DNA of 64,000 bases from an uncultured Nitrospiraceae bacterium (GTDB lineage: Bacteria > Nitrospirota > Thermodesulfovibrionia > Thermodesulfovibrionales > UBA6898): contig CAWEQH010000010.1 of the NCBI GenBank assembly GCA_963811165.1, positions 608,001-672,000 of the forward strand, read 5' to 3'. The notes under the pieces are model-generated. The model saw only the letters and a list, made by a program, of their open reading frames with translations, made no database searches and had not been told where the DNA came from. The translations under genes and the position numbers were made by a program. This document shows positions 1 to 64,000 of this stretch, piece by piece; the stretch's first letter is position 1; every line of letters starts with the position of its first letter.

Positions 1-242
1 GCGGCCCGCTGCACATAGCCGCTGTAATCCTGGCTCGTCACAGAAGAAGTCGCACCGTCGTCGGCCTTCACCGGTTTAGCGGCAGCCTTTTGCTCCTTGA
101 TAATCCTTACTGTCTTTTTGCTCACGGGGGCGTCGGTATAACAGGCGACACCATTTTCATCGACGTATTTATACACATCTGAAGAAGCCGGAACGGCGTA
201 AAAAACTAACAAAAAAGCCGATACGGTAATTATCGCACGCAT
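1..242 (-). CDS. Secreted DUF4124-domain protein, probably the N-terminus of a lytic transglycosylase (runs off window edge)
   Basis: Own translation from ATG 242: MRAIITVSAFLLVFYAVPASSDVYKYVDENGVACYTDAP...QDYSGYVQRAA; signal peptide plus YKYVDENG..YTD.P motif. Confidence 0.75.
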   Translation of the reverse strand, partial: MRAIITVSAFLLVFYAVPASSDVYKYVDENGVACYTDAPVSKKTVRIIKEQKAAAKPVKADDGATSSVTSQDYSGYVQRA

Positions 243-247
243 AAAAA

Positions 248-276
248 ATCTTAACATTTAAAGCCCCAAGTGTCAA
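248..276 (-). promoter_or_regulatory. Sigma70-type promoter, probably leaderless transcript
   Basis: Minus strand TTGACA-N17-TAAGAT with TG extension; ATG follows after 5 nt, no SD. Confidence 0.65.
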
Positions 277-303
277 TATTATTGGCCAAATATGCCGCAA
301 ATA

Positions 304-333
304 TTGACAAAAAGAGCCTAATTATAGTATAAA
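304..333 (+). promoter_or_regulatory. Sigma70-type promoter of the tRNA pair
   Basis: TTGACA 304-309; -10 candidates TAGTAT (325-330) or TATAAA (328-333) just before tRNA-Val. Confidence 0.5.
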
Positions 334-342
334 AGTATCTTC

Positions 343-418
343 GGGCGGATAGCTCAGCTGGGAGAGCACAGCCCTTACAAGGCTGGGGTCACAGGTTCGA
401 TCCCTGTTCCGCCTACCA
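343..418 (+). tRNA. tRNA-Val (TAC)
   Basis: 76-nt cloverleaf, anticodon arm CAGCC-CTTACAA-GGCTG, GTTCGA T-loop, encoded CCA. Confidence 0.97.
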
Positions 419-495
419 TTTCATTTTGGTGACAAAAAATGGAATGGAGAGATGATTCGGATCTCTTCAATTGCAGAGTTTTTCAGAAGTTCGCG

Positions 496-572
<77 letters not shown>

Positions 573-1022
573 TTTCGTGTCACTTATCGGGAAACAATAA
601 AGTTCTTAATTTTTGAAGTCAGAAGACTTTTTGGCAAACAACAAAATTTTCGTTAAAATCGTAGTTTCTAATATGTGGAACTGTCCCGACTAAGTTCCTA
701 CATTGCTGCACAAAATAATTCTGACTTTTTAGTTTTCTTGCCTACCATATTACTCACAGTACGCCGCAAAAGTCGCGAGTTCTTATAACTGAGTCTTACG
801 CGCCGAATTATGCCAGCCCTGTCGACACCGATGTCGTGACCACGTTAGATCAGCCAGCAATGGGTCCCATTTTATCGGCGTGAAATACTGGTCGTAACAT
901 GCTGTCAAAGAGATCCGACGAAGTAACGGAGCATTTGATGTAGGATTTTGTACGGGTTCCACCGACTTAATCACAAGTATCAGGCGCTGCAACTACTGAG
1001 GGTTAACGAAAGAAACTGCCAG

Positions 1023-1113
1023 GCTCAACGCTGGCCATGAGGCGCCGGACCACAGACCTTTGTGCAAAAAGATCCAGCGTTATTCCCGGGCTGCCTCGAT
1101 GCCATTGATGAGT
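1023..1113 (-). repeat. attC site with degenerate R'' (AAC to ATC)
   Basis: ACTCATC-AATGG-CATCGAGGCAGCC...GGCGCCTCATG-GCCAGC-GTTGAGC; two extrahelical bases. Confidence 0.7.
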
Positions 1114-1119
1114 TGCTTT

Positions 1120-1535
1120 TTAAATGACATCTGTATACCGAAAATCATTAAAATCCAGGTCTGTTTTTCCGAGTAAATCTTTACGCATGGCTAAAACGAT
1201 CTCGCCAACAGCCTTGCGTCCTGCCTCCGGATTCGGCTGCTGTCCCCGAGATTCGATAACATGGACAATCATCCTATTTATGGCTCTTACGACATCATCG
1301 GAACAATAAAGCCACAATTTATATTGTTCTCCAAAAAATTGTCTTTTTCTTTCAGCAGAAGTTGTGCTGCCGACAAAGCCTCGCAAGAGGATCAAAAGAT
1401 TTGAATACTTTTCTTCTTTAAATTTTAGAATTGCTTCCTTTCGTTTTGATTGGATAGCGAAGTAATAAGCAAGGTAAGAGCTTGCCAATCCCGAAAGACC
1501 GGCCCAATGAAAAGGAATATGTCTTTAATATTCAT
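1120..1535 (-). pseudogene. Cassette gene for an N-terminally membrane-anchored hypothetical protein, 1-nt frameshift near 1495
   Basis: GGAG SD plus ATG 1535 (MNIKDIFLFIGPV) is out of frame with SGLASSYLAYYF...; span 416 nt = 3n+2. Confidence 0.6.
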
Positions 1536-1544
1536 ATTTTCTCC

Positions 1545-1615
1545 TCACAACGACCTGCATAAGGGGCTGACAGCACGTACAGTGCTGGCAGTATCTCTTA
1601 ATGCAATTGTTCTAC
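1545..1615 (-). repeat. attC site (71 bp)
   Basis: GTAGAAC-AATTG-CATTAAG..CTGCCAGCAC-TGTAC-GTGCTGTCAG..CTTATG-CAGGTC-GTTGTGA. Confidence 0.8.
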
Positions 1616-1630
1616 CCTTCTATCTGCTAT

Positions 1631-1774
1631 TTATTTCAGCTTTTTCTTGCATAATGGGCATGTATCACGCCAATTGCCGTGGCAGCTTGAGCAAATGAAA
1701 TGGCCCTTTTCGCAGGTTTTAGCCCTATCTACTTGTTTCTTTTTTCCACAAGCATCGCATACGCGTTCTGACAT
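1631..1774 (-). CDS. 47-aa stand-alone C3HC4 RING-finger-like protein (not in ORF track)
   Basis: AGGAGG SD; MSERVCDACGKKKQVDRAKTCEKGHFICSSCHGNWRDTCPLCKKKLK = C-x2-C-x11-C-x3-H-x2-C-x2-C-x7-C-x2-C. Confidence 0.8.
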   Translation of the reverse strand: MSERVCDACGKKKQVDRAKTCEKGHFICSSCHGNWRDTCPLCKKKLK

Positions 1775-1790
1775 TTTTACTACCTCCTTT

Positions 1791-2492
1791 TTATTTAGTT
1801 GATGATTGAGCAGGGTACAAATAGCTCAGAATATTTATTAGTGGCTTAAGAAAGAGAAAACGTGTCAAAGTCTTCAATACAATTGACTTTGAGATAGCCC
1901 TTGCTATCGGTGGGGATATCATATAATAGGCATTAATAAATGTGCGCCCAGGTTTAGACATACTAAGGACAGAATTACGATACTGTTGCAAATATAATAC
2001 TTCAGGAGCCATTGATGTCCCAAATGCGGCTGTTGCGATAAAGCAACCGCCAGACTTTGTGTCCTTTTTCTCAACGTGACTTAGTTTTGAGCCATCTTCA
2101 TTAATCTGGCTTAGTTGCGAACTTACTTCCGCAATTAAGCGTTTTGGTTCTTCTTCTGTCGGCTTCTGTTTTTCTGCGCGTTTAAAGAAAGCAACAGCCT
2201 CGCTGTATTCAACCCTCGCTTTTTCATTATTCCCTTTCATTTTAGCCATTTCGCCTTGCATTCTGTGCACATGTCCTTCTGTGAGAAGCTCCGTATAGTA
2301 AGAATCCCAAATATCTTCTCCGTCATTATCTTTTGGCATTGCACAACTCTCTAATTTGCCGATTTGCCTACGAATTTGGTCGATAGAATACATACATCTA
2401 CAATTTGGACAGTACTCATATCCTTGAATTTCCGGGACGTCAAATTCTTTACCACAATGGCACTTTGCGGGTACTGACGAAGTGTTGGTCAT
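1791..2492 (-). CDS. Zn-ribbon + TPR-like helices + CFI-box-CTERM domain protein (cassette)
   Basis: CHC...CPNC N-terminus; helical middle; GGCFIATAAFG...EV..L..YR..VL...GR.FI..YY..SPPIA C-terminus; GAGGA SD. Confidence 0.8.
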   Translation of the reverse strand: MTNTSSVPAKCHCGKEFDVPEIQGYEYCPNCRCMYSIDQIRRQIGKLESCAMPKDNDGEDIWDSYYTELLTEGHVHRMQGEMAKMKGNNEKARVEYSEAVAFFKRAEKQKPTEEEPKRLIAEVSSQLSQINEDGSKLSHVEKKDTKSGGCFIATAAFGTSMAPEVLYLQQYRNSVLSMSKPGRTFINAYYMISPPIARAISKSIVLKTLTRFLFLKPLINILSYLYPAQSSTK

Positions 2493-2537
2493 TTTATCCT
2501 CCTCTGAGTAAGATTGTTAAATGCTTTACTCGCTCTT

Positions 2538-2627
2538 TTATAACGAGATGGCTCACTTGCCGGGGCAACCAACCTTTGCTGCAAACCGCAGAGGCTATTC
2601 CCGGTCAAGTGGAGCCGGTTGTTAAGG
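2538..2627 (-). repeat. attC site (90 bp)
   Basis: CCTTAAC-AACCG-GCTCCACTTGACCGGG...CCCCGGCAAGTGAGC-CATCTC-GTTATAA; the upstream gene's TAA lies in R''. Confidence 0.9.
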
Positions 2628-3224
2628 CATTTCTCTATTCAGTAATTTCATCTTATCAAGCATTTTGATAGATAATTTTTTTTTGTTTGCCAAAAGCGCA
2701 ATTTGCAGGGCTGAAAGCATAGCGAGAGCATTTCCAGTATTAAGTAGCTCCACTATTTCGTCGTCTGTATAATTTGGTTCGAGGGTTTCGGCCTTAATTC
2801 TGCGGACAGCCTGCAAATATCCGCTATGAGTAAAGCTATTCATAGCAGCGTAGTTTTCCTTTTTTGCAGAAGAAAGTATTCCTTCTTCGAATCCTTTACA
2901 GCTTTCGATTTCCGTAATTAATGCTCCAAAGCTCTTCTCTAATTTATCTTGTTTGTATCTTGATATTTCTGTGTCAGTCGCGCACAGCTGCAGCCAAACG
3001 CCTCGGACGTAAGATTCAAACTCCAGCCGAATGAGGGAAAACGCGGATCCAAATAATTTATTGGCTATGAGAAGCAATATTGCTTTTTGATGTTCAAGTG
3101 CCACGAGCAAACAGGCAACTGCAAGTCGTCGTCTTTCATCAGATGGAACTGCAAGACCATCAAGTTCCTCGTCAAGCCACTGAATTAGCGTTTCGGAATT
3201 ATTAATAATTTCGGTTATATTCAT
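2622..3224 (-). CDS. DUF6988/DUF5677-like all-helical protein (HEPN-like, cassette)
   Basis: ALEHQKAI..L...GSAFSLIR..FESYVRGVWL and NSFTHSG motifs resemble this family. Confidence 0.65.
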   Translation of the reverse strand: MNITEIINNSETLIQWLDEELDGLAVPSDERRRLAVACLLVALEHQKAILLLIANKLFGSAFSLIRLEFESYVRGVWLQLCATDTEISRYKQDKLEKSFGALITEIESCKGFEEGILSSAKKENYAAMNSFTHSGYLQAVRRIKAETLEPNYTDDEIVELLNTGNALAMLSALQIALLANKKKLSIKMLDKMKLLNREMP

Positions 3225-3228
3225 TTGG

Positions 3229-3319
3229 CGTTAACGGGTGAATAAGTAGCGGGGGGCACCAACCATGAATGAAAAAAGGAAGAGGCCAATCCCCCGTCTG
3301 CTTGATGCTTTTGTTAGGA
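3229..3319 (-). repeat. attC site (91 bp)
   Basis: TCCTAAC-AAAAG-CATCAAGCAGACGGGGG...CCCCCCGCTACTTATT-CACCC-GTTAACG. Confidence 0.8.
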
Positions 3320-3333
3320 GATTTTTCATGTCT

Positions 3334-3789
3334 CTATTTAATGTAATAAAATACGATTTTCGGACAACCGTTAGGACAAACCAAGCTGACATTTCTTTGA
3401 GGCTCTATGGATTGTTGAAGGGTGGATCTGATATTTTTGTTGTCGAAGCAATTGCAACAAAGCTTATGTGCTTTTTCAGCCATACCCACATAATTCTTCT
3501 CTATATACGCAAAAACACCATTCCCAATTTCACGCCGTTCATAGTTTGCTTTTTCTGTACTCCAGTCTTTAAGGCGCATACATTCTTTTTCAAGTTCCTG
3601 TATTTTCGTCGTCAAAGAAGAATGTTCATTTTGTGCAGAGATAATCAGGCTGTTTGCTTGGATAATGTGGCCTTGAAGTTGTGCGATCTCGCCAGCATGC
3701 TTAGTAAAATCGCGGAGGTTGAGAAAAGATGATAATACACTTGTTGCGGCGTTTAAACTGGAAAGGGCTTGTGGTAGATATTCAATCAT
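3334..3789 (-). CDS. Coiled-coil protein with C-terminal Zn ribbon (cassette)
   Basis: AGGAGG SD; coiled coil then CCNC...CPNGC; cassette starts GTTAGGA and ends TCCTAAC (exact complement). Confidence 0.75.
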   Translation of the reverse strand: MIEYLPQALSSLNAATSVLSSFLNLRDFTKHAGEIAQLQGHIIQANSLIISAQNEHSSLTTKIQELEKECMRLKDWSTEKANYERREIGNGVFAYIEKNYVGMAEKAHKLCCNCFDNKNIRSTLQQSIEPQRNVSLVCPNGCPKIVFYYIK

Positions 3790-3846
3790 AATTTATTCCC
3801 TCCTTTTGGGAAATAGAAAGGTTGCTGGTATGAATAATTTACTGAC

Positions 3847-3865
3847 TCCTAACATGTAATATGCC
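3847..3865 (-). other. Putative attI-like site heading the four-cassette block
   Basis: GGCATAT-TACAT-GTTAGGA (7+5+7), no attC hairpin upstream. Confidence 0.55.
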
Positions 3866-3893
3866 AAGTTGGTTTTTTGTGATCCCTTGCAGG

Positions 3894-3922
3894 ATGATAG
3901 CATATTCATTACCTCTTGTGAA
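3894..3922 (-). promoter_or_regulatory. Pc-like sigma70 promoter facing the cassettes
   Basis: TTCACA-N17-TATCAT with TG extended -10, ~30 nt before the attI-like site. Confidence 0.65.
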
Positions 3923-4214
3923 GAAAAAAAGTCTATAGATCAGTAAGTGAATAATTTACTACTTGGCATTTACTGTTAATATGGACTAAAAGCCAACTTG
4001 GTAAAATCCGGTATTGTTCTTATCGTCGATTTCCGAGAGCAACTGAGAGGAGTTGAAGCAAGCGCTCAGATGCGATGTACAGGAAGAAATCGCACCCCCT
4101 TATAGTTTAACTAGGTGGGTGCAAAATGCAAAGGGCTTTGTTTAATATATACATATCTCACCGGGGTAATGTTGTTTTGTTCTTAAAGGCGGCGAGGTTT
4201 ACTTATTAATGTTT

Positions 4215-4553
4215 TCAGACACCATCGGATTTTGTTTCGATTGCGGTAAGATTTTTTGCATATTGAAGCATCTGTTCGAGTTCCTTGTGGGTAAGACCCT
4301 CAGCCTGAATGACCTTATCGTCTTTAGTTGTTATGATGACTTTTCGGCCATGACTAACTTTAAGGTATGCAATGATGACTGATGCGAGACCGCCCCACAT
4401 GGCGGCAGATTGCAATATTTCAATAACCCCGGAGGATGCCATCGGTACGCCAGCACGTTGTTCTCGCATAGTGTAGGGCACTTGTTTTTCGTTGAGCAGC
4501 GCGAGAAAAGGACCGAAGCCATCCTTGAAGAGATGAACAGGTAATGATTTCAT
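4215..4553 (-). CDS. Small protein resembling effector-associated constant component EACC1
   Basis: AAGGAG SD; GVIEIL...LASVIIAYLK...RKVIITTKD.KVIQAEGL..KELE pattern; family call by eye. Confidence 0.55.
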   Translation of the reverse strand: MKSLPVHLFKDGFGPFLALLNEKQVPYTMREQRAGVPMASSGVIEILQSAAMWGGLASVIIAYLKVSHGRKVIITTKDDKVIQAEGLTHKELEQMLQYAKNLTAIETKSDGV

Positions 4554-4561
4554 TTGCGCTC

Positions 4562-4580
4562 CTTTAACCAGTAATTAGAC
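4562..4580 (-). other. Second attI-like site
   Basis: GTCTAAT-TACTG-GTTAAAG directly before the SD of 4215..4553. Confidence 0.4.
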
Positions 4581-4641
4581 CGTTAATAGTACTAACACCG
4601 GTAATCCGATGTTAGTCAACCAGTTACCAGCCGGAAGCCGC

Positions 4642-4673
4642 CCGGAGCAGTTCGCTGCAGCGCATGGTTAGAC
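4642..4673 (-). repeat. Left half of a truncated attC
   Basis: GTCTAAC-CATGC-GCTGCAGCGAAC overlapping the BRCT gene stop; complementary L'/R' arm not found. Confidence 0.6.
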
Positions 4674-5342
4674 GTTTCTAATCGCTTCATCGAGAACTGC
4701 CTTCCAGTAAAGTTCTGAAATGATAATAGGCTTGCGACGCTGAAGCTTGAGAATCATCGCGTCGGAAATCTTGTTGCCATAACTACCATGCGCCCAATTC
4801 GGATTTGGGTCGTTGCCGATAACTAGGACGTCGGTCTTGTTGGTGATGTTGTCAGTTGTGGTGCCTCCCCGCGACGTGACAGCCACCTGACATTCCTTGC
4901 GTGTTCCGAACTCGAACTGGCCAGTGAAGCAAAACGTTGTGCCTGCAATGGCAACTTCCGGCAAAGGGTCGTCGAATGGCGAACCGTCCTTGAGAACATT
5001 CTCGATTACCTGCTCAAGTGCCTTGCGAGTCTTGGAGGGGGTGATTGGGCCTCGCTTAGGGTGCCAGTCGGCGGGGATCTCCGTGCGAGCAAGAACGGCT
5101 TTATCATGAGGGAGGAGGTCTGTGGAAACGTGCTCCTCGTCGCCAGTCGTATAAACATATGCTGTCCAGAGATGCTTGTTGGTGGGGTCGGAAAAAAGTC
5201 TGCCAATCATGCCGGAACAAAAGCCCTTAGTTAGTGGGCGACTAATGTCGATATCGAAAAAACGCAGCACCTTGAGTTGGCCGAATGTGGCAGGGTCGAA
5301 GTGCCAAGCTGGGTGGACTGATTTTAGTTGGTATGTTCTCAT
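4668..5342 (-). CDS. BRCT-domain protein (cassette)
   Basis: C-terminal FCFTGQF..GTRKEC...V..RGG...NITNKTDVLVIG....W.HGSYGNKI..A...IISE..W. Confidence 0.8.
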   Translation of the reverse strand: MRTYQLKSVHPAWHFDPATFGQLKVLRFFDIDISRPLTKGFCSGMIGRLFSDPTNKHLWTAYVYTTGDEEHVSTDLLPHDKAVLARTEIPADWHPKRGPITPSKTRKALEQVIENVLKDGSPFDDPLPEVAIAGTTFCFTGQFEFGTRKECQVAVTSRGGTTTDNITNKTDVLVIGNDPNPNWAHGSYGNKISDAMILKLQRRKPIIISELYWKAVLDEAIRNV

Positions 5343-5357
5343 TGTGCGCTAGGAAAC

Positions 5358-5376
5358 GACTACCCCGTTATTAGAC
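5358..5376 (-). other. Third attI-like site (degenerate core)
   Basis: GTCTAAT-AACGG-GGTAGTC; same L box as 4574-4580; CTGACG-N16-TATTAT just upstream. Confidence 0.35.
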
Positions 5377-5712
5377 GGAAACCGCCCCGATAATATCGAA
5401 ATTTGCATATTCGTCAGATCAAGCTCGACTTTCCCCATAGTTGATTACTTGTAATAACTTACACCATTTTGAAGATTTTGAAAAGCGAGGATTTCAGGAA
5501 GGAAGGTTGCGCCTGGTCTCCCTTCTTTAGCCCTCGGCGTGCTTCGCCCCGAACTCTAAACGGTTTTTTTGTCAGATCCAGCGAATGACAGGTATGCCGA
5601 ATCGAAACTATTGCGGATTTACGGAAGCAATGCGGAGTAATGAGGATAAATGAGGCGCAGGGGCAACCAGACATCATTGAAGAAAACCACAGGGGTTAGG
5701 GATATTTAGCTA

Positions 5713-6108
5713 TTGTTCCATGACTATTTTCTGAAGAATGTGCCGATCATCACAGTTGGTGACCAAGTCAGAAATAAATTGGATCCGATAGTTGAAAAAG
5801 CAGATATGATTCTCACTATGTTTCCCGGGAAATTGAAGTTCACCATTCTACTTCTAGATAAAGTTACCGATGTTAGGGCAAGCTGGAAACAAAAATATAG
5901 GACCAGAACTGATTATGTCGCTTTCTATTCTCGTCAAAATAAAACTATATATATTTCCGTCAATGAGATCTCTCTAAGAATTTTGGCGCATGAGTTGGCC
6001 CATGCTATAATTGACCAATATTACTGTACCTACAATTCCTGTACGCTTATTCTTGAAAATGAACATGAGGTGCTTGCGCATCTGGTGGAACTCCGAATCG
6101 AGTTTTGA
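5713..6108 (+). CDS. HExxH-motif hypothetical protein, possibly 5'-truncated
   Basis: AFYS...TIYIS...LAHELAHAII...HEVLA; TTG start without SD, in-frame stop just upstream. Confidence 0.55.
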   Translation: MFHDYFLKNVPIITVGDQVRNKLDPIVEKADMILTMFPGKLKFTILLLDKVTDVRASWKQKYRTRTDYVAFYSRQNKTIYISVNEISLRILAHELAHAIIDQYYCTYNSCTLILENEHEVLAHLVELRIEF

Positions 6109-6262
6109 CAATCCCGTATATTTTGGGATTCTTTTCTATAAAATGATAAAATATTAGAGTCACCAAAGAGGTATCTGGCGTCGAAGCAGCACACGGCTTT
6201 CAAACGGGCATACCTATCCGGAGGCGTTTTTTTATTCTGGTGATAGTAGAGGTAATTACGTA

Positions 6263-9007
6263 ATGATTTGGGCAGAAAAGAGTATTAAAAACTTCCTCAT
6301 GAGAACCGCAGGAAAAATTAATGCCGGCCGATCTTCCAAGACCGGGAAGAAAAGCTCACCTACGGCTAGTGATATAGAACAAAAATATCAGGCATTATTC
6401 GAACAGTCCCCTTACGGCATCTTACTTATCGACCCGGAAGGAAAGATTCTGGATTTCAATGAGACGGCCCATCGCGATCTCGGATATACGAGGGAGGAGT
6501 TCGCCAATATCACAATTGCCGATATCGATCCTGTTGAGTCCTCTGTCGACGTAAAGGCCCGCATAAGTCGCATATTGGAAAAAGGCAGTGCGGAATTCGA
6601 AGTCAGACACCGGACCAAGCAGGGAGAGTTAAGGGATGTTCACGTCATCACAAAGGCGCTTACTTTATCAGGAAAGGCTCTTCTTCACTCTATCTGGCGC
6701 GATATTACCGAGCGAAAGAGGGCAGAAAATGCGGTGGAACTTTTCAGGAATCTGCTTAACGGGTCAAACGAAGCCATATTCGTCAATGACCCCCAAACCG
6801 GCCGCTTCCTGGACGTCAATGACAGGGCATGCGCCAGTTTGGGATATGACCGTGAAGAACTCCTTAGAATGGGAGTCATGGATATTGAAGCGTCCCTTCC
6901 CGACAATTTTTTATGGCAAGGACATGTGAGCAAAGTCAGACAAAAAGGCTCTCTCCTGTTAGAAGGTATACATAGGAGAAAAGACGGTACCACCTTTCCC
7001 GTCGAAACCAATGTGAGTTATGTATCTTTGGACAACGGAGAATACATGATCGCGACAGTGCGCGACATCTCCGAGCGCAGGCGGGCGGAAGAGGCACTAA
7101 AGGAAAGCGAGGAGCGATTGCGGCAGGCCATCCGCGTTTCTCAGGGCGGCATCTTCGATCACGACCACCTCACAAACTCCATCTACTGGTCGCCACGGCA
7201 AAGGGAAATACACGGGTGGGGTCCTGATGAACCGATAACGCTATCGGATTTTCTCACTCTCGTACACCCCGAGGATATCGAGAGCATTTCGGCGGCTGTC
7301 CGGCGAGCGCACGACCCGGCTAGTGACGGAGTGTGGGACGTTGAGCACCGGATCATACGCCGAGACGGTACCATCCGCTGGCTGATGGCGCGGTCCCAGA
7401 CCTTCTTTGAGGGTGAAGGTGACGCGCGCCATCCGGTACGCACCGTCGGCGCCGTCCTCGACATCACCGATCGCAAGCAGGTCGAGGAAAAGGTCCGTCA
7501 AAGCGAACGGTTCATTAGAAACATCCTCGATACGGTGGACGAGGGGTTCATCGTCTTGGACCGCGACTTCCGCATACTGACCGCAAACAAGGCCTACTGC
7601 AGTCAGGTTGGCAAGTCATGCGATTCGGTCATCGGCCGGCACTGTTACGAGATCTCACATAACACGTTAAGGCCGTGCTATGAGGAAGGTGAAGATTGTG
7701 CGGTTCGTCATGTCTTTGAAAAAGGAGAGCCCCATACTGCGCTCCATAAACATCCGGATGCGAAAGGGTCCATTCTCTATTATGAGATGAAGGCCTTTCC
7801 GATAAAGGACAGCACAGGCGCGGTGACGTCAGCGATCGAGACGATCAACAACATAACCGGAAAACACCTCCTTGAAGCGGAACAACTGAAGACCCAGAAG
7901 CTTGAGGCGATCGGGACCCTGGCAGGGGGGATTGCCCACGATTTCAACAACTTGCTGCAGGGAGTGTTCGGGTATATATCCATGGCAAAGATGACCCTGG
8001 ACCAAAAGGAGCAAGCCCACACGATGCTTGAGCAGGCTGAAAAGGCCCTCCATATGTCCGTGAACCTTACCACACAGCTGCTGACCTTCTCCAAGGGCGG
8101 CAAGCCGATGAAGAAGAAGATACAACTCAAGGGCGTAATCGAGAATTCGGTAAGGTTCGCCCTGAGCGGTTCGAATGTCGACTTCCGAATCGAGTTTGAC
8201 GATAACCTTTGGGCAGTGGATGCGGACGAGGGGCAGATCGGCCAGGTAATCCAGAACATCGTGCTCAATGCCGACCAGGCGATGCCTGTGGGCGGTACGA
8301 TTGTGATCGCCGTGAGGAATGTCAGTGCTCCTCATAAAGGGCTTACCAGCCTTCTGGCAGAAGGGCAGTATATAGAGATTTCCGTTAAGGATAACGGTAT
8401 CGGAATCCCGGAACAGTACCTTCCCCGGCTATTCGACCCTTATTTCACGACAAAGGAAAAGGGCAGCGGCCTGGGGCTTGCTACGTCGTATTCCATTATA
8501 AAAAACCATGGCGGGCTGATCGACGTGAAGTCTGACTTGGGTGAAGGCAGCACTTTTTTTGTATATCTTCCCGCTATTGAGGCAAAGGAAGAGAGAGTCG
8601 GAACTATTCCGGCAACAGGTAAAGATGTTCGAAGAGGCAGGATCCTTGTCATGGACGATGAAGAACTGATCAGAAATATCATGGGAATAATGCTGAGGGC
8701 ACTGGGCCATGAGGCGGAATTCGCTGAAAATAGCGAAGAGGCGATAGCCAAATACCGTGAAGCTCTGTCCTCCGGCAGACGGTTTGACATCGTGATCCTG
8801 GACCTCACAATCCGTGGCGGCATAGGGGGGGAGGAAACCTTGCGGGAGCTCATTTCACTTGACCCTGAGGTCAAGGCTGTGGTGTCGAGTGGTTATAGCG
8901 ATAGTGCGGCGATATCCGAATACGAGTCCCGCGGATTCAGTGCATGTCTGGTAAAACCCTATGAGGTGGGTGAGCTGAGAGACATTCTTAATGTCCTGCT
9001 GAAGTGA
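6263..9007 (+). CDS. Multi-PAS hybrid sensor histidine kinase with receiver
   Basis: Four PAS/PAC, H-box GIAHDFNNLL, N/G/F boxes (NADQAM, DNGIG, FTTK, GSGLGL), C-terminal REC. Confidence 0.93.
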   Translation: MIWAEKSIKNFLMRTAGKINAGRSSKTGKKSSPTASDIEQKYQALFEQSPYGILLIDPEGKILDFNETAHRDLGYTREEFANITIADIDPVESSVDVKARISRILEKGSAEFEVRHRTKQGELRDVHVITKALTLSGKALLHSIWRDITERKRAENAVELFRNLLNGSNEAIFVNDPQTGRFLDVNDRACASLGYDREELLRMGVMDIEASLPDNFLWQGHVSKVRQKGSLLLEGIHRRKDGTTFPVETNVSYVSLDNGEYMIATVRDISERRRAEEALKESEERLRQAIRVSQGGIFDHDHLTNSIYWSPRQREIHGWGPDEPITLSDFLTLVHPEDIESISAAVRRAHDPASDGVWDVEHRIIRRDGTIRWLMARSQTFFEGEGDARHPVRTVGAVLDITDRKQVEEKVRQSERFIRNILDTVDEGFIVLDRDFRILTANKAYCSQVGKSCDSVIGRHCYEISHNTLRPCYEEGEDCAVRHVFEKGEPHTALHKHPDAKGSILYYEMKAFPIKDSTGAVTSAIETINNITGKHLLEAEQLKTQKLEAIGTLAGGIAHDFNNLLQGVFGYISMAKMTLDQKEQAHTMLEQAEKALHMSVNLTTQLLTFSKGGKPMKKKIQLKGVIENSVRFALSGSNVDFRIEFDDNLWAVDADEGQIGQVIQNIVLNADQAMPVGGTIVIAVRNVSAPHKGLTSLLAEGQYIEISVKDNGIGIPEQYLPRLFDPYFTTKEKGSGLGLATSYSIIKNHGGLIDVKSDLGEGSTFFVYLPAIEAKEERVGTIPATGKDVRRGRILVMDDEELIRNIMGIMLRALGHEAEFAENSEEAIAKYREALSSGRRFDIVILDLTIRGGIGGEETLRELISLDPEVKAVVSSGYSDSAAISEYESRGFSACLVKPYEVGELRDILNVLLK

Positions 9008-9072
9008 TGCGGCAATCTTCTTACGATAGATGAAATCACATATTTTGTTCCTCTGTCCGGAAAAAAACGAAA

Positions 9073-10317
9073 ATGAGTTTTTCTAAAGACCAACAAGGCA
9101 CCAGCTTCAAAGTGCTCGGCGCGATCAGTTTTTCGCACTTTCTGAACGACACGATCCAGTCGCTGATATTTGCGATCTATCCGCTTCTGAAACAAAAGTT
9201 CGCACTGAGCTTCACGCAGATCGGATTCATAACTCTCAGCTATCAGGTGGTCGCATCCCTGCTTCAGCCGATCGTCGGGCTTTACACCGACCGTCACCCA
9301 AAACCTTATTCGCTTTCCTTCGGCATGGGATGCACGCTGACAGGACTCCTTGTGCTTGCGACCGCTCCGAACTATGCCGTCCTGCTTTTTGCTGCGGCGC
9401 TGGTCGGTACCGGTTCGTCGATCTTCCATCCCGAATCCTCACGCGTGGCCCGCATGGCATCGGGCGGCCGATACGGGCTGGCACAGTCGATTTTCCAGGT
9501 GGGGGGCAACATGGGCACCTCAATGGGGCCGCTCCTGGCGGCATGGATCATAATCCCCCGCGGACAGCAGAGCGTCGCCTGGTTTTCGCTCGCTGCGCTG
9601 GCTGCGATCTCGGTCCTTTTGAAGGTAGGGGGCTGGTACAAACGGCGTCAGGCGCTCACGGGCGTGAAAGGGAAGACACATAGGGGATTGCATCCGGTCC
9701 TGCCGACACGCAAAGTGGTGATGTCGCTGCTGGTCCTTATGGTCCTTATATTCTCCAAATTCTTTTACCTGGCGAGTCTCAGCAGTTATTACATTTTTTA
9801 TCTCATGCACCGGTTTCACGTCCCGGTACAGTCGGCGCAGGTGCATCTCTTTGCCTTTCTCTTCGCCGTTGCTGCCGGCACAATCATAGGCGGTCCTGTG
9901 GGGGACCGCATTGGCAGGAAACGCGTGATCTGGCTCTCGATTCTTGGCTCTGCCCCTTTTGCCCTCGCAATGCCCTATGCAGATCTGGGATGGACCGGCA
10001 TTCTCGCCTTCGTGATCGGGTTCATCCTTGCCTCCGCATTCTCGGCCATCTTAGTGTTCGCCCAAGAGCTTATCCCAGGCAAGGTGGGCGCCGTCTCCGG
10101 CCTTTTCTTTGGTTTTGCCTTCGGCATGGGAGGGATCGGCGCAGCAGTGCTCGGAAAACTGGCCGATTTAAAGGGGATCGAGTTCGTCTATCACGTCTGC
10201 TCCTATCTGCCTTTGCTGGGTATATTGACCGTATTTCTCCCCGACATAGGGGGCCGTTCTTTTTCAGCCTCAACCGTGGCCCGGGGGGCTTCGCCATCCG
10301 ACGTTTCGGGCCAATAA
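9073..10317 (+). CDS. fsr: MFS transporter, fosmidomycin resistance family
   Basis: SHFLNDTIQSL, FHPESSRVARMASGGR.GLAQSIFQVGGN motifs. Confidence 0.9.
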   Translation: MSFSKDQQGTSFKVLGAISFSHFLNDTIQSLIFAIYPLLKQKFALSFTQIGFITLSYQVVASLLQPIVGLYTDRHPKPYSLSFGMGCTLTGLLVLATAPNYAVLLFAAALVGTGSSIFHPESSRVARMASGGRYGLAQSIFQVGGNMGTSMGPLLAAWIIIPRGQQSVAWFSLAALAAISVLLKVGGWYKRRQALTGVKGKTHRGLHPVLPTRKVVMSLLVLMVLIFSKFFYLASLSSYYIFYLMHRFHVPVQSAQVHLFAFLFAVAAGTIIGGPVGDRIGRKRVIWLSILGSAPFALAMPYADLGWTGILAFVIGFILASAFSAILVFAQELIPGKVGAVSGLFFGFAFGMGGIGAAVLGKLADLKGIEFVYHVCSYLPLLGILTVFLPDIGGRSFSASTVARGASPSDVSGQ

Positions 10318-10397
10318 ATTCAAGCCGCTAGAGAATTATGAATTTCAGAAGGGAAAAGACGGAACAGACCCAAAGGCTATTCCTCTAAGACTGACCC

Positions 10398-10670
10398 TTA
10401 TCCAAGTCTGATCTTTAGGACCAGGACCGTAAACGCCAGGATCAGCGTAACGACATTGGTGATAATAATCGGTAACGAATAGATGGAGAACCCATAAAAA
10501 ACCCACAGCAGAAGTCCGACGCTGAGCGTAACATACATCCCCGTCGAAATATCGTGAGTAGACCTGGTTTTCCAGGTTTTAATCAGCTGCGGCAAAAAAG
10601 ACAAGGTTGTACAGGCGCCGGCCATCAATCCTAATAAAGTCGTCTTATTCACTGTCGTATATTCTACCAT
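10398..10670 (-). CDS. SemiSWEET (PQ-loop) transporter
   Basis: AGACTTLSFLPQLIKTWKTRST.DIS; three TM helices. Confidence 0.88.
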   Translation of the reverse strand: MVEYTTVNKTTLLGLMAGACTTLSFLPQLIKTWKTRSTHDISTGMYVTLSVGLLLWVFYGFSIYSLPIIITNVVTLILAFTVLVLKIRLG

Positions 10671-10830
10671 TTAGGGAGGGAGGTCGGGTGACCGACATCG
10701 GCGACAAGGAAAATCACGGAGGTCTTTCGGTACGCAAGAATAAGGTACGGGAATTCCCTGACCATAATAAAAGTGTTAAAGCGGCCGCAGAACCGTTATA
10801 ATAACCATATTAAACGCAGGAGGTAAGACA

Positions 10831-11091
10831 ATGTTCAGAGGATTGCTTCAGCCGATGCATTTGGTCGTTATCCTGGTGATCGTCCTGATCATCTTCGGGC
10901 CCGGAAGACTGCCGGAAATCGGCAAAGGACTCGGCGAGAGCATCAGGGGTTTCAAAAAGGCCATGTCGGGGGATGACAATGACGATGTGAAGGAACCACC
11001 GAAGGAGATCACATCCCCGAAAGCGGTAGAGATGAAACAAGAGGCGGCCCAGGAGGAACCCGCGGAGCAAAAGAACAAAACTGCGGTATAA
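10831..11091 (+). CDS. tatA: Twin-arginine translocase TatA/TatE subunit
   Basis: TM plus [32 protein letters not shown]. Confidence 0.9.
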
Positions 11092-11163
11092 GACACACGC
11101 GTTGCAGGCTGGACCGTGTTTCAGAGCAGATTCTGAGAAAATAACTGCCGGAGGCAAAACCCG

Positions 11164-11334
11164 ATGAAGGTAACGATGGAATTGTCGGACAGCGAAGTCA
11201 GGTTCCTAAACAAGATGGTGAACGATATGACGAGCTATGAGAAAATAGGCAGCATCGAAGATGCAGTCAAAGAATGCATGAGGATGGCCATGTTCGATGA
11301 AAGTGAACCCATGGCTGCCGACGAGGGTGCATAG
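11164..11334 (+). CDS. 56-aa protein, possibly ribbon-helix-helix (not in ORF track)
   Basis: GGAGG SD; MKVTMELSDSEVRFLNKMVNDMTSYEKIGSIEDAVKECMRMAMFDESEPMAADEGA. Confidence 0.55.
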   Translation: MKVTMELSDSEVRFLNKMVNDMTSYEKIGSIEDAVKECMRMAMFDESEPMAADEGA

Positions 11335-11436
11335 TCCTTATGTAAAGTGATCCTCCGATCTCCCGGCATCCGCCATGAATTACGTTAGTTTGCTAAAATA
11401 TCCCTAGTATATCTGCTGTCGCACGAAGGACCTGTA

Positions 11437-11886
11437 TTGGACAAATTTTTTGACAAGAAAACGGCCGAATTTGAGGAAGGCCAAAGCGTGGATTTGGTGA
11501 TCGGCGACCGGACCGAGATCGGGTATAAGGCCGTCATCAACAGCGTCGGGGAAGGCATGCTTTACCGAAACGAGATATTCCAGCCCTTAAAAAAAGGACA
11601 GCGTATTGCAGGATTTATTAAAAAAGTGCGGGACGACGGCAAGATAGACCTCTGCCTTCAAAAACCCGGCCCCGAAAAGGTTGATACGGTATCCGGAAAG
11701 ATTATCGACAAGCTGGCGGCGCAGGGCGGATTTATTTCCGTCGGCGACGATAGCCCGCCCGAACTTATCTACCGCCTCTTTGGGGTAAGCAAAAAGACAT
11801 TCAAAAAGGCCGTAGGCGCCCTTTATAAAAAGCGGCTTATCCTCATTGAAAGTAATGGGATAAGACTGATCAAAAAAGGGAGGTAA
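11437..11886 (+). CDS. cvfB: CvfB-family fragment (last S1 domain plus winged helix only)
   Basis: EEGQSVDLVI..TEIGYKAVIN...GMLY.NE; DGKIDL; SPPELIY.LFGVSKKTFKKAVGALYK. Confidence 0.7.
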   Translation: MDKFFDKKTAEFEEGQSVDLVIGDRTEIGYKAVINSVGEGMLYRNEIFQPLKKGQRIAGFIKKVRDDGKIDLCLQKPGPEKVDTVSGKIIDKLAAQGGFISVGDDSPPELIYRLFGVSKKTFKKAVGALYKKRLILIESNGIRLIKKGR

Positions 11887-11906
11887 GGTAATCGCGACTT
11901 CCGGCC

Positions 11907-12080
11907 TTATTCGTCTTCGCTGCTAAAACCAGGGCAGTGTTCGGCAAGGACCTCAAAGGACCTCGGAAGGGTATTCGCCGGCAACTCTTTCTTTAACTTG
12001 CCGATCGGCGATATGCACTTAACTTTATTGTTTGGGATGCGGATGAGATTAAAACACTCAAGACACGTTTTCTTTTCCAA
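11907..12080 (-). CDS. 57-aa four-cysteine protein (not in ORF track)
   Basis: GGAG SD plus TTG; MEKKTCLECFNL...VKC...EHCPGFSSEDE. Confidence 0.5.
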   Translation of the reverse strand: MEKKTCLECFNLIRIPNNKVKCISPIGKLKKELPANTLPRSFEVLAEHCPGFSSEDE

Positions 12081-12371
12081 GTATATTTCTCCAATCAGTG
12101 ATTTAATTATCGCTATGTTAATTGTAGACCATTTTTAGCATTTTACGCATCTTTTTTGATGCGGCAACCGTTATGCCAATGGGTCCATATGAAAACGGGT
12201 CTCAGCCTGCCCCCCCTCTTAGTGTCAAGACAGATACAATCACGAGTTCCCCTTTTAACCGAATATGCTTCTGATGGAAGGGTCCGGGATGATAACAACA
12301 AGACAATTACCGGTCGGGAATGGTATTTTAATGAGTATGCGGAAAGCAGGACACTTCAACCAATGGTATCG

Positions 12372-13115
12372 ATGAATAAGATTTCGACAAACCGGACAAG
12401 CTGTATAAGGTGTGCTACTTGTTGCGCAAAAGGGGGGCCGGCCCTTCATGCGAAGGACATCCGGATTATCCGTGAGGGGCACATAGGAACCCGCCATCTC
12501 ATCACCCTCAGAAAGGGTGAACTCGCTTATGCCCCCACCGGCGAGGCACTGCAGCCGCTACAGGAGGAACTCATCAAGATTGCGGGTAACGGCAAGAGCT
12601 GGGAATGCATTTTCCTGAAAAAAGAGGGCTCATCGTGCACGATATATTCTCACAGGCCGTTAGAATGCCGTATTCTGAAATGCTGGGACACCAGGGAACT
12701 TTTATCCGTCATAGGCAAAGACACTCTGAAACGCCCGGATATCATCGATCCCGATGACCCGATATTGAAGTTGATCGAGGAACACGAAAAGACATGTTCT
12801 GTCCTCGAAATGGAAGCCGTACTTTCTACCTTCTCTGAGGAATCCGACAACGCAACGCCCCTCAATAAACTGGCGGAACTTGTCCGGAAGGACCTCTATA
12901 TCCGATCCAAAGCCGTTTCCATTTTTGTGCTGCCTCTTGCGGTTGAACTGTTTGTTTTGGGCCGCCCGCTCTTTGCCCTTCTTGGCCGCAGGGGGATATC
13001 GGTCAGGGAAGAACACGGCAGGATTCACCTAGAGGAAGGGTCGCGAAATGACGAAACGCATGATACAATTGACCCAAGGTCACCGCATAAGAGCAAAGAA
13101 AATGATTCGTTATAA
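12372..13115 (+). CDS. YkgJ-family cysteine cluster protein
   Basis: CIRCATCC...CIFL....CTIYSHRPLECR...C; start moved to ATG 12372 (uncertain). Confidence 0.8.
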   Translation: MNKISTNRTSCIRCATCCAKGGPALHAKDIRIIREGHIGTRHLITLRKGELAYAPTGEALQPLQEELIKIAGNGKSWECIFLKKEGSSCTIYSHRPLECRILKCWDTRELLSVIGKDTLKRPDIIDPDDPILKLIEEHEKTCSVLEMEAVLSTFSEESDNATPLNKLAELVRKDLYIRSKAVSIFVLPLAVELFVLGRPLFALLGRRGISVREEHGRIHLEEGSRNDETHDTIDPRSPHKSKENDSL

Positions 13116-13641
13116 AGAACTGTCGGTCATCTTTAAAGACACGGGCTTCACCGAGGGAGAGCTTAAGAAGTTTTACTATTCGGTGAAAAAGTCGGTAATC
13201 CTCCGTCACCTCGGGAAGCGGTCCTGGCCTGAGCTTTTCAAGTTAGAGGAAGAATGCCAGTGGCCCTTTCTTCGGAGGATCGACGACCCGAAACTGCCGA
13301 TCTATCGGGGCGCCGACAAGACACTGCTTCAAAGGTTCATGAAGTCAATTTCTACAGAAAAAGATATGAGGAGATACAGGTCCTCGATGCCCAAAGTCCG
13401 TTACTGGTCTTTACTTCAGGAGGTGATCGCAGAGAGGATAGATCTCCTCGTCTCCATATTCGGCTTCTCTGAAGAGGATGTGCGACATTGCGAACTGGTT
13501 GCTGAGAGATATGGAAAGATAGTCGAGAGAAAGACAAAGGAGAAGAAAAAATTATGGCAGATAGGCATCGGCGCCGGGGCCGCCGCAACCCTGGCAGGCG
13601 CTGCGGCGATATGGTATATGTCGAAGAAGGATAAAAAATAA
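13048..13641 (+). CDS. Hypothetical protein with C-terminal membrane anchor
   Basis: 197-aa ORF with SD-like GAGG; C-terminal hydrophobic helix and basic tail. Confidence 0.6.
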   Translation: MTKRMIQLTQGHRIRAKKMIRYKELSVIFKDTGFTEGELKKFYYSVKKSVILRHLGKRSWPELFKLEEECQWPFLRRIDDPKLPIYRGADKTLLQRFMKSISTEKDMRRYRSSMPKVRYWSLLQEVIAERIDLLVSIFGFSEEDVRHCELVAERYGKIVERKTKEKKKLWQIGIGAGAAATLAGAAAIWYMSKKDKK

Positions 13642-13746
13642 TCGTAACTTCCGCTTTATTCCATATTGAGGCTTGGCCCCGAGCCCCAGGCACTTTTCTA
13701 TGACTAACGCTTCACGATTTACGCTTCGCGTTTGACATTTTTCGTA

Positions 13747-14520
13747 TTATCTGCCCCTGAATTTCGGCGGCCTTTTTTCAAGAAAGGCATTTATGCCTTC
13801 TTCATGATCTTCAGTCGCAAAACACTTTGAAAAAGAGGCAATTTCGGTCTGAAGCCGCCTTTGCAAGTCCTCATCTTCGTTTATCAACATCTTTGCCGAC
13901 GCCAAGGCATAAGGACTCATCTTCGCAAGGGCCGCCGCCATCTCATCGGCCTTCTGAAGCAGTTCATCGTTTTTAACCACGCTGTTGGCAAGAGATATTT
14001 TTTCGGCTTCTTTGGAGTCAATGATGCGCCCCATCAGTATCAACTCCTTCGCCCTCCCGATGCCCACCAACCTCGTCAGCCGCTGCGTCCCGCCGAATCC
14101 TGGAATAAGACCGAGATTGATTTCAGGCTGCCCGAACTTCGCATCTTCGGCGGCCAGTCTGATATCACAGGCGAGTGCCAGCTCACATCCGCCGCCAAGG
14201 CAATAGCCGCTGATCGCAGCTATCACCGGCTTTGTCATCTCCTCGATCAAACCGCATACTTCGTGTCCCAGCCTTGCAAATGACTCTGCCTCTTTCTGAT
14301 TCTTGTCTTTCATCTCTTTGATGTCCGCACCTGCGCAAAAATGCCTCACGCCGGTTATTATTACCACGCGTATCGCCTGGTCTCCCCCGAGGTCCCTCAG
14401 TGCCTCCAGTAGGGCCTTCAGTGCGGGCGTGCCAAGGACATTCAAAGTATCAGGGTTCGAAAGGATAATTTTTCCGACCCGGTCTTTCTTTTCGACAATT
14501 ATCGAACTAGCGGTATACAT
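13747..14520 (-). CDS. Enoyl-CoA hydratase (crotonase)
   Basis: FCAGADIKE, GGGCELALACD, FGQPEINLGLIPGFGGTQRL; start at MYTASS overlapping hbd. Confidence 0.92.
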   Translation of the reverse strand: MYTASSIIVEKKDRVGKIILSNPDTLNVLGTPALKALLEALRDLGGDQAIRVVIITGVRHFCAGADIKEMKDKNQKEAESFARLGHEVCGLIEEMTKPVIAAISGYCLGGGCELALACDIRLAAEDAKFGQPEINLGLIPGFGGTQRLTRLVGIGRAKELILMGRIIDSKEAEKISLANSVVKNDELLQKADEMAAALAKMSPYALASAKMLINEDEDLQRRLQTEIASFSKCFATEDHEEGINAFLEKRPPKFRGR

Positions 14521-15355
14521 AAAATCCCTCACCGCACTTCCTCCCGCATCTTCCCGCGTCAACCATCTTCCTAAGCAGCGGACAGGGCTTGAACTTCTCC
14601 CCCAACTCGGCCTCGAGTATCTCCAGAATTTCAAGACACGTGTCCAACCCTATGAAGTCCGCGAGTTCGAGCGGCCCCATCGGATGGTTTGCCCCGAGCT
14701 TCATGACGGTATCGATATCCTCCTTTGCGGCAATACCCTCCTGCAAGCAAAATATCGCCTCGTTTATCATAGGCATCAGCACCCGGTTTGATACAAAACC
14801 CGGGGAGTCCAGGACTGTAACCGGTATCTTCCCCATTTTCCCGGAAACGGTCTTTATGGTATGTATCGTTTTTTCCGAAGTGCCCGCGCCTCTAATCACC
14901 TCCACAAGCCGCATGATATATGCCGGGTTCATAAAGTGCATACCGATAAAGCGTTCGGGCCTCCCCGTTGCTCCGGCCAGTCTCGTGATCGGGATGGTCG
15001 AAGTATTGGTCGCAAAAATCGTTTCAGATGGACAGAGTCTATCCATCTCTTTGAATATCTCCTTCTTTACGTCCTCTCTCTCCGTCACCGCCTCGATGAT
15101 AAGGTCTGCCTTGCGACAATCTTCCAGGCGAGCCGATATTTCTATGAGTGAGAGTATCTTCTCTTTCTCCTCGAAACCGATTTTGCCTTCTGCTGCCCGC
15201 TTTTCGAGCCTGTCCTTTATCTTCGAGAGGCCCGCGGCGGCATGTTCCTCCGACATATCCATGAGTAACACGTTGAAGCCGCTCTGGGCCGCTGCCTGGG
15301 CAATGCCCCCGCCCATAATCCCTGCGCCTATTACCGCAATCCTATGTACGTCCAT
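14507..15355 (-). CDS. hbd: 3-hydroxybutyryl-CoA dehydrogenase
   Basis: GAGIMGGGIA, ATNTS, GMHFMNP, PGFVSNR, HPMGPLELADFIGLD. Confidence 0.93.
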   Translation of the reverse strand: MDVHRIAVIGAGIMGGGIAQAAAQSGFNVLLMDMSEEHAAAGLSKIKDRLEKRAAEGKIGFEEKEKILSLIEISARLEDCRKADLIIEAVTEREDVKKEIFKEMDRLCPSETIFATNTSTIPITRLAGATGRPERFIGMHFMNPAYIMRLVEVIRGAGTSEKTIHTIKTVSGKMGKIPVTVLDSPGFVSNRVLMPMINEAIFCLQEGIAAKEDIDTVMKLGANHPMGPLELADFIGLDTCLEILEILEAELGEKFKPCPLLRKMVDAGRCGRKCGEGFYVYR

Positions 15356-15417
15356 GAGTTCACCCCGGTTTAACTACGATATTCTTAGACTACGAGAAAA
15401 AGGCGGGCATAGTATTG

Positions 15418-15496
15418 GAGCGGCTTCTTTTGTCCCGATGAATATCGGGAGAAAAGCCCTCGGAGATCTGCCATGGGCAGATCGAGAATGAGCGAC
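15418..15496. repeat. Structured intergenic repeat, copy A
   Basis: GAGCGGCTTCTTTT..CCCGATGAATATCGGGAGAAAAGCCCTCGGAG-hairpin-GAATGAGCGAC; homologous to 18026-18120. Confidence 0.8.
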
Positions 15497-15552
15497 AATA
15501 TTGTGTCCGCCTTGTTGTAAATAAGGGTCAGAAGAGACAGAGTCCATATGTT

Positions 15553-16722
15553 CTACCCTTCCTTAAGCGCCAGATGCGCAATCAAAAGCCTGAGCATGTC
15601 CGAAGTGCCTTCCCCTATCGTAAGGAGCCTGGCGTCCCGCCAGTGCCTGTGGATATCGTACGTGTCCGTGTACCCATACCCGCCGTGTATCTGTATCGCA
15701 TGATCGCAGGCATTTATGGCCGCCTCGGAAGAAAAAAGTTTTGCCTGAGCGGCCTCACGCGCAATGTCCCCGCCTTTTTCTTTCATGAAGGCGGCGTGGC
15801 AGGTGAGAAGCCTTGCGGCGCTAATCCCGGTTGCCATGTCCGACAATTTTCCCTGAACAAGCTGAAAGTGTGAGATGCTTTCACCAAAGGCCTTCCTTTT
15901 TTTAGTATACATAAGCGCCTTCTCGAATGCCGCCTGGGCAATGCCCACGCCTATCGCGGCAATAGTCATCCTTCCGCAATTGAGGATATGCTTTGCGTAT
16001 TCGAGTCCCCTGCCCTCTTCCCCGAGCAGGTCTTCCCTTGCGATTTCGCACCCCTCAAGATGAAGGGCGGCCAACTGGTTTCCCCTGAATCCTAACTTGG
16101 GGATCGTCCTCATTACGTTGAAGCCCCGTGACCGGGCAGATACTAAAAAGGCCGATATCCCTTTATCGGTCCTCGCAAATACCAGGGCAAAATCCGATTC
16201 ACCGGCGTTCGTTATCATCATCTTGCTGCCGCTGAGGACATATCTGTCTCCTGTAAGGACCGCCTTCGTCTGGATCGCCTTAGCGTCAGAGCCGCAGCAC
16301 GGCTCGGTGAGTGCAAAGGCTATGAGGCCCTTTCCCTCGACAAGCCCCTTCTCTTTGAGGAACCTCATCTTCTGCGCATCATCGCCAAAAAGCCGTATGC
16401 CCTCGCAGACCATCCCCTGTATGGAGACATGCAAGGCCGTGTTTGCACAAGCCTTCGCAAGCATTTCAAGCGCCGCAATATAGACAGGAAACGGCTTTCC
16501 TCTGCCGTGGTATTTTGTCGGAAAAGGGAGGGCAAAAATCCCCCGTTCCCCGGCCTTCGCGAGGTTTTTTCTCGGAAATATCTCCTCCTGATCGGTCCGC
16601 TTCGCATCCGGCAGGATTTCCTTTTCACAGAAATCACCTATCGACTCAAGCAGCCGGTGGTAATCCCCTGCGCCGGCATAAAGCATTTCGATGGTATCCC
16701 TCTGCTCCTTTATATAAAACAT
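15553..16722 (-). CDS. Acyl-CoA dehydrogenase
   Basis: AFALTEP..GSDA, GSK..ITNA, QIHGGYGY, RDARLLTIGEGTS; start MFYIKE right after the thiolase stop. Confidence 0.92.
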   Translation of the reverse strand: MFYIKEQRDTIEMLYAGAGDYHRLLESIGDFCEKEILPDAKRTDQEEIFPRKNLAKAGERGIFALPFPTKYHGRGKPFPVYIAALEMLAKACANTALHVSIQGMVCEGIRLFGDDAQKMRFLKEKGLVEGKGLIAFALTEPCCGSDAKAIQTKAVLTGDRYVLSGSKMMITNAGESDFALVFARTDKGISAFLVSARSRGFNVMRTIPKLGFRGNQLAALHLEGCEIAREDLLGEEGRGLEYAKHILNCGRMTIAAIGVGIAQAAFEKALMYTKKRKAFGESISHFQLVQGKLSDMATGISAARLLTCHAAFMKEKGGDIAREAAQAKLFSSEAAINACDHAIQIHGGYGYTDTYDIHRHWRDARLLTIGEGTSDMLRLLIAHLALKEG

Positions 16723-16724
16723 CT

Positions 16725-17891
16725 CTATCGCTCCACGATCATCGCCAGGGCGTTTCCGCCGCCCAGGCACAGAGTTGCAAGTCCTCTTTTTAGGCCCCTG
16801 TATTTCAAGGCATAGAGGAGCGTGACAAGTATCCTTGCGCCGCTGCACCCTATGGGATGCCCCATCGCAACCGCGCCGCCGTTGACATTCATCTTTTCCC
16901 GCGGGATACCGAGTTCTCTTTCCACAACGATCGAGGCGGGGGAATACGCCTCGTTGTGTTCGACGAGGTCGATGTCGGAGATTGCAAAGGCCGTCTTTTG
17001 AAGCAATTTTCTCACCGTAGGAATCGGCGCTTCCATCACGTCCTCGGGCCTCGTCCCGCCGATCGCATAATCGATTATTCCGGCGAGCGGGGTGATACCA
17101 AGGTCCCGCGCCTTCCTTGCGGACATAACGACAACCGCGGCGGCGCCGTCGCTCAGCTTCGAACAATTTCCCGCGGTAAGGATGCCGTCTTTCTTGAATA
17201 CCGGTGCAAGTGCGGCAAGCCTTTCGGGTGTCGTGTCCCCTCTGACGCATTCGTCCTTGTCGACAAAAAAACCCTGTACCTCAACCGGGATGATCTCCTC
17301 CCCAAACCTTCCCTCTTTTGCCGCCTCAAAGGCCCTCTGATTACTCAGGAGGCTGAATTCATCCGCCTCCCTTCTCGTTATTCCGTATTTCATGGCGACC
17401 CTCTCGCCCGTCATCGCCATATGAAAATCATTATAGACATCCCATAGCCCGTCGTGAAGCATCGCGTCGACGGCGGATGTATGCCCTAACCTCGCGCCCC
17501 ACCTCAGGCTCCTTATCACAAATGGGGAGGCACTCATGTTCTCCATTCCTCCAGCAACGATCACATCCGCATCTCCGGCCTTAACCGCCTGGGCGGCCAG
17601 CATTACCGACTTCAGCCCGGAGCCGCAGACCTTATTCACCGTAAAGGACCCTATCTCTACCGGAAGCCCCGCGAATATCGCCGCCTGCCTCGCAGGGTTC
17701 TGTCCAAGGCCTGCGGATATTACGTTTCCCATTATCACTTCGTCGACTTCCCCAGTGCCTATACCGGCCCTTTTGAGCGCCTCTTGGATGACAACCGCTC
17801 CCAGACGCGGAGCAGGCACGTCCTTAAACCCCCGGCCAAACCTGCCGATGGCTGTCCTCGCCCCACTTGCGATAACGACTTCTTCAGCCAT
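16725..17891 (-). CDS. Acetyl-CoA C-acyltransferase (thiolase)
   Basis: NKVCGSG, GGMENMS, NEAY, GHPIGCSG, CLGGG. Confidence 0.95.
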   Translation of the reverse strand: MAEEVVIASGARTAIGRFGRGFKDVPAPRLGAVVIQEALKRAGIGTGEVDEVIMGNVISAGLGQNPARQAAIFAGLPVEIGSFTVNKVCGSGLKSVMLAAQAVKAGDADVIVAGGMENMSASPFVIRSLRWGARLGHTSAVDAMLHDGLWDVYNDFHMAMTGERVAMKYGITRREADEFSLLSNQRAFEAAKEGRFGEEIIPVEVQGFFVDKDECVRGDTTPERLAALAPVFKKDGILTAGNCSKLSDGAAAVVVMSARKARDLGITPLAGIIDYAIGGTRPEDVMEAPIPTVRKLLQKTAFAISDIDLVEHNEAYSPASIVVERELGIPREKMNVNGGAVAMGHPIGCSGARILVTLLYALKYRGLKRGLATLCLGGGNALAMIVER

Positions 17892-18025
17892 GTCCTCCCC
17901 CTAAAAATATTCTTTTTTCCGTGATATAGTGTTATCAGTCAAAGTATATCAGGATTTTTGAGGCTTTCCAGCCTGATGATTCCTCATGAGAGATTGCATC
18001 CGGCCGGAGGGAGTGTGTGGTGTCA

Positions 18026-18120
18026 GAGCGGGTTCTTTTTCCCCGATGAATATCGTGAGAAAAGCCCTCGGAGGTCCGTCTTGGACCGACCTGCCTGCCG
18101 GTAGGCAGGGAATGAACGAC
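18026..18120. repeat. Structured intergenic repeat, copy B, with inserted 20-nt palindrome
   Basis: Same scaffold as copy A plus CCTGCCTGCCGGTAGGCAGG at 18090-18109. Confidence 0.8.
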
Positions 18121-18175
18121 GACACTAGGCTCTCCCTCCTGAAAACAGTATAGATACGCAAACATTAGTAACGGG

Positions 18176-19384
18176 GTGAACGAGATGGATTTCGCATTTT
18201 CAGAAGAAGAGGAGCTTTTCAGACGGTCCATCAGAGATTTCTGTGACGAAAAGATCGCACCGCTCAGCCGCCAGATCGATGAAGGGGCATCGATCCCTCC
18301 TGAGATCATCAGTGCGATGGCCGGCGCCGGCCTGCTGGGGATAACGGTCTCTCCCAAATACGGCGGCCCTGCCGCAAATTTTATGAAGGCGGCGATTGCG
18401 GCCGAAGAGATCGCCAGGGCGGACACGAGCATGGCCCTCGCCGTCTACTATCTCGTTGAGGCGGGATGGGGATTTCTCCTTGAAAGGTACGGGACGGAAA
18501 GGGGAAAAGAAGAGATCCTTCCAGGCGTTGTAAAAGGGAGGACCTTCCTCGGCATTGCGTCGACCGAGGCCACCGGCGGCTCTGACATCGCCTCCACGTC
18601 TACGTCTATGCTCAGGAAAGAGGGCAAGCTTATCGTAAACGGCACAAAGACTTTCATAAGCGGGGTGCGGGAGGCCGCCGAATATGGAGGAGGTTTTGTG
18701 ACGATCGTAAAGACAGGTCCTTCCTCGGGGCATGGAGGCCTTTCGCTTTGCTACCTCCCGATAAAAAACACTCCGGGAGTTACCGTCAGCGCTTCGCGGC
18801 AGATGGGCCGGGAGGGTATATCAAACGGTTTCATTAAGATCAGTGACGCCTCGATACCAGAACATTATCTAATCGGCGAGTGGAACAAGGGGTTCTCCCA
18901 TGCGATGGAGGGTTTCAATTGTGCGCGCACGCTCGTCGCGGCCGCCTGCATGGGAGCTGCGGAAAAAACGCTGGAATCCGGGATCGATCATATAAAGCGA
19001 AGAAAGGTCTTCGGGATGCCGATAGGAAAGTTCGAGGGGATACAATTCCAGTTGGCGGAGGACTACGCAAGACTTGAGTCGGCAAAGATGCATGTGTACA
19101 AGGCCGCATGGATGCTCGACCGCTTTTACCGCGACAACAGGTTCAGTCATAGTGAGATAAACAAAGCGGTGGCGGTCGCGAAGCTGACGGCGCCGCCGAC
19201 CGCCTTCGAGATAATCAGGGACGTAATGGTGTGGCACGGCGCTTACGGCTATACAAAAGAGGCCGGCCTCGAAAAGGGCCTTCGGGGGGTGACCTCATAT
19301 CTGGTCGGGGCCGAAGGCACAATGAATATCATGAAGATCATTATCGGAAAGGAGTTGCTTGGGAAGGAATTCTGGCCGATATGA
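18176..19384 (+). CDS. Acyl-CoA dehydrogenase (divergently transcribed)
   Basis: MDFAFSEEEE, STEATGGSD, NGTKTFIS, FEGIQFQLA, HGAYGY, GAEGT. Confidence 0.9.
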   Translation: MNEMDFAFSEEEELFRRSIRDFCDEKIAPLSRQIDEGASIPPEIISAMAGAGLLGITVSPKYGGPAANFMKAAIAAEEIARADTSMALAVYYLVEAGWGFLLERYGTERGKEEILPGVVKGRTFLGIASTEATGGSDIASTSTSMLRKEGKLIVNGTKTFISGVREAAEYGGGFVTIVKTGPSSGHGGLSLCYLPIKNTPGVTVSASRQMGREGISNGFIKISDASIPEHYLIGEWNKGFSHAMEGFNCARTLVAAACMGAAEKTLESGIDHIKRRKVFGMPIGKFEGIQFQLAEDYARLESAKMHVYKAAWMLDRFYRDNRFSHSEINKAVAVAKLTAPPTAFEIIRDVMVWHGAYGYTKEAGLEKGLRGVTSYLVGAEGTMNIMKIIIGKELLGKEFWPI

Positions 19385-19403
19385 TATTTGGCCCGGGAAC
19401 TGC

Positions 19404-20897
19404 TCACTTCTTTGCTTCCCCCGTTGCCGGCAAAGTGAAATAAAACGCGGCCCCTTCCCCGACCTTCCCCTCGGCCCATAGGCGGCCGCCGTGACGTGTG
19501 ATAATGCGATGTACTATCGAAAGCCCTATGCCCGTCCCTTCGAAATCATGCGGACTGTGGGCACGCTGAAATACATCGAATAGCTTTTCTGCAAGTTTCA
19601 TGTCGAACCCAACGCCGTTGTCTTTTACGCAATATTCGACCCATTCCCCTTCGCTTCTGCTTTGGACCTCTATCAGGGCCTTTTCTTTCGGCCGTGTGAA
19701 CTTCATCGCATTGGAAAGAAGGTTTACGATGACCTGCCTTATCAGGACACGGTCGACATATACGCGGAGAAGTCGCGTCATTTTCAACTCCACAATGCGC
19801 CCACGGGTCCCGGCCTTGAGCTCCTCGAACACGGCCTCCACCAGACCCCCCATGTCCACTTCTTCGAACTTCATCGCTTGGCGGCCAAATCGCGAGAAGG
19901 CGAGAAGGTCATTTATGAGGTCCTCCATCTTCCCTACGTTCGTCTGTATTGACTCCAGCATCTCCCTTCCCCTTGTGTCGAGGACGCCGGAATAATTCTT
20001 TATAAGTCTCCCGGCAAAACCACCTATCGTAATAAGCGGCGCCCTAAGGTCATGGGAAACAGAATGGCCGAAGGCGTCAAGTTCTTTGTTCGCCCCTATG
20101 AGCTCCTTCACCCGCTGTTGAAGTTCCATGTTGAGTTTTTTTATCTCCTCCCCGGCGCGCTTCCGCTCGGTGATGTCCCGCGTGATGTTGATGACGCAGG
20201 TCTCACCATCGAGTTCTATCAATTCGGCGGACCTTAGAAATATGCGGACCTCCCCGGACTTCAGACGAAACTTCGCTTCGTGGTTTCTCAGCTCTCTCTT
20301 TTCGCGCATCAACTCGACCACCCGTCTTCTTTCCCCCGGATCGACCCAGAGGCCGAGTTCGGCCGATGTCTTGCCGATGACCTCGTTGCGGGAATATCCG
20401 GTGATCTTAAGGAATGCATCGTTCACTTCGATAAGACGGCCGTCTTCAAGCGCGCTTATCGCGATCCAGTCAGGGCTCGATCTGAAGATCTTCGAAAACT
20501 TCTCCTCTGACCGGCGTAACGACTCTTCTGCCTTCTTGTAGGCGGTAACGTCCCTTATGATGCCCTGATATCCGATTATCCCCCCTTCGGACGACCTTCT
20601 CGCTGTCGAGGTGATGATGCAGATTATTCTGGTCCCGTCTTTTCTCAGAAGCGGTACCTCAAAATCCTTCACGGCGCCGGTGGCTTCTATCTCACGCTGG
20701 AACCTCTCCCGATCATACGGGGCCGCATAGAGCGCGCGAATATCCATCCCCATTATTTCTTCGCGCGGATAGCCGAAAAGCTCGACCCCGGCTTTGTTGA
20801 TAGAAAGGATATTACCTTCAAAAGAGGATACATAAACCGCGTCCATCGAATCCTCGAAGAGATCGCGGTAACAGGTATCTCCGAACTGCTCCTGCAT
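19404..20897 (-). CDS. PAS-PAS sensor histidine kinase
   Basis: Two PAS; SVSHDLRAPL; NLLSNAMKF; DNGVGF; GTGIGL. Confidence 0.92.
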   Translation of the reverse strand: MQEQFGDTCYRDLFEDSMDAVYVSSFEGNILSINKAGVELFGYPREEIMGMDIRALYAAPYDRERFQREIEATGAVKDFEVPLLRKDGTRIICIITSTARRSSEGGIIGYQGIIRDVTAYKKAEESLRRSEEKFSKIFRSSPDWIAISALEDGRLIEVNDAFLKITGYSRNEVIGKTSAELGLWVDPGERRRVVELMREKRELRNHEAKFRLKSGEVRIFLRSAELIELDGETCVINITRDITERKRAGEEIKKLNMELQQRVKELIGANKELDAFGHSVSHDLRAPLITIGGFAGRLIKNYSGVLDTRGREMLESIQTNVGKMEDLINDLLAFSRFGRQAMKFEEVDMGGLVEAVFEELKAGTRGRIVELKMTRLLRVYVDRVLIRQVIVNLLSNAMKFTRPKEKALIEVQSRSEGEWVEYCVKDNGVGFDMKLAEKLFDVFQRAHSPHDFEGTGIGLSIVHRIITRHGGRLWAEGKVGEGAAFYFTLPATGEAKK

Positions 20898-20911
20898 GCC
20901 GTTAGTGCGGG

Positions 20912-21160
20912 CTAATACCCGTCGCTCTCTTCCTCCGGGACTGCCGGGGATGCCGTCTCTTCCTCTATCTCAGAGAGCGCCTTTTTCACCTCTTCCTCGG
21001 TGCTTCTCAACCGGCTCCTGCAAAACTTGACCAACTGCGCGGCCCTTTTGACCTTTTCCGAGAGGACATCAAGGTCGGCATCCTCCGACTCTATCTCGCT
21101 TATGATCTTTTCAAGCTCACTCAAGGCCCGGGAGTAAGATATCTGTTTGCCTTTGCTCAC
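20912..21160 (-). CDS. xseB: Exodeoxyribonuclease VII small subunit
   Basis: SY..AL.ELEKII.EIE....L......L...E; directly downstream of xseA. Confidence 0.88.
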   Translation of the reverse strand: MSKGKQISYSRALSELEKIISEIESEDADLDVLSEKVKRAAQLVKFCRSRLRSTEEEVKKALSEIEEETASPAVPEEESDGY

Positions 21161-22424
21161 CTTTGACTGTCTCCTTTCTGTCCTGGACTATACTGGTGAC
21201 GTCCCCGTTTGAGAGTTGCGTCTCTATGACCGCCCACTTCTTAAGGGCCTCGGCGCTCTTGAGGACCTTACCCTTATGCCGCGTAATACTGTAGCCTCTC
21301 TTAAGCACATTCGCCGGATCGAGGTGCTTCAACGCCTGCTGCATCGCGCTTGTCCTGTGTTCCCCTTTCACAAGTAGCCGCAGCGCCCTGCTCTCAAGGT
21401 CACTCCGCACCGCCGCGAGTTTATTCTTATGGGCCGCCGCGATCCGAAGCGAAATATAAGATACGCTCTTCATAAGGGAATCGAATGTATGTCTCCCATC
21501 TTTCACCAACCTCTCGGCCTGTTTGCGGACCCGGTCGAGCACGTTCATGACATTCTCCTCGTAACTCCTCAGTCCCGATATCAGGAATTCGGCCACTGCC
21601 GTCGGCGTCTTTAATTTCGTATGTGCGACCATATCTACGACCGTATCATCCTTTTCATGTCCTATACCCGTGATTACAGGCAGGGGAAACCTGGCGGTCT
21701 GAGAAGCGAGTTCATAGCCGTCGAAGCAGTTGAGGTCTATGACCGACCCCCCTCCCCTTATGATTACGACTACGTCGAAGAGTCCCTTCTTTTTTCTTAT
21801 CTGATCAAGGGCAGAAATGATCGAGCTTTCGGCCTCCTGTCCCTGCATCATAGCGGGAAAAAGCATATGAGTGAACTTATAGCCGTAGAGGTTATTGTCG
21901 AGCTGTGTAAAAAAGTCGCCGTATCCCGCGGCCGTGGGAGACGAGATCACCGCGGCCCTCTGCGGAACAAGCGGCAGGGGCAACGACTTATTGAACTCCA
22001 TCACCCCCTCTTTCCTGAGGCGGTCGATGACCTCCTTCTTCTTCCTTGCCATTTCGCCCATCGTGTAGGCAGGATCGATGTCCCTGATGTTGAGGCTTAG
22101 CCCATAGACCTCGTGGAAAGTAACTTCAACCATCAGGAGCACCTTCATCCCGGCTTTCAGCGGCTCTTGAGCGGTCTTTTCGAATTTATTGCCGAGCTTC
22201 CTGTACTCGTAGGCCCATATCGTGGCCTTTATCTGGGCAGTGGTTTTTGTGTCCTCTTTCTCGACGAGTTCGAGATAACAGTGGCCCTTCTGGTTGCACT
22301 TAAGTTCGGCGATCTCCGCAGCCACCCAGCAGGCCCCGGGAAAGACATCGCTGATCGCGGACTTTATGACGGAATTCAGTTCAAAGAGGGTAAAATAGGT
22401 TCTTTCGGCAGACTTTTTCTCCAT
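21117..22424 (-). CDS. xseA: Exodeoxyribonuclease VII large subunit
   Basis: OB fold GHCYLEL, VISSPTAAG, IIRGGGS, TGIGHE.D, KTPTAVA, LKRGYSI. Confidence 0.95.
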   Translation of the reverse strand: MEKKSAERTYFTLFELNSVIKSAISDVFPGACWVAAEIAELKCNQKGHCYLELVEKEDTKTTAQIKATIWAYEYRKLGNKFEKTAQEPLKAGMKVLLMVEVTFHEVYGLSLNIRDIDPAYTMGEMARKKKEVIDRLRKEGVMEFNKSLPLPLVPQRAAVISSPTAAGYGDFFTQLDNNLYGYKFTHMLFPAMMQGQEAESSIISALDQIRKKKGLFDVVVIIRGGGSVIDLNCFDGYELASQTARFPLPVITGIGHEKDDTVVDMVAHTKLKTPTAVAEFLISGLRSYEENVMNVLDRVRKQAERLVKDGRHTFDSLMKSVSYISLRIAAAHKNKLAAVRSDLESRALRLLVKGEHRTSAMQQALKHLDPANVLKRGYSITRHKGKVLKSAEALKKWAVIETQLSNGDVTSIVQDRKETVKGEQRQTDILLPGLE

Positions 22425-22488
22425 CTGTCTCCAATTATACCCGAAATTAGTTTGCGTTTTTCAAAAAGTCGTATAAGATATTCGCATT

Positions 22489-23274
22489 ATGGTTTTTCCG
22501 GTTAAGAAATTGCGCTCTATCTGTTTCTCACTCCTGTGCGCGTCAGTCGTGCTCGCAGCTTCTCAATCCGCGGGAAGCGATGGCGCGGTCTCCGGCAGAG
22601 ACGGCGCAAAGATGGTCCTTGTGCCGGAAGGCGAGTTCACCATGGGACTGAAAAAAAGCGAACCGCTGAGCGAAAAAAACCCGTTAAAGAAAGTCTATCT
22701 CAAGTCATTTTATATTGACCTGTATGAGGTCACGAACGTCCTTTATCACGGTTGCGTGAATGCCGGAGGTTGCAGTGACCCCTCCTGGAACACCGATTAT
22801 CCCGCTACGGTCCATGAAGAGGGCAAGAGATGGTATACCGCAAAGGAGATGGCCGACTATCCGGTAGTGGGGCTGACCTGGAGGCAGTCGGTTGAATACT
22901 GCAGATGGGCGGGAAAGAGATTGCCTTCGAATGCCGAATGGGAAAAGGCGGCGCGCGGTACAGACGGCCGGATGTATCCGTGGGGAGACGAATGGGACGG
23001 CAAAAAGGCCAACTGGGATGAAGGCGGGAAGATCGACGGCTTCAAAAAAATTGCGCCTGTCGGGAGCTTCCCGGAAGGAAGATCACCATATGGCGTAATG
23101 GACATGGCGGGCAACGTGAGGGAATGGACCGACGATCTCGTCCTTAAAGGAGGTTCATGGTATAGCCGGCCCTTAAGCCTTCGCGCGGGCGACCCGGGGC
23201 ACGAATATATTGTTGAACGGGATGACGACATGGGCTTCAGATGCGCAATGGACGCGGAACAGACCCGAAGGTAA
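22489..23274 (+). CDS. Secreted FGE-sulfatase (SUMF1) domain protein
   Basis: Signal peptide; FYID.YEVTN, KRLPS.AEWEKAARG, DMAGNVREW, GFRC. Confidence 0.9.
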   Translation: MVFPVKKLRSICFSLLCASVVLAASQSAGSDGAVSGRDGAKMVLVPEGEFTMGLKKSEPLSEKNPLKKVYLKSFYIDLYEVTNVLYHGCVNAGGCSDPSWNTDYPATVHEEGKRWYTAKEMADYPVVGLTWRQSVEYCRWAGKRLPSNAEWEKAARGTDGRMYPWGDEWDGKKANWDEGGKIDGFKKIAPVGSFPEGRSPYGVMDMAGNVREWTDDLVLKGGSWYSRPLSLRAGDPGHEYIVERDDDMGFRCAMDAEQTRR

Positions 23275-23314
23275 AATTTTCCTTGCTCCGGAGGAAAAAG
23301 TTTCAGTGAGTTCA

Positions 23315-23350
23315 AGAAGAGGGAGAAGCCCTGCTTCTTCTCCCTCTTCT
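23315..23350. terminator. Hairpin between convergent genes
   Basis: AGAAGAGGGAGAAG / CTTCTCCCTCTTCT 14-bp stem. Confidence 0.6.
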
Positions 23351-23366
23351 CAGTCATTTCTTTTTT

Positions 23367-23885
23367 TTAATGCGCCTTTTTTCCGTGAAAGCGGGGATGC
23401 TTTCTCAGGTTTGTTTTAAATTTCTGCCGCTGCTCAGGAGTCAATGTTGCTTTGATCTCCTCCATCGCTTTGATGCGGGACATGTGGAGATCTGTTCTTA
23501 GAGATTCCATCTGTTTGAGTTTGGCCTCAACAGCACCCATATCAACCGGGTCCTTATCAAGGACCTCCCTGAGTTCTATCCTTGCGATCTTGATGTCCGC
23601 CGCTTTTCTAATCGCGTCTTTCCGTGCGTTGTTCCTTATGTCTTTGATAGTCTTTTTCTGGTTTTCATCGAGGCCCAGATCGGAAAGAGCCTTCCATATG
23701 CGGCGATCGGCCTTCATCATCCACATCCCGTGATGCCCCATCTGTCCCATCATGGGCATGCCTTCTTCATGCCAGGCCTTCTCACCCTTTACGCCCCCGC
23801 ACCCCTTCGCGGCATATGAATGGCCTGACGTAAAACCAATTAACAATAAGCCCAACAACATCCCAACCACAACTCTTTTCATCAC
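23367..23885 (-). CDS. Spy/CpxP-family periplasmic protein
   Basis: Signal peptide, His/Met-rich linker, LGLDENQ and LTPEQR motifs. Confidence 0.85.
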   Translation of the reverse strand: MMKRVVVGMLLGLLLIGFTSGHSYAAKGCGGVKGEKAWHEEGMPMMGQMGHHGMWMMKADRRIWKALSDLGLDENQKKTIKDIRNNARKDAIRKAADIKIARIELREVLDKDPVDMGAVEAKLKQMESLRTDLHMSRIKAMEEIKATLTPEQRQKFKTNLRKHPRFHGKKAH

Positions 23886-23964
23886 AACCTCCGTTTACTT
23901 TTATTAGGGCCGACATCCCGAAACGCGTTCCCGCGTCGGTAACTATGAGGCTCCTTACCCCTAG

Positions 23965-23992
23965 AGACGATTTCGTCAAAGATATGGTTACA
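23965..23992 (-). promoter_or_regulatory. ECF sigma promoter upstream of the Spy/CpxP gene
   Basis: TGTAACCA-N14-TCGTCT, same boxes and spacing as 25590-25617. Confidence 0.75.
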
Positions 23993-24169
23993 GAAAAGAA
24001 ATGCGCAACGGTACGGGATTTTATTTAGCGGTATGAATGATTATTAATGAGGGCAAGGCAAAGTGCTGATGCCGAAATTTTCGTGAGAAATCAGAATAAT
24101 GATTCCTGATGCCGTCCGGTCCCCAAAGGGCAGAAGCCGGACATCATGGCGTCACAGATCTTATGCATG

Positions 24170-24574
24170 TCATCTCTCTTTTTCCTCGTTCTCATGTCTC
24201 TTCCTGCGTTCCAAAATGATCTGGTCGTATTTCTCCAACTGGTCCGGTCTGAGGATCTGCCGTATTTTGGCCTGAGACCTGGAGAGGACCTCTTCGATCT
24301 CCGGCCTGATCTTCTTGCGAACGGCCTTCATTTCAGCATGGGTCTCCCTTGCTATTGCCCGTATCTGCTGCAGCTGGGCATCGTCAAGATGAAGTTTGCT
24401 GTTTAACCTCTGGATCATGAACTCCCTCATCGCCTTTGGTTCATCCCTGATTATGTTTTCCATTTTCTGCCGGTATATGGTGTGAGTAACGATGGCGCCC
24501 GACAATGCACCGAGCACAAAAACCAGGAGCACGCTAATAATCGTTTTCCATTGTTTCATCTCATTCACCCGCAA
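24170..24574 (-). CDS. Membrane-anchored periplasmic heavy-metal-sensor-like protein
   Basis: TM helix, LHLDDAQ and LRPDQ repeats; third gene of the ECF operon. Confidence 0.75.
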   Translation of the reverse strand: MRVNEMKQWKTIISVLLVFVLGALSGAIVTHTIYRQKMENIIRDEPKAMREFMIQRLNSKLHLDDAQLQQIRAIARETHAEMKAVRKKIRPEIEEVLSRSQAKIRQILRPDQLEKYDQIILERRKRHENEEKER

Positions 24575-24872
24575 GATACGTCACAATCACCGCATCATCA
24601 TTGCCGATGCCCGCACCCGAAATCATATCACCGGCATGCGGGGGCTCAAAAGAGGAAATCCATAGAGCCAGGCATATTACTATCGAGACAAAAAAAGGCA
24701 TCAGCCTCCAGGCCCATAACAGAAACAAACTGTTTTCCCTGCGCTTTTCCAGAATCCTGGCAATAACTCTCGTCTCAAAGCCGTACTCTCTTTTTTCTTT
24801 ATAAAGCTCGGCCTTTCGGGCGGCAGCAAACAAGTCGTCAAGGTTATCGTCTTTCGGATCGGCCCTCATCAC
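24561..24872 (-). CDS. Putative anti-sigma factor
   Basis: GFETRVIARI plus single TM, overlapping the ECF sigma gene. Confidence 0.7.
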   Translation of the reverse strand: MMRADPKDDNLDDLFAAARKAELYKEKREYGFETRVIARILEKRRENSLFLLWAWRLMPFFVSIVICLALWISSFEPPHAGDMISGAGIGNDDAVIVTYLAGE

Positions 24873-25461
24873 TGTCCTCCAATATTTTTTTGAGTTCTTT
24901 TCTTGCTCTGAATGCCCGCACTTTCACCTTCGCCTCACTCCATCCTGTCAGCGCTGATACTTCACGTACTGATTTTTCTTCCAGGTTAAGCAAGGTAATT
25001 ACCAGACGGTCCTCCGGACGAAGCCCCGTCATTGCACGCCGCAGTATGTCCCAGGCCTCGCTGCTTCGCCTTTCCTGAGTTTCGGGGCTGCTCAGCGAAA
25101 ATTCAACCGTCTCAAGCGGGACCTTATCGGCATCCCGCTGCCTTTTCCTAAGCATGTCATAGCATGCGTTGACGGCCAGCTTTGACAGCCAGTGTTCCAG
25201 GGGGGCCTCTCCCCGATACTTGTGTAAGCCCTGATACATCTTGACAAATATCTCCTGGCTGATATCGTCCAATTCATCTTCGTTCCTTGCAAATTTTGCC
25301 ACAATCGAAAAAATTTTTCGCTTATGCCGCCTGACCAGTTCAGTGAATGCCTCATCGTCGCCCGAAAGGACCGCTTTTATAAGACGCCCGTCGCCCGATG
25401 TTTCTTCCGCGTCAATCATCTCACCCAAATCCGCCGCCTCTTTTTCTTGGTCCGATATCAT
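24844..25461 (-). CDS. ECF RNA polymerase sigma factor (start uncertain)
   Basis: GDDEAF.ELV, DDISQEIF, WL.KLAVN.CYD, S..EVS..TGWS..KVKVRAFRAR. Confidence 0.92.
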   Translation of the reverse strand: MISDQEKEAADLGEMIDAEETSGDGRLIKAVLSGDDEAFTELVRRHKRKIFSIVAKFARNEDELDDISQEIFVKMYQGLHKYRGEAPLEHWLSKLAVNACYDMLRKRQRDADKVPLETVEFSLSSPETQERRSSEAWDILRRAMTGLRPEDRLVITLLNLEEKSVREVSALTGWSEAKVKVRAFRARKELKKILEDSDEGRSERR

Positions 25462-25589
25462 GGTCGGAAAACGCGCAATAGCACTTTTTATTATGTCATA
25501 TTCCCCTGCCCTAAAGTGCCATGCTGGGTCCAAAGTCAATAGATAGCGCATCTTGTCATACCTTCTCCGGGATGTGTTATTATTTCAAT

Positions 25590-25617
25590 AGACGACTTAA
25601 GAGGGCCGCTGGTTACA
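25590..25617 (-). promoter_or_regulatory. ECF sigma autoregulatory promoter
   Basis: TGTAACCA-N14-TCGTCT upstream of the sigma gene. Confidence 0.75.
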
Positions 25618-25697
25618 GGAATCGCAGCAGGGTGATTTCACCCAAACGGCAATAGGGCCGCCCCCAAGGAAGCAGGCCGTACAGATACGCCCTTAGC

Positions 25698-26885
25698 TCA
25701 TTCGAAATCAGCATAGATTTCTCCGAAATTTATCCCGGCGATGTTTGCCCGGCCGTACCTGTTTTTGAATTCCACCTTCGCCTCCTGGAACTGCTGACTG
25801 CGGCTGCCGTTTCTGATCGCGGCATGGGCTTCTATAAACGCTCCAAGGCTGTCGGCCGCCTTGACGATCTCTCCGTCGCGCGGATTAAAGCGGTCTTTGT
25901 TGTATTTTCCATTAATATCGTCGCTCGATACCTTCTTACGTCTTCCGTTGACATAAATAACGCCGGAGAACTCGTCTTCGGTAAACATCCTGATCTCTCT
26001 ATGCCAGGCACGGGGGATCAGTCCGTATACCTCCTTATTCATCTGTTCTTTTTCATACTCCTTGATAAGCTCGTCCAGCCCCTCTACTGAGACCTTCACC
26101 GGAGAGATGATGTCACGGGTAAGGACTTCCGGGAGGTCGTGGAACAATCCCGTAAAATAATTATTGATGCTGCGTCTCCCGCACGCTCCTATCTGGGTCG
26201 AAAACAGATAGGAAAGCAGAGCAACAAAAAGTGAATGCCCGATCACCGAAGTCTTGGGAATCCGGTGCAGGTTCGACCACCGGGTCTGAAACCTGAGCTG
26301 TCCGCAGAGATCGAGAAAGTCTCTGTAACGAGCATTCTCCTTTAGTTTGGTCATCCCCTTCAGGTCGGAGTACTCTTCATATTTACGGTCCAGGCCCTGT
26401 TTTATCGAGGCGATCTCATAGCCCCCGGGGTTCGCACGTTCAATAATGCCGAATTCCCATTTCGTCGCAAAATAATGCGCCGCCTCCAATATTCGTCTGT
26501 TGAGGTTTTTGCGGGAGGAGGTAAAGTAATCCCTGAACCTTTTTGAAAAATCCCCTCCCATAGGAGATATGACGGGCTCAATCTCCTTAAAAATCCAATC
26601 ATTAAGCCTCCTGTATTTTTCCTTGTCGGCCTTGATCTTATAAAAAATAGGCGGCTTTAAGTCGGTGATTACAAGACGCTGCAGAAGCTCAAAGAGGCCC
26701 CCCTCGATTACTTCTATCCAGTCAAAGCCCGGGTTCCCTTCCTCGAACTTCCCCAAAAAATAGGCGATGATCATCTTGTGGGCCTGCTTGTCCAGTTCGA
26801 CAAGTTCCACGGGCCGCACCTTGTCGTTCCATCGCTGCATGTACGCCGCATTGAAGATTTTGAGGAGCAATGCCTTTCTTATCAT
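25698..26885 (-). CDS. Tandem HD-domain (YfbR-like) protein
   Basis: MQRWND..ELDKQAH degenerate N-half; QTRW..SVIGHS..FHDLPE.LTRDI C-half. Confidence 0.85.
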   Translation of the reverse strand: MIRKALLLKIFNAAYMQRWNDKVRPVELVELDKQAHKMIIAYFLGKFEEGNPGFDWIEVIEGGLFELLQRLVITDLKPPIFYKIKADKEKYRRLNDWIFKEIEPVISPMGGDFSKRFRDYFTSSRKNLNRRILEAAHYFATKWEFGIIERANPGGYEIASIKQGLDRKYEEYSDLKGMTKLKENARYRDFLDLCGQLRFQTRWSNLHRIPKTSVIGHSLFVALLSYLFSTQIGACGRRSINNYFTGLFHDLPEVLTRDIISPVKVSVEGLDELIKEYEKEQMNKEVYGLIPRAWHREIRMFTEDEFSGVIYVNGRRKKVSSDDINGKYNKDRFNPRDGEIVKAADSLGAFIEAHAAIRNGSRSQQFQEAKVEFKNRYGRANIAGINFGEIYADFE

Positions 26886-27151
26886 TGTAATGTCCCCTTT
26901 TATGAGCCGGTTCTTTTGAATACTATTATCGGATTTTGCGCTCTTTTCTTCAAGACAGCGTTCATATGATGGAGAAGATGCAGTTGGCGTTACTCCCGAA
27001 AACGCATAGGGCCCTTTCTATCCGGTAGGCTGAGACCGGGATGAGTCCCGACCCGTATGGTCACCGTTAAGGTAAGCCATTGCCTTTCAAATCGGGACGG
27101 TCGATAGGATTGACAGCATTGAAATCGGGAATTTAAAATCAATGAAAGGTC

Positions 27152-27793
27152 ATGGGCATCATATCATATCGTGAATTCATCGAGACGTTCCAGGCGCTCC
27201 GTAATGCGCCGGAGCGAATCGTTGAGAACATTCTTTCTAAGGCCACGGTAAGGTCGTTTCCGGCGGGAATGCTTATCTACTCCGAGGGCGATGCCTGTGC
27301 GGCCATCGCCTTTGTCCTGACCGGGGAAATCCGGGTTTACAAGGCGGCGGAAGGGGGACGGGAGATCACCCTCTATGAGATCGGCAGAGGGGAGACCTGC
27401 ATTCTCAATGCATCCTGTGTCCTCGCAAACACTTCCTATCCTGCGAATGCCGTCTCGGTAAAAGAGGGGGCGATGCTCCTTTTGCCTGCCGATGATTTTC
27501 GCAGGCTGATGGAGACGAGTGAGGACGTCAGACACTTTGTATTCGGGATTATGAGCACGCGCCTTACGACGGTTATGGCCCTTGTCGAAGAGGTGGCATT
27601 CGGCCGGATGGACATCAGGCTCAGGGAATACCTTTCAGAAAAGGCCGAACACGGGATTCTCAGGTCCACGCACCAAAAGATCGCCGGTGACCTGGGGACC
27701 TCAAGGGAAGTAATAAGCAGGCTGCTCAAGGACCTCGAACGAAAGGGAATCGTCGCCCTTTCCCGGAGCGAAATTACTCTCCTTAAGTCCTAG
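27152..27793 (+). CDS. Crp/Fnr-family transcriptional regulator
   Basis: cNMP-binding fold GREITLYEI..GETC; HTH THQKIA.DLGTSREVISRLLK. Confidence 0.92.
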   Translation: MGIISYREFIETFQALRNAPERIVENILSKATVRSFPAGMLIYSEGDACAAIAFVLTGEIRVYKAAEGGREITLYEIGRGETCILNASCVLANTSYPANAVSVKEGAMLLLPADDFRRLMETSEDVRHFVFGIMSTRLTTVMALVEEVAFGRMDIRLREYLSEKAEHGILRSTHQKIAGDLGTSREVISRLLKDLERKGIVALSRSEITLLKS

Positions 27794-27808
27794 GCCTCTT
27801 TCCCTATT

Positions 27809-27823
27809 TGTAACTTTGTCACA
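27809..27823. promoter_or_regulatory. Putative Crp/Fnr-type operator
   Basis: TGTAAC-TTT-GTCACA near-palindrome between the regulator and the DUF2892 gene. Confidence 0.55.
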
Positions 27824-27887
27824 TACATGCCTCCTGCCCGGTGATTAACATAACACATTAAAGAATTTCATTTAGGAGGCAAAGACA

Positions 27888-28079
27888 ATGAAGAAGAACA
27901 TCGGGTCAACTGAGAGAGCGGTAAGGGTGCTTGCGGGCCTCGGCATTATCTCAATGGCAATAGTCGGTCCACATTCACCCTGGGCATACCTCGGGATAAT
28001 CCCTGTGGCCACTGGTCTCATCGGATGGTGTCCCCCTTATGCCCTTTTAGGGATCTCGACCTGTAAGAGCTGCAGGTAG
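27888..28079 (+). CDS. DUF2892 (YgaP-like) membrane protein
   Basis: NIG..ERAVR...G, TGLIGWCP.Y.LLGISTC; AGGAGG SD. Confidence 0.88.
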   Translation: MKKNIGSTERAVRVLAGLGIISMAIVGPHSPWAYLGIIPVATGLIGWCPPYALLGISTCKSCR

Positions 28080-28127
28080 AGCGCCACTGTTAAGGGAGAT
28101 ATCTCCCAACCGGGACTATTCATGCGC

Positions 28128-28150
28128 GCAGGAGGGCACCGCCCTCCTGC
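28128..28150 (+). terminator. Hairpin after the DUF2892 gene
   Basis: GCAGGAGGGC-ACC-GCCCTCCTGC. Confidence 0.55.
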
Positions 28151-28387
28151 AATTTCAATCAACTGAAAAACAGCTTATGAATAATGCGGGGCAAGACTGA
28201 TATGAGTCATCAAAAGAGGAAACTTATCAAAAAAAGAAGAGAGGTGTAGTGTTTCTCTTATCAACAAATCAACAGGCGTGGCGGTCTGCGGCAGGCGCAC
28301 CATCACCCATAAATTTATTTTATTTGCTAAACATTAATTGATATGCCTCCTGTTTAGCGGTATTATTTGTTTAGGAGGGAGTGGATA

Positions 28388-28672
28388 ATGCCATCCAAAG
28401 ATGGTAGAGAAAGAAGGAAACATCCACGAAAACCTTACAGTAATGTCATAAAGTTTTGCGTAAATCCCCGTTCCCTGAATAAAACCTTCATTGGTGTAAG
28501 TGTTAACATAAGTGATTCAGGAATATGCCTATATACCTCTGATAATCTTCATCCTGACGAAGAGATATTAATTCAAGAAAAACTCCCTGTCAAATACCGA
28601 AAGGCAACCGTAATATGGGTCAAGCATTACCATCGGGAGTTCTACAAAGTTGGGCTCATGTTTCATGAATGA
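28388..28672 (+). CDS. PilZ-domain protein
   Basis: ERRKHPR and NISDSG motifs; AGGAGG SD. Confidence 0.85.
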   Translation: MPSKDGRERRKHPRKPYSNVIKFCVNPRSLNKTFIGVSVNISDSGICLYTSDNLHPDEEILIQEKLPVKYRKATVIWVKHYHREFYKVGLMFHE

Positions 28673-28985
28673 CTGCCAAGGCTTTTCGCTAATCGGAGAC
28701 ACCCATTTTGACTGACCGGTAGTCTTCTTGACCCGCCCTTAATTCTGCATGATAATGAGCCTAATGGCAGACACTAAAACTGTCCTTTGTCTCACATACG
28801 CACACCCCATAACAAAGAGAAAAAATGGATGAATAAAGTTTATATCAGAATTTTCGAAAAAGTGAGCTACACTTAAATAAAAGGCTTGAAAGAGGCCCGA
28901 AGATCGCTGCAGGGCGTCTGGTGTAAATTGGAGGGGGCATCGTAACACCCTCTTTGAAACAAAGCATGCAAAGGTGGGAGAAGAA

Positions 28986-29642
28986 ATGGCCGAAACTTTC
29001 ATATTCAGGGAATGCGTAAACCTCGTCAAATCAACAGGGAGGACTGCGGACCGCCTGCGTGAATTTAAGGATATGTTGGCAGTTGTGCCCGACGAATCCA
29101 TATTCCATCATACCTGCCAGTATTTTTTGAGAAGTCCGGGTCTTGAGTACACTAATGATTTCGCGCATTGGGCCGGCGAAAGCCTTGGCGAAAGGGTGCT
29201 TGCGGAGTACCTCTCGAACATAGACCCGTACGGCTACGCGACAATTGCAGATCTGAGGAAAGGGCTGGTCGGTGTCATAGATGTCTACCTCGAAAAATTT
29301 CCCGAACCGAGGGAGGCATTACCAGGCGAAGAATTCTATTTCAACGAGGCGGTGACTATGATATTCCCGGCAGGGATCAGGGCCCGGAATCTCGCCGAAT
29401 TCCTCACGGGTATCAAGTATGTAGACTCAAACTCCATTTATTATCACTTTTATGAAGCGAGGATGCGCCTCGGGAGTGCCGTCGATGATTTTTCGAAGTG
29501 GCTTGAAGAGAGTCTGGGCAAGAAAGAACTGGCCGCAAAGTTAAGGTCCATAGACCCCTTCATGCATAGCGTAGAGGGGATCAGGGAACACCTGGTCGAA
29601 GAGATGGAGAAAGAACTCAGAAGAGACATGGAGGAGGTTTAA
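28986..29642 (+). CDS. DUF5752-family protein (TreT-associated)
   Basis: Internal duplication SIFHH..NDFAHW / SIYYH..DDFSKW; directly upstream of treT. Confidence 0.8.
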   Translation: MAETFIFRECVNLVKSTGRTADRLREFKDMLAVVPDESIFHHTCQYFLRSPGLEYTNDFAHWAGESLGERVLAEYLSNIDPYGYATIADLRKGLVGVIDVYLEKFPEPREALPGEEFYFNEAVTMIFPAGIRARNLAEFLTGIKYVDSNSIYYHFYEARMRLGSAVDDFSKWLEESLGKKELAAKLRSIDPFMHSVEGIREHLVEEMEKELRRDMEEV

Positions 29643-29644
29643 CC

Positions 29645-30856
29645 ATGCTGTCCAGTTACTCAGGAATATCTCCCAAGAGTGATCTCACTCTCTTAAAAAG
29701 GCTTGCAGATAAACTGAACGGCAGGACCTTCCTTCATGTAAATTCTACTCGTGCAGGCGGCGGCGTAGCCGAAATACTCCAGCGAATGGTCCCGATATTG
29801 GAGAACATCGGCATCAATGTCAGATGGGAGGTCCTCGAAGGTGACGAGAGGTTCTTTGATATCACAAAGAAGATACATAATGCACTTCAGGGCAACGCGG
29901 AGACGATCACGCGTGATATGTGGGATTACCATTTCGATGTGAATAAGAGGAACGCCGGGAGGCTGAACCTGGAGGCGGATGCGGTGCTTATCCATGATCC
30001 CCAACCCGCTCCCCTCATCGAGTACAGAAAAGCCGGGACCTGGATGTGGCGCTGCCATATAGATCTTTCGAGTCCGGCCCGCGAAGTTTTCGATTTTATC
30101 AGACGGTATTGCGAGAGGTATGATGCAGCCATCTTCTCGGTGGCACGTTTTGCAAAGTCGATGCCGCTTGATGAATTTATTATCACCCCATCTATAGACC
30201 CTCTCAGCGACAAAAACAGGGACCTAACAGAGAGCGAGATACGAGAGACAGTCGAAAGGCTTAATATTCCCCTGGACAAGCCGGTCATCCTTCAGGTCTC
30301 CCGGTTCGACAGGTTCAAGGACCCGCTCGGCGTTCTGCAGGCTTACCGGATCATCAAAAAATACAACGACTGCATCCTCGTCCTTGCAGGGAGCCCCGCA
30401 AGCGATGACCCCGAAGGGGAAGCGGTGCTGAAGGAAGTGCGGGAGCAGGCAGCCGATGATCCGGACATTTACATATTGCTTTTGCCGCCTTACAGCGATA
30501 AGGACATAAATGCCCTGCAGCGCATTGCAGCCGTAGTATTCCAGAAATCCATCAAGGAGGGCTTCGGACTTACCGTATCCGAGGCGATGTGGAAAGGAAA
30601 GGCGGTTGTTGCAGGAGCCGCCGGCGGTATCCCTGTCCAGATCACCCATGGCGTAAACGGATTTCTCGTCAATTCCGTGGAGGGCGCGGCGTTCAGGGCC
30701 AGGCAGCTCCTTAACAATCCCGAAATGGTGAAGAAGATGGGGGAAAATGCGAGAGAATATGTGAGAAAGAATTTCCTGATTACAAGGCAGACCAGGGATT
30801 ACCTGTCCGTGTGGTACGCCGCCGAGAATAAAGGCAGGAGCGTCCTGGAGCTTTAG
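29645..30856 (+). CDS. treT: Trehalose synthase TreT-like GT4 glycosyltransferase
   Basis: HVNST..GGGVAEIL, IHDPQP, WRCHID, QVSRFDRFKDP, EGFGLTVSEAMWK. Confidence 0.88.
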   Translation: MLSSYSGISPKSDLTLLKRLADKLNGRTFLHVNSTRAGGGVAEILQRMVPILENIGINVRWEVLEGDERFFDITKKIHNALQGNAETITRDMWDYHFDVNKRNAGRLNLEADAVLIHDPQPAPLIEYRKAGTWMWRCHIDLSSPAREVFDFIRRYCERYDAAIFSVARFAKSMPLDEFIITPSIDPLSDKNRDLTESEIRETVERLNIPLDKPVILQVSRFDRFKDPLGVLQAYRIIKKYNDCILVLAGSPASDDPEGEAVLKEVREQAADDPDIYILLLPPYSDKDINALQRIAAVVFQKSIKEGFGLTVSEAMWKGKAVVAGAAGGIPVQITHGVNGFLVNSVEGAAFRARQLLNNPEMVKKMGENAREYVRKNFLITRQTRDYLSVWYAAENKGRSVLEL

Positions 30857-30860
30857 TCCG

Positions 30861-32774
30861 ATGCGGACAAGCGAAAAGATCCGGCGGACAGACCTGGGAG
30901 CGACGATGATCGACCCGGCAGGCGTCTCCTTCAGGGTATGGTCGCCGGGGCAGGAGGAAGTCTCCGTAGAGGTCTTGTCACCCGAAGGGTCCCGCTTTAT
31001 ACCGCTTACCAAGGGGGCAAGTGGGTATTTTACAGGAACCGCGGAAGATGTTCGCCCCGGCGACCTCTACTTCTACGTCCTTGGCCGTAAAGACCGCTAC
31101 CCCGATCCTGCATCGCGATTTCAGCCGAAAGGCGTTCACGGCCCCTCACAGGTAGTCGATCCTGAGGAATTCTTGTGGGACGATAATGAATGGAGAGGGA
31201 TATCCCTGAGGGACCTGATTATTTACGAACTGCACACGGGCACGTTCACGCACGAAGGGACATTCGAGTCTGTCATCCCGCGCCTTGATTATCTCGCCGA
31301 CCTCGGAATCACTGCGATAGAACTTATGCCGGTCGTCCAATTTCCGGGAAACAGGAACTGGGGATATGACGGGGTTTATCCCTTCGCTCCCCAGAATACT
31401 TACGGCGGCCCCGCGGGGTTGAAAAAGTTGATCAACTCGGCCCATAAAAAAGAACTCGCGGTGGTCCTTGATGTGGTGTATAACCATCTCGGCCCGGAGG
31501 GAAACTATCTAGGCCGGTATGGACCCTACTTCACAGACCGGTATAAAACGCCATGGGGCGATGCGATCAACTTCGACGGCCCCTACAGCGACGAGGTGAG
31601 GCGTTTTTTTATCGAGAATGCGCTTTACTGGATCGGCGAGTTCCACGTCGACGGCCTCAGGCTCGATGCGGTGCATGGAATATTTGACTTCAGCGCAAGA
31701 CATTTTCTGAAGGAGCTCTGTGATGAGGTACGCTCCTATGCAAAGATACTCGGCAGGAAAGTCCTGGTCATCGCGGAAAGCGACCTGAACGACGCAAGGA
31801 TCATTGCCCCTCAGGAGATCGGCGGACATGGTGTTGACGCGCAATGGGACGACGATTTCCATCACTCCCTCCATGCGCTTGTCACGGGCGAAAAGAACGG
31901 ATATTATGAAGACTTCGGAAAGATAGCGCATCTCGAAAAGGCCTTCAGGGACGGCTTCGTATACGCAGGTCAGTATTCCCACTACCGAAAACGGCGGCAC
32001 GGAAACAGCTCAAAGGACCGGCCGGCAGAACAGTTTATTGTATTTTCGCAGAGCCACGATCAAGTCGGAAACAGGATGGCGGGGGACAGGTTGAGCGGGA
32101 CCCTTTCTCTCGAAGAACTGAAACTTGTTGCGGGAGCGGTAATATTTTCGGCTTTCACGCCCCTCATTTTTATGGGGGAGGAATATGGTGAAACCTCGCC
32201 TTTTTGCTATTTCACCAGTCACTCCGACCCTGATCTTTCCCGGGCGGTGAAGGAGGGCAGGAAAAAGGAGTTCGCCGCCTTCGGATGGAAGGGCAACGTC
32301 CCGGATCCGCAGGACGAAAAGACCTTCCTTGATTCGAAGCTCGACACCGATCTTTCAGAAAGAGGGACTTACAAGCTGCTTTATGAGTTTTACAGGGAGC
32401 TGATAAGACTGCGAAAAGAGATCCCCGCACTAAGGAACCGCGTAAAGGAAAACAGGGAAGTAAGGGGTCTCGAAGGCCACGATGCGTTATATATCATAAG
32501 TCGGGTTAATAATGACGAGGCCTTCTGTCTCTATAATTTCGGCGACAACATCCTCAACGCCTGTTTTGCGCTGCCGGAGGGGAGGTGGAAAAAGGTGATC
32601 GAATCTTCAGCCGCAAGATGGGGCGGAACCGGAGGCCGCGCGCCGGGAGATATAGGACTCAATGAAGGCAAAACATCTCTGAGCATCGCCCCATACAGTT
32701 TCGTCCTGTACCGGGTATTTTTAAAAAAGGGATTAGATGGAGCGTTATCTAGGCCTGGGGCACCTGTAGTTTGA
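30861..32774 (+). CDS. treZ: Malto-oligosyltrehalose trehalohydrolase
   Basis: DPASRFQP.GVHGPS, RNWGYDG, DVVYNHLGPEGNY, GLRLDAVH, HDQVGNR. Confidence 0.95.
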   Translation: MRTSEKIRRTDLGATMIDPAGVSFRVWSPGQEEVSVEVLSPEGSRFIPLTKGASGYFTGTAEDVRPGDLYFYVLGRKDRYPDPASRFQPKGVHGPSQVVDPEEFLWDDNEWRGISLRDLIIYELHTGTFTHEGTFESVIPRLDYLADLGITAIELMPVVQFPGNRNWGYDGVYPFAPQNTYGGPAGLKKLINSAHKKELAVVLDVVYNHLGPEGNYLGRYGPYFTDRYKTPWGDAINFDGPYSDEVRRFFIENALYWIGEFHVDGLRLDAVHGIFDFSARHFLKELCDEVRSYAKILGRKVLVIAESDLNDARIIAPQEIGGHGVDAQWDDDFHHSLHALVTGEKNGYYEDFGKIAHLEKAFRDGFVYAGQYSHYRKRRHGNSSKDRPAEQFIVFSQSHDQVGNRMAGDRLSGTLSLEELKLVAGAVIFSAFTPLIFMGEEYGETSPFCYFTSHSDPDLSRAVKEGRKKEFAAFGWKGNVPDPQDEKTFLDSKLDTDLSERGTYKLLYEFYRELIRLRKEIPALRNRVKENREVRGLEGHDALYIISRVNNDEAFCLYNFGDNILNACFALPEGRWKKVIESSAARWGGTGGRAPGDIGLNEGKTSLSIAPYSFVLYRVFLKKGLDGALSRPGAPVV

Positions 32775-35181
32775 AATTCTCGGACACTTCCGTGCAATTG
32801 CGTATCCATTCCTGAGCTTTTTTGTCGCCCAGACCGGCTTTCTCCTTGAAGTCGGCCCATTTTGTGTGGAGGATTTTGTAGCAGATGTTCTGGATTTGCC
32901 ACAGATTGATCTCAAACGGCAATGTCCGGACCAGTTTTGCGGCATTATTCAATCTCTCCATGCAGGAAAGGTCCTCACATTGATCGAGGGCTTGCTGGGC
33001 GAGACGCTCAATGTTGATTTTCAGTAGCAATCCCAGGGCAGCCTCATCCAGGGTTGCGCCGGCCAAACGAGCTTCTTCCAGAAGGGGTCTCACTACCTGG
33101 GGATCAAGTCCATCCCCTTGAAGTACTCCACGAAGTTTGGCATTCAGGCACAGGTCCGCTGCGACAGAAAGGACTTTTGGTCGTGGCGTGCCGGACCCGG
33201 TCAGAAAGCGAATCAAGGGAGCATGGTGTTCGTAAATCGAGCTATATAAAGCTTCGGCCTCTCTCAGGGTCGGCTCCATGATCATGTTCAGGACTTTTCG
33301 CCGCTCATCGGCAAACAACGATGTCAGAGAATACGTAGACGCCCCGAAGTATTGACCAATTAAAAGTATGGTCTTCGGGAAGTCAGCTACGGCAAAAGCA
33401 TCTGAAACATTTTTTACGAGGGCCTCATATTTCTGCGCTCCCTGATATTCACCGGTGCCGCAGGAGATACTGTGGTCACCAAGATGTAAAACGCCAAAGC
33501 ACAAGCTTGCGGATATGCGTGTAATTTTTGAAGTGACCTTTGCGCGCCCGATTGCGAGCTTTGTGCTGCCTGCCTGGAAACTTCGGTAATCCTCCATGGC
33601 GGCAGAATACGAATAAATCGAGTTTCGTTCACCCTCGATCTGGAACAGAGAGCTTATGGCATAGTGAGCACCCACAGCGGTCAATCCAAGCATGGCAGGC
33701 CTGACGAATACTTCATAAATTCTGCGGCCGTCACCGTGTTCAGGTATATTGCTCTTTGCAACCTCAAGATGTTCGAGAAAGTCAGGTTCATAGATATCGT
33801 GAAAAAGCTGGTCGGCCAACTGAAGGACCCTGCCCGCATATTGTATGACCTGGACCGTTTCAATCCCGGAAAGGTCGTCAAAAAACCAACCACAACTTGT
33901 GTACATGAGCATTGCGTGGCGTTGGAGCTCCATGAGCTTCAGGACCGTCATCTCGTCCTCATAGCTTAATGGGCGGGCCGCGTGGCGGCTCAAAAAAGCA
34001 CTGACCCGCTCGGGTGCCCGATCAACAATAATGTCGATGTAGTCGTCCCGGGCCGCCCACGGATCGGACAGAAATTGTCCGGCCAATTGTTCATAGGCCG
34101 GGGTAACGGTATCTCGCAGCCAGTCCAGCGCCGCACGCAGGGGGGCCCGCCAGGCCTGGTTCCAACCCGGGTGGCCTCCGCTGTTACACCCGCAATCCGA
34201 CCGCCAACGCTCTATTCCGTGAGCGCAGCTCCACGAGCTGTTTTCAAAGATTTTCACTTCGTGCGTCGGTGGATGGTCCGCCAGATACCCGCCATAATTC
34301 GTCAACTGCGCAAGTCCGTTGGACTCAATGTAATGGAGCGCGTGAGCGAGGGCCATGTCGCCGCCGCGATGGTGATGGCCGTAGCTTTCGCCATCCGTTG
34401 CGATGTGGACGAGGCGTGGAGAGGAATGGCCGTCGGGGAACGCGGACAAAAGCCTCTTGGCGAATGTCTCTCCGCTGTTTAGAAGTCCTTCAAATGCCAG
34501 AGCATGTGAAATGGAGCCGTCGTAGAAGAACAGGTTCATAACGCCGCCTGAAGGCAGCGATACCCTGTAAGCCATTCCTGGATCGATTCTCCCGCCGCTG
34601 ACATCTTGCCATTTATCACTGCCAAGGACCCGGACCTTCCGCGCCTGACTGGGGGAAAGTATGACAAATGCGATATCGTGTTGTGACATTATGTCCAGGG
34701 TTTCCAGATCTACCGCCGTCTCCGGAAGCCACAACCCTTCCGGCTTATGTCCAAAGCGATACTCAAAATCCTTTATTCCCCAAATAATCTGGGTCTTCTT
34801 GTCGCGGCTGTTGGCCAGCGGCAGGATCATGTGATTGTAAGCTTGGGCCATTGCTGAGCCATGACCCGAGAATTTCTCTACACTCCGCCTGTCAGCCTCC
34901 AGAATTGCCTCATAGGCTTCGGCGGCATACTTCTGCATCCAGAGCAGGACAGTCGGACCAAAGTTGAAGCTTATGTTGACATAATTGTTCACGAGTTGGA
35001 CGATTCGTCCTTCCGTGTCCCAGATTCTCGACACTGCGTTTGCAGCGTAGCATTCGGCTGAAATCCGCTCGTTCCAGTCGTGGTACGGGAACGCAGAATC
35101 CTGGATCTCAATCGCCTCCAGCCAGGGGCTTTCCCTGGGGGGTTGATAAAAATGCCCATGGATACAAATAAACCGGTCCAT
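32749..35181 (-). CDS. GH57 / DUF3536 glycoside hydrolase
   Basis: CIHGHFYQPPRE, WLPETAVD, ATDGESYGHH, MYTSCGWFFD; AAGGAG SD before ATG 35181. Confidence 0.9.
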   Translation of the reverse strand: MDRFICIHGHFYQPPRESPWLEAIEIQDSAFPYHDWNERISAECYAANAVSRIWDTEGRIVQLVNNYVNISFNFGPTVLLWMQKYAAEAYEAILEADRRSVEKFSGHGSAMAQAYNHMILPLANSRDKKTQIIWGIKDFEYRFGHKPEGLWLPETAVDLETLDIMSQHDIAFVILSPSQARKVRVLGSDKWQDVSGGRIDPGMAYRVSLPSGGVMNLFFYDGSISHALAFEGLLNSGETFAKRLLSAFPDGHSSPRLVHIATDGESYGHHHRGGDMALAHALHYIESNGLAQLTNYGGYLADHPPTHEVKIFENSSWSCAHGIERWRSDCGCNSGGHPGWNQAWRAPLRAALDWLRDTVTPAYEQLAGQFLSDPWAARDDYIDIIVDRAPERVSAFLSRHAARPLSYEDEMTVLKLMELQRHAMLMYTSCGWFFDDLSGIETVQVIQYAGRVLQLADQLFHDIYEPDFLEHLEVAKSNIPEHGDGRRIYEVFVRPAMLGLTAVGAHYAISSLFQIEGERNSIYSYSAAMEDYRSFQAGSTKLAIGRAKVTSKITRISASLCFGVLHLGDHSISCGTGEYQGAQKYEALVKNVSDAFAVADFPKTILLIGQYFGASTYSLTSLFADERRKVLNMIMEPTLREAEALYSSIYEHHAPLIRFLTGSGTPRPKVLSVAADLCLNAKLRGVLQGDGLDPQVVRPLLEEARLAGATLDEAALGLLLKINIERLAQQALDQCEDLSCMERLNNAAKLVRTLPFEINLWQIQNICYKILHTKWADFKEKAGLGDKKAQEWIRNCTEVSENFKLQVPQA

Positions 35182-35500
35182 CAACAGCACTCCTTTGGCG
35201 AAACACTCTTTCACTAAAAGCATATCAAAATACCGGATACTGTCAACGCGACACTATTTTTGAGGTTTCATAGGCTTCTCACCTAACTCGAAGTAACGTT
35301 GAAAATCGTCCGGGCCGGTGGACAATAATCCCCGTAACGCCGTTTTGTCAGGGAACTGGTGAGATTGTCACAACAATCAAGACATGATAAGATTTGAAAA
35401 AAGGAGAGTGATAGAGGAATGGAAGAAACAATCGCCCCCTTCGAATTTAAGCACGACATCAGCATCCACCATCTTTCGACCATATTGCCGGAAGGGTAGC

Positions 35501-38494
35501 ATGGAGGATACAGACAAGTCCTTTCCCAGGATACCTGTTTCGACCTACAGGCTTCAGTTCAATCACACCTTCGGATTCAATGATGCCCGGGGGATAGTCT
35601 CCTATCTCCACGATCTCGGCATTAGCGATGTCTACGCATCTCCCTACTTCAAGGCACGGAAGGGAAGCCTTCACGGATATGATATCGTTGACCCCTCTGC
35701 ACTGAACCCGGAAATTGGAACAGAAAAAGAATATGATGCATTTGCAGGGGAAATGGACAAATATAGAATGGGACAGGTTCTCGATATCGTTCCTAACCAC
35801 ATGAGTTGCGAAAGTGAAAACCCCTGGTGGATGGACCTCCTCGAAAATGGAAGGACTTCTCCCTATGCTGTCTTCTTCGACGTAGACTGGAATCCGGCTG
35901 TGAAAAAGCTCTCCGGCAAACTTCACATCCCTCTTCTTGGAGACCAGTATGGTAAGGTACTTGAAAGTCAGGAACTGAAGTTAATGTTTGACGAAGGCGC
36001 ATTCTTCATCTGTTATCAGGAACAGAAGTTTCCCATATCGCCTGAGACTTACATTTTTTTACTCCAGCACCGCCTCGAAGACCTTCAGAACCTAATCACC
36101 GATAATGGTCCTCATCTGACCGAACTCTTGAGCATAGTCACCGCCCTCAAGCACCTGCCTCCGGCCACAGAGAAAGATAGGGAAAAAATCGAGGAACGAT
36201 ATCGCGAAAAGGAGATCATCAAGAAGCGTCTTTTAACGCTGTACCGTGAAAGCGCCGAAATAAGGGACTTCATTGACGCAAATGTGGATATATTTAACGG
36301 CAAGAAGGGCGACCCGAGGAGCTTCAATCTTCTGGATGGACTCCTCGCTGAACAGGTATGGAGGCTCTCACATTGGCGAGTCGCAAATGAAGAGATTAAT
36401 TACCGCAGGTTTTTTGACGTAAATAACCTAGCCGCGGTGAGGACCGAAGACCCGGCCGTCTTTAAGGAATCCCACAAACTGATATTCAGGCTTGTCGAAA
36501 AAAAAAGGGTCACCGGATTAAGGGTCGACCACCCGGACGGCCTGTACAACCCTTCAGAATATTTTGAAAAGCTTCAACGTGAATGTTTCAGCCGACTCGT
36601 CTTCGCTGAAGTCTCGGAAGATGATGATCATGAACAGTCTGATGTGGTCCCGGAAGTGTTGAGGCGATATGAGAGGCTATTGTCGGCAGACCCGCAGTAC
36701 AAGCCCTTCTATATAGTCGGAGAAAAAATCCTCACAAAGGGCGAAAAAATGCCTGAGGACTGGCCTATTTTCGGAACGACGGGTTATGTTTTTTTGAATT
36801 CTCTAAACGGAATCTTCATAGACACGAAAAATGCAAAGATGTTCGATAACCTCTACGCAAAGTTCTCGGGGACCAAAAATCATTTTGCCGATGTGGTGTA
36901 TGAAACGAAGAAGCTCGTGATGCAAGTAGCCATGTCAGGCGAGATAAACACCCTCGGAAATTACCTGAACAACATCTCTGAAAAGAACAGGCATACCCGG
37001 GATTTAACACTGAACAGCCTAACCGGGGCAATAACCGAAGTCATCGCCTTTTTTCCGGTCTACAGGACGTATATAAATTCATCGACCGTTAAAGACAGAG
37101 ACCGTCAGTACATAGAGGCGGCGATTTCCAAGGCTAAAAGAAAAAATCCCGCTATCAGCGCATTCATATTCGATTTTCTCGGAGATGTCCTTTTGCTCAA
37201 ATTCCCTGAAGACTTTAGCGAAGAAGATAAGAAAGAGTGGTTCGATTTCGCGATGAAGTTCCAGCAGCTTACAGCGCCTGTCATGGCAAAGGGGGTCGAA
37301 GATACAGCCTTTTACGTGTATAACCGCCTCGTTTCGCTTAATGAGGTCGGCGGAAGCCCTGACAGGTTCGGTCTGTCCCTGGAGGCATTTCATGGACAGA
37401 ATCTGGACAGGCTCAAGTTCTGGCCCCACGCCCTTATCACGACTTCCACCCATGACACAAAACGGAGCGAAGATGTAAGGGCAAGGATAAATGTCCTCTC
37501 AGAGATCCCTGACAAATGGAGAGAATGTCTCACCAGGTGGAGTTACCTCAACAAGAAAAAAAAGACTGTCGTTGAAGGACGGGATATACCGGACCGTAAT
37601 GAAGAGTGTCTTATTTACCAGACACTCATTGGCGCCTGGCCGCTTGGCCGTCCCGATGAGACCGAATACGATGTCTTCAAAAAGAGGGTCAAAGAATATA
37701 TCATAAAAGCGCTAAGGGAGGCTAAAGTCAATACTAGCTGGATAAATTCAAACGTAGCTTATGAAGATGGCGTGACCTCTTTTATCGATGCCATTTTGGC
37801 GATTAGTGCCGGCAACAAATTTCTTGAGGAGTTCGAACCTTTCCAAAAGACGATTTCCTCTTTCGGCATGTTGAATTCCTTATCGCAGACATTGCTAAAA
37901 ATAACTTGCCCGGGCGTTCCTGATTTCTATCAGGGGACTGAGATATGGGATTTCAGTCTTTGTGATCCGGATAACCGGAGGCCTGTCGATTTCGACCGCA
38001 GGAGGACAATGCTTACCTCTCTGAAAGAAAACATGGCAAAGTACGGACCGGATTTAAAAGTAGTATTGAAAGAACTCATCGAGAAGTGGGAAGACGGGTC
38101 CGTAAAACTTTATGTCACATCTAGGGCACTGACGTATCGGGGAGAGAACCATATGCTCTTTATGGAAGGAGCCTATATGCCGCTCACGGCAGAGGGAGAA
38201 TTAAAAGATCAGGTCTGCGGATTTGCGCGACAAAGAGACAATAAGACTGTTCTTGTTATTGTTCCTAGGTTTATGACTCAAGTCTCGCATTTTACCGTTG
38301 AAGTTCCATTTGGAGAAAAAGTGTGGGGGAAGACCGGGATTCTGCTGCCGGATGAAATCTCGGGCAATATCTTTACAAATGTTCTCACAGGAGAAAAGGT
38401 GAAAGCGGTTCGCCGAGCTGAAAACAGGGTATTGGCCTTGGCCGATGTCTTCTCCTGTTTCCCGGTGGCAATGCTCGTGGGAGAAGGACTGTAA
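35501..38494 (+). CDS. treY: Malto-oligosyltrehalose synthase
   Basis: STYRLQF, HGYD, DIVPNHM, INYRRFFD, GLRVDHPDGL, STHDTKRSED, PGVPDFYQG. Confidence 0.95.
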   Translation: MEDTDKSFPRIPVSTYRLQFNHTFGFNDARGIVSYLHDLGISDVYASPYFKARKGSLHGYDIVDPSALNPEIGTEKEYDAFAGEMDKYRMGQVLDIVPNHMSCESENPWWMDLLENGRTSPYAVFFDVDWNPAVKKLSGKLHIPLLGDQYGKVLESQELKLMFDEGAFFICYQEQKFPISPETYIFLLQHRLEDLQNLITDNGPHLTELLSIVTALKHLPPATEKDREKIEERYREKEIIKKRLLTLYRESAEIRDFIDANVDIFNGKKGDPRSFNLLDGLLAEQVWRLSHWRVANEEINYRRFFDVNNLAAVRTEDPAVFKESHKLIFRLVEKKRVTGLRVDHPDGLYNPSEYFEKLQRECFSRLVFAEVSEDDDHEQSDVVPEVLRRYERLLSADPQYKPFYIVGEKILTKGEKMPEDWPIFGTTGYVFLNSLNGIFIDTKNAKMFDNLYAKFSGTKNHFADVVYETKKLVMQVAMSGEINTLGNYLNNISEKNRHTRDLTLNSLTGAITEVIAFFPVYRTYINSSTVKDRDRQYIEAAISKAKRKNPAISAFIFDFLGDVLLLKFPEDFSEEDKKEWFDFAMKFQQLTAPVMAKGVEDTAFYVYNRLVSLNEVGGSPDRFGLSLEAFHGQNLDRLKFWPHALITTSTHDTKRSEDVRARINVLSEIPDKWRECLTRWSYLNKKKKTVVEGRDIPDRNEECLIYQTLIGAWPLGRPDETEYDVFKKRVKEYIIKALREAKVNTSWINSNVAYEDGVTSFIDAILAISAGNKFLEEFEPFQKTISSFGMLNSLSQTLLKITCPGVPDFYQGTEIWDFSLCDPDNRRPVDFDRRRTMLTSLKENMAKYGPDLKVVLKELIEKWEDGSVKLYVTSRALTYRGENHMLFMEGAYMPLTAEGELKDQVCGFARQRDNKTVLVIVPRFMTQVSHFTVEVPFGEKVWGKTGILLPDEISGNIFTNVLTGEKVKAVRRAENRVLALADVFSCFPVAMLVGEGL

Positions 38495-38538
38495 GCACTT
38501 CTGCTACCGGGGAGTTTTTGCACAGACTCCTGACTACA

Positions 38539-38904
38539 TCACTTGTTCCCACCCTCTTGTTCAACAGATTCCGCCACAAAAACCACCAATTTCTCGTCAC
38601 CGACCTGAAACGCCTCATCTATCCTTCCTTTTGCACTGACTGAGGACTTCACTTCAGGCAACGCTTTTTTGGTAAGCACAATAATTTCACCTGTCTTATC
38701 TTTAAGCCTGAAGAATTTCATCGTGGTAAAAAAGGCCGTCCGGTCTGTAACTTCCCCCTCAATAGTGACCTCTTTCCCTTCATATTCCTTCGGATTACTC
38801 AGGATCGACTCTATCTTGGTATGATGGGTTCGGTTGAAGTAATACCACGCCCCACCGCCTATCACGAGTACTAACAAAACGGAGATGACTATTTTCCTCA
38901 TCAT
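38539..38904 (-). CDS. Membrane-anchored OB-fold protein
   Basis: N-terminal TM; Y.GKEVTIEGEV...L.DKTGEI.V. Confidence 0.7.
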   Translation of the reverse strand: MMRKIVISVLLVLVIGGGAWYYFNRTHHTKIESILSNPKEYEGKEVTIEGEVTDRTAFFTTMKFFRLKDKTGEIIVLTKKALPEVKSSVSAKGRIDEAFQVGDEKLVVFVAESVEQEGGNK

Positions 38905-39040
38905 GATCTTATCCTCTATTGTTCATAGAAATTCGCAGAGTGGTACCGGAATTCATACTTCATGTTAGTGATGCAATTCCCCTTTGTCAACAAAAATCCA
39001 ACGGGCGCGTGACAGGTGTCTCATGGTATGAAAAAAAGCA

Positions 39041-40495
39041 CTAGGCGGACGCGGCGCTCTTCCTTTTCTTAAACAGGTCTCTTTTTGTCCAGAGCCAAAA
39101 GAGGCTCTTCATGCTTTTAAACGCGGCCGCAAAGTCATGGGGGTTTCTCAGCTCAAAGAGCCTTTTTGCGATGAAAGAAGGCCTCGAATAAAACCTCCGG
39201 AATGCGATCTGCCTGAGTGTAAGTATCTCATCCTTCGTCATTGTGTGGGGGATGAACGCCGCGCCCTGATAGGTATAATCCCTTAGTTCTTCGGATATCG
39301 TACCGTATTTATCGAGGTTGTCGTAAAGGTAAGTCCCCGGGAAAGGCGTGATGGCGTGAAAGTTGGCGATGTCCGGATTGAGGTCCAGGGCGAATTCTAT
39401 GGTCTGGAGCCCTTCTTCGAAGGTCTCGCCGGGGATGCCGAACATAAAGGGCGTACTCACCCTGAGCCCAACCTCCTGAGCGGCCTTTACCGCCTTTCTG
39501 ATCTGTTCCGGCGTCGTCCCCTTACGGATTGTATTTAGGTTCTTCTGCACGCCGCTTTCGGCGCCGAACAGTATTGCCCAGCATCCGGCGTCCCTAAACG
39601 CCTGCAAGAGGGGCTTGTCGACCTGGTTGACACACGCAGAGGCGAACCAGGTGAAATCGAACTTCCGCGCCTTGATCTCGGAGGCCAGGGTCATGGCCCT
39701 GTCGTAATCCGCGGCCAGCGTATCGTCTATGAACTTGATCTCCCTGTATCCCTGTTTAAGACAATGTTCGATCTCCTGAAGAACGTTCTCTACACCCCGG
39801 TATCTGACCCCGAGCTTACGGTCTTTGTCAATCTGAAAGCAGTAGATACACCTTCTGTTACAGCCCCTCGACGTCATCAGTACGGCAACCGGCTTTCTTC
39901 GGTACGTAGCAGGAGGGGGGATATAGAGGTTTGCATCGCCAAGGAGTTCCCTCGCCGGAAAAGGAAGGATATCGAGGTCGGTAATCAGCGGCCTAGGCTC
40001 GTTCTTGACGATCTTCCCTCCTGAACAAAAGACAACACCCTGCACCCCTTCGAGGTCCTTGCCGGCATCAAGTCTTTCAACAATTTCAAGGGAAGTAAAC
40101 TCGCCCTCACCCGTCACGATCGCATCGAAAAGGTCCCCGGCGTCTTCGAGACATTTCTCCTGCACGGCGATAGGGTAAGGCCCTCCCGCACAGAGGAATA
40201 TGTGCCTCCCGTATATCGCCCTTAGCTCCGATGCGGTCTTCTTCGCCTTCTCCCACCCGAAGGTAGTCGAGTAAATACCGATGAAGGAAGGGCCGAATTC
40301 GCGGGTCTGCCTCATAAGTTCCTCATGGTCCATAAAAGCGCCGTTGAGGAATTTCACTTCATGCCCCGCCCTCTTAAGCACTGCTGCCACGTAAAGCGTC
40401 CCCAGCGGCTGCCAGTAATTAATCTGCGAGCTCGCCGTCTTTGACGAGAAGATATCTTCCGGCACCCACGACGGTATGACCAGGGCGCATCTCAT
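39041..40495 (-). CDS. B12-binding radical SAM protein
   Basis: PLG.LY.AA.L and GGP cobalamin-binding domain; SRGCNRRCIYC; GAESG. Confidence 0.92.
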   Translation of the reverse strand: MRCALVIPSWVPEDIFSSKTASSQINYWQPLGTLYVAAVLKRAGHEVKFLNGAFMDHEELMRQTREFGPSFIGIYSTTFGWEKAKKTASELRAIYGRHIFLCAGGPYPIAVQEKCLEDAGDLFDAIVTGEGEFTSLEIVERLDAGKDLEGVQGVVFCSGGKIVKNEPRPLITDLDILPFPARELLGDANLYIPPPATYRRKPVAVLMTSRGCNRRCIYCFQIDKDRKLGVRYRGVENVLQEIEHCLKQGYREIKFIDDTLAADYDRAMTLASEIKARKFDFTWFASACVNQVDKPLLQAFRDAGCWAILFGAESGVQKNLNTIRKGTTPEQIRKAVKAAQEVGLRVSTPFMFGIPGETFEEGLQTIEFALDLNPDIANFHAITPFPGTYLYDNLDKYGTISEELRDYTYQGAAFIPHTMTKDEILTLRQIAFRRFYSRPSFIAKRLFELRNPHDFAAAFKSMKSLFWLWTKRDLFKKRKSAASA

Positions 40496-41917
40496 TTCGC
40501 GTTCCCTGCAAAGACGAGTCTTGCGGCGCCATCCTCTTCCATAGCAAAGTCGTTTCCTTTCCCCAAAATCTTCTCTGCGGTCGTAATGCCGGATTCTATT
40601 GCGTGGTCCATATTGTAATACCTGAACATCCCCGCCCTGCCGGCCATATGGAGGTTTTCGAACCGGCCGAGATAGTCGTAGAGTTCATCGCAGAGTTCCC
40701 GATACCCGACCTCAAAGAGAGGATAAGCCTTAGGGGTCCTGACCACGACACTGCCGATTACCTCGCGAGCACTGATAAAACCCAGGCGCTCCATGTTTTC
40801 TACCGCGATATTCGTGAGCGCGCCGTCATCAGCGTTCCATGTCGCATCCCCTGCAAAACTGAAGAATTCCGTTACAAGGAGCGTTTTCCCCTCGGGCGAC
40901 ATCTGATTGCTCCAGTTCGTCGGCTCATGGATCCTGCCGAAGGGGATGCTCTGTTCCGGTATGTATATCCACGTCTGGTCAGTCACCCTTTTCCTGTCGA
41001 CCATTAGAGCGACCACCACAAGGTCCCTGAATTTAAGTTTCGAAGCCGCATCGAGTATATGCCCGGGAGGAGCTGGATCGAGCATCCGTACCAGATTGGT
41101 CAGCGGCATGCTGGAGACAAATTCGCCGCCGCGAAGGACAGCGGCCCCTCTGTGGGTTATCACTTCCGCGCTCTCAATCCTTGAGCCCAAGTGATGCAGA
41201 CGCGCAACCCTTGTACCCGTCTGCACGTCACCTGCCTTCTCTATCTCTTCCTTCAGTCGTTCCGATATCCGGCCGATCCCGAGCTTCGGGTATATGAACC
41301 TGTCTGCGAGGGTAGGAAGGTCTTTCCCGCTGAACTTGAAAAAGGCATTCTTGACGGCCTTCGCAAGAGAAAGTCCTTTGATCCGCTGAGCCACCCACTC
41401 GGCGCTTATCCTGCTGCAGTCGATGCCCCAGACCTTCTCACTGTATTCCTTGAAGTAGATTGTAAACATCGTCCTGCCGAAATTACTCACCACCCAGTCC
41501 TCAAGAGAAACGTTCTCCGAAGTCTTTATCAGCCCCCTCGCCTTTTCAGCGCCGTAATCGGCCATTATCCTGAGCGTTGTCGGAATACCCAGGCCGAACA
41601 TGGCATTCATAGGTTTAAGGGGATAGTCGAAATATTTTCCACGCAGGTATATCTTGCTCGTACGGTTGACCCAGATCAGTTCCTCGCCCATCAGTCCTCT
41701 GACGAACTCATCGACGGTCCTGTCCTTCGTAAAAAACCTGTGCCCTCCCAGATCGAAACGGAACCCGTCCTTTTCGAATCGTCTTTGAAAGGCCCCCCAC
41801 CACCGGGTCACTTTCGAAAACTGTTACCCTCCGGCCGGCCCTCGTCAGTACACATCCGGCCGAGAGGCCTGTAAGACCTCCCCCGAGGATCAATATATCA
41901 TTTGCAGGACGGTTCAT
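40492..41917 (-). pseudogene. FAD-dependent oxidoreductase (HemY/UDP-galactopyranose-mutase-like) with one extra base near 41777
   Basis: GGGLTGLSAG...VGGLSKT frame switches to EKDGFRFDLGGHRF; span 1426 nt = 3n+1; C-terminal GR.G.FRYYNMDH. Confidence 0.8.
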
Positions 41918-41942
41918 GCTCTCCTTGGCAGCAGGGCCCTTT

Positions 41943-42173
41943 TCATCTGCAGCCGCAGCAGCCGCCCGATATTCGCACAACATGCAGCCCGTCTCTTTCT
42001 TCCATTTCAGCCAGGCAACCCGACATCCTCAGAAAGGCCTTCACCTGCACGAAATCGCACTCCCTGTCAACTAACAGTTCTATAGATACGTCGTGGCCGG
42101 GCTGCGTCTTCAGCGCATCCCTCAGCACAAGAAACAGTTCCCGCGTCCGCAGCCGCCTTCCATCGATCACCAT
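41943..42173 (-). CDS. TusA/SirA-like small protein without CPxP, with C-terminal CCGC
   Basis: IDGR.L...L..LRDAL......IELLVD......V.AF....G pattern of the TusA fold. Confidence 0.55.
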   Translation of the reverse strand: MVIDGRRLRTRELFLVLRDALKTQPGHDVSIELLVDRECDFVQVKAFLRMSGCLAEMEERDGLHVVRISGGCCGCR

Positions 42174-42253
42174 AGTATTAGTCTAAAGGTGTTCACATCT
42201 TTTTTTCCAGCGGGCAGCTCAGAATACTTCATCGCACGAGCGTCCTTCCCAAC

Positions 42254-42296
42254 AAAAAAACCTGAGAGAACGGTTATGCACCGCCCTCTCAGGTTT
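42254..42296 (-). terminator. Intrinsic terminator after the YeeE/YedE gene
   Basis: AAACCTGAGAGGGCGGT-GCATA-ACCGTTCTCTCAGG then T7. Confidence 0.75.
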
Positions 42297-42316
42297 GGTC
42301 ACCCGTAAAAAAACCG

Positions 42317-43387
42317 TTATTCTTCGCCCATCGGCTTGATGAACTTGAAATACACCATCGTCCAGTTCCCGAGGATAATAAAGATCGTGGCCGCGATGCT
42401 GCCGATCGAGAGGGTCGAGAACCCGGTAAGCGCCTGCCCGACGTTACATCCTCCCGCGCAGACTGCGCCAAAACCCATCATGACACTTCCGCCCAAGACG
42501 GTAAGCATCTCGGTTGCCGGAGGTATCTTCCATTTGAATTCCTTGAGAATCCGCGCGCTAATGTAGGCGCCCAACGGCACGCCGATAATATAAAACTCGG
42601 CCCATGTCACCTTAAACGGCCCCAAATCGTACATCGGGAAAAAGCGCGACTTTGCGTCGCCGGTAAGTAGCGTGAAGAAGACTTCACCCGTCGGAGTAGT
42701 AAAATTCAGGCCTCGGGCGAACCCCGGAGAGCCCCAATGCTCTGAAGCCCAAAAGGTGACCACCCCTAATATTCCCATCAGCACCGCCGCTACCGACCAG
42801 AAAAAACCCTTCTGCTTTCCTAAGTTAAAAGGCTTGCCCATTAAGACAAAGATCGAAAGAAGACCGCAGAGCACCGCGATAATGATCCACTTTGTGGCAG
42901 ATGCGTCTCCGATTATGGTCATCAGGGTCATCCCCGGCGGCCCTACCTGAACGCTCCTCATTGCATCATTTATCGGCTTCAACACCCCGTTCGACGTAGC
43001 ACCGATGCCGAGAAAGAACCCAAGTACTGCAACCCATGAAGCCATCTGTCCTTCGCCGACTCTATAGATAATGCCGCTGCCGCAGCCGCCCGCAAGGACG
43101 ATGCCGAGACCGAATATAAAGCCGCCCACTATGTTCGCCACAGGATAAAACGACTGGGCTTTCAGGTGGATGATACCCATGTCATTCAGCGCATTCGACC
43201 CGATGATCATGATTATCAGCGCAAGCAGATAAGCCCGGAACATCGTGAAGTCCTTGATGAAGATTGTGTCTCTGAAGGCGGTGTTCATACAGAACCTGCC
43301 TCGCTGGAGCACAAACCCGATCAGGCCCCCGACAACCAGGCCCGAGATGATGAACCCTAAAGTAACACTTTCTGCGACAGTTTCCAT
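42317..43387 (-). CDS. YeeE/YedE sulfur-compound transporter
   Basis: GFVLQRGRFC, LAGGCGSG, AGGCNVG; multi-TM. Confidence 0.9.
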   Translation of the reverse strand: METVAESVTLGFIISGLVVGGLIGFVLQRGRFCMNTAFRDTIFIKDFTMFRAYLLALIIMIIGSNALNDMGIIHLKAQSFYPVANIVGGFIFGLGIVLAGGCGSGIIYRVGEGQMASWVAVLGFFLGIGATSNGVLKPINDAMRSVQVGPPGMTLMTIIGDASATKWIIIAVLCGLLSIFVLMGKPFNLGKQKGFFWSVAAVLMGILGVVTFWASEHWGSPGFARGLNFTTPTGEVFFTLLTGDAKSRFFPMYDLGPFKVTWAEFYIIGVPLGAYISARILKEFKWKIPPATEMLTVLGGSVMMGFGAVCAGGCNVGQALTGFSTLSIGSIAATIFIILGNWTMVYFKFIKPMGEE

Positions 43388-43597
43388 GTTCTCCCCCTAC
43401 GTTTTTGATGAAAATAGCACATCGCAGATTTCTTTGTCAATGCACAATACCGCCCAATGATGAGTTCTTAAATTGCTAAATTATGCATTAATATTTTCCC
43501 TAAAGTTGTAATTTTAGGAGTAAAAAAATAACTTGACAACTTTCCCTTCTGACGGAGTATTATGAGCTGAAGTGAACGACCTGCATAACGGGACCAC

Positions 43598-43978
43598 ATG
43601 ACAGAAGGCGACGAAAGCAGACCGAAAATTCTTCTTATTGACAATGAAGACAGTATCAGGTCTGCCTTTGAAAGCGTTCTCACTCAAGAGGGATATACGG
43701 TAGTTATCACAAGAAGCCGTGAAGAGGCACTCGCACGGATTGATGAGGCCGAGTTTGACTTAATCTACATTGTCACAGAACTCGACACCGATAGCGGGAT
43801 CGACATCCTGCGCGAAATAAGAAAAAAGAATCTGCCGGTAAGCGTGCTTATGTTGACCGGCGACCCAAATGCAGCAAGTGCAAGAGAGGCCTTTGAACTG
43901 GGCGTAGTCGGCCACATTTCGAAACCCATAAGTCAAGAAAAACTCCTGCGCCTCACCAAAATAGCGTTGCGGGCATGA
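43598..43978 (+). CDS. Stand-alone receiver domain lacking the phosphoacceptor Asp
   Basis: ILLIDNE...FDLIYIVTEL...MLTG...ISKP. Confidence 0.75.
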   Translation: MTEGDESRPKILLIDNEDSIRSAFESVLTQEGYTVVITRSREEALARIDEAEFDLIYIVTELDTDSGIDILREIRKKNLPVSVLMLTGDPNAASAREAFELGVVGHISKPISQEKLLRLTKIALRA

Positions 43979-44033
43979 CACCTCATTTCCGGACAGTAAT
44001 GCCGCCCTAGAAATTATTAAACGCACCCCAGGC

Positions 44034-45773
44034 CTACTGACCGCCCTGTAAAGCCCTCAAGGCATCCCTTTCATAGATCCTTACGCTCGTCCTGTAGCGG
44101 AATATCCCTTCGTACTTATCGAACGCCGCTATTGGGCGGTAACCCGCTGTCCGTCTTTCGATCTCGGAAGACAGCGGATCGTTTGCGCTCTCTGAGATTA
44201 CCGCCACGACAGTATCGTCATCGCGATAGTCCCGGCCGCGGTAATAAGAAGGGTTCTTAAATTCGAGCGTAAACCTAAGTGAAGAATTCTTGATCTTTTC
44301 GCGCTCGTCTCCGGCCAGAATACCGCTGCCGTTATATATAATTTTTTTCTGCGTAAAGAGATCCAGTATGGGTACCGACACCTCGGGGTTCACCGCGGGC
44401 TCCTGAGGGGCCAGGGTAAAGACCTCAACGTTTCGCTCCGGGAGGGAATCAAGGAACCTTCCGGATTCCTGCAGATTCACCGCGCTCAGCCTCTGCATAA
44501 AGGGAAGGTACGCAAAGAGGGCAACGGCAAAAGATGAGGTAACTATGCAGGCAGCGAGAAATTTTCTCATATCCGCGCGTTTCATCTCACACAGTCCGTA
44601 CGACGCCGCAAGTGACAGCATGGGCAACACCATTATGATGTAGCGTATCCTTCTGATCTGCATCAAAAGAACAAGGCCTACCAACCAGACCACCACAACA
44701 TACCTTATGTCTCTTTTCTTCAGGGCGGCATAGACCGAGTACAACGCCGCCAGGGAAATTAAGGGGTGTATCTGGAAGAAAAAGGTGGAGACAAAACTTT
44801 CTCCCCAGCGCTTGAGGCCCGGTTTCTGATAGGTAATCAGGAGCTTTATCTGGTCCGAAATTACGCCGGACTTGTACATCACTACGGGACCTATCAGCAG
44901 CGAGGCAAGAAGGATGATATACGACGCCCGCAAAATCAGAATGGTCGTCTGCTGCCTCGCTGTCTCCGGCCTCGAACGTTCCTGCGCAAGATTGACCGCT
45001 ACCGTCACAGGCAAGATAGAAAGCATAAGCCACGCCGAGTATTTAGAGAAAAAAGCGAGGAATATTGCAAAGGCCGAGATGGCGATCATCGTCCCCCCGC
45101 TTTTCAGCGCCTTCATCACCGTGACGACCGCCGAGAGGAGGAAGAACATCGTGGCGATATCGACAAGCAAAAGAGGTACCTCCGTATAGAGATAAGGCAT
45201 GCCAAGGAGAAATAATCCTCCATAAAATCCGACTTCCTCGTCCCATAGCTCCCTGCCTATAAGATAGGTAAGTACCGTGCTCAGCGAAAAGAGGACGGTA
45301 GTAAAAATCTGCGCATATACCCTTACCTCGCCGAAAAATCTGAAGACGAGCCCGTACAGAAAAGGCACCAGGGGCATATCGGTCCAGGCAGAGATGCCTT
45401 TGCCCCACTCCGTAAGGAAATACCTTATCCCATAGAGCTCGAGATATTTTGCCTGCGTAAAATATCTCGACGCATCGACAATCACTTCGGGCTCAGGCCA
45501 AAACAGCGATGCCGCGACAAATGAGGTGAGAAAAAGGACTACGACCCGATTTCCGAGACGGACGGTAACTGTTGCGAGAAAGTACGAAAGGACGCATCCT
45601 GCTGAGACGGCAAGAAAAACGCCCCAAGCTCCGCGGTCCTGAAAACACCATTGCCAGCTTGAAAGCCTGTTGTCGTCAAGGGTCCTTGCGTAATAAAGGG
45701 CAAGGTACGCCAGAGGCGTAAGCAGAGATACGGCAAGGACACCTAAGTTCCGATGCTTATCGCGACTCGCCAT
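44034..45773 (-). CDS. GT-C fold (ArnT/PMT-like) membrane glycosyltransferase
   Basis: Many TMs; PE..VDASRY, D.P.VP.LYG, LLVD, SKY, RYI motifs. Confidence 0.8.
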   Translation of the reverse strand: MASRDKHRNLGVLAVSLLTPLAYLALYYARTLDDNRLSSWQWCFQDRGAWGVFLAVSAGCVLSYFLATVTVRLGNRVVVLFLTSFVAASLFWPEPEVIVDASRYFTQAKYLELYGIRYFLTEWGKGISAWTDMPLVPFLYGLVFRFFGEVRVYAQIFTTVLFSLSTVLTYLIGRELWDEEVGFYGGLFLLGMPYLYTEVPLLLVDIATMFFLLSAVVTVMKALKSGGTMIAISAFAIFLAFFSKYSAWLMLSILPVTVAVNLAQERSRPETARQQTTILILRASYIILLASLLIGPVVMYKSGVISDQIKLLITYQKPGLKRWGESFVSTFFFQIHPLISLAALYSVYAALKKRDIRYVVVVWLVGLVLLMQIRRIRYIIMVLPMLSLAASYGLCEMKRADMRKFLAACIVTSSFAVALFAYLPFMQRLSAVNLQESGRFLDSLPERNVEVFTLAPQEPAVNPEVSVPILDLFTQKKIIYNGSGILAGDEREKIKNSSLRFTLEFKNPSYYRGRDYRDDDTVVAVISESANDPLSSEIERRTAGYRPIAAFDKYEGIFRYRTSVRIYERDALRALQGGQ

Positions 45774-45778
45774 GTTTT

Positions 45779-45805
45779 AAAAAAATAAGGGCGTCGACGA
45801 CGCCC
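45779..45805 (-). terminator. Intrinsic terminator after the DsrE pair
   Basis: GGGCGTC-GTC-GACGCCC-TTATTTTTTT. Confidence 0.7.
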
Positions 45806-45914
45806 CCGATTTCAAGAAACACTGCTTCTTCAGTAATGACTTTAGTGCCTCCTTTTTCGTGATGGGACAGGTCTTTCCATCAGGTCCTGATCCACCCGGA
45901 TTTACTTCCCCTTA

Positions 45915-46085
45915 TTACCAGGATATCACCTTGTCATACGAGAATATATCATCGACGATGCTTTCGTAGGACACCACGCCCTTCGACAGGTCTACGACCT
46001 TGACGTCATGTTCCTTCGACTGCGTGCTGATTATCTGATCGGACAACTTCGTCGGTCCATCCTTGAGCAAATGGAGAATCTTCAC
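45915..46085 (-). CDS. 56-aa DsrH/TusB-like small protein (not in ORF track)
   Basis: GGAGG SD plus GTG; MKILHLLKDGPTKLSDQIISTQSKEHDVKVVDLSKGVVSYESIVDDIFSYDKVISW. Confidence 0.7.
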   Translation of the reverse strand: MKILHLLKDGPTKLSDQIISTQSKEHDVKVVDLSKGVVSYESIVDDIFSYDKVISW

Positions 46086-46122
46086 AACAATTCCTCCCTA
46101 TTATCTCGCTAACTATTTGCGT

Positions 46123-46425
46123 CTATAAAACGATAACCCTGTCTGCATCGTGGTTCATGACAGCGTTATGGTACTGGCTGCCGCAGACTATCTCAGAGGG
46201 CAGTCCTTCGGTCGCAACATCCAGCCCCTTGGCACTATGGTTGCAAAAGCTCATGCCGACGCCCTTTGTCCTGCATAGTTCCGCGAACTCGGGAGCGCCG
46301 AGCAGTTTTGTGCCGTCGTCCATGTTGAACATAAGGACTTCGTGCCCCTTCGCAAGGGCTGCTTTCACGATGCCTATCACATGATTGAGATGTCTATTGG
46401 TGTTTACAAAGATGCCGAGTTTCAT
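46123..46425 (-). CDS. DsrE/DsrF-family protein
   Basis: KLGIFV...AAL.KGHEV..F.MDDG...FCNHSA...CGSQ...ADRVIVL; AAGGAGG SD. Confidence 0.85.
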   Translation of the reverse strand: MKLGIFVNTNRHLNHVIGIVKAALAKGHEVLMFNMDDGTKLLGAPEFAELCRTKGVGMSFCNHSAKGLDVATEGLPSEIVCGSQYHNAVMNHDADRVIVL

Positions 46426-46629
46426 CCGTCTACCTCCTTGCTACTGACCATATTTGTCCCCGACAAACTTCTTTGTCCTCAGAAAATGCCTGATTCCCCG
46501 TTTCAGGTTTATACATAACATAAACGGAAGATAAAGTAAATTGGAAAAATACGAGGGAAATATGAGGGATGCAGTTTATGAATTGCACGGTATCGTAAGT
46601 ACTTGAGATACGTCCACGGCGTCCGTGAT

Positions 46630-47682
46630 TTACTTCAAAGCTTCAAGCAACTCCCTCACCCTTTTACCGACCCCTGCGGCGGTAACTTCCTTCATGCACT
46701 TCAAATCCACACATTTTTTCTTAAAACAGGGCGAACAGGCGGCGCCGCTCCTTACAATCACATGCGAACTTCCATAAGGGCCTGTCCTCTCAGGACTCGT
46801 CGGTCCGAATATGGCGACCACCGGCACGCCTAAGGCGGCGGCGATATGCATCGGACCTGAATCGTTCGAAACAGCGAGCCTCGCCCCCCTCATTATTTCG
46901 ATCAGTTCTGTAAGACTTGTTTTGCCGGCTACCGATACCGCCTTCCCCAGAGAAGACGCCACGACCTTCTCGGCAATCCCCTTATCCGCCCCGCTTCCGA
47001 CCACCACCGACCGGACCGGAACCAGCGAAGCCACTTTACCGAAATTCTCTGCGGGCCAGATCTTGGTCGTCCACCTTGCCCCCGGGACAAAAACTATATA
47101 CTCCTTGAGGTCACTCTTGAAAGCCTTCACCCACGAGTCGCTGTCCTTAGTGAGAGGGAATGGGAAGACGGCGCCATCCGCTTCACAACCCAGCGCAGTT
47201 GCGATCTTTAGGTACCTGTCGACTGCATGCAGGTCTTTCCCTCCCCGTACCGTCGCGGTATAAAAAAACCTGCTGCCTTCTCTGGCCTCTGTAAAACCGA
47301 TCCTTGCAGGAGCGCGGGAAGCCAGCGTGATGAGGCCGCTGCGCAGTAGGCCCTGAAGGTCCACCACCAGATCGTATTGTTCCTCCCTTATTTCTTTAAA
47401 AAGCCTCCTCACCTCCCGAACAGTGTCGACGGCCCGCGAAATCCTCTTCCAGAGATCCTTGTTAATGACGATAAGCTTGTTGATCATAGGATTCCCATCG
47501 AGCAGCCCCTCAAGCCCCTTCGCAATAACCCAGTGAATTTCCGAATTTGGGAAACATGACTTCACCGCACTAAGGAAAGGGAGACTATGCACCACATCGC
47601 CCAGGGAACTGGGCTTGACGATCAGAATTTTTCTTGGGGTTTTCACCAGCGATATGGTATGAGCTGCCGCTGCACCTAACAC
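46630..47682 (-). CDS. waaC: LPS heptosyltransferase I (GT9)
   Basis: ILIVKPSSLGDVVH, DLQGLLRS, NDSGPMHIAAA, FGPT. Confidence 0.85.
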   Translation of the reverse strand: MLGAAAAHTISLVKTPRKILIVKPSSLGDVVHSLPFLSAVKSCFPNSEIHWVIAKGLEGLLDGNPMINKLIVINKDLWKRISRAVDTVREVRRLFKEIREEQYDLVVDLQGLLRSGLITLASRAPARIGFTEAREGSRFFYTATVRGGKDLHAVDRYLKIATALGCEADGAVFPFPLTKDSDSWVKAFKSDLKEYIVFVPGARWTTKIWPAENFGKVASLVPVRSVVVGSGADKGIAEKVVASSLGKAVSVAGKTSLTELIEIMRGARLAVSNDSGPMHIAAALGVPVVAIFGPTSPERTGPYGSSHVIVRSGAACSPCFKKKCVDLKCMKEVTAAGVGKRVRELLEALK

Positions 47683-47719
47683 GATACGTAGTATACCATT
47701 TTCCGGCCCTGCTGACGGC

Positions 47720-49270
47720 CTAACCGCCTCTCACTCCAAGGATAAAACCCGCGGCCGCTTCCAGATCTTCCGCGACAAAATCCGCATAAGGAGAAGTTTC
47801 ATCCTTTCCGGTTTTTACAAGAATTGCCTTCGCGCCGACCGATCTGGCAAGAAGTAGATCCGTCTCTTTATCGCCTACTACGTAGGATGCCCTCAGGTCG
47901 ATGTGATGCTCCGCCCTGGCCCGATAGAGAAGCCCGGGCTCCGGCTTTCTGCAGGAACAATGTTCATCGGGGTGGTGGGGGCAGTAATAAAAGTCTTCGA
48001 ACCCGTATGAGTCCATAAAGAGCCTGTTCACCTTTCGTACAAACTCCTCTTCCACGACTCCCCTTGCCACCCCCGACTGGTTTGAAACGCCGATCAGGGA
48101 GAACCCTTTTTCCTTAAGCCTCTCAAGGACATCAATCTTGCCGAAAATTTGAAGGTCTTCCATTCTGTTAAGAAAATGGGCATCCCTGCAAAGTGTGCCG
48201 TCCCTGTCGAAAAATACCGCCCTGCGAGAGCTAATCGAACTTCTGGCTGCCTCGAATACCTCGTCGGCAGGAATAAGGTCCATGCACTTCAAATCCCCGC
48301 GGCTGCAGCTCCTCTCATAGCAAGGGGCACACTCGATATCTTTTCTGACTACCCTGCTCCCCTCGCCGACAGGGCCGGTATGATCAGCTGAGGTCGAGCC
48401 GAAAACAGCGACCAGCGGCGTGCCTACGGCATATCCTATATGCATCGGACCCGAATCGTTGGTCACCAGAAGGTCGCACTCCGAGATCAGGGCAGCCAGT
48501 TGGCGGAGGTTCATCTTCCCGGCTACAGACAAGACACGCTCTTCATATGACGCGCCGGAAACCGAACCACTCACCGTTTTGCATATCTCATCCGAAATAG
48601 ACGTCTCCGCAGGTCCCCCCAAAACCAGCACGCTCCCGCCGAGGTCATGGATGACCCTTATTGCCACCTCGGCGAATTTTTCAGGATGCCATCTCTTCGA
48701 AGACCCGTACGCCGCCCCGGGGTTGAACGCGACAACCGGCCGTTTCAGATCCCTCAACATTTCTCTTGCCCCGACCCTTTCTTCGAGCTGAAGATAAATC
48801 CAGGGCAGGGATTTCGTTGCAGGCAGTCCGGCCGTCTCAAGGAGGTTGAGGTAATAATCGACATGGTGCAGACGTTTAGTCCGGGCATCAAAAGGTACGG
48901 CCTTCGTAAGAAGAAACCCCCTCATGTCCCTGCCGTAGCCGATCCTTTCGGGGATTCCCGCAAGAGCCGTGATGACGGCGGCATCGAACGCGTTTTGAAG
49001 AAGAAGCGCCGCACAGAAACCCTGTCTCCTGAGTTTTTTTGAGAGTTTGATCCTTCCCGAAAGGCCATGATATTCGTCCGAATAGAGCATTATCTCGTCT
49101 ATATTAGGGTCCTTCTCAAACAAGGGAGCGACCCATGGTTTTACGAGCAGCGTTATCTTCGAAGACCGGTTGGCAAGTCGGAGCGCCCTTAATGCGGGCA
49201 TCGTCATTACCGCATCGCCGATCCAGTTCACACCTCTCACCAGTATGTTATCGCAGTCGCTCAGTGACAT
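47720..49270 (-). CDS. waaF: Heptosyltransferase II fused to heptose-bisphosphate phosphatase (WaaF-GmhB)
   Basis: NWIGDAVM, NPGAAYGSSKRW, NDSGPMH; C-terminal FFDRDGTL, SNQSG, CPHHP...CSCRKP, VGDK. Confidence 0.9.
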   Translation of the reverse strand: MSLSDCDNILVRGVNWIGDAVMTMPALRALRLANRSSKITLLVKPWVAPLFEKDPNIDEIMLYSDEYHGLSGRIKLSKKLRRQGFCAALLLQNAFDAAVITALAGIPERIGYGRDMRGFLLTKAVPFDARTKRLHHVDYYLNLLETAGLPATKSLPWIYLQLEERVGAREMLRDLKRPVVAFNPGAAYGSSKRWHPEKFAEVAIRVIHDLGGSVLVLGGPAETSISDEICKTVSGSVSGASYEERVLSVAGKMNLRQLAALISECDLLVTNDSGPMHIGYAVGTPLVAVFGSTSADHTGPVGEGSRVVRKDIECAPCYERSCSRGDLKCMDLIPADEVFEAARSSISSRRAVFFDRDGTLCRDAHFLNRMEDLQIFGKIDVLERLKEKGFSLIGVSNQSGVARGVVEEEFVRKVNRLFMDSYGFEDFYYCPHHPDEHCSCRKPEPGLLYRARAEHHIDLRASYVVGDKETDLLLARSVGAKAILVKTGKDETSPYADFVAEDLEAAAGFILGVRGG

Positions 49271-49371
49271 TGAGAATTTTAACCTATATTTTGACTTAAA
49301 GTCAGACAGGAAGAAGGGGTTGCACCTGAAATGACGGAGATTTCAAGTTCTTCCCCGCGTGAGCATAAGAA

Positions 49372-49692
49372 TCACCGCTCTTTTTTGGAGAGAACATCAT
49401 CAATCCATGAGATCGCCGCGGATACAGTCGGAAACCCGATCGTACTCGTAAGCAGAAGGAGGGTATGGTACAGTTCCTCCGGCTTTGCCCCGGCCTCAAG
49501 CGCCCTCCTCGCATGGGAATGTACTGCGCCCTCCGACCGCACAGCCGCCGCCCCGGCAAGCTGTATGAGCTGGGACATTCTTTCATCGAGCGGTCCTGAG
49601 CCCTTCGCGGCCTTTCCAAGCGCGCTCAGCGCATTGAAATACTTCTTGAACCTTTTCCCTATCCCCACATATTGGTTAGGCAGTCTGGACAT
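49372..49692 (-). CDS. Carboxymuconolactone decarboxylase family protein
   Basis: GPLD....LI.L........AV.SH.RRAL.AGA..EE.......TIGFP. Confidence 0.85.
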   Translation of the reverse strand: MSRLPNQYVGIGKRFKKYFNALSALGKAAKGSGPLDERMSQLIQLAGAAAVRSEGAVHSHARRALEAGAKPEELYHTLLLLTSTIGFPTVSAAISWIDDVLSKKER

Positions 49693-49716
49693 GATTTACC
49701 CCCTTCGCCGGTTTGA

Positions 49717-50814
49717 TCAATGTATGTATTCCCTTCTCGACCTGCTGCCAAGAGAGGTAAGGATCTCGTAAGGGATCGTGCCTATCCTTGCAGCAAGGTC
49801 GGCCGCAGTAATCGTTTCTTCTCCCCGGCCGCCCACAATAACGACCTCGTCACCCTCGCATACGCCGCCGATGCCGGTAACATCGAGCATCGTCACATCC
49901 ATGCAGACCCTTCCGACAACAGGCGCCCTCCTGCCGTGCACAAGCATCTCCCCGTTATTCGAAAAAAGGCGGCTGTACCCGTCTGCATATCCGACCGGGA
50001 CAACGGCTATCTTACTGTCGTTTTTTGTAACGAAGGTCCTGCCGTAGCTCACGGGTGTTCCCGTACAAAGACTCCTCACCACAAGCACCCTCGTCTTTAC
50101 CGTCATGAGCGGCCTGAGGCCGAACCCTTCCTGAAACGGGGAATACCCGTAGAGCAGAAGCCCCGGCCGCACCGCATCCATCAGGGCATCTTTAAAGGTA
50201 AGTGCCGCCGCGCTGTTTGCGATATGAGACAGAAGCGGCCTCCCGATTCTTGCGGCGACGGCGCCCCTTATCTCGTTGAACAGCTTCAGCTGGTGGAACG
50301 CGTAGGACCTGTCTGCAAGGTCGGCCTCTGAAAAATGGCTCATCAGCCCCGCAAGTTCTATCCCCTTCAAACCCGAGATCTCGACGGCATCGGATACCGC
50401 CTTTCCGGGGATGAACCCTATCCTCCCCATCCCGGTATCCACCTTCATATGAACACGGATGCTTCTGCCCCTTTTCACTGCCTCAATGCCGAATTGCCGG
50501 GCGGTTTCCTTGTCCTGGACTACCGGGACGAGCCCGTACTCGAAGTACTCTTCTATGTCGGACCGATCGAAAAGGACGATGATCTCCGCATCTATACCGG
50601 ATTCCCGGAGCAGTTTCGCCTCACCCGTATAGGCTACCGCAAGGTGAGTAACTCCCAGGCCGACTAGTCTCCTGGCGATCTCGACCGATCCATGCCCATA
50701 AGCATCGGCCTTTACAACGGCAATAACAGGTCTTTCATCGATGATCTTTCTGACTGTTTCGAGGTTGTGGTGAAGCGCGGAAAGGTCGATCTCGGCTACT
50801 GGCCCTCTATTCAC
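49717..50814 (-). CDS. alr: Alanine racemase
   Basis: [39 protein letters not shown]. Confidence 0.96.
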
Positions 50815-51019
50815 CCTTACCCTTTTCTCCGTCTCCTTTGTCCTTCGTCACCTCTTTTTTGGGCGTGACGTCTATCTCGTCGGGCTCTGATGTTGCCTTC
50901 TTGAAGTTCTTTATCGCCTGGCCGACACCCCTGCCGATCTCAGGCAACCTGTTGGCCCCAAAGAGGACGAGAATTATGATGAGGATGACGATAAGCTCGG
51001 GCATTCCCAGACCAAACAT
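50807..51019 (-). CDS. tatA: TatA/TatE subunit (second paralog)
   Basis: [36 protein letters not shown]. Confidence 0.92.
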
Positions 51020-51267
51020 ATATGACCTCCTGTCGTCTGTGCAGCACTATCTTTACTTATGTGAGCCGCGGATCCCCGCCGCGACGGCCCTGGACACACT
51101 ATTACCTGGCTGATTCATAGACACCATGATAGTTTATTAAAAAACAACCATTAATACAATACCTAAGGGCCGCGTGCCGAAAGAATTTTTCCTTGCTCAA
51201 ACAGTCTCTGTTCTGGTATAACTAAATATAGGGTATTTGAGGTAATTACCTGCCCTGTAAGTGATAT

Positions 51268-51603
51268 ATGAAAAAGTTGGTCCGGCAAATTAGATCTTTT
51301 GGGAGCCTGCGTAAGGTGTCGGTGTGCATGTTGACCAGGTGTCAAAAGCCTAAAGCCACCTTTACGGCACCCACCTATCCAATAGGCGGATCTGATTCTT
51401 CATGTACACGGCAGGGCGGGATACTAATATTTTTGATGAAGCTGGCGGCTATGGTTTTCGCACTTTTGGGTGGAAGCACCAGGGGAAAAAGAAAATACAA
51501 CACATCCGGGTCCTCCTTTGTGGGCCATTTCATAGATTCACAGAAACAATTTTCATTTATATTCGGCCCTTTCCCAACACCAAAAGTCATGCGTAAATCA
51601 TAG
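51268..51603 (+). CDS. Possible hypothetical protein upstream of rarA
   Basis: 111-aa ORF filling the gap; no recognisable motif; stop codon lies in the hairpin over the rarA SD. Confidence 0.3.
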   Translation: MKKLVRQIRSFGSLRKVSVCMLTRCQKPKATFTAPTYPIGGSDSSCTRQGGILIFLMKLAAMVFALLGGSTRGKRKYNTSGSSFVGHFIDSQKQFSFIFGPFPTPKVMRKS

Positions 51604-51625
51604 TCCCGGTCGAGGACTATGATAC

Positions 51626-52900
51626 TTGGAACTTTTTAAGACCCAAAGAAGGATTTCTCCCCTTGCGTGGCGAATGCAGCCTGAGGATTTCGATGATTTC
51701 CTCGGCCAGTCCCATCTGCTTGCCGTTCAGAAACCGCTCAGGAGACTCATAGAGGAAGACAAGATCGTCTCACTGATATTGTACGGTCCGCCCGGAACCG
51801 GGAAAACCGCTCTTGCCCATATCATCGCAAAAAAGACCAGGGCCGAATTCATCTCGATAAACGCCGTCACCGCCGGCATAAAGGAGATACGGGAGGCGGT
51901 CTCCTCGATAAGGTCTGAAAAAACGATACTCTTTGTAGACGAGATCCACCGCTTCAATAAGATACAACAAGACGCCCTCCTCCCCTATATCGAAACAGGC
52001 GAATTAACGCTTATCGGCGCATCTACCCAAAACCCCTTCTTTGCACTTGTCCCGGCACTTTCTTCGCGGTCCGTGATCTTTCAGTTCCGTCCGATACCTA
52101 AAGACGACCTGAAAAGGCTTGTGACAAGGGCACTTTCAGATGCGAAGGGGCTCGGCGACCATCACGCCTCCATTGAAGACGAGGCGATCGACTTTATCGC
52201 TTCCGTAAGTGAGGGTGATGCGAGAAGGGCGCTGAATATCCTTGAGCTCGCCTTCCTTTCGTCAGGCGGGAGAGAAGGCGGACGAGTCATAACCCTCGGT
52301 CATGTCAAAGAGGTCTTAGAGAACAAGACGCTCTACTATGACGAAGACGACCACTACGATACTATTTCCGCCTTCATAAAAAGCATGAGGGGGTCCGACC
52401 CCGACGCAACGGTCTACTGGATGGCAAAGATGATCGAATCAGGAGAAGACCCGCTCTTCATTGCAAGGAGAATCGTGATCTGCGCCTCGGAAGACGTCGG
52501 CAATGCAGACCCGCAGGCGCTCGTCGTTGCGGTCTCCGCCATGCACGCACTGGAGCGGATCGGAATGCCGGAAGGCAGAATCCCTCTGTCACAGGCGGCC
52601 ATCTACATCGCTACGGCCCCCAAGAGCAATGCCTCATATGCCGCGTTAGAAAAGGCGAGTGAGGAGATAAGGACCCAACCCGTGCAGCCTGTCCCCGACC
52701 ACCTTAAGGATTCCCACTATACCGGGGCAAAGCGGCTTGGCGCAGGAAAAGGATACCTGTACCCTCATAGCTTCGACGGACATTACATTACACAGGATTA
52801 TATGCGTATCCATAAATCTTTTTATACCCCTTCCTCGGAAGGATATGAAGAGGTCATTAAATCACGGCTGCAAAAAAGGAGGAGCACTACTGATGATTAA
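51626..52900 (+). CDS. rarA: Replication-associated recombination protein A
   Basis: [46 protein letters not shown]. Confidence 0.95.
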
Positions 52901-54455
52901 TATGGTTTATCTGCTTGCCTCTATCGGCGCTGGAATCGTGATCGGCCTGATCTTGAGTCTTTTTTACAGAAACGCCCTCAAGTCTCAGAGGGATTCCATC
53001 GATACCGAAAAAAGGAAGATAGTAGAGGTGGCACTCAAGGAGGCTGAATCAATCAAGAAAGAAGCGTCTCTGGAGGCCAAGGACATCGTCTACCAGTCAA
53101 AGACCGATGCTGAGAAAGAATTGCGGGAAAGACGTTCAGAACTGGGTCATCTTGAAAAGAGGCTCAGACAGAAAGAAGAGACGATCGAGAGAAAATTCGA
53201 TCAAGTAGACAAGCGTGAACACGAACTCTCCAAGCGGGAAAAAGAATATAACGGGAAAGAACGCGCGATCCAGGAAAAAGAGAACAAGTACAACACCCTT
53301 CTGAAGGATCAGACCATCGTCCTCGAAAGGATTTCAGGGTCCACCTCGGAAGAAGCCAAACAGGAACTCCTCAGGCGCACCGAAGAAGACAGCCGCTTTG
53401 AGATTGCAAAACTCGTCAAGAGGATCGAGGACGAGGCGAGGGAGGGTGCGGAGAAAAAGGCAAAGGAGATCATGGGCGCTGCGATACAGAGGTATGCCAG
53501 CGATTATGTTGCGGATGCCACCGTGACAGCGGTAAGTCTCCCCAACGATGAGATGAAAGGCAGGATCATCGGCAGGGAAGGAAGGAACATCAGGGCACTT
53601 GAGGCGGCCACAGGGGTGGACCTCATTGTGGACGATACGCCGGAGATGGTAACACTTTCGGCCTTCGACCCTGTCCGTCGGGAGATCGCGCGGCTGTCGC
53701 TTGAACGCCTGATAGCCGACGGGCGCATCCATCCGACGAGGATAGAAGAGATTGTTGAAAAGGTAAAAAGAGAAGTTGAGATCAATATCAGGGAAGAAGG
53801 TGAAAAGGCCGTCTTTGACCTCGGGCTTTCCGGCATCCATCCGGAGCTCGTGAAGACCTTGGGCAGGCTGAAATACAGGACTTCTTACGGTCAAAACGTG
53901 CTGCAGCACTCCCGCGAGGTGGCCTACTTCGCCGGGATGATGGCCGGAGAAATCGGCGTTGACGCCAAACTGGCCAAGAGGGCAGGCCTTCTCCATGATA
54001 TCGGAAAGGCCATCGACCACGAGATCGAGGGGACCCATCAGGAGATCGGCGCGAACCTCGCCAGGAAGCATAGTGAAAACAACAAAGTCGTAAATGCCAT
54101 CCTGGTACATCACGGCGAAGGCGACCCGATTACGGTCGAGGCCTCCCTTGTTGCGGCCGCGGACGCCCTTTCGGCAGCAAGACCCGGCGTGCGAAGGGAA
54201 AGTATCGAACACTATTTGAAGAGGCTCGAGGCGCTTGAAAAGATGGCTCTTTCTTTTAAGGGCGTCGATAAGTGTTACGCGATCCAGGCGGGAAGGGAGA
54301 TAAGGATCATCGTGAAACCGGAAGACATCAACGATGAGATGTCGTCCATGATCGCCAGGGACCTCTCTAAAAAAATCGAGGCCGAAATGTCTTATCCGGG
54401 CCAGATAAAGGTGACCGTCATAAGAGAAGCGAGATACGTTGAATACGCAAAATAA
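52893..54455 (+). CDS. rny: Ribonuclease Y
   Basis: N-terminal TM, coiled coil, [33 protein letters not shown] before ATG 52893. Confidence 0.96.
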
Positions 54456-54492
54456 GAAAAAGGGGGAACATAGTCTGTCTATTGAATAAGTT

Positions 54493-54565
54493 TTTGTCAT
54501 CCTCGGGCTTGACCGGGGATCCAGAATATTGGAACATGGACCGCCGCTTTCGCGGGAATGACAAA
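54493..54565. repeat. REP-like palindromic element
   Basis: TTTGTCATCCTCGGGCTTGACCGGGGATCCAG...CGCTTTCGCGGGAATGACAAA with inverted termini. Confidence 0.7.
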
Positions 54566-54594
54566 TTTAGTTAATAGATAGATTCTACTAATGC

Positions 54595-55377
54595 ATGAAA
54601 GTCCTTTTTATCGGTGATATCGTCGGGAAAGGCGGCAGGACGGCCGTCAAGGCACTGCTGCCGAACCTCGTCGACAAATATAAAATCGATCTTGTCATCG
54701 CAAACGGCGAGAATATTGCCGCAGGATTCGGCCTCACGGAGTCGCTGGTCGAAGAGCTTTTCAAGACCGGGGTCCATATCGTAACTACGGGCAACCACGT
54801 CTGGGACAAGAAAGAATTCATTCATTATATATCCAAAGACAACAGGGTCCTGCGCCCCCTGAACTATCCGCCCGGCGTGCCCGGGAGCGGCAGCGTAGCC
54901 ATCACGCTCCAAAACGGGCTGAAGGTAGGGGTGATAAACATCTCGGGAAGGGTTTTTATGACCGGTATGGACTGCCCTTTCAGGACGGGCCAGGCTGAGA
55001 TCGAAAGAATTTCGAAGGAGACCGATATCATTATCATCGATTTCCACGCGGAGGCGACTTCGGAGAAAATCGCCTTCGGATATTTCGTCGACGGAAAGGT
55101 GAGCGCCGTGATCGGCACCCATACCCATGTGCAGACCGCTGATGAAAAGATCCTCCCCAACGGGACGGCATATATCACCGACGTAGGCATGACCGGCCCG
55201 GGCCATTCGGTTATCGGGATGGAGATCAACCAGATCATCCAGAGGTTCCTCACAAGCATGCCGGCCAGGTTCGAGACAGCCCAGGGCGATATCATCCTTT
55301 CTGCCGTTGCGATAGAGATCAACAGCAATACCGGCAGGGCCACGGGGATCCAGAGAGTCCAGATAACGTACCCGTAG
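54595..55377 (+). CDS. ymdB: YmdB-family metallophosphoesterase
   Basis: GDIVG, NGEN, TGNH, DFHAEATSEK, GTHTHV, TDVGMTG; follows rny. Confidence 0.93.
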   Translation: MKVLFIGDIVGKGGRTAVKALLPNLVDKYKIDLVIANGENIAAGFGLTESLVEELFKTGVHIVTTGNHVWDKKEFIHYISKDNRVLRPLNYPPGVPGSGSVAITLQNGLKVGVINISGRVFMTGMDCPFRTGQAEIERISKETDIIIIDFHAEATSEKIAFGYFVDGKVSAVIGTHTHVQTADEKILPNGTAYITDVGMTGPGHSVIGMEINQIIQRFLTSMPARFETAQGDIILSAVAIEINSNTGRATGIQRVQITYP

Positions 55378-55645
55378 CACTCCGTGGCTCCTCTGTATAA
55401 TCTCACTTCCCTACAACTTTAACTACTCTGCCTACTCGGCCTTTTATCGATAACATCGACTTAATGATGCTTTACTTAATGATACTTTCAGGAACCCGAA
55501 ACTCTATCGAGGTTACAACTGGAATAAAAGGGATTAAGAGATTTAATGATAAGTTCACAGTTTCTTCATTTGGCAACTATATACTTAATACTGATGGTTT
55601 TCTGCATCTTAGCAGAAAGAAAATTAGCAAAGAGAAAAAGGAGAG

Positions 55646-56227
55646 ATGAATCTTATGAAAAGGACTACTTTAGTATTAATGTTAACTTGTTTGCTTGCTT
55701 TTGCCGGCAGCGCTCAGGCTATGATGGGCAGCGGCGGCACTGGAACTACGACTGGTGGCACCACAACAACTACCGGCAGCACGGCAATGATGGGAACTTT
55801 TATGCAGATGCCGACAGCCCGGCAGATGTTTGATTATGGCTCCACAACTTCCCCGGTGATGGGGACAGACATTTCCACTGCAATGCCTATAGGTGTCGGT
55901 CCTGTTGCTATGGGCGGCAATATGATTACCATCCATACAGCGATCGGCCAGTTCTCAAATCCGATGGATGTGTACCTCACACTGTATGCACCAGCGGATA
56001 ATCCATTCAATATCTACATGATGCATCCGGACGGGACTATAAAACCTGTATCTGAGGGTATTGAGCCGTGGATGACAGGCGTCACTTCTATAGATCAGAC
56101 GCCAGTTAATAATATGCCTACTGCAGGGCTTCAAAAAGGAACATATACGGTTGGCCTTATGGCCACACCCTCGGGCGGGAATATGTCAACCTACTATATG
56201 TGGACGACACATTTTGTAGTTCAATAA
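55646..56227 (+). CDS. Secreted Met/Thr/Gly-rich protein
   Basis: AAGGAG SD; signal peptide ending AQA; about 22 Met in 193 aa by my count. Confidence 0.8.
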   Translation: MNLMKRTTLVLMLTCLLAFAGSAQAMMGSGGTGTTTGGTTTTTGSTAMMGTFMQMPTARQMFDYGSTTSPVMGTDISTAMPIGVGPVAMGGNMITIHTAIGQFSNPMDVYLTLYAPADNPFNIYMMHPDGTIKPVSEGIEPWMTGVTSIDQTPVNNMPTAGLQKGTYTVGLMATPSGGNMSTYYMWTTHFVVQ

Positions 56228-56247
56228 ACTCAGCGTAACAAATTTAC

Positions 56248-56286
56248 CAAAGGGTGCGGAGACTATTTCCGTGCCCTTTGTTTTTT
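56248..56286 (+). terminator. Intrinsic terminator
   Basis: CAAAGGGTGCGGA-GACTATT-TCCGTGCCCTTTG-TTTTTT. Confidence 0.75.
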
Positions 56287-56506
56287 CCTTCCTCCCGTCC
56301 TTAAACGGAGTCAGTAGGTTCTTCCAATAGTGTTTTATTTCGGATGAAGTCCTTCCCGCTGTCACCATTTTAGTATGCGTGAAGCTGGATGAACGTATTT
56401 GGGGAGGCCGATAATTTCGGTATGAAAGTTGTCATTCACTGAGGAGGGGATCTGATTGCCCCTATCCTCCCTGGTCCTGTCTTTCCCCGTACTCCATATC
56501 GTACTT

Positions 56507-56863
56507 TTATGATTGCGAACGTTGATCGGACTTTCCTGTTATGTTCTCGATAAATTCTTTAATTGCAGTTCTCTGTTTGTTATCCAAATCATGGAATGCA
56601 GCGCCAATTCCGATTCCTTGTTGACAGTGCTTGACTAGCGCCTTCAATGTCACTTGTTCCCCTTTTAACGGGATGCTGATCTCAATCACACTATCCCGGC
56701 TGAAATACAGAAGCGTGTCAATAAACAGGCCTCCTTCACTTATATCCGTAATGGTACTTGACACTACGCCGCCCAACTGAACCTCTTTCATGAGAGAGAT
56801 TCTGTTATGTGCTCTGGTATTTTTTTTGGGCAAAGCGTCCATTGCATTAACTATGCTGTCCAA
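56507..56863 (-). CDS. PilZ-domain protein
   Basis: RAHNR and DISEGG motifs, GIG..F. Confidence 0.8.
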   Translation of the reverse strand: MDSIVNAMDALPKKNTRAHNRISLMKEVQLGGVVSSTITDISEGGLFIDTLLYFSRDSVIEISIPLKGEQVTLKALVKHCQQGIGIGAAFHDLDNKQRTAIKEFIENITGKSDQRSQS

Positions 56864-57065
56864 TCAGTATACAATATAACGCCCCTTACTAAAAGGGGGA
56901 TGATATCCGGCAGATTTTTTCCCCATATGAAAATCATCATAACATGTCGTCAGTTCTTGAAAAGATACAAACTGGCAACAACGATCCCCTCGAGTAACTG
57001 ATCGGGTTGGCGCCATGCGCTTGAATGAGATGTTCGGGAAGAAGGCAAGATTTGCCGGACCTTTG

Positions 57066-57506
57066 TCACTGACGACCGGGCCGCCACAAAACACTCACGC
57101 CTTGTCCGAGGATGCCTCCTAATGTATCGATTCCGACATCGAAAAGCGACGCCGTCCTTGCGGACACGAAGGATTGATGAAACTCGTCACCGGCCGCATA
57201 AAGCATAACAACTAACACGGAATAAAAAGCCCACCGCCGACCCAGCAATTCTTTTGAGTCGCTTCGAAAAGCGCGAAACAACAAAATGCCTAAAATGAAA
57301 TACTCAGTCACATGCCCAAATTTACGAATTACCCCGTGTATCAAAGCCGCCTTTTCCGGCGTAATGGATGGCATCAGAAAGCGGAGGATAGGTTCAATAA
57401 TCCGTGAAGTATTTTCCGAAGCGAATGTGTCGGTCGACATCCAATAGATAAAACTCATCCAAAGAAGAACCGGGACCCAATATTTTAAATTGCGAATAGG
57501 ACTCAT
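57066..57506 (-). CDS. VanZ-family membrane protein
   Basis: RK.GH.TEY..LG, YAA.DEFHQSFV..RT....DV.ID. Confidence 0.88.
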   Translation of the reverse strand: MSPIRNLKYWVPVLLWMSFIYWMSTDTFASENTSRIIEPILRFLMPSITPEKAALIHGVIRKFGHVTEYFILGILLFRAFRSDSKELLGRRWAFYSVLVVMLYAAGDEFHQSFVSARTASLFDVGIDTLGGILGQGVSVLWRPGRQ

Positions 57507-57701
57507 CTTTTATTGAAAAGATATTTATTTTCGTTTATTAGATGGAGCATATTACATTTTAGCAGATTCGACTCACGTGGGCTCAAAGGAAACTTTCTGG
57601 CCGGAGAATCCCGGCGGACTTCCCTGGTCCGGCATTAAAAATATTCCTTGCAAAAACGGGCTTCCCGCAGAAAATATATCTATAGATTCAAGGAGGAAAA
57701 A

Positions 57702-58664
57702 ATGAAGGCTATACGCATATATGAATTCGGGGACCCCGAGGTCATGAGGATTGAAGATGTCGAGGACCCTAAGGCAGGTCATGGGCAGCTGGTTGTCAGG
57801 GTCTACGCCGCGGGAGTCAATCCGGTCGACGCCTATATAAGGTCGGGGCTTTATGCATTCAAACCGGAATTGCCTTACACCCCCGGCATGGATGCGGCAG
57901 GCATCGTCGAAGCCGTCGGCGTCGGGGTGAGACTTTTTAAAATGGGAGACCGGGTCTATATTTCCGGGTCTGTCAGCGGTTCCTATGCCGAAAAGGCGCT
58001 CTGCAATGAGTCTCAGGTGCATCGTCTTACGGAAAGGGTCTCCTTCGCCGAGGGCGCCGCAGTCGGAATCCCTTACGCCGCCGCTTATCACGCCCTATTT
58101 CACCTCGGCCGGGCGACGCCCGGAGAGGTCGTGCTCGTGCATGGCGCAAGCGGGGGAGTCGGCATAGCGGCAGTGCAACTGTCCCGCGCTTTAGGAATGC
58201 ACGTCATAGGAACGGCAGGCACTGAGACTGGCCGTCTGCTCGCACGGGAACAGGGGGCACACCGCGTGTTCGACCATCGCTCATCGGGCTATCTGGAGAA
58301 AATAATGGAATCGACTGACAACAGGGGAGTTGATCTGATCGTCGAGATGCTTGCCAATGTAAACCTCGGAAATGATCTCAGAACACTGGCGCATCGCGGG
58401 CGGGTAATAGTCGTCGGCAGCAGGGGCAAGGTCGAGATCGATCCCAGAGATATAATGCGCCGCGACGCTTCGATTCTGGGTATGATGATATTGCATGCTA
58501 CCGAGGGCGAGCTCAACAGTATCCATGCCGCTATTTCCGCAGGGCTTGAAAACGCCACTCTGCGTCCCGTCGTCGGAAAGGAGCTGCCGCTTTCGGAGGT
58601 CGTCAGGGCGCACCGTGAGATCATGGAGACGGGCGCCCAAGGGAAAATCGTATTGGTCCCCTGA
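57702..58664 (+). CDS. qor: NADPH:quinone reductase (zeta-crystallin-like)
   Basis: GVNPVD, PYTPG.D.AG, VLVHGASGGVG, GKIVL; AAGGAGG SD. Confidence 0.9.
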   Translation: MKAIRIYEFGDPEVMRIEDVEDPKAGHGQLVVRVYAAGVNPVDAYIRSGLYAFKPELPYTPGMDAAGIVEAVGVGVRLFKMGDRVYISGSVSGSYAEKALCNESQVHRLTERVSFAEGAAVGIPYAAAYHALFHLGRATPGEVVLVHGASGGVGIAAVQLSRALGMHVIGTAGTETGRLLAREQGAHRVFDHRSSGYLEKIMESTDNRGVDLIVEMLANVNLGNDLRTLAHRGRVIVVGSRGKVEIDPRDIMRRDASILGMMILHATEGELNSIHAAISAGLENATLRPVVGKELPLSEVVRAHREIMETGAQGKIVLVP

Positions 58665-58685
58665 GTGATAAAACAGCAGTGCTAA

Positions 58686-58711
58686 GGGGACACCGGATAT
58701 CCGGTGTCCCC
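58686..58711. repeat. Perfect 26-bp palindrome between convergent genes
   Basis: GGGGACACCGGATATCCGGTGTCCCC. Confidence 0.7.
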
Positions 58712-58745
58712 GCATCTCGTGCAATTATATCGATGAACTTTTTCC

Positions 58746-60362
58746 CTATCTGGGTTCAAGGAAAAGCCTAAGATGGCCGCTCCTGGACGGATGTTTGAGC
58801 TTCCGTATGGCCTTTACCTCTATCTGCCGTATCCTCTCGCGCGTGACGTCGAATTCCTGGCCGAGTTCCTCGAGGGTCCGGGTGGAATCTTCACCTATGC
58901 CGAACCTCCTGCGCAGGATTTTCGCCTCCTTAGGACTAAGGCTATGGAGTACTGCTTCAATCTGCTTCTTAAGGTCGCGATGGATGGCCCTCTGCAAAGG
59001 AGAAGGTGTCGACTTGTCTTCGATGAGGTCTCCGAGATGGCTGTCCTCTTCTTCACCGATAGGCGTCTCCAGGGAGACCGGCTCTTTCGACACCTTCATT
59101 ATGGTTTTGACCTTCGCCAGAGGCATGTTGATCCTGACGGCGATCTCCTCCGGAAGGGGTTCGCAGCCGTGCTCCTGCACCAGCTCTCTGGTCACCCTCG
59201 ATACCCGGGCGATCACCTCGCCCATATGCACCGGTATCCTGATTGTTCTCGATTGGTCGGTAAGCGCCCTTGTGATCGTCTGTCTGACCCACCACGTAGC
59301 GTACGTACTGAACTTATAGCCCCTCTGATACTCGAACTTATCGACGGCCCTCATTAGCCCGATGTTCCCTTCCTGGATAAGATCGGAGAAGCTCAGCCCT
59401 TTGCCCATATATCTTTTGGCGATGCTGATGACGAGTCTCAGATTGGCCTCGACCATCGCCTGTTTCGCGTCGGATATCTCCTCCATACAAGCCGCAAAGA
59501 CCTTGACCACGTTTTTCATACTTGCATGGTCTATGCCCAGCGACCGCTCACATTCGGCTATCTTGTCCAGGTATTCACGATATATCTTTACCAGATGATG
59601 CTTCATATCCGCCTTGCACTGCTTTGACGAGAAGCGTACCGTGCCCTTTGCCGCGTTGTCACATACCGTATACCCTGCGGTCCTCAGCCTCCTGGCCAGG
59701 GAAACGAGTTCCTTGTTGGTGTCCTCTATCCTGCTTATCGCCCTTATCAGTTCCTCATAGAACGTCTGCATGAAACTTTCTTTCAGTCTCAGGCCTCCTA
59801 TCAGCGCAAGCATCTTGTCCCTGGCAGTATTGTTTTTGACTTCTGACAGGGCCTTTGTCTTTGCATTGTTTTTACCGTTATTTTGATTTTTCGACCTACG
59901 GTACAGCCCCCTGATCTCGTCCATTGCGGCCACAAACCGCCGGGTCTCATACATTACCGCATCTTCCGAGCTGCCGGCATTCTGTACAATATCATCAAGA
60001 GCCGTTTCCCCGTTCTTTACGGATTCGCAGATAGCGAGCAGCTTTTCAAGGGCAAAGGGCACCGAAAATATTATCATCATCAGCTTTCCCCGGCCCCTTT
60101 CTATTTTTTTTGCCATCTCTATCTCACCGTCCCTCGTCAGCAGAGGGATGGTTCCCATCTCTTTAAGATACATCTTTAAGGGCTCATAATCACTGTCGAT
60201 TACCGAATCCTGCTTTTCCTCGTCGATTCCGTTTTCATCTTCCTCTTCATTGGCCCATAGGACCTGGCTCTCCTCTTCCTTTTCTCCGTGCTCCATAACT
60301 TCAACGTCTTCCCTCTCAACGTAGTCTTCGGAATATTCAAGCACATCTATCATCTTACCCAT
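58746..60362 (-). CDS. RpoD/SigA-family sigma factor paralog lacking region 1.1 (start uncertain)
   Basis: [53 protein letters not shown]. Confidence 0.9.
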
Positions 60363-60597
60363 AATAAAATTCCCCTTTCCCGTATCCAGGATTTCTAAAA
60401 ATGCAGTTTGATGTTTCATGATAATGAAAGGAAATCACCAAAAATATCCGTATGAGTCTGTTTTTTTTGTAGGAATTTTAGACGAGTGCTTGTAAGTGTT
60501 TGTCCTACATTGCCGCTATCTCTTCGAAGATAATAGATAATTTGGACCTTTTCTCTCTTCTTTAATAATCGTGGAGATCCAAAAAAAAGTGGCCCGT

Positions 60598-62028
60598 TCA
60601 AATACTGGACATCGCAACGGTAATAATGCGTATCATCGTGGCAGGATAAATCCCAAGCCAAAATAAAATAAACGTGAGGACCGCGATTATCATACCGGCA
60701 GAAAAAGCCACGCGTGGCGGGGAAGGACATATTTTTTCTCCGCCCGCAATAAATTGGACGGCCACGATCCTCAGATAATAGTAAAGACCGGCTGCGCTGT
60801 TGACCGCAAGGACCACGACAAGCGCCCAAAGGGCGGAGCCTGCTCCTGCTGCCATAATATAATATTTGCCGAGAAAACCCGCCGTAAGGGGAATGCCGGC
60901 CAGAGAGAGAAGCATTACGGTAAATACCCCGGCAAGCCACGGATGCCTCCACGCAAGACCGTGATAATCCTCGATCGCGTCAGCATCTCTCTCTTTACCC
61001 GACATTGCCACAATGACCCCGAAGGCGCCGAGCATCGAGACGAAATAGGCCGGAAGATAATAGCTGACGGCCATTACCGACGCTTCCCGGCCGGCAAGGA
61101 AGGCAACGAGGAGATAGCCCTGATGCGCAACCGACGAATAGGCAAGGGTCCGCTTTATATTTTGCTGATAAAGGGCGAGCAGGTTGCCTACGGACATGGA
61201 CGCTGCCGAGATAATGCCGAAAAGAAGAATGAGGACAGGATAATTCCGGATATCCAAATATGTAAAGAAGCGCAGAAGTAAAACGAACATCGCTCCCTTC
61301 GAGACGGTTGCGATGAACGCAGTCACCGGCGCCGGCGCACCTTCATACACATCCGGAGTCCACATATGGAACGGAACGATGGCAAGTTTAAAACCGGCAC
61401 CCACAATGATCAGCACCAAACCGGCCAAGAGCATCGGATCATTCCCCGCCGCTTCGGCCTTCACGGCGATACGCGCAAACTCCATCGTTCCCAGACGGGC
61501 GTAGACAAGCGCCATACCGAAAAGCAGAAAAGACGCCGAGACAGCGGCCAGTATCAGATACTTGATGCCGGCCTCGTTTCCGCGTTCCCGCACTCTAAGA
61601 TACGCGATCAGGGAATAGAGAGAAACGCTCAATATCTCAAGACCGAGGAAAAAAGTGACAAAGCTTCCTGCGAAAACGAGCATTCCTGAACCCAGTGTTG
61701 CCAGGGAGAGCAGCAGATAGAACTCCTCGACATTCCCCTCCCGCCATTTCAGATAGCCATAAGAAAGGGAAGCAACGACAAAACTCGACAACAGGATCAA
61801 CCCCATAAAAAAAACCCCATAGCCGTCGACAATTACCAAAGCCGTTACAGAGTGCGGTATGAGGGGCGCGGCGATGAAAAGTGTGGCAAAGGCCGAGCCG
61901 AGTCCCGCAAGCGTAAGCAGTGCAGTCACCTTGTGGTTTCGGTAAAAAGCAATAATCAGCATCACCGCAATCGCCGTGGCCGCCAGGACTATGATCGGCG
62001 ACAGGGCCGCTATGTCTGTCTTGCTCAT
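60598..62028 (-). CDS. nuoN: NADH-quinone oxidoreductase subunit N
   Basis: EAGIKY, FKLAIVPFHMWTPDVYEGAP, KR.LAYSS.AH, SLAGIP.TAGF.GK. Confidence 0.93.
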   Translation of the reverse strand: MSKTDIAALSPIIVLAATAIAVMLIIAFYRNHKVTALLTLAGLGSAFATLFIAAPLIPHSVTALVIVDGYGVFFMGLILLSSFVVASLSYGYLKWREGNVEEFYLLLSLATLGSGMLVFAGSFVTFFLGLEILSVSLYSLIAYLRVRERGNEAGIKYLILAAVSASFLLFGMALVYARLGTMEFARIAVKAEAAGNDPMLLAGLVLIIVGAGFKLAIVPFHMWTPDVYEGAPAPVTAFIATVSKGAMFVLLLRFFTYLDIRNYPVLILLFGIISAASMSVGNLLALYQQNIKRTLAYSSVAHQGYLLVAFLAGREASVMAVSYYLPAYFVSMLGAFGVIVAMSGKERDADAIEDYHGLAWRHPWLAGVFTVMLLSLAGIPLTAGFLGKYYIMAAGAGSALWALVVVLAVNSAAGLYYYLRIVAVQFIAGGEKICPSPPRVAFSAGMIIAVLTFILFWLGIYPATMIRIITVAMSSI

Positions 62029-63584
62029 TCCCTCCTCCCCAGTGAAAAAACCCCGGTACGGGCGTAGCCCTCATTGCGTGGCGCACTTCCCTTCGCCTCA
62101 GCAGCTACTGAAGCAGTCCTCAAATTATTGAGGGCCTGCCGCGAGGTATTGAATACTTGCTGCGGAAATAGCCCCAGCCAGATTAGTGCCGCGGCCATCA
62201 CGCTCATCACCGCCGTTTCCCGGATCGTGAGGTCGCGGACCTTCCACTCATTGCCGTTGGGCCCGTGAAAGACGCGTTGTATGAACCGAAGCGCATACAC
62301 CGTGGCACCGACGATGCCCGCTGAGGCGACCACGGTGATAACGACATTGATCCTGTAGGAAGCAAGGAGCACAAGGAACTCCCCAACGAAGTTACCGAGC
62401 CCCGGGAGTCCGAGCGACGCCAACGCAAAAAATAGTGCTGTGGCACCCATTCGGGGTGCGGTCCCCCACAGTCCTCCCATGCGGCCCATTTCGCGCGTAC
62501 CGATTCTCTCCTGAAGCGCCCCGGCTATTATAAAAAGCGCGCCTGTAGCGATCCCGTGACATATGATCTGCATGACGACGCCCTGAAGAGCAATCTCGCT
62601 TCCTACGAAGACGCCCAGGAGCACAAATCCCATGTGGCTCACGCTGGTATATGCGACGAGCCTTTTCAGATCGGTCTGTGCAAAGGCCATGACCGCGCCG
62701 TAGATGATGCCCACGGCAGCGACGACCATGGCGGCGGGGGCAAACTGAGAAACAGCATTTGGAAAGAGAGGCACCACAAACCTCAGAAGTCCGTAGGCCC
62801 CTGTCTTAAGAAGCAGGCCGGCAAGGACCACGCTTCCTGCCGTAGGCGCCTCGGTATGCGCATCGGGAAGCCAGGTGTGAAGAGGCACTACAGGAAGCTT
62901 TACGGCAAAGCCGATAAAGAAGCCCGACATCAGCAACATTTCGGTCACCCGTCCCATCGAAGTCCCAATCAGCGCCGTGTAGTCAAACGTATACAGCCCG
63001 CTTCCGCGGCCGTGCACAAAGTAGAGGCCGAGGATAGCTATCAGCATGATCAGGCCGCCGGCCTGGGTAAACAGAAAGAACTTAAAAGAGGCGTAACGCC
63101 GGTTCTCATGGCCCCAAAGTGAGATAAGGAAATACATCGGCACGAGCATGATCTCCCAAAAGACATAGAACAAAAACAGGTCCATTGCCAAAAAAACGCC
63201 GACGATACCTGCAAGGCTCCATAGAAGGATAAAATGAAAGAACCCTACCCGCTCCTCAATCTCGGTCCATGAGGATGCGACCGCAGCAACACCGAGAAAG
63301 ACGGTCAAAAGGAGAAGGAGGAGACTCAGCCCGTCGACGGCGAGATGGAACCCGGCGCCGATCTGCGGGATCCATTCCCATCTTAGCTCTTCCAACCATG
63401 GACCGTATGAAGTAAGGCCGTCCGCTGCGGCATAGTTGTGCATAAAGATTGTGAGCACTAACCCAAGCATAACCGCCAGGGTCAGCATAGATATCCATCG
63501 GGCCAATAAAGGCCTCTGCCTTCCGAAATACCAGGCTATCGGCCCTCCGGCAAGCGGGACTATGATCAGCCAGACAAGGATCAC
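62025..63584 (-). CDS. nuoM: NADH-quinone oxidoreductase subunit M
   Basis: DGLS, FWEIMLVPMY, VKLP..PLHTWLPDAHTEAP, KRLVAY.SVSHMG, NFVGEF. Confidence 0.94.
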   Translation of the reverse strand: MILVWLIIVPLAGGPIAWYFGRQRPLLARWISMLTLAVMLGLVLTIFMHNYAAADGLTSYGPWLEELRWEWIPQIGAGFHLAVDGLSLLLLLLTVFLGVAAVASSWTEIEERVGFFHFILLWSLAGIVGVFLAMDLFLFYVFWEIMLVPMYFLISLWGHENRRYASFKFFLFTQAGGLIMLIAILGLYFVHGRGSGLYTFDYTALIGTSMGRVTEMLLMSGFFIGFAVKLPVVPLHTWLPDAHTEAPTAGSVVLAGLLLKTGAYGLLRFVVPLFPNAVSQFAPAAMVVAAVGIIYGAVMAFAQTDLKRLVAYTSVSHMGFVLLGVFVGSEIALQGVVMQIICHGIATGALFIIAGALQERIGTREMGRMGGLWGTAPRMGATALFFALASLGLPGLGNFVGEFLVLLASYRINVVITVVASAGIVGATVYALRFIQRVFHGPNGNEWKVRDLTIRETAVMSVMAAALIWLGLFPQQVFNTSRQALNNLRTASVAAEAKGSAPRNEGYARTGVFSLGRRE

Positions 63585-64000
63585 AGGAACACCACGATAG
63601 CAAGGGCCACCACGGCGCCCAAAGCGATCCCCGCTGCATACATGCGGACCTTTCCGCCTTGAGAGAGACTGAGCATGGTGCTAAGGCTGCGGCCTATCCA
63701 GATAATCCCCAGATAGAAAAGGTCGATAAAATCCTCCTTGTTGATTCGCGCTATCCAGTCAAAGGGTCTGACGATGAAAGTATCGTACACCCAATCGAAC
63801 CCCCAGCCTGAAAACCAGAACCGGTGAAGCAGCCGGCCGGGCAGAACACTTGTCAGTGAGTCGGCGTATCGCGGTTTCCCGAAGAATAAGAAATAGGCAA
63901 GAAATATGCCGAGGAGCGAAACTATAGCTCCGAAGGCCGTTAGCATGATTTCGGCCTCGGAGGCACCTGGCCTTCCCGCGATTGCCGGCAATGCAGTATT
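63581..64000 (-). CDS. nuoL: NADH-quinone oxidoreductase subunit L, C-terminal part
   Basis: GWGFDWVYD..IV.P, Q.GKVR.YA; overlaps nuoM start; runs off window. Confidence 0.88.
   Translation of the reverse strand, partial: NTALPAIAGRPGASEAEIMLTAFGAIVSLLGIFLAYFLFFGKPRYADSLTSVLPGRLLHRFWFSGWGFDWVYDTFIVRPFDWIARINKEDFIDLFYLGIIWIGRSLSTMLSLSQGGKVRMYAAGIALGAVVALAIVVFL

Follow-up and report, generated by a model that had tools for sequence, protein, structure and literature searches.

Prokaryotic RING fingers are usually read as ubiquitin ligases. The described protein closest in form to the one reported here is srfp, a small stand-alone RING E3 of Caldiarchaeum subterraneum, which is a RING-H2 (C3H2C3) protein, lies with Ub, E1 and E2 and needs both I30 and W58, the I30Q mutation abolishing its ubiquitylation activity (PMC5654768). 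RING-type E3 genes accompanied by E1, E2-Ubl and JAB have also been described in vWA-MoxR ternary conflict systems, the RING-bearing modules of which draw on vWA, Hsp70/GrpE, DnaJ, TPR and tubulin-like parts (PMC7159879). Bil, Bub and type II CBASS operons are defined by their E1, E2, Ubl or CD-NTase, and peptidase genes (PMC11601603), and integron cassettes of unknown function have been reported to include phage defence (bioRxiv 10.1101/2024.07.02.601719).

Here we describe a two-gene integron cassette of an uncultured Nitrospiraceae bacterium, located in a window of 64,000 nucleotides (the whole stretch of DNA that was analysed), which resembles each of these systems in part. Like srfp, one of its products is a small stand-alone prokaryotic RING protein, but of the C3HC4 type, and among its relatives, which we call mini-RINGs, the residue equivalent to I30 is Ile in 1 of 99, the Trp is present in 3 of 99 and E1/E2 neighbours occur at 1 of 99 loci. 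The genes around these relatives include the same kinds of parts as the RING-bearing modules of the vWA-MoxR systems; the RING E3 described in the latter comes with JAB, E1 and Ubl-E2, and no MoxR or GTPase core was found in the mini-RING loci scanned. A single locus, L026, has E2, JAB and E1 genes beside its RING in the manner of Bil, Bub and type II CBASS, but none of the genes that define those operons is present in our cassette or in the window, and a search of the host gave no E2. The cassette finally resembles the defence-encoding cassettes in being part of an attC array and without known function, although neither of its proteins matched a known anti-phage model (PADLOC 2.0 at E 0.001, 2023 library).

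The cassette and its CFI-box protein

The cassette occupies positions 1551..2543 on the minus strand (993 bp, with about 40% G+C as compared to 51% for the genome). A gene for a 233-aa protein (1791..2492, minus strand) is followed, after a spacer of 16 nt (1775-1790), by a 47-aa ORF (1631..1774, minus strand) whose ATG lies 8 nt beyond a Shine-Dalgarno motif, AGGAGG (1783..1788, minus strand). The attC site that closes the cassette (1545..1615, minus strand) has an AAC...GTT core at 1549-1611 and a bottom-strand hairpin with a z of -4.1 (0/200 shuffles); that of the preceding cassette (2538..2627, minus strand) has its core at 2542-2623, its predicted crossover at 2543/2544 and a bottom-strand hairpin with a z of -2.2 (8/200 shuffles). 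With AAC/GTT cores and bottom-strand hairpins on both sides, the R boxes being imperfect relative to the consensus, the two genes make up one cassette here, as proposed in the preliminary description. A contig of run X3 follows the window over 2031-2543 and departs from it where the crossover is predicted. In run X5 one contig preserves the passage from the CFI end into the RING, which has itself diverged; on hand reading, the same residue is encoded by 7 of the 10 codons that come next. Both cover the cassette in part, and none of the run contigs compared spans the whole of it.

The array to which the cassette belongs is co-oriented (described here over 1120..5342, minus strand), has no adjacent integrase and is CALIN-like, and it adjoins tRNA-Val and tRNA-Asp. 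The same contig has an intI gene at a distance of about 96 kb (G000:C10:705643-706938; TIGR02249, 395.9 bits), within a complete integron (G000:C10:705643-716100) whose separate array is made up of toxin-antitoxin-like cassettes and cassettes for small membrane proteins; one attC there is similar to window 3232-3315. The cassette neighbouring ours (window 2622-3224) encodes a DUF6988 protein that matches PDC-S52, a candidate defence model of PADLOC (E 8e-30). A 151-aa gene at window 3334-3789, with a coiled coil, a C-terminal Cys-rich motif and a weak zf-RING_14 match (E 0.026), brings the zinc-finger-like cassettes of the array to two, and a cassette-like gene at window 4668-5342 combines a C-terminal BRCT domain with an N-terminal domain without assignment.

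The 233-aa protein had been described as a Zn-ribbon, TPR-like and CFI-box protein, and the CFI-box is real: residues 150-215 match CFI-box-CTERM (NF041770) at 79.5 bits against a cut-off of 40. The Cys-rich N-terminus is Zn-ribbon-like (C11, C13, C28, C31, C33), its match to PF08792 (E 0.0065) lying below the cut-off. TPR was not detected in the protein itself, and we infer a helical, TPR-like middle from its homologue P0011 (399 aa, 63% identical over the N-terminal part), which does have TPR matches. Although a member of NF041770, the protein is short and Cys-rich at its N-terminus, and with a best 19-residue hydropathy of 1.44 it has no clear transmembrane helix; the 30 best CFI-box matches in the phylum, by comparison, are mostly long proteins that end in a hydrophobic stretch and a basic tail. 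We note that in the host's phylum the CFI-box is of two kinds, usually with a hydrophobic tail but in a few cases without one (L128-L157), and that the domain was not found named in the literature searched. A close variant of the 233-aa gene, on the X3 contig, has an 8-nt insertion at window 2100; the frame would then stop short of the CFI domain, which is consistent with the 139-aa protein P0010.

A mini-RING family across phyla

A C3HC4 RING follows the pattern C-x2-C-x(9-39)-C-x(1-3)-H-x(2-3)-C-x2-C-x(4-48)-C-x2-C. The ligands of the 47-aa product (C6, C9, C21, H25, C28, C31, C39 and C42) fit this consensus, and among 8,295 ATG-started frames of 40-70 aa in the host genome the 47-aa ORF is the only one with the pattern. 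The ORF, its AGGAGG, its position 16 nt past the stop of the 233-aa gene and its exact ligand spacing are all as first stated. A family search seeded from an 8-sequence alignment yielded relatives at 32 species-genome loci (of 70 pattern matches) and on 203 metagenome contigs (of 516 pattern matches), the best 80 of the 203 being kept, and the resulting 112 loci fell into 99 groups with a few near-duplicates left. The preliminary description had looked to homologues conserving the eight ligands as a test of the ORF, and all eight are retained in 93 of 101 distinct sequences; for the last four this is independent evidence of conservation because the scan patterns spanned the first four only. 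These relatives are stand-alone proteins with a median length of 52 aa, and an SD-like motif precedes 82 of the 101.

Named bacterial hosts include members of the Nitrospirae, Bacteroidota, Acidobacteriota, Chloroflexota, Proteobacteria, Cloacimonadota, Marinimicrobia, Verrucomicrobiota, Bacillota and Poribacteria, and there is an archaeal host, a Heimdallarchaeon. Mean column identity is 57% across phyla, and the spread is patchy, with no mini-RING in 300 other genomes of the host's own phylum. The nearest named relative is at locus L011 (81%). By simple counting, pN is 0.057 and pS 0.82 as compared to the RING of L043, and pN 0.136 and pS 1.17 (saturated) as compared to that of L011. The 47-aa ORF is a true gene, with homologues, conserved ligands, mostly synonymous substitutions and a RING-like model, and is the founding member of the cross-phylum family. 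Throughout the family loop 1 is fixed at 11 residues and the Gly after Cys2 is invariant, the protein ends 5 residues past the last Cys in 98 of 99, and the net charge is +2 to +8 (median +6), with R4, K11, K13 and K19 near-invariant on the N-terminal hairpin. A Gly/aromatic insert, recognised by a loose home-made motif, is present in 68 of 77 long-loop relatives; the window's RING has a short loop of 7 residues without it.

The AlphaFold2 model (99-sequence input, pLDDT 85) fits the cross-brace RING fold, and comparison of a predicted structure with RING folds, as suggested at the outset, placed RINGs in the leading Foldseek rows (RNF8, SIAH1; best TMq 0.69, for SIAH1; none reaching E 0.001). 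PDB profile matches were mostly RINGs too. No named RING family was matched above its cut-off: the best Pfam match was Sina_RING (PF21362, E 9e-5; 23 against 29.3), zf-C3HC4 scored 11.8 against 21, and the scores for Prok-RING_4 (18.7 against 27) and NF041916 (14.7 against 600) lay far below the cut-offs. It shares its C-x3-H spacing and GH motif with SINA/SIAH-type and other eukaryotic C3HC4 RINGs (PDB 9g0l, SIAH1; 4ayc, RNF8), but differs from these in its fixed 11-residue loop 1, the Gly after Cys2 and the short end past the last Cys, and has no attached substrate-binding domain. The mini-RING would be a known domain in a new variant, in an undescribed modular context. Among the papers listed for prokaryotic or stand-alone RINGs with such neighbours, none was seen to describe the family; Burroughs et al. 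2011, reportedly the main survey of prokaryotic RINGs, and its supplement may already list it.

Genes beside the mini-RING

Partner counts over the 99 loci are lower bounds because many of the contigs are short. CFI-box genes, detected in the RING loci by a local HMM built from the CFI-box matches, are close to the RING at 9 of 99 loci and directly upstream at 7, with gaps down to 5 nt or overlapping. Their density is enriched, at 10 genes in 0.52 Mb of RING loci as compared to 1 in the whole 3.66-Mb host genome, and L043/L044 is a second, independent attC-bounded CFI and RING cassette (the upstream attC identified by eye). The linked CFI proteins are alike in the CFI domain only and lack the hydrophobic tail typical of most long CFI proteins of the phylum. 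Of the two-part system first proposed, the recurrent linkage is borne out, but a fixed, dedicated pair is not: 90 of 99 loci have no CFI-box gene in the sequence examined, CFI-box genes occur in 100 of the 300 other phylum genomes scanned, none of which has a mini-RING, and another family is linked to the RING more tightly.

This tighter partner is an unannotated family of about 115 aa, present at 18 of 99 loci and within 330 nt of the RING at 15 (for instance L047:1397-1753). Eight of the 32 RING genomes have it, always in single copy and always beside the RING; elsewhere it gave 1 weak match in 300 genomes and none in 350 others, and it was not found in the host genome. It has no Pfam, PADLOC or Atlas match, and its model is confident (pLDDT 89). 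A bacterial-type pair of 115-aa gene and RING occurs in a Heimdallarchaeota genome that has several E2 genes elsewhere (L022:756-1289). In two Bacteroidota loci, L031 and L035, a CFI protein, the RING, the 115-aa family, a SPASM radical SAM protein and an amidohydrolase form one run. Another unannotated family, of about 150 aa, lies directly downstream of the RING at L057:227-676, L058:5313-5666 and L059:5196-5648.

Other recurring neighbours are TPR/Sel1 proteins (20 loci), vWA (6), J-domain (5) and zinc-ribbon proteins (3), and Hsp70/GrpE, TerB and HerA (2 each). By hand tally, TPR, CFI, 115-aa family, vWA, J, Hsp70/GrpE or TerB genes are present at 46 of 99 loci as compared to 0 of 52 other window ORFs, a weak control drawn from one genome window; about half of the loci have no recurring partner at all, and many but not all of these contigs are short. 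An attC follows the RING at 5 of 95 loci (0 of 285 shuffles), and the attC-bounded RINGs, including L054 and L012, have at least 5 different partners, most RING loci not being integron cassettes by a strict attC scan. The mini-RING adjoins vWA and tubulin-like genes at L040:169-5140 and L052:3976-7295, and lies within Hsp70/GrpE, J-domain and vWA clusters, some with TerB, at L047, L025, L011, L079, L082, L101 and L106. The pool of RING partners is likely a set of mix-and-match conflict or stress modules rather than a fixed pair, which is our best reading of it.

Ubiquitin enzymes and the role of the mini-RING

E1 (ThiF), E2 or JAB genes adjoin the RING at L026 only, in Stygiobacter (L026:5001-8655), where the RING is followed in order by genes for a membrane protein, E2 (PADLOC E 2e-12), JAB and E1; no Ubl was identified in the run. 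The L026 JAB has a weak C-terminal J-domain match, and the run is next to a primase-polymerase gene. This type of E2 occurs in 1 of 32 RING genomes, a search of 350 further genomes from the phylum gave none, and an E2-like match of any kind occurs anywhere in 5 of the 32, beside the RING in L026 only. A search of the 95%-complete host by tblastn and with five models, four of them from Pfam and one from PADLOC, found no E2, two of the models having been run with positive controls; divergent E2s could be missed in this way. E1/E2/Ubl families had no match among the 8 array ORFs or the 52 other window ORFs, in agreement with the first view of the window. The host has a ThiF/JAB pair, in what we read as a sulfur-carrier-like context. 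It also has a stand-alone JAB-domain gene (L159:1462-1968) with universal-stress-like and TonB-like neighbours and no E1/E2 nearby.

At the loop-1 position equivalent to I30 of srfp, the 99 mini-RINGs have Ala in 52, Val in 21, Ser in 11, Lys in 7 and Ile in 1, with Ala in the 47-aa RING and Lys in that of L026. The helix Trp is found in 3, the window's RING among them, Pro followed by Leu, Ile or Val in loop 2 in 95, and the linchpin is Lys in 44, Gly in 26 and Arg in 4. The window's RING keeps part of the E2 surface, namely Trp at C6+4, Pro-Leu in loop 2 and Lys at the linchpin. Adjacent E1/E2 genes are rare, the host search found no E2 and the loop-1 Ile is mostly replaced by Ala; a canonical E3 is therefore disfavoured, and the protein tagging that had been envisaged for the pair is disfavoured with it.

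It is nevertheless conceivable that the mini-RING is a true E3 activating a divergent E2 encoded elsewhere, the TPR/CFI protein serving as substrate receptor. The modelled RING fold, the loop-2 Pro-hydrophobic pair (95/99), the linchpin Lys or Arg (48/99), the L026 RING upstream of E2, JAB and E1 and the RING-type E3s that come with E1, E2-Ubl and JAB in the vWA-MoxR systems covered in PMC7159879 would all be in keeping with this, but we consider it distinctly unlikely given that five models and tblastn found no E2 in the host, its sulfur-carrier-like ThiF/JAB pair and the single RING genome with an L026-type E2; the L026 RING itself has Lys in place of the loop-1 Ile and no Ubl identified beside it. 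Alternatively, the 115-aa family might be the true partner, the two forming a core complex from which the RING in our cassette has become detached, with little or no function left. Such a proposal, which we hold to be unlikely, would account for the close spacing at 15 of 18 loci, the single copies beside the RING, the rarity of the family elsewhere and its absence from the host. It has to contend with 24 of 32 RING genomes (incomplete MAGs) without a copy, with an internal stop in the L019 copy and with purifying selection on the window's RING relative to L043 and L011, neither of which is near a 115-aa gene.

The dedicated two-part system of the preliminary description, in which the RING would bind the CFI domain, gains from the 7 loci with CFI directly upstream, the short or overlapping gaps, the independent L043/L044 cassette, the X5 contig that keeps the junction beside a diverged RING and the tail-less form of the linked CFI proteins. 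Against these we set the 90 loci without CFI in the sequence examined, the 100 genomes with CFI and no RING, the nearest named relative (L011, 81%), which is without CFI, and the insertion that removes the CFI domain from a close variant of the 233-aa gene, and we regard a dedicated pair as improbable. Very improbable, in our estimate, is a free-acting zinc finger that binds nucleic acid or other anions, as a regulator or in an antitoxin-like role, and needs no partner at the locus: the net charge of +2 to +8, the near-invariant R4, K11, K13 and K19 and the position of the RING as last gene behind very diverse genes would suit it, but the neighbours are non-random and come repeatedly from one pool.

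The mini-RING has many different partners and these are almost never ubiquitin enzymes, so it is likely a small adaptor and not a classic ligase. We tentatively favour, at a little short of an even chance, an E2-independent adaptor for the paired gene, here the CFI-box protein, in conflict or stress modules. The 233-aa and 47-aa proteins would be made together from one message, and the RING would hold two zinc ions in a cross-brace. Through its basic surface (the median net charge of the family is +6) it could attach to the membrane or to the helical repeats of its partner, helped in most relatives by the Gly/aromatic loop, an insert that the window's RING lacks. The CFI-box protein is predicted at the inner membrane face, with a putative membrane role, and tail-less CFI proteins and the basic RING might together form a peripheral inner-membrane assembly. 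We picture the module as a sensor or scaffold, rather than a ligase, that would respond to conflict, phage being the likeliest opponent, or to envelope stress. Involvement in conflict is likely because the neighbour pool overlaps the parts described in PMC7159879, cassettes are reported to include defence (10.1101/2024.07.02.601719) and the PDC-S52 match adjoins. The patchy spread (0/300), the integron cassette and the PDC-S52 neighbour would fit a conflict context.

This leads us to a wider speculation, which we regard as possible if on balance doubtful, that the 5-kDa RING, present in at least 10 bacterial lineages and an Asgard archaeon, is together with the 115-aa protein, which has no recognised fold, the common connector of a mix-and-match inner-membrane defence network. 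If so, this connector network of TPR, CFI-box, J-domain, vWA, Hsp70 and TerB proteins would be undescribed and RINGs would serve in immunity without ubiquitin enzymes, with the mini-RING drawn now and then into an E1/E2/JAB operon and its minimal two-gene forms shuffled by integrons. The survey of RING loci also exposed a second unannotated family, that of 115 aa, and the linkage to the mini-RING is a first functional lead for the CFI-box domain. The two-gene cassette represents a ready minimal unit for phage challenge, and the mini-RING is easy to express and mutate. Small and conserved, and found without E1/E2/JAB genes and once with them, the mini-RING so provides a test both of the function of a RING that has no E2 and of how such a RING comes to be recruited to one.
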